NCBI GenBank assembly: GCA_963662715.1
Contig: OY759724.1
Coordinates: 780,001 to 812,000 of the forward strand
Direction: 5' to 3'
From: Candidatus Omnitrophota bacterium
GTDB taxonomy: Bacteria; Omnitrophota; Gorgyraeia; Zapsychrales; JANLHA01
DNA length: 32,000 nt
Part shown: positions 1 to 32,000 of the stretch, one piece after another
Numbering within the stretch: position 1 is the stretch's first letter
Layout: every line of letters begins with the position of its first letter
Position numbers and translations under genes: made by a program
Notes under the pieces: generated by a model
Database searches by the model: none
Told to the model about the DNA's origin: nothing
Seen by the model: the letters and a program-made list of their open reading frames with translations, nothing else

Positions 1-2161
1 CATAAAGATCAACGGTGATCGGGCGCCCCTGCGCCTGCGCCAGCAATTCCTTCATTTTGGCGAATTTTTCATCATCCAATTCAGAAAAAGCTTCCCGGGC
101 CTCATCTTCTAATCCTTTAAGCACATACTGGCTCTGATCGAGATACCCCATCTGGATCAGACGCGAGGAAAGGGCTTCGGCCAGTCCGCCATCTACGCCA
201 AGCTGTTCCAGTTCCTGCTTGGAAACAGCTCGGCCGACCAGCTGTTTCGCCTTGTCAAAAACGGCTTTGTTTCTGAAATCCGTATCATTCAACCGTAACG
301 TAACACTCTTCTGCGCCGGCGGCAACACGTCCCTGATTAACTGCCCCAGAGCGACACTCCCGTCTGCGATATAGTTTTTGAAAATCTCTTCCGGGACTTC
401 TCTAACTGTTCCTTTTATACGGTTGTTCAACGTATTAAAAGAAACAACATCAACGCCCGCCCTCTTCCAGGCGACAACGAGATCATGCATCAACGCGCCC
501 AAACCTCCGCTCATATTGACCTGAGAAATGAAACGGGTCAGTTCTTCCCCATATTTGGCTGCCAGCGTGTCGACCAGAAATCCGCGGTCCAGGGAGGCCT
601 CCATCTGCAAACTGATAACCGTGCGGTCCATAAGATCGGGAACATTTTGGGCCGCCCAGGAATTTTCATCAACACCCTGCAGGTCAGCCTCCGTCGTCTC
701 CCCCATCCGGACCGGCGCCGCTTTCTTGCCGTTTAACACGTCAACGGCCTCGGCCATAAAATCCAATATCTGCAAAGCGCTCAAAAGTTTCCGCTGATCT
801 ATTCTTGATAAACTTGTCCGCACCGATGTCTCCGGCAGTTGCAGCGGAGATGAGACCGCTCCCTGTCCGTCTATCGACAAGCGGACAACATCATCCATCG
901 CATCAGCCGCGGCCTTATTTCCGACTTCGGTGAGATTCACCTGGATATTAATAGGAGAACTCCCTGAAGCTGTTCCGGCCCCGCGCTCCTGATAACGGGC
1001 CGGCAGGTTTCCGCGAAGGTCTTCCCTTATATGTTTCACCGCCGTAAGCTGCATCCCTCCGGAAAAATACTTCCGGGGAATCGGCTGGGTCTCCTCCGGG
1101 TGGTTCTCTTCGCGGATATAATTGAACACGCCTTTTTCAAAAGCCATGAGATATTGTTGATAAATTTTCTCGCTGATCCGCTTGTCCTCGACATCAATGC
1201 CTTTTGTTCTGGTCTTATTGACATAAACCTTCCCCAGCAGGGATTGCCGCAGATTGTCTTTATACCAGGAGGCTAAAATGACCGAGTTATATATCTGCCG
1301 AAGGTTGGAAAACGTCTTGCTTTCATTCACTTCCTTTTCAAGTTCCGGGATGAGGATCTCCCGGACAATATCAGAAACATCCCCGCTGATTTCTTTGGCT
1401 TCATGGTCAGAGACATGATCAAGCCCGAATTTTTTAGTGCCCCGGGTTTTCTGTAAAGCAAGATAATCCTGTTCAAGCATAACCTTTAAATGGCTGTCGA
1501 CCACATAAGCTCCGCCGGCTTTCTCGTAAACGACAGCTTTATCCGGAACAATCCAGATTTTATTAAAAGTATTGACCGGGATATTGATCGTCCCGAAACG
1601 CCGGTAAGCTTTCTCATAAGCCCTTTGCCAGAATTCCTGCCCCAGTTTTTCTTCCGGATAAATTAACGAAGCAGAAATTTGTTTCAGCAAATAGTCTAAA
1701 GCTAAAAGATCCCGTCCCATTTCCGTCTTCCCGAAGGCCTTCGGGATAATACGGTCTTTTTCATAAGGGGAAAGGTTGACCCACATGTCTTCTTCCGGAA
1801 TTGTGAGAGCAGCCAGAAAATACTTAATTAAGTCCGTGGCTTGACGCCGGAATTCCTTCCCGTCAGGGTCCTCGTCTCCGGGATCAACAATAAAATCCAG
1901 ACGTAAGGGCTGGTCAGGATAAATCCGGACGCCCTGGATAATCATCGGGTTAAAAGTGCCGCTGAGACGGAGCATCTTCCCGGGAGGCGGCAGGTCCGGC
2001 ACGGCCATGGTCTCGTTCAGGGCATAGGCCGCAGATACCGGAGAGAACCACGCAACAGGACTCGGGATAATTAGACTGGACGAAATAACTAATATAAGGA
2101 ATACATTGGAAACTTTACAGAAGACACGTTTGGATTGACGGGATAAAGTCTGGCGTTTCAA
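1..2161 (-). CDS. Large exported or membrane-anchored protein, 3' end cut by the window edge (720 codons visible). N-terminal region is conserved-hypothetical; the distal part has an SGGLG motif reminiscent of alpha-glucan phosphorylase / glycogen-synthase-type glycosyltransferases.
   Basis: Absent from the ORF track because it runs off the left edge. Hand translation of the minus strand: TTG at 2161-2159, preceded by AAGGAGG (7-nt spacer) and by an in-frame TAA at 2176-2174. The frame stays open down to position 2. The N-terminus LKRQTLSRQSKRVFCKVSNVFLILVISSSLIIPSPVAW looks like a signal or anchor. Later sequence reads ...NMSGGLGALMHDLVVAWKRAGVDVVSF... Confidence 0.6.
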   Translation of the reverse strand, partial: MKRQTLSRQSKRVFCKVSNVFLILVISSSLIIPSPVAWFSPVSAAYALNETMAVPDLPPPGKMLRLSGTFNPMIIQGVRIYPDQPLRLDFIVDPGDEDPDGKEFRRQATDLIKYFLAALTIPEEDMWVNLSPYEKDRIIPKAFGKTEMGRDLLALDYLLKQISASLIYPEEKLGQEFWQRAYEKAYRRFGTINIPVNTFNKIWIVPDKAVVYEKAGGAYVVDSHLKVMLEQDYLALQKTRGTKKFGLDHVSDHEAKEISGDVSDIVREILIPELEKEVNESKTFSNLRQIYNSVILASWYKDNLRQSLLGKVYVNKTRTKGIDVEDKRISEKIYQQYLMAFEKGVFNYIREENHPEETQPIPRKYFSGGMQLTAVKHIREDLRGNLPARYQERGAGTASGSSPINIQVNLTEVGNKAAADAMDDVVRLSIDGQGAVSSPLQLPETSVRTSLSRIDQRKLLSALQILDFMAEAVDVLNGKKAAPVRMGETTEADLQGVDENSWAAQNVPDLMDRTVISLQMEASLDRGFLVDTLAAKYGEELTRFISQVNMSGGLGALMHDLVVAWKRAGVDVVSFNTLNNRIKGTVREVPEEIFKNYIADGSVALGQLIRDVLPPAQKSVTLRLNDTDFRNKAVFDKAKQLVGRAVSKQELEQLGVDGGLAEALSSRLIQMGYLDQSQYVLKGLEDEAREAFSELDDEKFAKMKELLAQAQGRPITVDLY

Positions 2162-2277
2162 TCTTAATCCTCCTTAGATAAATTATAGATGACTGTTAAG
2201 AATTAAAAATTCTTAAGTTTCGTGAGGGACATTTTTTGAAAGGGTGAGTAAAGGCACAGGGTTATTGCCTTATAATA

Positions 2278-2306
2278 AGTATATACTAAGTTATTTCTAT
2301 TGACAA
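2278..2306 (-). promoter_or_regulatory. Sigma-70-like promoter for the large CDS starting at 2161
   Basis: Minus strand reads TTGTCA (2306-2301), a 17-nt spacer, then TATACT (2283-2278), in an AT-rich intergenic region about 115 nt upstream of the TTG start. Confidence 0.35.
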
Positions 2307-2448
2307 GTCAAAATATTCATACCTTATAGATATAGCCCCTTTTTGCCGTATCCGGATATTTTTATTTACTGTTTTAAAAAAACACTCTTTTCCCCGCTTT
2401 TTTAGGCTATTTTTCCCTTAGGGACTCCGGGACAAAACATAGGACAAG

Positions 2449-2479
2449 AAAAAAAAGGGACAGCACACTGTCCCTTTTT
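2449..2479 (-). terminator. Rho-independent terminator downstream of the PEP-CTERM gene (symmetric, could act in both directions)
   Basis: Stem GGGACAG (2457-2463), loop CACA, stem CTGTCCC (2468-2474). Flanked by A8 on one side and T5 on the other, so the minus-strand RNA has the hairpin followed by U8. Lies 30 nt after the stop at 2509. Confidence 0.6.
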
Positions 2480-2508
2480 CCTGTCCCTCTATCACCCTGT
2501 GGTCCTAT

Positions 2509-3330
2509 TTATTCAAACTTTTTTCTCCTTCTTAACACAGCCCCCCCAAGTAAACTGCCGCCTAATAAAAACAGCGTTGCCGGTTCCGGGACATGATTGC
2601 CATAAGCTTTAAGATTTAACTCGTCATTCCCGCATTTCATGGTCCAGTGAATCCAAGCGACGGAATCCTCTGAATCATATAAATCCATATCTAAAAGCGC
2701 CAAAGGGATCCGGGCTTCCATGACATAATGGGAATTCTGTTCTCCGCTGTAGACAAAATCAGCCCCTAAATCAGTAACAGCGACATTATCGCCGGTTACA
2801 TCCCCGGAGGCATCCCTTGCAATCCGCCAGGGATCAGCACTGGAATGCTGACTGTATTGCACGTTATCCCAGCTGGAAACAGAGTATAATGTCGAGGAAG
2901 TCACATCAATGGCATAGCTCTGCGCGCCGGGAGCATAAGATAAAAACGGATTGTCTATTGACCCGATTTCGATAAAAATATCTCCTGCCGGATACGATGT
3001 CCCAGTTGCCGGTAATCCGGTAATAACCGCGATATAGAGATAATCGGCATCATTATCAAAATAAATCGCTTCGGCATCATAAGTGTTCCCTGTCGTGTAG
3101 CCGGGACCCACATAGGTGTTGTTGGGAGAATTCACATCGGCATTGTCTTCTGTTAAGACATCAATATTATAACCCCCCGTTGGCAGGTGCGTATCCAAGT
3201 AACCCTGATTTGTGGCCTGGGAAAGATCAATACCCCAATCATCAACATTGCCGTCAATGACATAAAAGGCTTGTGCTAAAGATACCGGGAAAAGCAGGAA
3301 AAGAAATAAAAAAATTGTAATTTTTTTCAT
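2509..3330 (-). CDS. PEP-CTERM sorting-domain secreted protein
   Basis: Signal peptide MKKITIFLFLFLLFPVSLAQA. C-terminus VPEPATLFLLGGSLLGGAVLRRRKKFE is the PEP motif, a hydrophobic helix and a basic tail. SD GAGGTGA lies 4 nt upstream of the ATG. Confidence 0.85.
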   Translation of the reverse strand: MKKITIFLFLFLLFPVSLAQAFYVIDGNVDDWGIDLSQATNQGYLDTHLPTGGYNIDVLTEDNADVNSPNNTYVGPGYTTGNTYDAEAIYFDNDADYLYIAVITGLPATGTSYPAGDIFIEIGSIDNPFLSYAPGAQSYAIDVTSSTLYSVSSWDNVQYSQHSSADPWRIARDASGDVTGDNVAVTDLGADFVYSGEQNSHYVMEARIPLALLDMDLYDSEDSVAWIHWTMKCGNDELNLKAYGNHVPEPATLFLLGGSLLGGAVLRRRKKFE

Positions 3331-3362
3331 AATATCACCTCACGTTTTTTACAAATTAACAG

Positions 3363-3378
3363 AGCAAATATTATGCCA
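3363..3378 (-). promoter_or_regulatory. Sigma-54 (-24/-12) promoter upstream of the PEP-CTERM gene
   Basis: Minus strand reads TGGCATAATATTTGCT, i.e. TGGCAt-N5-TTGCt with canonical GG-to-GC spacing. It lies 33 nt upstream of the ATG at 3330, leaving a roughly 20-nt leader that contains the SD. Confidence 0.55.
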
Positions 3379-3549
3379 TTTTTAAACACCAAGTATTACA
3401 AAAAATTATTATTCATAAATGATTATTATTAAAAAGCTTGAGTTGTATATATTTAGAACATATGCTCAAAATAACAAAAAGTATCATCCTTTCCTGGCAA
3501 AAAAAGAAATACTGAAGAATTTTTTAAAAATGTTGATTTTTTTAAACGT

Positions 3550-3870
3550 TCAGAAAAGACTGCCGGAGGGATGGGAGGAAAAACAATAAATTTTCAGAAG
3601 AAAAAGCAATAAAACAGCTTGAAAAATTATGATAAGCATAAAAACTATTTTAAATGGACCTTTTATAGTTTTATGACGAAAAACGTTTTGCCCCGCTAAA
3701 GCCGCAGGACTCCCCCCCAAAAAAGCCAATATATGCAAAGCCTTTTCACTGACACGGAACCATCTTCTGACAGCCGCAAGCTTATCATATCCATAACACA
3801 TAAATGTTATCAAGTTTAAACCAATAAGATAGTAAATAATATATTCCATAATAATATTTAACGGCGGCAC
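3550..3870 (-). CDS. DUF1294 family small membrane protein
   Basis: Motif YGYDKLAAVRRWFRVSEKALHILAFLGGSPAALAGQNVFRHKTIKGPF matches the remembered DUF1294 pattern (DK..A...R.PE..L..LAL.GG..GA....FRHKT.K..F). The start is GTG at 3870; an alternative ATG is at 3849. Confidence 0.75.
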   Translation of the reverse strand: MPPLNIIMEYIIYYLIGLNLITFMCYGYDKLAAVRRWFRVSEKALHILAFLGGSPAALAGQNVFRHKTIKGPFKIVFMLIIIFQAVLLLFLLKIYCFSSHPSGSLF

Positions 3871-3947
3871 AATCCGCGCATCTATTTTTCTTTAAAAAAA
3901 CGGCAGGCCTTAGGATCACAGGAACATGCGCCGGGGATTATATGTCT

Positions 3948-4901
3948 CTATTGTTTTGCCAGGAGCTGCCGGGTTATATCGACCGCTGATTTCAGCACAT
4001 ACTCCGCAGCACGTCTGTTGGTATGATACCCTGATGTCCTTGTTGTTCTTTGCCGGATCACCAAAACAGTAACGTCATTCTCGGATTTATGCTCCAGGGT
4101 GAGTCCCCGGGGGGGATTCCGGATATGGTCCTTCATGTCATGAAAAAACCGGGAGGACTTTGCGATAAGCACACAATACAAATACGGATAATCGGTGCCC
4201 TGAACGGTGTTCATGGAAATCTGAACCTGCAGCCCTAAGAATTCTTTCGGCGCAGGGAAAAATCTCAACATAAGCCGGGCATCCGTAGGGACCTTTTTGC
4301 CCTCTTTTGTCCTCCGGGTCGCCAGCATCGGCAGAACCTGCACGTCACTGGGCGCAGATAAAAACCGCATCATACCTTCCAATAATTTTACTTTTATAAT
4401 CAGCCGGTCCTTTTTCAAAAAATCCCGGACCCCGACAAACCAATGCGGGGCAAAAACCACGGCCGAATCCCACGCCCAATAGCCTGCCAGGACCTCATTT
4501 CCCTGCATCACAAAATGGAACCAGACAGCAGCACAGCCCAACGCACATCCCGCGAAACAGGCAACGCCCAAGGGATTCGTGATATCGAAACAATCCAGGT
4601 CCCACTGCTGCAGTTGTTTTTGTTTAAGCTGAATCTTTTGATATTCATCCGGCGTGACCTGGGACCAGTCCTCCGGCCCCCTGACCGATGGACGGGCCGA
4701 ATAGCCTTTGATCAGAGTCAGCCCTGTCGCAAAGGCCAGAAACGCCAGACCCAGCCAGAAATTGATAAACAGCTGCGCCGTAAGTCCCAGCCCGAAAAGC
4801 GCCAAAACAATCTTTATGCGCAATAAATAAGGCCAGCTTTTTGCGAAAAGAAAATGGATATCCCCCTGTCGCTGAGGATCAGGAAAAAGTTTCACGAACA
4901 A
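3948..4901 (-). CDS. Uncharacterised multi-pass membrane protein with a soluble C-terminal domain, translationally coupled to the radical SAM gene
   Basis: 317-aa ORF with hydrophobic segments (IVLALFGLGLTAQLFINFWLGLAFLAFATGLTLI, PLGVACFAGCALGCAAVWFHFVM, AGYWAWDSAVVFAPHWFVGV). I recognise no family. The track start is TTG at 4901. A GTG at 4895 overlaps the rSAM stop as GTGA, with GGAGG 7 nt upstream, and is the more likely start. Confidence 0.7.
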   Translation of the reverse strand: MFVKLFPDPQRQGDIHFLFAKSWPYLLRIKIVLALFGLGLTAQLFINFWLGLAFLAFATGLTLIKGYSARPSVRGPEDWSQVTPDEYQKIQLKQKQLQQWDLDCFDITNPLGVACFAGCALGCAAVWFHFVMQGNEVLAGYWAWDSAVVFAPHWFVGVRDFLKKDRLIIKVKLLEGMMRFLSAPSDVQVLPMLATRRTKEGKKVPTDARLMLRFFPAPKEFLGLQVQISMNTVQGTDYPYLYCVLIAKSSRFFHDMKDHIRNPPRGLTLEHKSENDVTVLVIRQRTTRTSGYHTNRRAAEYVLKSAVDITRQLLAKQ

Positions 4902-6223
4902 ACCTCCGTCGCTAAAGGTTCCAAAAGCTCCTGATAGCCGACCTGCCGCCAGTATAAGGGACAGCCTCCGTTACAGACAGCCAGATCCCGGCAACCCTGA
5001 CACCGTTCATGGGCGAAACGCTTCTGCTGGAAATACTGAAAAGGCGGACTGCTCCAGAAGGTCTTAAACCGCCCCTTCATCTCTAAAATATTCCCCATCG
5101 GCTGAGGATAGCTGGAACAGGGCAGAATATCTCCGTTAGGCGCGACACTCAATAATCCGTCACAGGCGGCACAGCCTCTGTTGCCCAGACCGTGGACAAT
5201 GGGATTAAAAATGCATAAAGGGGTCGGAGAATACCACATGAATTCTAGCCCCATCTCTTGGGCTTTTTTCTGTACGGATAAAACCGTGTCGCCGATCTCC
5301 GAGTAAGTCACAAGAATATCCGGCAAATTCAAAACCGCGGCCCCTTCCGGCATCAGCATATTCATGGAAAATTTATCTACGCCCAAACTCTTCACCAGAG
5401 GAAGGATGGCCAATAAGCTCCCTTTATTCAAGGCAGAAACCGTTGTATTCGTATGCACCCGTATCCCCGCCTCTTTCAAATTTTTGAAACCGGACAGGCT
5501 TTTATGAAAAGCCCCTTCGCTCTGCACGATCTTATCGTGTAAGACCGCGTCCCCGGCCTCCAGGCTCACCTGGGCAGAATCAAGGCCCGCTTCTTTGTAG
5601 CGGGAAGCCTGATCCTGGGTTATCAACGTTCCGTTGGTGATGAGGTTCGTCCACATCTTCAGCGATTTCGCATAAGAAATCAGCTCCGGCAGGTCCGGCC
5701 TGAGTGTCGGCTCGCCGCCGGTAAAACTCACGGAAGGGACTTCGGCTTCCTGTCTGATGATCGCAAGTATCTCCTTAATCTGCTCCGTATCGTGCTCCCG
5801 GGACCCGGAGTCTTTACGGCATCCGCACGACGCATAACAAAACCGGCAGGACAAGTTGCACCTATAGGTCACGGCGATTTCGCTCAGCACCGGAAGAGTG
5901 TTAAAAGGGAGCTGAAAGGGATATTGTTCCACCGCCTTCCGCTCGCCCTGCTCATGGTAGCATCCTTTTAATAAAGCCAGCAGGTCGCAAAAGAAAAAAT
6001 GCAAATCCCGGGACACCCGCTCCCTGTCGGGATAACGGTTAATAATCGTATAAATACTTTCTCCTGACAGAAGAGCTTTTAATACTCTGACCCCGGACTC
6101 ATTGATTTTATGCGCTTCATTGGGAATCTTGATGAGAAGATTGTCGTACTCCCGGACATGAATATACGGGGCCACCCCCTTTATATACTGATCAACCCAT
6201 TGGATATGCGAATAATAATCCAT
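4892..6223 (-). CDS. Radical SAM/SPASM-domain peptide or protein maturase with an N-terminal PqqD-like RRE domain
   Basis: The CNLSCRFC (CX3CX2C) motif is at 5837-5860, and GGEPTLRPDLPELI follows. SPASM signature: GCAACDGLLSVAPNGDILPC, then CQGCRDLAVCNGGC (CX2CX5CX3C) at 4961-5002. The N-terminal ~95 aa (KINESGVRVLKALLSGESIYTIINRY...VSRDLHFFFCDLLALL) resembles PqqD/RRE. I place the start at ATG 6223 (MDYYSHIQW), 14 nt after the upstream stop. The track start at 6331 reads through the upstream gene's repeat in another frame. Confidence 0.9.
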   Translation of the reverse strand: MDYYSHIQWVDQYIKGVAPYIHVREYDNLLIKIPNEAHKINESGVRVLKALLSGESIYTIINRYPDRERVSRDLHFFFCDLLALLKGCYHEQGERKAVEQYPFQLPFNTLPVLSEIAVTYRCNLSCRFCYASCGCRKDSGSREHDTEQIKEILAIIRQEAEVPSVSFTGGEPTLRPDLPELISYAKSLKMWTNLITNGTLITQDQASRYKEAGLDSAQVSLEAGDAVLHDKIVQSEGAFHKSLSGFKNLKEAGIRVHTNTTVSALNKGSLLAILPLVKSLGVDKFSMNMLMPEGAAVLNLPDILVTYSEIGDTVLSVQKKAQEMGLEFMWYSPTPLCIFNPIVHGLGNRGCAACDGLLSVAPNGDILPCSSYPQPMGNILEMKGRFKTFWSSPPFQYFQQKRFAHERCQGCRDLAVCNGGCPLYWRQVGYQELLEPLATEVCS

Positions 6224-6237
6224 CTCGTTCCCTGCTG

Positions 6238-7920
6238 TTAGTGTCCGCTGCTGACACAAGCGCCGTGACAGGCGCCATGGCATGCGGAATGACATGCCGA
6301 ATGGCATGCGGAATGACACGCCGAATGACATGCGTCATGACAGACATTCTGCAAAAACGGCCCTTCATAACAGACGGCCGTATTCCGGAAGGAGGAGAAG
6401 CCTTCCTTCACCTGCGGCAGACTTTGTTCAAACGAACGTCCGACGTCCTGGCTGTTTCGGTAATAATCCCGGTCATGATAATAGGGACGGCCGTGATAAT
6501 GGTCGTAATATCCGTCCCAATAATGACTGTGATCTGTCTCTTGACGGGAAAGGCTTTTTTCTCTCTCCAGATCTTTCTGCATCCGCTTCTTATAATAAGC
6601 CTTCGTGGCTTCCAGGTCGCAGTCCCAGGCCTTTTGTTCAACTCCGGCGGCTATCGTGTGAAACAGATCATTCACATATGACTGCGGAATATCCCCATAC
6701 ATATCTATGGCCGTAAAAAGGTTGTTCTCATAAGGGTCTTCACTGCCGGTCGCCGCCGGGACCCGTTCGAGCTTTAAGGGATCACGGCTGATGACATGAA
6801 TCAGCCCTTTCCGTTCCAGGTTCTGAATCATGAGCCCCGCCAAAGTCCCCAAGGGAAGATCTAAGAGCAACCCGGCTTCAATGGGCGTCAGGGTCTTACA
6901 GATTTTCCCTTTCTTGCGAAATGATCCCAGCTGGATTTTGGGAGGGGTCCATTCCTCTCCATCCCATTTGATAGGATCAATACCGTCCTGGGCCGCCAGC
7001 ATGGAAATATGTTTCCGCGTCATAATCAAGAAAGGGACCCCCATCAGGACCACCACGGACAAAAGAATAAAAGATATAAGCCCTCCAAAAGACAGCGGCA
7101 CAACCGACAGAACACTGCCGGGGAAGAAGCGGTTAAGAATGTATTTTTCTTCGGCCTTTTGGAATCCCGGTGTTTCGGCCCAGGGCCGGGCCGGGGCCAT
7201 TGTCTGCAGATTAAAATAGGACGCATCCAGATACGTTTGTATCTGGAAATGATACCGTTTTTGAAGGTTATTCCGGTGGAAACGGACGGTCAGGACATTC
7301 TCTCCGCTGGCATTCTCTGCGGTCGGGTAGTCGATAGAGTACTCTCGGTTGACATATTTTTCCGTCATGAATTTCAGAGACGACAAAAGATCGGACGTGA
7401 CTTCTGAGCCGGTCAAGACAACAGGGTAATGGACCGTCACGGTTTGGTGATCCAGGGCATCGCTCCACTGCACCGGCGCCCAGTTCAAAACAGCCAGCCG
7501 GCCGTGATCACTCTCTGTTTGGGTGACATTCCCGCTCTGCTGCAGATCCGTTTCGTAGTGAAAAAAGTACGTGATGTCCCCGTCATGGAAAGCCTGCCCG
7601 TTGGCGAGGATGATATCATATTTGCCGGGGGAAAGGTATTTGATCTCTAAAGGGTACTGCCTGCCGGACTGATCAACGGCAAAAGCCTCATCATAATTAA
7701 AGCGGGGTGTCCCGGCAAAACCTTCGAAATAAAAACCGTGAAGATTGGCGGAGTGGCAGGACCAGCGTACAGCGTAGGCCACCTGCGCTTTGCCGTCCTG
7801 GTCCAGGACCAGGTCAACCTCAGCCCAGCGCATTTGAAAATGACCGGCCCATAGCGGTGAGGCAAACACGCACAGGGAAAGAACAACGAGGAAAGAAAAT
7901 AATATTTTTTTTCTAAACAT
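6238..7920 (-). CDS. DUF2207-like membrane protein (signal peptide, extracytoplasmic domain, TM region, cytoplasmic domain) ending in an (A-C-H-x)n Cys/His repeat tail
   Basis: Signal peptide MFRKKILFSFLVVLSLCVFASPLWA. N-domain motifs (LVLDQDGKAQVAYAVRW...LHGFYFEGF) and the post-TM LTPIEAGLLLD...LERKGLIHV resemble DUF2207, from memory. Hydrophobic stretch at about 7021-7128. C-terminus reads ...NVCHDACHSACHSACHSACHSACHGACHGACVSSGH. I prefer the start at ATG 7920 over the track start at 7950, because the -10 box at 7952-7957 would put the TSS downstream of 7950. Confidence 0.85.
   Translation of the reverse strand: MFRKKILFSFLVVLSLCVFASPLWAGHFQMRWAEVDLVLDQDGKAQVAYAVRWSCHSANLHGFYFEGFAGTPRFNYDEAFAVDQSGRQYPLEIKYLSPGKYDIILANGQAFHDGDITYFFHYETDLQQSGNVTQTESDHGRLAVLNWAPVQWSDALDHQTVTVHYPVVLTGSEVTSDLLSSLKFMTEKYVNREYSIDYPTAENASGENVLTVRFHRNNLQKRYHFQIQTYLDASYFNLQTMAPARPWAETPGFQKAEEKYILNRFFPGSVLSVVPLSFGGLISFILLSVVVLMGVPFLIMTRKHISMLAAQDGIDPIKWDGEEWTPPKIQLGSFRKKGKICKTLTPIEAGLLLDLPLGTLAGLMIQNLERKGLIHVISRDPLKLERVPAATGSEDPYENNLFTAIDMYGDIPQSYVNDLFHTIAAGVEQKAWDCDLEATKAYYKKRMQKDLEREKSLSRQETDHSHYWDGYYDHYHGRPYYHDRDYYRNSQDVGRSFEQSLPQVKEGFSSFRNTAVCYEGPFLQNVCHDACHSACHSACHSACHSACHGACHGACVSSGH
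6256..6342 (-). repeat. Coding tandem repeat: seven CHxA tetrapeptide units plus a terminal Cys (12-nt period; two 24-nt copies 23/24 identical at 6279-6326)
   Basis: Minus-strand codons: tgt cat gac gca / tgt cat tcg gcg / tgt cat tcc gca / tgc cat tcg gca / tgt cat tcc gca / tgc cat ggc gcc / tgt cac ggc gct / tgt. Confidence 0.95.
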
Positions 7921-7951
7921 GGGGCTTGCGTCTCGTTTTGACAATGTCATT

Positions 7952-7980
7952 ATTATACCGGCCCCGCCTTTCCGTGTCTA
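7952..7980 (-). promoter_or_regulatory. Sigma-70-like promoter of the ACHX-tail / rSAM operon
   Basis: Minus strand reads TAGACA (7980-7975), a 17-nt spacer, then TATAAT (7957-7952). Confidence 0.45.
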
Positions 7981-8052
7981 GCAGTCATCCCAAAACCTGT
8001 GCGGGACCGGCCCAAGCCCGGGAAGACAGAATAAAACCCCGGCCGCTATGTC

Positions 8053-8081
8053 TTTTCAATTTGTTATTTCGTTGTTATAAT
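8053..8081 (+). promoter_or_regulatory. Sigma-70-like promoter of the divergent B12-rSAM / GT-C operon
   Basis: TTTTCA (8053-8058), a 17-nt spacer, then TATAAT (8076-8081). Implies a ~160-nt leader before the ATG at 8248. Confidence 0.4.
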
Positions 8082-8247
8082 ACAAGTTCACAACCGAAAT
8101 ACAACCGTTTCTCGCGCAAAGCATCCTGGCTCAAAAATCAGCCTGATATCATCAACCGAACACATTCCGGGACCTTTGCGTTCCTCGACAGAGAATCTTA
8201 AAACTTCCTTTGGGTTTAGGAAGAATAATGACAACACCGGACAGACC

Positions 8248-9840
8248 ATGAAAATCACTTTCGTTGCCCTGGGCTGGGAACAACTCAGCATCTCCCTTCT
8301 TTCCGCTATCCTCCGGCGGGATGGACATCAAGTCCAGCTGGCTTACAGCCCCGGATTGTTTCATGACCGCTATAATCTGCATATCCCTCTCCTGGCCTCC
8401 CTTTTTAACGACCGCAAGAATGTCTTAAAAACCATTGAGAAGCAAAGACCGGATGTCCTGGCTTTCTCGGCCATGACCGGAACTTTTCAATGGATGCTGG
8501 ATATCGCGCAGGAAGCCAAACAATTCTTACCGGACGTAAAAGTGGTTTTCGGCGGCGTGCACACCTCCGCTGTCCCCGATCATGTCTTAAAACAAACACC
8601 CGTAGATTATGTTTGTGTCGGCGAAGGGGACGTCGCTTTCCGGCTCATCCTGCAGTCTATAGCCCGGGAGGATTTCACCTCCCCGATCCCCAATACCCGA
8701 TACAAATCAGCGGACGGCACCGTCATTCAGGGACCGCAGAACAGCTTCATTCAGGATTTAGACAGCCTGCCGATCTTCGACAAATCCATCTGGGAAGACC
8801 ATATCCGGCTGGGCGACATCTATTTCACAATGGCCTCCCGGGGCTGTCCTTTCCGCTGTACGTATTGTTTTAACAGTTTTTTCGCCAAGTTAGCCGATCA
8901 AAGGGAAGGGAAATACGTCCGGCAAAGAAGCGTCGACCATATGATGAACGAACTGCTTTATGCCAAAAGCCGGTACCGGTTAAAGCTGGTGGAATTCGAA
9001 GATGACATATTTACTTTCAATAAAAAATGGCTCAAAGATTTCTTGTACCAATACAGGAAAGACATCCGTATCCCCTTCCAATGCCTTTCCCACCCGTCTT
9101 TCATGGACGAAGAGGTCGTGCGGTGGCTGGCGGAGGCAGGCTGTCAGTTTGTCCAGATGGGCATTCAAAGCATGGACGAGGCCTTTAAAAACCGTATGAT
9201 AAAACGGTATGAAAAAACGCATCAGGTCGAAACTGTCATGAAAATCATGCGGAAATATCATGTTGATCTGAAAGTTGACCATATGTTTGGCCTGCCCGGA
9301 GAGCCTTTATCCGCCCAGGAAACCGCCAGGAAACTTTATACCAAACACCCGCCTTACAGGATACAGACCTTCTGGATGAACTACTTTCCCGGGACGGAAA
9401 TTGTCCAACAGTCTTTGGCTGACGGGACATTGAAACCCGAAGACCTCCGGGATCTTCAGGACGGGAAAAACATTGATTTCTACCGTGACAGCTCCAAGAC
9501 CGTTGATCCGGGGATAAAAAAAGTTTACCGGGCCTATGAAACAATTTTTAAACTTATTCCGATACTTCCACCTCCTCTCAAACAACGCCTCAATCCCCGG
9601 TTTTTCACAAAACTGCCCCAATGCCTTAATGAATGGATCAGCTTTGCTACTGATGTTATAAACGGATTGTGGCGAAGAAATCCTGACCACATCGGTTATG
9701 CTAAATACTATCTTTATCATATGTCCCGCTTTTTGCTTTTGAAATTGGGCCAAAAAGCCCTGCCCGCCACACGACCCCGAGAGAAGAAAAACGTCCCTGA
9801 TATGCTGGCCAATACCCGGCTTACAGAAAAACCGGTATAA
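8248..9840 (+). CDS. B12-binding-domain radical SAM protein (class B rSAM)
   Basis: N-terminal cobalamin-binding-type domain (VLAFSAMTGTFQWMLDIAQEAK...VVFGGVHTSAVPDHVL...DYVCVGEGDVAF), followed by ASRGCPFRCTYCFN (CX3CX2C). The start is moved to MKITFVALG at 8248. Confidence 0.85.
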   Translation: MKITFVALGWEQLSISLLSAILRRDGHQVQLAYSPGLFHDRYNLHIPLLASLFNDRKNVLKTIEKQRPDVLAFSAMTGTFQWMLDIAQEAKQFLPDVKVVFGGVHTSAVPDHVLKQTPVDYVCVGEGDVAFRLILQSIAREDFTSPIPNTRYKSADGTVIQGPQNSFIQDLDSLPIFDKSIWEDHIRLGDIYFTMASRGCPFRCTYCFNSFFAKLADQREGKYVRQRSVDHMMNELLYAKSRYRLKLVEFEDDIFTFNKKWLKDFLYQYRKDIRIPFQCLSHPSFMDEEVVRWLAEAGCQFVQMGIQSMDEAFKNRMIKRYEKTHQVETVMKIMRKYHVDLKVDHMFGLPGEPLSAQETARKLYTKHPPYRIQTFWMNYFPGTEIVQQSLADGTLKPEDLRDLQDGKNIDFYRDSSKTVDPGIKKVYRAYETIFKLIPILPPPLKQRLNPRFFTKLPQCLNEWISFATDVINGLWRRNPDHIGYAKYYLYHMSRFLLLKLGQKALPATRPREKKNVPDMLANTRLTEKPV

Positions 9841-9969
9841 CCTCATCGCTTGAGGAAAGAAAAATTATTTTCTTCCCTTTTAAAAAACATGAAAAATCAT
9901 TCCCAGAGGAACATAAAATTCGATATCATGGATTAAAAACAAATATCCTTTTCTAACCTCTTTTCAGAC

Positions 9970-11742
9970 ATGCTGAGAAAAAAATTCATTCACCTGCTCC
10001 AGAAAATTGCTGATGACCCGGTCCGGGGATTGATCATCTGCGCTTTATTAACCTGCCTGGCCTACAGCAACAGCCTTATGAACGATTTTCTCATCGATGA
10101 CCTGAGTTTCATAACCAGCTGGCCTCTCATAAGGGACATGCGGAATTTCCCGCAATTCTTCGGACCGCATAATCAGCCTCCCGGAGAAGAAGGCGTTTAT
10201 TCACCGCTAAAAACCCTTATGCACGCTGTGAACTACAATCTGTGGGGGACCAACCCTCTCGGTTATCATTGTGTGGCTTTGGCGCTGCAGATAATATCCC
10301 TCTTTTTTATTTACCGGCTCAGTTTTCTCATAACCAATAACCGGCTGATAACTTTCCTGACAACTCTGTTCTTCGGGCTTCATCCCGTCCATGTTGAAGC
10401 CGCCGGGACGAAAACAGGAAGCGTCGACACGACAGGCGTCCTTTTCATGTTCATTGCTTTTTATTATTATATACGGGCCCGCAATCACCTGATGCCTCTG
10501 GCCCAGGCCACTCCCCAGGATACCTATAATCGGGATTATAAAATCTCTCTGCTATTTGCAGCCCTGTCGACCTTCACTCATGAATTATGCCTCACGATCC
10601 CTCTCCTCTGGGGGCTGTACGAATGGTCTTATCCCCTGCCCGCCCCCAAAAAAATCCGCAGCCTCGCCATGCGGCTACTCCCCTTTCTGGCGATAACAAT
10701 CACTTACCTTTTTCTCAAACTGGGGATTCTGAAAAGCGTGGCCCGCGGAACGTATCTGGCTGACAGCTTCTATTTAACCATGCTTGTCATTATCAAGGTT
10801 CAGGTGAAAAATGTGTTGATCATGTTTTTCCCTTTTACCCTGGCCATCAAACATGTTATTTCAAAAGGCATTTTTGCCGTCGATGTCTGGGATTTCGACC
10901 AGCAGGCCGTCCTCGATCAATCCATCCTTGACCCGCAAGTCCTCAGTTCTCTCCTCTTCCTGGGTTTGATTGCGTATGCAGCTGTCTGGGCCTATAAAAA
11001 CAACCGCCTTGTCTTTTTCTGCATCAGCTGGTTTTTCGTCAGCCTTCTCCCTGCCGCAAACTTCGTGCCCATTGAATCCTTCTTTGCGGAACGTTATCTT
11101 TATCCCGCCTCATGGGCGTTTTGCTTATTGCTTGCGTACGGGTTTTCTTTATGGCTCGACCAGGAAAAAACCGGTTATATCCATATTCCGCAAAGTCAAA
11201 AGACTGTCCCGAAAGCCCGTGTCCAGGCGGTCTTGATCTTCGCTTTCTTGACCGTAACGGCTTTTTATTTAACGAGAACCTTTCTCCGCAACAAAGACTT
11301 CCGGGACAAGACCTCTTTCTTTCAGGCCGAGGTCAGGGCCAACCCGCAAAGTGCCGACTTATGGAACGGACTGGCTAACGCGTATCTCAGAGGCAGGCAA
11401 CCATTGAAGGCTGTTTATGCCTTTAAACGGTCCGTTGCGATTAAACCCCAAAATCCTCTTTATTACTTCGGCTGGGCTGAAGCCTACATGACATTGGAGG
11501 AATTTTCCTACGCCGAAAAAGTCCTGAATAAAGCTCTCGAACTGAAGCCGGATTACGCTGAAGCCTATTTCAACCTGGCTATTCTCAAAGTCCTTCAAGG
11601 GGACATGGACAAAGCAGAGCAACACGCTTCCAAGGCCTTTGATCTTTTCCACGAACAAGGACGCTGGGAAGAAGGCCAGGAATACAAGAAAGCTTTCTAC
11701 GAGTTCACCTACACGCAATCTTCCCCGAGAGACAATCCGTAA
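9970..11742 (+). CDS. Polytopic membrane protein with C-terminal TPR repeats; TMTC/PMT-like (GT-C fold) protein glycosyltransferase candidate
   Basis: About 10 hydrophobic segments. N-terminal NSLMNDFLIDDLSFITSWPLIRD resembles the TMTC/DUF1736 type. C-terminal TPR units (ADLWNGLANAYLRGRQPLKAVYAFKRSVAIKPQNP, YYFGWAEAYM..., EAYFNLAILKVLQGDMDKAEQH). Confidence 0.75.
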   Translation: MLRKKFIHLLQKIADDPVRGLIICALLTCLAYSNSLMNDFLIDDLSFITSWPLIRDMRNFPQFFGPHNQPPGEEGVYSPLKTLMHAVNYNLWGTNPLGYHCVALALQIISLFFIYRLSFLITNNRLITFLTTLFFGLHPVHVEAAGTKTGSVDTTGVLFMFIAFYYYIRARNHLMPLAQATPQDTYNRDYKISLLFAALSTFTHELCLTIPLLWGLYEWSYPLPAPKKIRSLAMRLLPFLAITITYLFLKLGILKSVARGTYLADSFYLTMLVIIKVQVKNVLIMFFPFTLAIKHVISKGIFAVDVWDFDQQAVLDQSILDPQVLSSLLFLGLIAYAAVWAYKNNRLVFFCISWFFVSLLPAANFVPIESFFAERYLYPASWAFCLLLAYGFSLWLDQEKTGYIHIPQSQKTVPKARVQAVLIFAFLTVTAFYLTRTFLRNKDFRDKTSFFQAEVRANPQSADLWNGLANAYLRGRQPLKAVYAFKRSVAIKPQNPLYYFGWAEAYMTLEEFSYAEKVLNKALELKPDYAEAYFNLAILKVLQGDMDKAEQHASKAFDLFHEQGRWEEGQEYKKAFYEFTYTQSSPRDNP

Positions 11743-11833
11743 AATTTTGCCCTCCGGATATTTTGTCTTCGTCAAATCAACACCTGGAACAGTTTTCCGG
11801 TCATGTCTTTCTGAAACAAAGCTTCCGGGACAT

Positions 11834-13537
11834 TCAAACAATGTTTTCCGTCACCGGGATACCGGCGGAGCCAACGATCATCTTATAATTTCCGGCCCCC
11901 GGGACAACGACAGGGAAAACATTTTTCCGCGGATCTATGGCGACCTCCAGAAGAAACGGCCCTTTTTCATGCAGGACATATTCTAAATATTCCTCAGGAA
12001 TATCCGGATGATCGAAACGCTTTGCTTTTAATCCGAAGCCGCGGGCAATTCCCGCAAAATCAGGACTCTCCTGAAATACGGACGCGGTGTATTGCTTCTG
12101 ATAAAACAGTTCCTGCTGCTGCCGAACGAGGCCCAGACATCTGTTATTCATAAGGATAATTTTCACGTTACACTGCAGCTCAGACAGTGTTGCCAACTCC
12201 TGAATGTTCATCAGAAGGGAACCGTCTCCGGAGACACAAATCACTAAACGGTCCGGATTTTCCAGCGCCGCCCCGATCGCCGCCGGAAGCCCGAACCCCA
12301 TTGTCCCCAAGCCTCCGGAAGTTAAAAATGTCCGCGGCCGTCTAAAAGGGTATGATTGAGCGGCCCACATCTGATGCTGCCCCACATCTGTTGTTATAAT
12401 GGCGTTTTGCCCGGCCGCGCGGCCTATACGCCGGATGAACCTGTTGGGGTCATCCGGAGGAGGCTCTCCCGGCGGACATATTGCTTTAAGCCGGCTGATC
12501 TCAGCCAGCCAGCCTTTTCTCTCCGACGTCTTAATACAGGATATCAACGGACCTAACACCTCTCCCATTTCGGCGACAATGCCACAATCACATAATTTGA
12601 TTTTATTCATTTCATCCGGATTGACGTCTACATGAATGATTCCCGCTTCCGGGCAGAACTCCCGGATATTCCCGGTCGAACGGTCGGAAAACCGCGCCCC
12701 CATCGCTATTAAAAGATCGCATTTTCTCAAAGCCAGGTTAGCGAACCTGCGACCGTGCATGCCCAGCATACCCAAAAACAGCGGGTGATCATGCGGCATG
12801 GCTCCCAACCCCATTAAAGATGTGGTGACCGGGATGGAATTTTTTTCCGCCAGCTTTTGTATTAAGCCAGTGCGGGAACAGTTAACGGCTCCGCCGCCGA
12901 TATATAAAACGGGTTTACGGGAAGCCTGAATCATCTTCGCAACAGTTTTAAGCTTTTCCGTCGATAAAGACCGGGGAGCCTTCTCGATACCCTGGTAAAA
13001 ACGGCCCGGCATCTCCGGCAAAGCATCAATGTCTATTTCCTGAAGCTGGATGTCCTTGGGGATATCAATCAGAACCGGGCCGGGCTTCCCGCTGTTGGCC
13101 AATTTAAAGCTTTCCGGCAAAACCGACAAAAGCTGTTCGGCTTTCTTGACGGCATAAACTTTTTTTGTGACCGGCTGCGCCATACGGGCGATATCGACTT
13201 CCTGAAAAGCATCTGTTCCCATAAGCCGTGACGGCACCTGTCCTGTAATAAATATAACCGGCACAGAATCCATTTTGGCATCAGCCACGGCTGTCAGTAA
13301 ATTCGTGGCCCCGGGGCCGGAAGTCGCCCAACAGACCGCCGTCAACCCTGTTGCCCGGGCCATGCCCTGCGCCATAAAGGCCGCCCCCTGTTCATGCCTT
13401 GCCAGAACATGCCTGATTCTGCTTTGTTTCAGCGCATGGTATAAAGGCAGGTTCGAGCCGCCGGGGATTCCGGTGATGATGTTTATTCCCGCTTTCTCCA
13501 GCAATCTCACTATGATTTCAGCGCCACGGTATTTCAT
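11834..13537 (-). CDS. ilvB: Acetolactate synthase (acetohydroxy-acid synthase) large subunit, biosynthetic type, ThDP-dependent
   Basis: MKYRGAEIIVRLLEKAGINIITGIPGGSNLPLYHAL, HVLARHEQGAAFMAQGMARATG, GPGATNLLTAVADAKMDSVPVIFITGQV, GGLGTMGFGLPAAIGA, SGDGSLLMNIQELAT. SD AGGAGAG lies upstream. Confidence 0.95.
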   Translation of the reverse strand: MKYRGAEIIVRLLEKAGINIITGIPGGSNLPLYHALKQSRIRHVLARHEQGAAFMAQGMARATGLTAVCWATSGPGATNLLTAVADAKMDSVPVIFITGQVPSRLMGTDAFQEVDIARMAQPVTKKVYAVKKAEQLLSVLPESFKLANSGKPGPVLIDIPKDIQLQEIDIDALPEMPGRFYQGIEKAPRSLSTEKLKTVAKMIQASRKPVLYIGGGAVNCSRTGLIQKLAEKNSIPVTTSLMGLGAMPHDHPLFLGMLGMHGRRFANLALRKCDLLIAMGARFSDRSTGNIREFCPEAGIIHVDVNPDEMNKIKLCDCGIVAEMGEVLGPLISCIKTSERKGWLAEISRLKAICPPGEPPPDDPNRFIRRIGRAAGQNAIITTDVGQHQMWAAQSYPFRRPRTFLTSGGLGTMGFGLPAAIGAALENPDRLVICVSGDGSLLMNIQELATLSELQCNVKIILMNNRCLGLVRQQQELFYQKQYTASVFQESPDFAGIARGFGLKAKRFDHPDIPEEYLEYVLHEKGPFLLEVAIDPRKNVFPVVVPGAGNYKMIVGSAGIPVTENIV

Positions 13538-13563
13538 TTTTTCTCTCCTTTTTTGTGTATCAA

Positions 13564-13714
13564 TAAAAAAGCCCCTGGCATCTCCGCCAGGGGCTCACAT
13601 ATTACAAATCATTCAGACAAAAGGAGGCCCCTGCCGGCAGACAAAAAATACGACGACGACAAGAAGGGCATTCCTGTTTCTTTGATTATGTGTCAGGCTG
13701 ATCTTACGTTTCAT
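13564..13714 (-). promoter_or_regulatory. ilvB attenuator unit 2: Val/Leu-rich leader peptide ORF (13714-13613) plus an intrinsic terminator (13564-13594)
   Basis: The leader encodes MKRKISLTHNQRNRNALLVVVVFFVCRQGPPFV*. The terminator is GCCCCTGGC-GGAGAT-GCCAGGGGC followed by U6, about 27 nt before the ilvB ATG. Leader codons CGG CAG GGG CC contain CAGGGGC, complementary to the terminator 5' arm GCCCCTG, which could form an antiterminator. Confidence 0.55.
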
Positions 13715-13726
13715 TTGAAAATCCCA

Positions 13727-13883
13727 TAAAAAAAGCTCCTGCCGTTTTCCGGCAGGAGCAAAATTATTAAAAATTTATACGTCTTTATGCCGGAAACAAA
13801 GACACACCGACCCCTACGCCTGCGACGAGTACGACAGGCACTAAGTTAAGGATCATATTGTTTCCGGATAAATTTCTCATCAT
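13727..13883 (-). promoter_or_regulatory. ilvB attenuator unit 1 (or a small hydrophobic peptide gene plus terminator): leader ORF 13883-13785 and terminator 13727-13759
   Basis: The ORF encodes MMRNLSGNNMILNLVPVVLVAGVGVGVSLFPA*. The hairpin is GCTCCTGCCG-GAAAA-CGGCAGGAGC followed by U7 on the minus strand. Confidence 0.4.
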
Positions 13884-14055
13884 GGTAACCTTGGATTAAA
13901 GGTAACACAAAAAAACGTAAAAGTCAAATGACTCTCTTTTGAGGCCGGCTTCACACCCCCAGGCAGACTATTTTCATGGACATGAATTTTTCCTTTGGTA
14001 TACTATTATTCTCAAGAAAAACCTCCGCCCCCCGGATAAAGGATTTAAAACCATC

Positions 14056-15255
14056 ATGACAAATACAAGTCTCGATTCTCTGCCCCGGGATTTTATCTGC
14101 CGGGCCTGCCCGAATGGATGCCACCTGCGCCTGTTCATCCTGCCAGAAAACCAAATAGATATCCAAGGGAACAAATGCCCCAAAGGCGCAGCCTATGCCT
14201 TACAACGCCTAGACAAATCATGCGGAACAAACCCCATTTCTGCTGTCGCCCTGCCGCCTGCCGTCCGGCAGAACGGGAAGCGCCCTGTCCCGCATGGCTC
14301 TGCCTGTTCCGATGAGGAACTCGCTGAAATTGTTCGCTTATGGGGGTTATCGCTAAAAAAAACACTTCCTCACATTGATATTGCGGGAAGTCCGGAAAGA
14401 AGCCTTTTCCGTATTGCATTCGAATCGTCCGGAACCGAGCGTTTCATCCTTGAACAGATCCCTCCAAAGTCTTATCAGGAAAAACAGCGTATCGCCCGGA
14501 CTCTCGAATATCTGCACAATAAACAGCTGACGCGCATCCAGCCGTACCTTACCGCCGACAAAGACCATCGTTTTCTCCTTGAATACAAAGACCATTTCTG
14601 GCAAATTATGCCTTTTATCCAGGGCGTCCCTTTGGACAGAACAACTTATATCTATGAAAAATGGCGGGGACGTCTGCTGGCGGAATTTCTGATTGAACTC
14701 AGGGATAAATCCAAGGATATCCCGGCCTTTCAAAAAAACCATTCCTTTTCCATGAAACATTATATTGATCGGCTTTATAAGCAAATCAAGCATTATCACC
14801 CGGTCATCGCAGCAGATATTCATCCCGTTGTTCACTTTCTGGAAACCGGATTCATGACCGTACACGATTCTCTTCCGGTCGCTTTTTGTCACGGAGATTA
14901 CCATCCTCTGAACATGATCTGGGATATTCAGGACATGAAAACCGTGATTGACTGGGAATTCACAGGGTACAAACCGGAAATTTATGATGCGGCCAATATG
15001 GTCGGATGTCTCGGGATGGAACATCCTTCGAGCCTGCTCAGCGACTTTGTCCTGGAATTCATCTCCCGGCTTCGAAAAGCCAGGATGATCAATGAAATCA
15101 GCTGGAGAAATTTTCCTGACTTTATGGTCGCAACCCGCTTCGGCTGGCTGGCTGAATGGCTGAAAAAAGCCGATACAGACATGATTGAACTGGAAATCAT
15201 TTATATGAAACTATTGATGGAGGAAAGAAAAAGATGGGTTGAGGCGTGGTATTAA
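14056..15255 (+). CDS. Fusion of a DUF1667-like Cys-rich domain with an APH/choline-kinase-family phosphotransferase
   Basis: N-terminus ICRACPNGCHLRLF...IQGNKCPKGAAYA is the DUF1667 pattern. C-terminal kinase motifs are FCHGDYHPLN (HxDxxxxN) and VIDWEF. The start is moved to MTNTSLD at 14056. Confidence 0.75.
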   Translation: MTNTSLDSLPRDFICRACPNGCHLRLFILPENQIDIQGNKCPKGAAYALQRLDKSCGTNPISAVALPPAVRQNGKRPVPHGSACSDEELAEIVRLWGLSLKKTLPHIDIAGSPERSLFRIAFESSGTERFILEQIPPKSYQEKQRIARTLEYLHNKQLTRIQPYLTADKDHRFLLEYKDHFWQIMPFIQGVPLDRTTYIYEKWRGRLLAEFLIELRDKSKDIPAFQKNHSFSMKHYIDRLYKQIKHYHPVIAADIHPVVHFLETGFMTVHDSLPVAFCHGDYHPLNMIWDIQDMKTVIDWEFTGYKPEIYDAANMVGCLGMEHPSSLLSDFVLEFISRLRKARMINEISWRNFPDFMVATRFGWLAEWLKKADTDMIELEIIYMKLLMEERKRWVEAWY

Positions 15256-15259
15256 TCCC

Positions 15260-15661
15260 TCAAGGGATATCTTCTTTGCCGTAAATAGCGAACAACAAAT
15301 GAGAAAAAGTCACATAAACATACATGATCAGGCTTAACCGATGCATGCTCTGGCCGATGCTCAAAGCAAAAACCCAGTTCATCGAGTAGAAGAATGTCAG
15401 GAACAGAAAACTTCCCAGGGCAATGATCCGTGCCCCGAATTTACGGTCCTTAAGCAGGGTCCACCAATACACGAAAAAAAGTCCCCCTAATGTTATGGAA
15501 GCTTTCAGGGAATCGCTGATCACGGGTCCCCACTGGAAAAACCGCTCCGACTGCCCGGAGAGCTTGATCAGGATAAAAAACAAGCTGTAGATGATGATCA
15601 TCCAAGTCGCTATCAAAGCGTTAATCCAGATGCTGTAAGACTTACCCACGGTATTGTTCAT
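15260..15661 (-). CDS. Small integral membrane protein (4 predicted TM segments), unknown function
   Basis: Hydrophobic segments IWINALIATWMIIIYSLFFILI, ITLGGLFFVYWWTLL, IIALGSFLFLTFFYSMNWVFAL, LIMYVYVTFSHLLFAIY. The start is chosen at ATG 15661, because the longer track ORF overlaps the DUF523 gene. Confidence 0.55.
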   Translation of the reverse strand: MNNTVGKSYSIWINALIATWMIIIYSLFFILIKLSGQSERFFQWGPVISDSLKASITLGGLFFVYWWTLLKDRKFGARIIALGSFLFLTFFYSMNWVFALSIGQSMHRLSLIMYVYVTFSHLLFAIYGKEDIP

Positions 15662-15770
15662 CAACCGGCCCTGGTCTATTCTCCCTTTAAGATTAATAAA
15701 GTGGATATCAGGCGGATATCCCCCATTTCCCCGGAAGACAACCCTGCCTGTCGCCCTCACGACAAAGGCC

Positions 15771-16193
15771 CTAGGGCAATTCTTCTTCCGAAAAAACTTC
15801 AATGCCATTTTCTTTCAAATAGGATGTGGTTACCCCATCCCCCGGGATAAGCGTCCCGGTAAAACTCCCGTCATATATCTGCCCGTGCCCGCAAGAAGCG
15901 CTCCGCTGTTTCAGGATAGCCTGCTGGACGTCGAAAAGACGGGCGATTCTCAGAACCTCCTGAGCCCCTTTCGTGAAGGACTGTGTCACATCTTTACCTT
16001 GACGGTCGATGACCCGGGCTCCTTTCTTCTCCGCCGGTTCCCTGGGGACGGACAGCCCCCCTAACTGCTCCGGGCAGACAGGGATCAAAACATCTTTTTT
16101 CAGCAAAGCAATAACTTTTTGATGCGGCTTGCTTTTCCCGTCATACCGGCAACAAACACCCAGCAAACACGCACTGCACAATTTCAAAGACAT
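15771..16193 (-). CDS. DUF523 family protein (TudS-like Fe-S protein family)
   Basis: N-terminal CSACLLGVCCRYDGKSK and VCPEQLGGLSVPREPAE are the characteristic DUF523 Cys motifs. Confidence 0.8.
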   Translation of the reverse strand: MSLKLCSACLLGVCCRYDGKSKPHQKVIALLKKDVLIPVCPEQLGGLSVPREPAEKKGARVIDRQGKDVTQSFTKGAQEVLRIARLFDVQQAILKQRSASCGHGQIYDGSFTGTLIPGDGVTTSYLKENGIEVFSEEELP

Positions 16194-16410
16194 GAGAATT
16201 TTTTTTGCATGACATCCGATATTGTAATTTGATTACTTCTATTCTACCAAATATTTCTGATGAATTCACAATTATCCTAAAAGCTTTTCCCCCCTTCAAA
16301 TAGCCGCTAGCTTCCCGGAAGGACCTGCCCGGGCTGTCGGGAGTTCCCTCCCTAGTCCATAAAGGCGTATTCATCAAGGACCCGTTAAACTGCCGGGTGA
16401 TGACGGCCGG

Positions 16411-16451
16411 AAAAAACAAAAAGGGGACAAAACTATAAAAGTTTTGCCCCC
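16411..16451 (-). terminator. Rho-independent terminator of the csp gene
   Basis: Minus strand: GGGGCAAAAC-TTTTATA-GTTTTGTCCCC followed by TTTTTGTTTTTT, about 28 nt after the stop at 16479. Confidence 0.7.
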
Positions 16452-16478
16452 TTTTAATCGGATCTATTTTTCGCAGGG

Positions 16479-16679
16479 TTAAATCTTGACTACGTTTTTA
16501 GCCTGCTCACCTTTAGGACCATTGGCGATTTCAAACTCGACTTTTTGTCCTTCCTCCAAGGTTTTGTAGCCGTTCCCCTGTATTTCGCTGTGGTGTACAA
16601 ATACATCTTCGCCAGATTCAGGAGTAATAAATCCGTAACCTTTTTGGTTGTTAAACCATTTGACTGTTCCTTTTGCCAT
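16479..16679 (-). CDS. cspA: Cold-shock protein, CspA family
   Basis: [34 protein letters not shown]... carries the RNP1 (KGYGFI) and RNP2 (VFVHH) motifs. SD AAAGGAGG. Confidence 0.97.
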
Positions 16680-16724
16680 TACTCAGTGCCTCCTTTCGAT
16701 AAAACTTTGAGTAAATGATGGCAT

Positions 16725-16771
16725 GTTTAAAAACAAAAACCGCAAGGTAAGCGACCTTCTACCTTGCGGTT
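16725..16771 (-). promoter_or_regulatory. Terminator-like 12-bp hairpin plus U-tract inside the csp 5' leader (candidate attenuator or thermosensor)
   Basis: Minus strand: AACCGCAAGGTA-(10-nt loop)-TACCTTGCGGTT followed by TTTTGTTTTT. It lies between the predicted promoter (16805-16833) and the ATG at 16679. Confidence 0.5.
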
Positions 16772-16804
16772 AAAGATTTCTTCTCCTTGCTTTACTCGAA
16801 GCAA

Positions 16805-16833
16805 ATTATGGACTATTTTTTCTCTTTTGTCAA
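16805..16833 (-). promoter_or_regulatory. Sigma-70 promoter of csp
   Basis: Minus strand: TTGACA (16833-16828), a 17-nt spacer, then CATAAT (16810-16805). Gives a ~118-nt leader. Confidence 0.55.
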
Positions 16834-16918
16834 TTAATTATTGTTATTAAAATAACAAAAAATTCTGAAGGTTTTTTCGGCCCGGCGACATGGTCTCCGC
16901 CAAGCTGTCCGTTTTTCC

Positions 16919-17344
16919 TTACTGCTCGATTTTCTGTATTAAATCATTAATCGCACTGACAAGCGGCCAAAACCGGTCATTCTTCCGGAGCATAATCGGG
17001 CCTTTTCTTTCTCCCCCCAAGGTCTCATTCAACTCCCGGATGACCCTGTCGTAAGGGCCGACAATACTGTGGGTGATTTTATACGCTATGACCAAAATAA
17101 ATGCTATGACCGTCGGGATGACCAACAGGAGCATCTTAGTAACTTTATTCGCCGCCGGAACAATGTGGTAAGCGATAGTCTCGGGAATGCCAATCTGTTC
17201 TGCCGTGACATAAAAAATAAAATAGTAAAGCGAAACGGCGACAATAACCGTCGGAATAATCGCCGCGCTAAAAACCAGGGAAAAAATTTCTTTATGCATT
17301 TGATTAGCAAACATTCTTTTACGCAGGTTGGAATTATTGGCCAT
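16919..17344 (-). CDS. Small two-TM protein with a HAMP-like C-terminal segment
   Basis: Two hydrophobic helices, then ITHSIVGPYDRVIRELNETLGGERKGPIMLRKNDRFWPLVSAINDLIQKIE, which follows the HAMP pattern. Its start overlaps the upstream gene's end by 11 nt. Confidence 0.6.
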   Translation of the reverse strand: MANNSNLRKRMFANQMHKEIFSLVFSAAIIPTVIVAVSLYYFIFYVTAEQIGIPETIAYHIVPAANKVTKMLLLVIPTVIAFILVIAYKITHSIVGPYDRVIRELNETLGGERKGPIMLRKNDRFWPLVSAINDLIQKIEQ

Positions 17345-18023
17345 TTTGATACCCCACTTTCAAATCTTTATAAAAGGTTTCCGCGCTTGACAAAGAATTA
17401 TCCGCATCGGTCATTAAAGCAATAGCCCCGACAGTTCTGGGCGGGTTTCTTCCAAAAGCTTTTTGATAATCCTTATAAATATTCCGTTCTTCTGAAACCC
17501 ATTTATCCACATTCCTTGTCCCTGATTCTATGACAATAAGTTTGATATTCTTCGAAAAAGGGCTGGTTAAAATCGTCCCTTCCGGATATTTCTCGTCCCA
17601 GATATACTCAAGGCTTTTGATGTTTGTGATATTCCAGCTCGGGAATATGACATAAACGCGGGCGGCATAATCGTCCCGCTCCAGCCATCCGCCGCTTTCA
17701 GTTGATTTAATACTTTTGTCAGGGAATTTCTTGACCCGCCATTGCCAGCTGATCATAGGATACTTCCGCACGTCGAGTTTCATCCTGTGAATCAATCCCG
17801 AACTCGCCTTGTTGCTTTGTGCAACAAGGAAGCCCTGTTCCTGTCCGAGCTCTATCGCATACAGGACCTTGCCTTTAAAAACCTTTTCCTGCCACTCGTC
17901 CAAAGCCCTAGCGTGATTAAAAGGGAACCATTTAGGAAAATCATAAGCGAAAGCATTGTAAAACACGCCGGCACACAATAGAACGGATATAAGGTAAATA
18001 TATAAAGTCCTGCGAACTTTCAT
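17334..18023 (-). CDS. DUF3047-like exported protein
   Basis: N-terminal signal or anchor. SNKASSGLIHRMKLDVRKYPMISWQWRVKKFP and DDYAARVYVIF resemble DUF3047, from memory. Confidence 0.65.
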   Translation of the reverse strand: MKVRRTLYIYLISVLLCAGVFYNAFAYDFPKWFPFNHARALDEWQEKVFKGKVLYAIELGQEQGFLVAQSNKASSGLIHRMKLDVRKYPMISWQWRVKKFPDKSIKSTESGGWLERDDYAARVYVIFPSWNITNIKSLEYIWDEKYPEGTILTSPFSKNIKLIVIESGTRNVDKWVSEERNIYKDYQKAFGRNPPRTVGAIALMTDADNSLSSAETFYKDLKVGYQNGQ

Positions 18024-18083
18024 ATCATTTCAGGAAAGCTTTAAGGGATTCACCGATAAAGCACCGTTATTGGCTTTTATCCA

Positions 18084-19568
18084 CTAATCCGCTGTTGTCT
18101 TTTTCTGTCCCGAGAGAGAGGCCAGGCTGTCCTCAGCAATAAGGAATTGATCCACTAAGCCTTTCAGAGCAATGGCCTGAGAAGAAATATCGTTGGCCAG
18201 CTTGGCTAATCCTTGACAACTATTAGTATTGGATTCCGTCACCGAGGACACTTCTTCCACCGTAACAGCCTGCTGTTGGATCGACTCCGAAATGGTCCGG
18301 ACTTGCGTAGCAACCTGGGACGTGTTTTTTAAAATAGACCGGATATTGTCGCCAGCGTTTCTAACCAGGTTCACACCGTCAACAACTTGCTGATCATTCT
18401 CCTGAATAAGAGTCGCGATTCTTTTAGCGGCCGTGGCACTTCTTTCGGCAAGCTTTCGAACCTCGTCCGCCACAACCGCAAAACCCCGCCCGTGCACCTG
18501 CGCCCGGGCGGCTTCAATAGCGGCATTTAAAGCCAAAAGATTCGTTTGTTCCGCAATATCGGTAATAATATTGATCGATGCCGCTATCTGTTTTGAACTG
18601 CCCTCGATAGCCCCCATGGCTTTTATCGCCAGCTCCATATCTCTCCCGGCTCTCTGGGCCTCCTCCGTGCTGTCCTGAGCCATGCTGTTTGCCGAGAAAG
18701 CACTATCAGCATTGCCTTGAAATGAACTGGATATTTCCGAGTACCCGGCGGCCTGCTGTTCCGCTCCGACGGCGATCTGCTGGGTGTGCGACTTGATTTC
18801 CTCGGTTGATAAAACAAATCTTTGAGTCGTGTTCTTTATCTTAAAAAGAATTTCTTCCATCTTCTGGAGAAAGACATTATAGCCGTGCGTGACCTGATCC
18901 AATTCATCATAATCCTCGGGACGTCCCGTGCCTATGGGGATCCGCATCCTTAAATCTCCCTGGGAAATCTGCTGAAAACTCTGGACCAGCGTCAAAAGGC
19001 GCAGGGTGATAAGCCTACGGAACATAATGAGCAGAATGGCACTGATAACAATACTTTCCAGGACAAAAACAGAAATGATCGTCAGTAAAAGGTGCTGTCT
19101 TGACTTTTTAAACTTGCTCTCCGTGATGCCGATACAACTCCGGGTTAAGACAATCTTAACTGATCCAAGATAAACACCTTCGTATTTAATGGGGGCATGA
19201 TATTGTCTATACTCCTCAAACCCCTTCTTGCCGAAATCCTCTGTCAGCTGGCCGCCTGTTTTATCATAATACTGCACCCGCCCCACATCCGGATCTTTCA
19301 AAGCTTCCCGCGCATATGTCGTCAATAGGTTATAATCAAAATTTAAAATAGGCTGAATAGCTATCTGCGACAGAAAAAGGGATAAATTCTCCCCCTTTTC
19401 ATCTAATCTTTTATTTGTGTCCTGAATGATAAGCTTTAACGTGCTCTGTTGAATAAAAAATGCTGACACGGCAAAAATCCCCATGCCCAGGAAAACAACA
19501 CAAAGAGTAAAAGCCGCAAACTTGATCCTGATAGAATTTGCCATACCCTTCAATAACTCCACGAACAT
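18084..19568 (-). CDS. Methyl-accepting chemotaxis protein (2 TM, periplasmic sensor, HAMP, MA signalling domain)
   Basis: [38 protein letters not shown] is the conserved MCP hairpin-tip signature. SD GGAGG. Confidence 0.95.
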
Positions 19569-20035
19569 TACCTCCGTTTTAGCATGAGTCCTGAAAAAAC
19601 CTCAATCCGGGACAGCATCCTTCCATGTGTCTGGACTATTTCGATCGGCGTCTGTCACCCCTGGCAGGTTTGCGGCACTTTTTTCCAAACGATACCGCAG
19701 GCCACCTCACCTGTTGTCCTATGGCACCGATAAAAAGGAACCGATCCCCCTTAAATTTCCTTAAAATAAAAATCTGTCTTTAAAACTGGCAATTTCTGAA
19801 TAGAGGAACATCATGAATTCAAAAAAAATTAAAAGCATACCGCTCTCGGTTCGGAACAAATCTTTTATCCCATATCCTTTCCGGGGCTTATAAATATTCA
19901 TTATGTCATAACCATAAGGAATCTCAATAGTTACTTAGAATAATTTCCGGACATACCATAACGCAAGAAGTCCGCCCGGATGAAATATTTCAAAGACAGC
20001 GTCAAGGGTTGAAAAATCTTAAGAAGCAGCCGGCA

Positions 20036-20845
20036 TTATTTATATTCCTGTTTTTTAAGGATTCCGGTTGCCCCCTTATCCAGGAAAAAATAATCTGTAT
20101 ACCCTTCGTTGACCAAATAATACATAAGCCAGCGGACCTGTTTGCCCACCTGATCAAATATAAGGAGAGTTTTATCTTGCTCCAATTTCTTTTCAATGAA
20201 ATTCGGGATAAGTTTCGAGAACGGCATTTTTAACGCCTTCTCAAGCCCCGGCAAGGTTCCGCTGCTTTGGATATGATCCCGGGCATCAATGACAATTGTG
20301 TTCGGGGCAGCAGCCTTTTGTCTGAACGATTCAAAATCCAGGCATCTCTTTTTAAATTCACTTTTGGGAATGACCTGTGCCTCAGGGGCCACGACAGTTT
20401 TTCCCAGGAGCAGTGTCTCGGCCGGGTACTTTTCAACCCAGTCAGGGATTCCGGCATCGTAAACAAAACATTTCCGGCAACCAATCTCCTGGGCTTTTCT
20501 CGTTGCTTCATAGGATTTTAAACAGGTAACGCCGTTGCAGTAAAAAGCAACGGATTTGCCGGGATTCCCCTGGAAGACCTCTTTGGCTTTTTCATCAAAA
20601 GTCAGCTGCCCAACCGGGATATGAATGGCTCCTTTAGGATGAATCACGTTATATTCGATATCGGATCTCACGTCTACGATGACAACCCGGCCTGTCTTGT
20701 ATTGCTGATAAAGCGTTTCCGTTTCTATCGGGATAGTGTCGGGATATTTTTTCCGGTAGGGGAAATCTTCCGCCATTGCTGCCTGAGACAGCCCTAACAA
20801 AAAGACCAACATGACAGTCCCTCGAAGTAAAATCATTTTTTTCAT
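20036..20845 (-). CDS. Exported tandem rhodanese-domain protein
   Basis: Signal peptide MKKMILLRGTVMLVFLLGLSQAAMA. Rhodanese motifs are VVIVDVRSDIEYNVIHPKGAIHIP with active-site loop FYCNGVTC, and a second domain IVIDARD. The start is moved to ATG 20845, with GGAG upstream. Confidence 0.8.
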   Translation of the reverse strand: MKKMILLRGTVMLVFLLGLSQAAMAEDFPYRKKYPDTIPIETETLYQQYKTGRVVIVDVRSDIEYNVIHPKGAIHIPVGQLTFDEKAKEVFQGNPGKSVAFYCNGVTCLKSYEATRKAQEIGCRKCFVYDAGIPDWVEKYPAETLLLGKTVVAPEAQVIPKSEFKKRCLDFESFRQKAAAPNTIVIDARDHIQSSGTLPGLEKALKMPFSKLIPNFIEKKLEQDKTLLIFDQVGKQVRWLMYYLVNEGYTDYFFLDKGATGILKKQEYK

Positions 20846-21184
20846 ACCATTCTCCATAGATTATAATTAATAATATAGATTTAATAAGTTTTACATATCA
20901 AAAATGAACTTAGAATAACGTCTCCGCGCTAAAAAATTATCTCCCATAGAGCCCTCCCCCCGGGCGGGAAAATAAAAATCGACCGTTCAGACAAAGAATA
21001 ACGAGGGAAATGATGCGGGCTCCGCACATTATTCTTATATCCTATAATCTAAGGACTGAAGGTTAAAAGTCAATAATTAGTTGTCTTTTTTCATGGTAGG
21101 GGCAAGTTAATGACGGCAGAACACACAAAAAAGCATAATACCCACAGCCCGGCAGATAAAACGGCATATTTTTGACCTTTTCAA

Positions 21185-21616
21185 TCAAGACCATTCGTCA
21201 TAATCAACTCTCTGAACATCAAATTGAACAGTTTTGCCGGCTAAAGGGTGGTTGAGGTCCAAAACAAGCGTCTCATCTTTAACCTCAATGATTTTCGCAT
21301 GAAGAATTTCCCGGCTTCTTTTATTTTCAAGGTTCAGGTAATCATCAACTTTCAAGGAATCTTCCCCCGGGATTCCCGGTTTAGGGACTTCAACTATTTT
21401 TTCAGCCATGCGGTGACCATAGGCGAGTTGTGGTTCCAGAGTCATTCTTTTTCTCTCCCCGATCTGCAAATGCAGCAACTCACGATGAACAACTTCCGGG
21501 AAAGTCCGCTGTCCCAGTATCAACTCTAACGGAGCACTATCATGATTTGTCTCAACGACTTTATCATCTACGGTGACGCAATATTTAACTAAAATCTTTT
21601 GTGAGCTCGTAAACAT
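21185..21616 (-). CDS. FKBP-type peptidyl-prolyl cis-trans isomerase (SlyD/SlpA-like, no His-rich tail)
   Basis: LELILGQRTFPEVVHRELLHLQIGERKRMTLEPQLAYG and HPLAGKTVQFDVQRV are typical of SlyD-like FKBPs with an IF insert. The start is moved to MFTSSQK at 21616, with AAGGGGG upstream. Confidence 0.85.
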   Translation of the reverse strand: MFTSSQKILVKYCVTVDDKVVETNHDSAPLELILGQRTFPEVVHRELLHLQIGERKRMTLEPQLAYGHRMAEKIVEVPKPGIPGEDSLKVDDYLNLENKRSREILHAKIIEVKDETLVLDLNHPLAGKTVQFDVQRVDYDEWS

Positions 21617-21843
21617 AATATTACCCCCTTCATTATGATCAGAACTGCACTTACCGCCCACGCCTCAATATCTTCCAACGCCTGTTTTACACGATCAACC
21701 CCCAAACCTTCTGCATACTGATCTGCAAGTTTTTGGTAAAAGCCCTGGCTTGTTCGACACTCCCAAGCCTCTGACAGCACTGGCCCAGAAAGAAAAGAAT
21801 AGTTCTCTTCAAACGGATTCTTCGCACCTCCTTCCCTTAACAA
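21589..21843 (-). CDS. Hypothetical 84-aa ORF (doubtful)
   Basis: ORF only. Its 3' end overlaps the FKBP SD and start. No recognisable motif. Confidence 0.2.
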   Translation of the reverse strand: MLREGGAKNPFEENYSFLSGPVLSEAWECRTSQGFYQKLADQYAEGLGVDRVKQALEDIEAWAVSAVLIIMKGVILCLRAHKRF

Positions 21844-22269
21844 CCATACCCTCCGGCCGCTTTTTGGATCTTCCTGAAAAACGCTACGGCAAAGAAGTTT
21901 TTCTCAGAAGAAAGGCTTTGGCACACGGGACAATGCTTACCTTGCGACCCCGTCTGTATCATTCAGCAAACTCAACTGATTCTAAACGCAACATCTCCTT
22001 GCCCAGACGTTTTTCAATTCATTGTATTAGAGATAGGATAAACCTCTTAATTCAAATAATTTATAGAAATTCACGGGAAGTGTATAAACGTAGACACTTC
22101 ATAAAGCACACTGATTAAAAAACCATCTATCCTAATCGTCTACTTTATTTCAATGTATATACTGCGGAATTCTGCCTCTGTATTCTATTTTATCATTGAT
22201 GGAATCCCTGTCAATCAAAGCTTTTTCGCTCTCCGCAGGGGTTTCCCGGGGCAAGGGTATGCCCGCCCG

Positions 22270-22800
22270 TCAAATCGTTTCCGGCTCAAAATAGTCCCGG
22301 GGATGCTGACAGCAAGGGCATTTGGCCGGCGGTTCCGTCCCGTTATAAACATAACCACAAACACTGCATTTCCACTTAACCGGTTCCGGCCGTTTGTAAA
22401 CCGTACCCTCTTCAACCATCTTCAATAACTTCTTGTATACAGCCGCATGATGTTCTTCGACTTTAGCAATTTGCTGAAAAAGCCAGGCGATGTCTTTATG
22501 CCCTTCCTCTTCCGCGTCTTTGGCAAATTGCGGATACATTGTTATTGTTTCATAGGTCTCCCCTTCTATCGCGACTTTAAGATTTGCTTTTGTATCGCCG
22601 ATGCCGTCCAAAAATCTCAATTCCTCTTTGGCATGCCGTATTTCGTTTCGGGAAGCTTCTTCAAAAAATTTGGCGATATAACGGTACCCTTCTTTCCTGG
22701 CGACTTGCGCAAAATATGCGTATTTATTGCTGGCCTGAGATTCTCCGGCAAAGGCCTCTTTGAGATTTTTTTCGGTCTTTGGACCTAATTTTCCACTCAT
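22270..22800 (-). CDS. rbr: Rubrerythrin
   Basis: Ferritin-like diiron domain (KNLKEAFAGESQASNKYAYFA...EASRNEIRHAKE...EGETYE...EEHH) plus a C-terminal rubredoxin-type CSVCGY...CPCC. Start MSGKLG at 22800, with AAAGGAGGAA upstream. Confidence 0.95.
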   Translation of the reverse strand: MSGKLGPKTEKNLKEAFAGESQASNKYAYFAQVARKEGYRYIAKFFEEASRNEIRHAKEELRFLDGIGDTKANLKVAIEGETYETITMYPQFAKDAEEEGHKDIAWLFQQIAKVEEHHAAVYKKLLKMVEEGTVYKRPEPVKWKCSVCGYVYNGTEPPAKCPCCQHPRDYFEPETI

Positions 22801-22846
22801 AACATTTCCTCCTTTTAAAAATATAGGATTCATTTTTGAAGGTGTT

Positions 22847-22876
22847 ATTATAACTATAATCCCTTCCTCTTGGCAA
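22847..22876 (-). promoter_or_regulatory. rbr promoter with an overlapping PerR/Fur-type palindrome
   Basis: Minus strand: TTGCCA (22876-22871), an 18-nt spacer, then TATAAT (22852-22847). ATTATAGTTATAAT (22860-22847) is a 12/14 palindrome resembling the 7-1-7 Fur/PerR box. Confidence 0.45.
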
Positions 22877-23069
22877 GATAAAGATTTCCCCCGGGGGGCC
22901 ACTTAGGTTCATCACAATAATGCCGGGATCCCCACGCCCAAGCAACTCCTGACGCATTGAGAATAAAGGCCCAATATTCTCTCCGTCTTGGAAATACGTT
23001 GAGCTGTTTTCCGCAACGGCAGCCCGGTTTTTGAAAATATGTTATATTTGATAAAAGAGGTGAATCCTG

Positions 23070-23399
23070 ATGGGTAAAATTTCCGCGAAAAATTTATGCC
23101 ATATTTTTCTGATCATTATCGGGACGGCAACTTATCTCTATTTTTATATGAACAGCGCCATGAACACCATGGACTCCGGCTTCATGGAACTGAAGGATAT
23201 CCACACATTGAACATTTTCCTCTTTTTAATTATAGGAATGTGCTTTTCTATGTACGTTCAGGGCAAGACATTCATTTACAGGGAAAAAACCTACACTCTC
23301 GTCCCGGCCTTAGCCTTAATCGTGGCGGACACCATAAAAATCCTCATTTGCCTCTCTCTTCTCTATACGTGTCTTTACTATTCCATTATATTCGATTAA
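23070..23399 (+). CDS. Small AT-rich membrane protein, unknown function
   Basis: 109-aa ORF with 3-4 hydrophobic segments. SD AGAGGTGA lies 7 nt upstream. It is the only plus-strand gene among minus-strand neighbours. Confidence 0.5.
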   Translation: MGKISAKNLCHIFLIIIGTATYLYFYMNSAMNTMDSGFMELKDIHTLNIFLFLIIGMCFSMYVQGKTFIYREKTYTLVPALALIVADTIKILICLSLLYTCLYYSIIFD

Positions 23400-23465
23400 T
23401 AAACTGTCCTCTCCGGGGAAAATGCGTCACACCGACAACTTTAAGCTGCGGGTTTCCCGGAGCTT

Positions 23466-24497
23466 TTACATCTCCTCCGGCATAATTTCCAGCGGAACAG
23501 GTAAGGGGGGATTCTTGATAATACCGAAAAGACACCGCTTCATATCTTCGGAAAAAGATTCATTTTCAATTCTGACCTGGCCATTAACAACCGGCGCTTT
23601 AATATCCCAGACGCTTAACAATGTCTGATCGAGGACAAGGGCTGTTTTATGACCGACAAGGTCCTGCGTTACTTGAGCAAGAATCCGGGCTTTTTCCCGC
23701 GGCAATTTTAACAAAACAAAGGATTGATCCTGGCTGTTTATCGCGATCTCCGCAGACTCCACGGCACTAAGGGTGAGCCAGGCTTCTTTTTTGACTAATA
23801 ATTGTTCGGAGTCATCCGGCAGCCATTCATAGTTTTCTGCCAGCTTGGTTTTGTTCGCCTGAATGGTCTCCGGATCCTCTTCAACACTTTTAAACAAAAG
23901 AACGCCCGGGGTTGTCAGGAATATTGTTATGTCTTCCCATGTCAACAGGCTCTTCATCCGCACCTGAATCTGGTTTTCTTCCACCTTTAAGGTGCAATTC
24001 GGGATAGAGGCAAAATTAATTCTGTCATTCAGGATATTTTCAATCCGCTTAAGCGTCGCTCTATCCGAAGATGCCTGCGCCTCCGGAACAACTTTTAAAA
24101 TCACATTATAATTTTCTTCTTGATTATTTTCCTGACCCTGGCCCGAACCATGGCGGGAGGGATCAATATCCCCATACTTGAAAATAAAAGGAACTCCGTG
24201 AATCTTTCCGTAACGGTAAAAGGTCCTTTCGGATAACAATCCGTTCGTATAATATTTGCGCGTAATACCGTGCCTCTGCCCCTTATAATAATGGGCCTCC
24301 TCCTGCAGAAAGCCGTTCTCGTAATATAACTTGGTTACCCCGTGGAGCTCCCCGTCTTTATACTGAGATTCTCCCCGTATCTTACCCGACTCATAATATT
24401 CCGTCTGCACCCCGTCCGCAGGAGCTTTTTGACAATAAGCCTCCCCGGGAATCAGCAGCATAACACATAAGAACAAAAAAACTGTTTTTCCTGACAT
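23466..24497 (-). CDS. Exported MORN-repeat (YwqK-like) protein with an uncharacterised C-terminal domain
   Basis: Signal peptide MSGKTVFLFLCVMLLIPGEAYC. Repeats: YYESGKIRGESQYKDGELHGVTKLYYENGFLQEEAHYYKGQRHGITRKYYTNGLLSERTFYRYGKIHG. SD GGGAGAGGA lies before ATG 24497. Confidence 0.75.
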   Translation of the reverse strand: MSGKTVFLFLCVMLLIPGEAYCQKAPADGVQTEYYESGKIRGESQYKDGELHGVTKLYYENGFLQEEAHYYKGQRHGITRKYYTNGLLSERTFYRYGKIHGVPFIFKYGDIDPSRHGSGQGQENNQEENYNVILKVVPEAQASSDRATLKRIENILNDRINFASIPNCTLKVEENQIQVRMKSLLTWEDITIFLTTPGVLLFKSVEEDPETIQANKTKLAENYEWLPDDSEQLLVKKEAWLTLSAVESAEIAINSQDQSFVLLKLPREKARILAQVTQDLVGHKTALVLDQTLLSVWDIKAPVVNGQVRIENESFSEDMKRCLFGIIKNPPLPVPLEIMPEEM

Positions 24498-24603
24498 CAA
24501 ACATCCTCTCCCGTAGGATATCAAGACATACGGTGAAAAACAGGGACAGCTTTCATAATCCTAAAGATATTCTGGCTGTCCCTTTCTGCAAAAACACAAA
24601 TTA

Positions 24604-24798
24604 TTATCTTCCGAAAGGATTTTCTTCGCTCGTTTCCTGTCCTTTATACCCTTCAGCCGCGCCTTCCGTAAGGCCCCCAGCCGCGGAAACACCCTTCCCC
24701 ACATAAGTTCCGGCTTTCTTGGTGCCATCATGCACTGTTTCACAGCCCTGCAAAATAAACACTGATAAGAGAACGGTTAATCCGACAAAAAATCTCAT
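24604..24798 (-). CDS. Small Gly/Ala-rich lipoprotein
   Basis: MRFFVGLTVLLSVFILQGC provides a lipobox (LQGC). SD GAGAGGTGA. Confidence 0.65.
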   Translation of the reverse strand: MRFFVGLTVLLSVFILQGCETVHDGTKKAGTYVGKGVSAAGGLTEGAAEGYKGQETSEENPFGR

Positions 24799-24824
24799 AA
24801 AAATTCACCTCTCTTGTTTAAAAT

Positions 24825-25730
24825 CTATTTGTCCAGGACCAGATCGCCTTTTCCGATTTCCGAGCTGGCTTCTCCAATAATTTCCGCTTTTGAAAATTTT
24901 TCCTTCACTTCTGTGACACTGATATCCGCGATCTTCTCTGCGTCGCTTCCCAAATCAATCCCCGTATCAGGGTCAATAAGAGATTCCCCTTCCCGGTAGA
25001 CAGCAAGCTTGGCCCCTTTCTCCATGCCGGAGTTCTCTCCGGAGTTAATAAAGACCACCCCGTCCTTCACCGTAACAACCTTGCCTTTCCAGGGGATATC
25101 CGCCATCTTTTCAGAAACATATACAACAGCCCTGTCAATCGCCATCTGGACGGCTTTCCCTAAAGGAGTCTTGGAGAAATTAGAAGAATTTATATCAAAG
25201 GATCCGCTGTATCCTAAGGAGATGCCCCCGGAATTAGCTTCCCCTTCAACCCGTTTCGAATCCAGGATTTCTCCTGTTGTGGAATCGACCAGCTGAATAA
25301 TCACAGCCATGTGCGCTGCAGACTTTTTCCCTCCGATAGAAAAACCTTTGACACTCAACCCCTGCCCTCCGCCGGAGGTGTTTTCCTCAAATTCTGTAAT
25401 CTGTCCCTTAATAAGAACCTGGGCCGGGATAAGTTTCCCTATTTTGGCCGAATTTGATTTGGCAAAACGGTCGCTGTTCGCCAGGTCCTGCTCTGCCATA
25501 ACAACATCCAAATCCTGCCGTGAAAGCACAATAAACTCTCCGCTTTGAATCAAGGCATCGTTCAATTGTGTTGAAAAATCCTGTCCCAGCGTCACAGAAG
25601 AACTGAACCCTGAGTCATTTGTGAACTCAAAGACAGCGACCGTCTTCTTCAGGGCTTTGACGGCACACGCATCGGAAACCGCAACCAGACTGCATATAAA
25701 AGCCACAGCTACAATCAGAAAACTCTTCAT
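24825..25730 (-). CDS. CsgG-family (curli-secretion-channel-like) outer-membrane lipoprotein homologue
   Basis: Signal peptide, then KKTVAVFEFTNDSG...LGQDFSTQLNDALIQSGEFIVLSRQDLDVVMAEQDL, which matches the CsgG/LpoB-like N-terminal pattern. SD AGGAGG. Confidence 0.65.
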   Translation of the reverse strand: MKSFLIVAVAFICSLVAVSDACAVKALKKTVAVFEFTNDSGFSSSVTLGQDFSTQLNDALIQSGEFIVLSRQDLDVVMAEQDLANSDRFAKSNSAKIGKLIPAQVLIKGQITEFEENTSGGGQGLSVKGFSIGGKKSAAHMAVIIQLVDSTTGEILDSKRVEGEANSGGISLGYSGSFDINSSNFSKTPLGKAVQMAIDRAVVYVSEKMADIPWKGKVVTVKDGVVFINSGENSGMEKGAKLAVYREGESLIDPDTGIDLGSDAEKIADISVTEVKEKFSKAEIIGEASSEIGKGDLVLDK

Positions 25731-25760
25731 TCAAAAACCTCCTTTTAATTCGTCCTTATG

Positions 25761-26387
25761 TTAATAACAGATGAATTTATCCAAATTTTCTATTGGGCCT
25801 GCCGGATCAAGATCAACCGTCACGTGTTCCTTAAGGTCATAAACGAAATAATCGTTCTGCCCTTTCTCATTCTGAACAATAACATAGGATTTATGATCCG
25901 GGCAGGACATGATGTTAAAATCCCGGCCTTTTCCCAAAACAAATTGCTCCCTGGAAACCAAGTTCTTGGCGGCAATAACCGTGTCTCCGGAGGCAGAGAG
26001 GTCAAAAAACAATATAAAATCCTCGTCCGGAGAAAACATCACCTTTTCCCGCCCCCCGGAATAAGAATACTTCACAAAAATCTGTTGTTTTTCATTATTT
26101 TTATTTACCAACCAGATTTTTTTCGTTTTAAAAGGCTTGGCAGACCGGCTTTTGTAGACCTTCAACGCTTCCGAGACAGTATCCGTCCCTTCTTTGATCT
26201 TCCATTTTTTCAGCTGTACATCAGAATATTTATCCGGTTCTGAATAAATTAAGGCTTTTGCCCCCTGTTCCGTTTGAACGATAATTTGATTATCCTGCAA
26301 AACAACGGTATTTTTAGTGACAGGGGTCTCTTGGGCAAAAATTGTCAAAGGGGAAAACAAAAAGACAAAAACAAATAGGATAACCAT
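25761..26387 (-). CDS. Secreted hypothetical protein, first gene of the CsgG-like operon
   Basis: MVILFVFVFLFSPLTIFAQ is a signal peptide. SD AGGAG lies before ATG 26387. Confidence 0.65.
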   Translation of the reverse strand: MVILFVFVFLFSPLTIFAQETPVTKNTVVLQDNQIIVQTEQGAKALIYSEPDKYSDVQLKKWKIKEGTDTVSEALKVYKSRSAKPFKTKKIWLVNKNNEKQQIFVKYSYSGGREKVMFSPDEDFILFFDLSASGDTVIAAKNLVSREQFVLGKGRDFNIMSCPDHKSYVIVQNEKGQNDYFVYDLKEHVTVDLDPAGPIENLDKFICY

Positions 26388-26641
26388 ATCTTTCTCCTGG
26401 ATAAGCCAGCCGGCTTCAAGGGCCCTGCCGCGTATCATTCCTTAATAACGGGGGAAAATCAGCCTTATTTTGATTATGATTAAACTAACATACAAGCTAT
26501 TTCCATTCAAGCATTTTTGTTGTACCATAAAGATTGGCGGTAGCGGATTTCTCTAATTACTTTTAATTGTATAAAAATAAATCTTATGATAGTATTTTTA
26601 AATCTTAAACAGCAACTACAATTACAAAAAGGAGAACTCAA

Positions 26642-27052
26642 ATGAGAATTTTCATAACAACTGTCCTGCTCCTGGGGTTAAGCGTCTGTGCCGTAGCCGC
26701 GGATTTGCCTTATCTGGATGAAAAGACAATAACTTCTTTTATTGAAGTGTTTCCCCAATACAAGGAGATTTTAGCAAGATACGGGGAAAACGTGAATGAG
26801 CTCAATGTTGTGCCGACCATGTCCAAGGCCAAGGATGAACTGGACGCCTTGTGCAAAAAATATAATATGAGCATGGAAGAATTTTCCCTGCTGACCCAGA
26901 AAATCACGACAGGCCTGACAGTGATTAAGCTGGAAGAACAGAATATGTCCCATATGCTGCAGGGTTTACAGCAATTGTCCACAGCCTCGGAGGAGGAGCT
27001 GAAAACTCTCAAATCCTATCTTCCGAAGATTGAAAAACTGTTTGAAAATTAG
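26642..27052 (+). CDS. Secreted helical hypothetical protein
   Basis: Signal peptide MRIFITTVLLLGLSVCAVA. SD AAAGGAGAA. Confidence 0.65.
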   Translation: MRIFITTVLLLGLSVCAVAADLPYLDEKTITSFIEVFPQYKEILARYGENVNELNVVPTMSKAKDELDALCKKYNMSMEEFSLLTQKITTGLTVIKLEEQNMSHMLQGLQQLSTASEEELKTLKSYLPKIEKLFEN

Positions 27053-27094
27053 TAATTATAAAATAAAAAAGGTTCCCTTTGACCGTTCAGGGCC

Positions 27095-29449
27095 ATGAAA
27101 CGTTTGCCCATTCGAAAATCATATAAAACTGTTGTCTTTGTCAGCATCGGACTTCTTGTATTTTACTCATGTCTGGGATTCATCATTATTCCTCATGCCT
27201 TAAAATGGATCCTCCCCCGGAAAACCGCGCCGTTTATTCAGGGGACGGTCCATGTCGGGGACATCCGATTCAATCCTTTCTTACTGATTTTAAATATTGA
27301 TCAATGTGAATACCGGGATCCGCAAGGGGGCCGGGTCTTGGGATTTGAAGGCTTCATGGTCGACTTCCAACTGTCTTCTTTTTGGTCGGACACCTGGACG
27401 TTCAATGCCGTTTCATTCAACAAACCTTATGTCGACATAACCTTGAATTCCGAAGGCCGGCTGAATTTATTAAATATCCTGCCCCCGGAAGATCAAAATC
27501 CGCCCGACAGGAATCCCGCCCCTCTCAGGCCTGAAGAGTCCCGCGATAGTCCGGATAAAGCCCCGAAAGCCCTGTTGATCTCTTCTCTGCAGATTCATGG
27601 CGGGACATTACATTTCCGGGACGAAACACAGCACAACCCCTTTGAGGTGACCATACAGCCCATCAACACGGTCTTAGAACATCTTTCAACACGAATGGAC
27701 CACGCCAGCGGACTGCATATCAAGCTCTTAAGTGAACCGCAGGGGTCATTGACCCTGCAAGGCTCCTGTACGCTTGAGTCCCTGGCCTGTCATTCCCATA
27801 TTAAAATCGCCTCCCTCTCCCTCCTGCCGGTGCAGCCCTATATCGAGAACGCATACCCGCTGCAATTCCAGAACGGGATACTTGATCTGAACGGCGAAAT
27901 AACCTACCGGGCCGCGCAAGAAAAAAACGCCGGGATCAGATTTGCAGGGAACATGCGCTTAGGGTCTCTTCAGATTTCCGACCCGCTGTCCGGGCAAGAG
28001 CTCTTCGGCTGGAAAGATTTGATCCTTAACCATATTTCCTTTTCCTTATACGATAAATCCTTGACGATACAGGACATTCTGCTGGACAAGCCAGCCGTTC
28101 ACGCTGTCCTGGAAAAAGAAGGGCAACTAAATTTTGAGCGTATCCTGGCACCTTCCGGCCCTAAGCAGAAAAAGCCGAAAAAGAATGCCCCGGCAGCGGC
28201 GGGACAGGCCCCGGAAGCAGCGCCGCAAAAAAATGAGGAGAAGGACTCCGGCCTGCCTTTCTATATTCTGATTCAAAACATAAAATTAGCCCAAGGCCAT
28301 ATCAGCTTCACAGACCGATCGACCCGGCCCGTATTCGAGGCCGCCTTATCTTCCTTCAACCTGAAAATCTCCCCTCTCTCGTCCGATAAATCCCAACGCA
28401 GTGATTTCAAACTGAACAGTGCGTTGAATCAAACAGGAGCCCTTCAGATAGACGGTTTTTTCTGTCCGCTTGATTTGGCTGCCGCCAAAGCCCTCAATGT
28501 CTCTTTACAGGATTATCAGACAACGGAGATATCCCCTTACTTTGGAAAATATCTTGGTTATGCCGTTGACCACGGACTCCTGAACCTCAATGTTACATAC
28601 GATATTCTGCCGGATCAATTCTCCGGGGCGCATCGCCTCATCCTGGACAAATTCACGCTCGGAGAAAAAGTCGACAGCCCGGAGGCGGTCAACGTCCCTA
28701 TCAAACTGGCCCTGTCTCTGCTGGAAGACAGCCGGCAGCAGATTGATCTTTCCGTCCCTGTGAAAGGAGATCCTTCCTCGCCCGAGTTCGACTTTAAACA
28801 AATCGTTTTCCGGGCCTTCAAAAATATCTTCACAAAAATCATCACCGCCCCCTTCAGTGTCCTTGCAGGGTTGGCGGGATCGGAAGACACCGCGGAACCT
28901 CTGGATTTTATTTCTTTCCAACCCGGACTCGCCTCCATTTCCGATGATCAGAAAGCAAAAATATTAAAAATTGCTGCTGCGCTCAAAAATCGCCCCAAAC
29001 TCGTTCTGGAAATGCAGGGAGTTTATGATCCGGAAACAGATGTGAATGCTTTAAAGAAAGCGGCCTTCCAGGCAGACTATACCCGACGCATGGAGGAATC
29101 AAGCAAACCCCGGGAATTTGTACTGGAACAGATGTATAAAAAACATGTCGGATGGAGAGCCATAACGGAACTGAGGGATAAATACAGGAAAGAGGCGAGA
29201 AAACGCAACAGCAGAATCATTGATAAGGAATCATTTTACCAGGAACTTCGAAAACAACTCATAGAACAATATCAGGTTGAGACAGAAATCCTGAAAACTC
29301 TCAGTGCGCAACGGGTAGAAAACATTAAAGATATTCTCGTGGATCAGGGGCAGTTAACGGAAGACCGTGTCCAGATTAAGAACAATGCTGCCGCCACTTC
29401 AGCACCCAATCAAATCATCAAACTCCAACTCTCCCTTAGTAGTCTTTAA
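27095..29449 (+). CDS. DUF748 / AsmA-like large envelope protein
   Basis: N-terminal anchor VVFVSIGLLVFYSCLGFIIIP. Repeated beta-rich modules (GTVHVGDIRFNPF..., GGTLHFRDET..., GHISFTDRST...). The C-terminal GDPSSPEFDFKQIVFRAFKNIFTKIITAPFSVLAGL is typical of DUF748, from memory. Confidence 0.7.
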   Translation: MKRLPIRKSYKTVVFVSIGLLVFYSCLGFIIIPHALKWILPRKTAPFIQGTVHVGDIRFNPFLLILNIDQCEYRDPQGGRVLGFEGFMVDFQLSSFWSDTWTFNAVSFNKPYVDITLNSEGRLNLLNILPPEDQNPPDRNPAPLRPEESRDSPDKAPKALLISSLQIHGGTLHFRDETQHNPFEVTIQPINTVLEHLSTRMDHASGLHIKLLSEPQGSLTLQGSCTLESLACHSHIKIASLSLLPVQPYIENAYPLQFQNGILDLNGEITYRAAQEKNAGIRFAGNMRLGSLQISDPLSGQELFGWKDLILNHISFSLYDKSLTIQDILLDKPAVHAVLEKEGQLNFERILAPSGPKQKKPKKNAPAAAGQAPEAAPQKNEEKDSGLPFYILIQNIKLAQGHISFTDRSTRPVFEAALSSFNLKISPLSSDKSQRSDFKLNSALNQTGALQIDGFFCPLDLAAAKALNVSLQDYQTTEISPYFGKYLGYAVDHGLLNLNVTYDILPDQFSGAHRLILDKFTLGEKVDSPEAVNVPIKLALSLLEDSRQQIDLSVPVKGDPSSPEFDFKQIVFRAFKNIFTKIITAPFSVLAGLAGSEDTAEPLDFISFQPGLASISDDQKAKILKIAAALKNRPKLVLEMQGVYDPETDVNALKKAAFQADYTRRMEESSKPREFVLEQMYKKHVGWRAITELRDKYRKEARKRNSRIIDKESFYQELRKQLIEQYQVETEILKTLSAQRVENIKDILVDQGQLTEDRVQIKNNAAATSAPNQIIKLQLSLSSL

Positions 29450-29538
29450 GAATAAAACCGGGGTTAAAACAATATCCGGAATGGCCGGCGGCAAAGTCCC
29501 GTTGATGCCGCAGCCGGCAAAACGCAGCCGGGATAACA

Positions 29539-30537
29539 TTATTCCGGAGAGGAGAATTCCAAGAGGGAATAAAGCTGCGGGGAATGTTGCAGGAAAACGG
29601 AATCCTGTATCCGGGACATCCACAATTGCGCGATTTCTCTATCGCTTTGAATCCGGCTGTCCCCCCATTTCATATGTTCAAACATGGGAAGCTGATCCCA
29701 GTGAGCATGAATATAAGAAACACACCGGACATCCTCTTCCTCGATCAGGTTGAAGAAATGCTTAAACCACTCGACTTTGGCCCGGCTCGTATAAAGCCCT
29801 GCCGGAGCAGACTCGGCTATCATCAGCGGTTTATGATGACGGCGGGCCAGTTCACAGAATGTCTTAATAACACCGCGCTGCCGGGTCACAAAAAAGGAGA
29901 ACCCGAACCAATCAACATACTCATCTCCCGGATACCAGTTCAGGAAGGCCTCCGGCTGATCAGAAAACGCCCCCGAATGCCAGACAAAACAAACATTGGG
30001 AATGCCTTTTTTCCGGAATGCCTTCACAATATAGCGGAAAGCCGCCTGATACAAATCCGGGTCATAACGGTTCTCCGGATTATCAAATTCATATCCGATC
30101 CTTAAATAAACGGGACAGGCCGCTTCCTCAATCCAGTCGCCCAGCTGGTCAATATTCCGGTCATACACCCCGTCCAGAATATCGGAAAGGGTCCCGACCA
30201 TATACAATCCTATCTGTAAAACTGTCCCGGGATATTTCTCCACCCAGTGCCGGGCATGCTGGACGCCGGCCCCTTTATCAGACGGACGATCCAGGCCATC
30301 CACTTCCTGGATAGACGTATAAACCATGAACCCCGCCGGTACGGTTTGAAAAGTTTCGACGTAGTCTTCCATGGCCCCTTTCTGCTGACCGATAATAAGC
30401 AAATGCCCTTCAGAAGGAACAAAAGCCCTGTTTTCGGCGCCAAGAGCTAAAGGGGAAAAACCGTTAAACAGACATATCCCCAGACAAAACAGTCCTGTTA
30501 TGAATATTCTTAAACGATCTGGTTTCATAATTTTCAT
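29539..30537 (-). CDS. Glycoside hydrolase family 26-like (beta-mannanase-type) exported enzyme
   Basis: Signal peptide MKIMKPDRLRIFITGLFCLGICLF. YLRIGYEFDNPEN (acid/base Glu context), WYPGDEYVDWFGFSFF and LMIAESAP (nucleophile Glu context) fit GH26. Confidence 0.7.
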   Translation of the reverse strand: MKIMKPDRLRIFITGLFCLGICLFNGFSPLALGAENRAFVPSEGHLLIIGQQKGAMEDYVETFQTVPAGFMVYTSIQEVDGLDRPSDKGAGVQHARHWVEKYPGTVLQIGLYMVGTLSDILDGVYDRNIDQLGDWIEEAACPVYLRIGYEFDNPENRYDPDLYQAAFRYIVKAFRKKGIPNVCFVWHSGAFSDQPEAFLNWYPGDEYVDWFGFSFFVTRQRGVIKTFCELARRHHKPLMIAESAPAGLYTSRAKVEWFKHFFNLIEEEDVRCVSYIHAHWDQLPMFEHMKWGDSRIQSDREIAQLWMSRIQDSVFLQHSPQLYSLLEFSSPE

Positions 30538-30547
30538 ATTATATCCG

Positions 30548-31321
30548 TTACCAGACACTTCTGCGGATCGTTTTCCGGCATTCAGGACAGCTAAAGACCG
30601 TATCCGGATCCGGCAGGTCAGTAAAAAACATATATCCGCAATGGGGACAGGAATAACGCGTGGAAGGGCTTTGCCCGGTAAAAAAAACAAACAGGCCGTG
30701 AGGGATAGAGGCTATGGCTAGGATAGAAATCAGGGTTGCGATGAGAACAAGGAATCCCCTCCACATAGAAGGGATTGTTATCGTTCCGTTCAGGATGCCG
30801 CCAATGGCTGACAGGTTTCTCGTCCCGCCCAAAACTTCCGGCGGTGTCGTCCATATGACCAGACTGTAAAGGCACAATCCTACCGCCAGACCTATCAGGG
30901 TTATTAAAGAATGTATTTTCAAAACATGAAAACGCCCTTGAATGATTTTCTTCGTATGAACACTGATAAGAAGCTTGCCCCCGGCCCTGGCTTTCAGAAT
31001 GAACCGGGATATCATGCTCCAGCCTATGACATCGGCCATGATCATACCCCAGGAACGAAAACCTAAAAGGGAAAAAATACGGTCCAGATCCAGAAGCATC
31101 AGAATCCTGGAAAAGGGGCGGAAAAGCCACAGCGATAACTTTAAAAGAAAATAAGAGATAAGATACGGGGATACGTGGTCAGGAAGATAATAAGCCGGGA
31201 CGCCCTCCGGCCGCAGAGTATCGACCAGGAAACCCATGCCCCGCAGCATGAGTTCTGTAACAAAATAAATAAGACACCCGAAGATAAGGCTTTTCTTTAA
31301 TAAAGTCCTGTCGAACGACAC
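30548..31321 (-). CDS. Multi-pass membrane protein with a C-terminal zinc ribbon
   Basis: About 6 hydrophobic segments. C-terminus YSCPHCGYMFFTDLPDPDTVFSCPECRKTI has two CxxC pairs. Its stop lies 10 nt before the GH26 start. Confidence 0.65.
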   Translation of the reverse strand: MSFDRTLLKKSLIFGCLIYFVTELMLRGMGFLVDTLRPEGVPAYYLPDHVSPYLISYFLLKLSLWLFRPFSRILMLLDLDRIFSLLGFRSWGMIMADVIGWSMISRFILKARAGGKLLISVHTKKIIQGRFHVLKIHSLITLIGLAVGLCLYSLVIWTTPPEVLGGTRNLSAIGGILNGTITIPSMWRGFLVLIATLISILAIASIPHGLFVFFTGQSPSTRYSCPHCGYMFFTDLPDPDTVFSCPECRKTIRRSVW

Positions 31322-31482
31322 TTTCCCTCCGGCAGCAGCAAGACTGATCTTAGAATCCGAATCAAGGATATGATATAGAACAATTTCTTATATCACACTT
31401 ACAAGAGACAACTCAAGAGAATACTTTGAAAAGAGTGTTCAGCGGATCGCTCAGCGCGCTTGCCACAAGCCGACCTCCTGCT

Positions 31483-32000
31483 CTAAAAGAAAAAGTCTTG
31501 ATAGGCCCCGTAGCCCTCCTGTTCCAAATCTTCTTTAGGGATAAATTTTAAAGCCGCCGAGTTAATACAGTATCTGCGTCCGGTGGGCTGAGGCCCGTCA
31601 TTAAAAACATGCCCGAGGTGCGAATCTGCGGCCTTACTCCTGACTTCTGTTCTGACGGAGAAGGAACTCCTGTCTTCCTCCTCTACGATATTCGCCGGAT
31701 CGAGAGGCCGGGTAAAGCTCGGCCATCCGGTTCCCGAATCAAATTTATCGCGGGAACTGAATAACGGCTCTCCGGAAACGACATCAACATAAATTCCCTC
31801 CCTCTTATTGTTCCAATACTCATTTTTAAAGGGCGGTTCCGTCCCCTCCTTTTGCGTCACCTGATACTGCAGAGGAGATAATGTTCTTTTCACAGGGGCA
31901 GCCTCCTCCCAGGCTTTTTGAAGGAACCGGTCACGTCCAGAGCCAACGCGACATAATTGATATCTTGCCTGGTGTTTTTTGTAGTAATCCTGGTGATAAT
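31483..32000 (-). CDS. msrAB: Bifunctional peptide-methionine sulfoxide reductase MsrA/MsrB, 5' end outside the window
   Basis: The MsrB part has [21 protein letters not shown] and RYCINSAAL. The frame stays open upstream of the track's GTG start (31893) and reads ...[39 protein letters not shown], a typical MsrA C-terminus and linker. Confidence 0.85.

Follow-up and report, generated by a model that had tools for sequence, protein, structure and literature searches.

Radical SAM/SPASM enzymes with peptide-docking domains are, to our knowledge, known almost only for small, variable, exported peptides or diffusible cofactors. In ranthipeptide, sactipeptide and SCIFF systems (PapB/PapA, CteB/SCIFF, SkfB and AlbA-type), a PqqD-like-radical SAM/SPASM gene lies beside the gene for a Cys-rich substrate, which is short and free. 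The CXXX-repeat (target TIGR04117, maturase TIGR04115) and ACGX-repeat (TIGR04340) systems have a Cys at every fourth residue, and their targets are stand-alone small proteins. For QhpD/QhpC of quinohemoprotein amine dehydrogenase and for anSME/sulfatase, the product of the SPASM enzyme is a functional protein subunit that is not secreted, and a single polypeptide receives several Cys thioethers from QhpD. The cyclopropylglycine synthase TvgB is an RRE-radical SAM-SPASM enzyme that modifies one residue per tandem four-residue repeat in TvgA, a short peptide with repeated TVGG motifs, though its chemistry is the formation of a C-C bond on Val and does not involve Cys. Repeated action is also seen in PapB, on six in-line Cys-X3-Asp/Glu motifs (PMC9413430). 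PapB and TvgB (PDB 8vpo; PMC10878394) are thus precedents for repeated radical SAM action on short repeats.

A three-gene cassette and its distribution

The locus described here lies in a 32,000-nt stretch of DNA from Candidatus Omnitrophota bacterium (the window), in which minus-strand ORFs at 6238..7950, 4892..6331 and 3948..4901 correspond to the genes p1, p2 and p3. The original prediction had three tightly packed genes behind a single promoter, and all of these elements were found where it placed them, the TAGACA-17-TATAAT site being the strongest promoter-like match of the region:

7952..7980, minus strand: promoter-like site, sigma-70-type, TAGACA-17-TATAAT (11/12 match, top in 3300..8300)
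6238..7920, minus strand: p1, 560-aa tail-bearing membrane protein, with an alternative upstream ATG at 7950 (ORF, orthologues, AF2)
4892..6223, minus strand: p2, 443-aa radical SAM/SPASM enzyme (Pfam domains)
3948..4895, minus strand: p3, 315-aa membrane protein with a GTG start (ORF, AF2)

The length of 560 aa for p1 is counted from the second ATG (7920), which the position of the promoter-like site favours over ATG 7950 as the start. The stop codon of p1, TAA, is followed after the predicted 14 nt by the ATG of p2 at 6223, and this start (MDYY) is backed by homologue alignment. For p3, the predicted overlap of a GTG start with the radical SAM stop codon was borne out, as the GTG (4895) shares GTGA with the p2 stop TGA (4894..4892) and has GGAGG 7 nt to its 5´ side. 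The predicted length of 317 aa had to be corrected, since it counts from TTG 4901; from the GTG, p3 is 315 aa and identical to the database protein P0139.

The closest relatives of p2 are from Omnitrophota MAGs (73-74% identity), and its closest homologues, 48-74% identical, were found in 80 species genomes with ~12 phylum labels. In these species-representative genomes, p1, p2 and p3 occur in that order wherever the flank suffices, with p1 orthologues upstream of the radical SAM gene in all 80 genome loci that have enough flank and p3 downstream of it in 79/80. These three are the sole genes conserved across the 80 neighbourhoods. The association originally proposed from a single locus was therefore seen in the homologues of the enzyme, where a tailed p1 and p3 co-occur in order and no different short precursor takes the place of p1. 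For a reciprocal scan, a DNA pattern for at least five ACHx units was run on metagenomes. Each of the 68 family tails detected was on a p1-HMM-positive ORF, and a radical SAM gene was downstream of the tail gene in 46/47 metagenome loci whose flank was 1.5 kb or longer. As predicted, the repeat is carried by a large membrane protein rather than a short stand-alone peptide at all genome and metagenome family loci, and no stand-alone ACHS peptide was found in the metagenome scan. One candidate for such a peptide (L116) was rejected, since it proved to be an out-of-frame reading of the PVTQ repeat in a phage-like protein. A further locus (L114) encodes a 144-aa ACHx-ending protein that is unrelated to p1 and is flanked by three other radical SAM/SPASM genes. 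We also noted NifU-/NifS-like genes immediately downstream in 17-23 Elusimicrobia loci, in that lineage only.

p3 is conserved, though not universal. Five divergent loci are without it and retain p1 and p2 (in L088, the p1 stop abuts the p2 ATG), which points to p1 and p2 as the core pair. The AF2 model of p3 (pLDDT 83) has four TM helices, arranged as two hairpins (residues 23-60 and 108-153), and an alpha/beta domain. Foldseek gave no fold match to the PDB below E = 0.04, and a YbjN/type III chaperone-like fold, with a TM-score of up to 0.46 on the target, was too weak to name. A relationship to p1 was likewise rejected, with hhalign aligning just a six-column W-D-x-D coincidence. The p3 family comprises 496 clusters at 50% identity, whose distant representatives are still 3´ of the radical SAM gene; one such locus has a p1 with the tail (ACHS)7ACVSGGAH.

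Given that an RRE-radical SAM-SPASM gene beside a Cys-repeat core is the architecture of RiPP clusters, and that large leader domains occur in some RiPP classes, p1 might be taken for an unusually large RiPP precursor, with the modified tail cleaved and released as a peptide natural product. We regard this as very improbable. The 80 neighbourhoods share no protease or exporter, invariant Cys, His or Ser residues suggestive of a peptidase are absent from p3, the core is near-invariant across phyla, unlike those of antimicrobial RiPPs, and the remainder of p1 is itself folded and conserved. The near-invariant sequence and the lack of a linked protease or exporter also set the locus apart from the ranthipeptide and sactipeptide systems.

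Architecture of p1 and conservation of its tail

The N-terminus of p1, MFRKKILFSFLVVLSLCVFASPLWA, has by inspection the n-h-c layout of a Sec signal. The AF2 model of the whole protein (pLDDT 78) and the orthologue alignment delimit the following parts:

7846..7920, minus strand: signal peptide/anchor helix of p1, residues 1-25 (AF2 helix 2-23)
7225..7842, minus strand: predicted extracytoplasmic beta-sandwich of p1, residues 27-232 (pLDDT mostly >90)
6979..7089, minus strand: predicted single transmembrane helix of p1, residues 278-314 (AF2, one continuous helix)
6421..6885, minus strand: predicted cytoplasmic winged-helix-like module and helical bundle of p1, residues 346-500 (AF2 H-H-E-E, then helices)
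6343..6399, minus strand: pre-tail motif of p1, FSSFRNTAVCYEGPFLQNV, residues 508-526, candidate leader-like docking element (column identity)
6241..6342, minus strand: C-terminal tail of p1, CHD-(ACHS)4-(ACHG)2-ACVSSGH, residues 527-560, presumed radical SAM substrate (ORF, TRF, conservation)

The beta-sandwich resembles the M1 aminopeptidase N-domain and the ribophorin I/OST1 luminal domain (Foldseek, E ~1e-7). In the divergent orthologues P0132, P0133 and P0136, the central hydrophobic stretch is just ~20-22 residues, too short for a hairpin, which argues for a single pass of the membrane. The K+R counts flanking the helix were not decisive for orientation. An N-domain exported by a signal peptide, followed by one transmembrane helix, places the tail in the cytoplasm, and this model-based topology agrees with the cytoplasmic tail of the original prediction. 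The tail itself has a pLDDT of <50, so that the model gives no structural clue to its presentation.

Proteins with DUF2207 (PF09972) or TIGR04222 domains share the layout of p1, with an exported beta-rich N-domain, a TM segment, a cytoplasmic region and a low-complexity C-terminus, but their tails are Gly-rich and are not Cys-His repeats. Canonical DUF2207 genes pair with LemA (PMC12631010), not with a radical SAM gene. The earlier description of p1 as DUF2207-like held for the family, in which 10 of 14 p1 relatives match the DUF2207 N-domain (best E 7.1e-6), but not for the p1 of the window, which gave no match at E up to 1. The same p1 did not match TIGR04222, for which the best relative, P0133, scored 23.8 bits versus a cut-off of 43, over residues 323-412, its counterpart of the winged-helix-like module and helical bundle. 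Searches of NCBIfam and Pfam with p1 and p3 gave no model at cut-off, and the window proteins matched nothing. A mention of DUF2207 in a paper on thiohistidine was dismissed by its own authors as a coincidental neighbourhood.

As predicted, the 560-aa p1 ends in a Cys-His repeat, its last 34 residues being seven CHxA units that finish in ACVSSGH, and the DNA encoding them has a 12-nt period (TRF; 6.4 copies, 76% matches). The ACHx repeat goes far beyond chance. Among 66 full-length orthologues, no part of p1 is as conserved as the tail, which has a column identity of 0.93 versus 0.21-0.55 elsewhere. Tails that are identical in residues nonetheless differ at ~50% of codons, with Ser encoded by both AGC and TCN. 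Conservation of the residues across phyla while the codons diverge indicates that the tail is under selection. The His adjoining each Cys is invariant, and the x residues are position-specific in Omnitrophota and Elusimicrobia (D at the start, S in the central units, G at the end). No p1 orthologue was found to lack the tail while the radical SAM gene was retained: among those with an intact C-terminus, the tail was present in 76/76 from genomes and in all p1-HMM-positive ORFs of the metagenome set. Residues 511-526, immediately before the tail, have a column identity of 0.46 versus 0.21 in the preceding linker, and the motif varies by clade (CYEGPF, ACHSACYVHT, CFEGCF). Heme attachment through the overlapping CX3CH motifs was considered and rejected, as the tail is predicted to be cytoplasmic and cytochrome c maturation genes are not linked.

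The repeat also differs from those of the described systems. Compared with ranthipeptides and sactipeptides, it is the tail of a 560-aa membrane protein, and its unit, A-C-H-x, has a His that does not vary and lacks a fixed Asp/Glu acceptor. The CXXX-repeat target model TIGR04117 was matched weakly by 7/14 p1 relatives, in the tail only (10-15.5 bits versus a cut-off of 50), and was not matched by the p1 of the window. Literature searches for the tail motif, CXXX and ACGX repeats, a DUF2207-radical SAM link and radical SAM Cys-His cross-links gave nothing relevant. The view that A-C-H-x represents an undescribed family was thus sustained, with no NCBIfam or Pfam model at cut-off and the motif absent from the literature searched; the three-gene cassette with this tail is not described in these libraries and this literature.

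p2 and the proposed modification of the p1 tail

p2 belongs to the radical SAM/SPASM superfamily by its Pfam matches to Radical_SAM (PF04055; 3e-29, 102.8 bits, cut-off 29.5) and SPASM (PF13186; 3e-08, 34.2 bits, cut-off 21.5). Its parts are:

5939..6175, minus strand: N-terminal PqqD-like (RRE-like) domain of p2, ~residues 17-95 (PF05402, at the level of the family)
5837..5860, minus strand: CX3CX2C cluster motif of p2, CNLSCRFC, C122/C126/C129 (invariant in 20 family members)
4961..5215, minus strand: SPASM region of p2 with Cys C337, C351, C354, C369, C408, C411, C417 and C421 (Pfam, alignment)

Both Cys motifs named in the original prediction were located, the CX3CX2C motif at C122/C126/C129 and the SPASM CX2CX5CX3C motif, CQGCRDLAVCNGGC, at C408-C421. 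All eight SPASM-region Cys (337-421) are invariant in the 20 family members, as is C133 beside the radical SAM motif, with C135 nearly so. The PqqD-like/RRE domain was found for the family, in which 11/20 members match PF05402 (best E 1.5e-6), but not for the window's own p2, whose match was not significant (residues 35-81, E = 0.26, 12.1 bits, cut-off 23.4). A profile of the N-domain alone retrieved no solved RRE from the PDB sequences, and its matches were chance ones (HIV protease, E = 0.004; TfuB1, E = 2).

No NCBIfam subfamily model reached its cut-off with p2. The best matches were NirJ2, AhbD, NirJ and PqqE (122-142 bits, cut-offs 381-515), yet the scores of 100-142 bits against the NirJ, NirJ2, AhbC/D and PqqE models are far under their cut-offs (381-650), which places p2 outside the heme d1, heme b and PQQ enzyme families. 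Nor do the 80 neighbourhoods share any tetrapyrrole or pqq genes. Cofactor- or heme-type membership, which would have spoken against the proposed system, was therefore not found, and the closest homologues are all in a p1-p2-p3 cassette. The ACGX radical SAM model TIGR04340 gave 85.7 bits (cut-off 400), and the models for PapB, the SCIFF maturase, QhpD and TIGR04115 (cut-off 350) were not among the best 25 NCBIfam matches, the weakest of which had 73.7 bits. The best PDB relatives of p2 are SkfB, PqqE, SuiB, CteB and TvgB, all peptide-modifying SPASM enzymes. The p2 family profile aligns, weakly (54.9 bits), to TvgB from residue 41 to 421, including part of the N-domain, whereas the match to anSME spans the core only (1e-11). 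In contrast to the QhpD and anSME systems, the locus has no amine dehydrogenase or sulfatase context, and the presumed substrate is the repeat-bearing tail of a membrane protein.

Genomic association and the class of the enzyme make it quite likely that the tail is the substrate of p2. With somewhat less confidence, we propose that the C-terminal (A-C-H-x)n-ACVSxGH tail of p1 is modified post-translationally by p2, acting in the cytoplasm, and that this is probably the function of a module that is conserved and passed on vertically. Metallochaperones and transporters commonly have metal sites in Cys/His-rich terminal tails, and the p1 tail could instead bind metal (Zn, Ni, Cu or Fe) or sense redox state unmodified, with p2 acting elsewhere, on a small molecule or tetrapyrrole-like cofactor, and p1 and p3 serving as its membrane partners or regulators. 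The invariant His beside each Cys would suit ligands, and the best NCBIfam matches of p2 are cofactor enzymes in the tetrapyrrole and PQQ families, though at the low scores given above and with no such genes conserved nearby. Several observations make this explanation rather unlikely: the p2 family has a PqqD-like peptide-docking domain, the tail keeps its identity and a fixed four-residue register across phyla while metal tails usually vary in length and sequence, the tail is accompanied by a downstream radical SAM gene at nearly all metagenome loci, and the second, unrelated ACHx protein, that of L114, is also found among radical SAM/SPASM genes.

The tail might also provide p2 with Fe-S clusters or sulfur, as a scaffold or donor that is sacrificial or acts as a carrier, rather than being a cross-linked substrate, much as auxiliary clusters act sacrificially or as carriers in sulfur-inserting radical SAM enzymes. 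A supply of at least eight evenly spaced Cys, the NifU-/NifS-like genes downstream in Elusimicrobia and the extra Cys of p2 (C133, nearly C135) would be in keeping with such a role. The NifU/NifS linkage is limited to one lineage, however, SPASM enzymes bear their own auxiliary clusters, no other part of the cassette resembles an acceptor substrate, and a 560-aa protein that is anchored in the membrane and has one domain outside the cytoplasm would be an odd cluster carrier, all of which leaves this role improbable.

Possible roles of a modified tail

For modification of the tail by p2, we envisage that p1 would insert so that the beta-sandwich is periplasmic and the C-terminal half cytoplasmic, as in the model, and that the PqqD-like domain of p2 would dock on p1 beside the repeats, probably at the pre-tail motif. 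p2 might then work along the 6-8 repeat units with the 5´-deoxyadenosyl radical and its auxiliary clusters, converting one Cys per unit into a cross-link. That the modification is a Cys-derived cross-link is put forward tentatively; by analogy with sactipeptide and ranthipeptide synthases, the likeliest product would be an in-line Cys thioether, with a Cys-His link also possible. We expect, on balance, that the modified product stays part of p1, where it could be kept as a rigid ladder of His and thioether groups for metal, redox or partner binding. The lack of a conserved protease or exporter argues against export of the modified tail as a peptide. p3 would be an accessory membrane partner in most lineages, dispensable in some clades, and may tether p2 or the matured tail to the membrane.

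The extreme conservation of the tail, unlike that of RiPP natural products, fits a cofactor-like or structural role and makes the analogy to sactipeptides looser. A more speculative suggestion, to which we assign a low probability, is that p2 turns the Cys-His ladder, at the cytoplasmic end of p1, into a new cofactor embedded in the protein. Such a cofactor might consist of successive Cys-His or thioether-bridged imidazole sites that hold several metal ions in line or pass electrons along, with the periplasmic beta-sandwich of p1 sensing or binding an external ligand. If true, this would be an unknown class of radical SAM-made, protein-derived cofactor, widespread in uncultured phyla and comparable in kind to PQQ, mycofactocin and the QHNDH cross-links, but within a membrane protein.

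The cassette is kept in hundreds of species of Omnitrophota, Elusimicrobiota, Armatimonadota, Planctomycetota, Hydrogenedentota, Nitrospirota and other, mostly uncultured, phyla. Machinery otherwise associated with small peptides and diffusible cofactors here appears to be reserved for a single near-invariant Cys-His repeat, the C-terminus of a conserved membrane protein, in a small system of two essential genes and a ~50-residue substrate. If the tail is modified as proposed, RiPP-type chemistry would extend to the tails of full-size membrane proteins, probably with a novel cross-link or a metal or redox site of a new kind, and the cassette would offer a first way into the function of DUF2207-like membrane proteins, a very large class with odd C-terminal tails.

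Layout of the cassette

The ORF scan of the window gave three closely spaced minus-strand ORFs within 3948-7980, which encode the tail-bearing membrane protein (p1), the radical SAM/SPASM enzyme (p2) and a four-TM membrane protein (p3).

Cassette features in the window
7980..7952, minus strand: promoter-like site TAGACA-17-TATAAT, the best such match in the region (11/12)
7920 to 6238, minus strand: p1, from ATG to stop, 560 aa
6223, minus strand: start of p2, 14 nt past the p1 stop, 443 aa
4895, minus strand: GTG start of p3, overlapping the p2 stop as GTGA, 315 aa

The ORFs, the stop/start spacing and the promoter match confirm the original observation of three packed genes with a promoter site and a Cys-repeat tail. 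An alternative p1 ATG at 7950 is an unlikely start, being only 2 nt past the promoter-like site's -10 hexamer. The p2 start, MDYY, agrees with 19 homologues in the alignment. For p3, GGAGG is located 7 nt upstream of the GTG at 4895, and translation from there gives the same sequence as the database protein P0139. The predicted overlap of this GTG with the p2 stop therefore stands; the predicted length of 317 aa, which takes as start a TTG two codons further upstream, is corrected to 315 aa. The longest p2 ORF (4892-6331, minus strand, 479 aa) opens inside the p1 tail in another frame, so that the p1 repeat, read out of frame, supplies its first 36 residues (MSFGVSFRMPFGMSFRMP...). Gene callers could mis-start p2 inside the tail; homologues back the ATG at 6223.

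On the plus strand, divergent from the cassette promoter region, a gene at 8176-9840 encodes a 554-aa B12-binding radical SAM protein, which was not conserved beside the cassette in the 80 neighbourhoods from other genomes. Just downstream of p3 on the minus strand, genes for a PEP-CTERM-anchored secreted protein (2509-3330, 273 aa) and a DUF1294 membrane protein (3550-3870, 106 aa) are outside the conserved module.

Conservation of the cassette and of the tail

The best 120 p2 homologues, 59-74% identical, came from Omnitrophota, Elusimicrobia, Spirochaetes, Firestonebacteria and others. In a survey of one genome per species, 477 genomes carried a p2 relative, and the best 80 of these were analysed; the MAGs were labeled Omnitrophota, Elusimicrobiota, Planctomycetota, Armatimonadota, Sumerlaeota, Hydrogenedentota, Nitrospiraceae, Kiritimatiellae, Victivallis, Bacteroidales, Firestonebacteria, Auribacterota, Spirochaetes and FCB group. 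All of the best 80 loci with enough flank had p1, p2 and p3 in this order on a single strand, and the three loci missing p1 were each ended by a contig edge. When the flanking ORFs of these loci were clustered, the cassette genes were the sole three in common (80, 79 and 76 loci). The proposed co-occurrence of the enzyme with tail-bearing p1 and with p3 was therefore found among these closest homologues wherever the flank sufficed.

The next commonest neighbour families, an ACT-domain protein (24 loci), a NifU-like protein (23) and a NifS-like protein (17), were lineage-restricted. The genes for the NifU-like and NifS-like (cysteine desulfurase) proteins follow p3 immediately at L001:8764-10945 and in ~17-23 Elusimicrobia loci among L005-L084, and could reflect lineage synteny or Fe-S cluster supply to the cassette. 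These neighbours would fit a tail that serves p2 as an Fe-S or sulfur carrier, but in the loci inspected they belong to Elusimicrobia and not to other phyla, and we regard such a role as improbable. In one Omnitrophota lineage (L003:1-4333), a same-strand Bat-like (aerotolerance-type) operon with VWA, TPR, BatD and TPR/SH3 genes comes immediately before the cassette; this operon is absent from the recurrent neighbours of the 80 loci.

A search starting from the tail used a degenerate DNA pattern for five ACHx (Ala-Cys-His-any) units against metagenome contigs and returned >120 stretches, 80 of which were examined. A family-type tail was present on 68 of the 80, and the tail-bearing ORFs of 400 aa or more all matched the tail-less p1 HMM. 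Where at least 1.5 kb of sequence was available, p2 was downstream in 46 of 47 loci; where at least 2.8 kb was available, p3 was downstream in 28 of 33. The predicted third gene is thus present in most loci, but five divergent loci retain p1 and p2 and lack p3, which indicates that p1 and p2 form the core and p3 is a frequent accessory.

Metagenome loci that depart from the cassette
L088:6486-11176, also L092, L124, L135 and L142: divergent subfamily without p3
L114:635-5229 (JACCDQ011219294.1, metagenome contig): separate unclassified ACHx cluster

At L088, p1 has 673 aa with extra hydrophobic segments and a tail of (ACHS)7 plus a further 24 residues, p2 starts with an ATG immediately next to the p1 stop, and the third gene, in place of p3, encodes a 412-aa protein with a coiled coil and a zinc ribbon. 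At L114, a 144-aa signal-peptide protein (2506-2940, minus strand) ending in an ACHx repeat is flanked by three radical SAM/SPASM genes and a gene for a 226-aa unknown protein. These radical SAM genes are unrelated to p2 and likewise unclassified (best NCBIfam matches DynA, anSME and AmcB, far under the cut-offs). At this one locus an ACHx repeat lies beside SPASM enzymes independently of the cassette, and the cluster may represent another maturation system for ACHx repeats. Other pattern-matched loci were rejected as unrelated simple repeats (ACHP, ACHR, ACHI, etc.), and one stretch proved to be an alternative-frame reading of a PVTQ repeat in a phage-like protein. Among the 80 stretches, none encoded a stand-alone ACHS peptide.

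The tail takes up the final 34 residues of the window p1, and its DNA has a 12-nt period and 6.4 copies with only 76% matches, so the repeat is maintained at the protein level and not through recent DNA duplication. Between tails of identical amino acids ~50% of codons differ, with Ser encoded by AGC as well as TCN. The tail was present at the C-terminus of all 76 intact p1 orthologues; orthologues that had lost it beside a retained radical SAM gene were looked for, and none was found in this set. Six to eight ACHx units were counted in 73 of the 76 tails, x being Ser (375 times), Asp (84) or Gly (71), and the tails end in ACVSSGH (35), ACVSGGAH (18) or close variants. In an alignment of 66 full-length p1 proteins, mean pairwise column identity reached 0.93 in the tail, compared with 0.49 in the beta-sandwich, 0.44 in the winged helix and 0.21 in the linker that leads into the tail, which makes the tail the most strongly constrained part of p1. 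The alignments point to extreme purifying selection on the tail. RiPP antibiotics show the opposite pattern, and such constraint typifies elements with a cofactor-like or structural role. Chance or artefact is excluded as an explanation.

Predicted properties of the three proteins

Pfam identifies p2 as a radical SAM/SPASM enzyme (3e-29 and 3e-08 for the two domains); it has the motifs CNLSCRFC (CX3CX2C) and CQGCRDLAVCNGGC (CX2CX5CX3C) and, in the homologue alignment, eight invariant Cys in the C-terminal region. No NCBIfam model reached its cut-off: NirJ2 scored 142 bits (cut-off 500), AhbD 136 (500), PqqE 122 (381), GeoRSP 110 (400) and ACGX 86 (400), all far below. The nearest solved relatives by profile were SkfB (2.6e-24), PqqE, SuiB, CteB and TvgB (8vpo, identified via PMC10878394). 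The alignment with TvgB starts at residue 41 and thus covers part of the N-domain; the profile of this domain alone found no solved RRE (PqqD-like docking domain). The RRE of p2 is a putative, family-level assignment: 11 of 20 family members match the PqqD-like domain (best E 1.5e-6), and the match of the window protein is not significant (E = 0.26).

p1 was modelled with AlphaFold2 from a 14-sequence alignment (mean pLDDT 78).

Predicted architecture of p1
Residues 2-23: N-terminal helix with the appearance of a Sec signal
Residues 27-232: beta-sandwich, confident (pLDDT mostly >90)
Residues 278-314: single long TM helix
Residues 346-386: winged-helix-like unit, then a helical bundle to ~residue 500
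Tail: pLDDT <50

The beta-sandwich resembles the M1 aminopeptidase N-domain and the ribophorin I/OST1 luminal domain (Foldseek, E ~1e-7). The Pfam DUF2207 N-domain matches 10 of 14 p1 relatives (best 7e-6) but not the window p1, so the description "DUF2207-like" has a family-level basis; the post-TM region of one relative matched TIGR04222 below the cut-off. The original prediction had placed the tail in the cytoplasm, with doubt over a 33-residue hydrophobic stretch. In the divergent orthologues P0132, P0133 and P0136 this stretch is ~20-22 residues, which settles the doubt in favour of one span rather than a hairpin. With an exported N-domain and one span, the C-terminal half including the tail is predicted to be cytoplasmic. 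A simple count of K+R beside the TM helix favoured no decisive side.

Ahead of the motif that precedes the tail, a Tyr/His/Asp/Arg-rich stretch (HYWDGYYDHYHGRPYYHDRDYYRNS; window 6421-6510, residues ~471-500) is conserved in composition and aligns poorly across orthologues. An invariant W-D-x-D occurs in both p1 (KAWDCDLEATK, window 6598-6630, residues 430-440) and p3 (QQWDLDCFDIT, window 4578-4610, residues 96-106). With hhalign, six W-D-x-D columns aligned and nothing else (probability 0.3%), and the common motif may be coincidence.

In the p3 model (pLDDT 83), residues 23-60 and 108-153 each form a TM hairpin, and the loop between the hairpins combines with the last 150 residues to make up an alpha/beta domain. 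Scans of Pfam and NCBIfam gave no family, no PDB fold matched at E < 0.04, and neither Cys nor His is invariant at any position in the p3 family. A profile searched against 1.84 billion representatives gave 496 clusters, all ~310-350 aa.

Proposed maturation of the tail

Gene linkage, the enzyme class, a family-level docking domain and a cytoplasmic tail were each observed or predicted by the tools. The original proposal of a putative tail modification by p2 was supported in every computational test able to refute it, with minor corrections to the length of p3, to its universality and to the basis of the RRE and DUF2207 labels. We suggest that p2 would dock beside the repeats, probably on the moderately conserved motif directly before the tail (residues 508-526; FSSFRNTAVCYEGPFLQNV in the window, with variants by clade), and would handle the ACHx units one after another. 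Such repeated action on short tandem motifs has precedents, for example TvgB, which works on repeated TVGG motifs. Another is PapB, with six Cys-X3-Asp motifs as its targets (PMC9413430). Because thioethers are the usual outcome for Cys-rich substrates of SPASM enzymes, one in-line thioether per unit would be the first guess. Within the unit, Ala and His are invariant whereas x can be Ser, Asp or Gly, and this variation speaks against x as the side-chain acceptor. A Cys-His link would be another possibility; no precedent for one made by a radical SAM enzyme was found in the literature searched. The invariant His would also be accounted for by the main rival, in which the tail binds metal unmodified and p2 acts on something else. 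We consider this unlikely, as it leaves unexplained the docking domain, the strict four-residue register, the absolute linkage and the L114 cluster.

No protease or exporter is conserved alongside the cassette, and p1 is conserved along its whole length; together these suggest that the modified tail remains attached to p1. Release of the tail as a cleaved RiPP product, for which processing and export genes are absent, is very improbable. For a tail matured on p1, candidate roles are metal binding, redox sensing, or docking of p3 or other partners.

By function the cassette resembles the radical SAM-SPASM Cys cross-linking systems (ranthipeptides, sactipeptides, SCIFF and CXXX-repeat), and it resembles QhpD/QhpC in having a protein as product, but it is a member of none of these. 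Tails of p1 relatives scored 10-15 bits against the CXXX target model (cut-off 50), p2 is far under the cut-off of each subfamily model, and p3 is without any family. Neither the tail strings nor a link between DUF2207 and radical SAM enzymes was found in the literature searched. The enzymology of p2 is probably familiar in type; the new features are the kind of substrate (an invariant membrane-protein tail), the unit built on Cys and His, and the wide spread among uncultured phyla.
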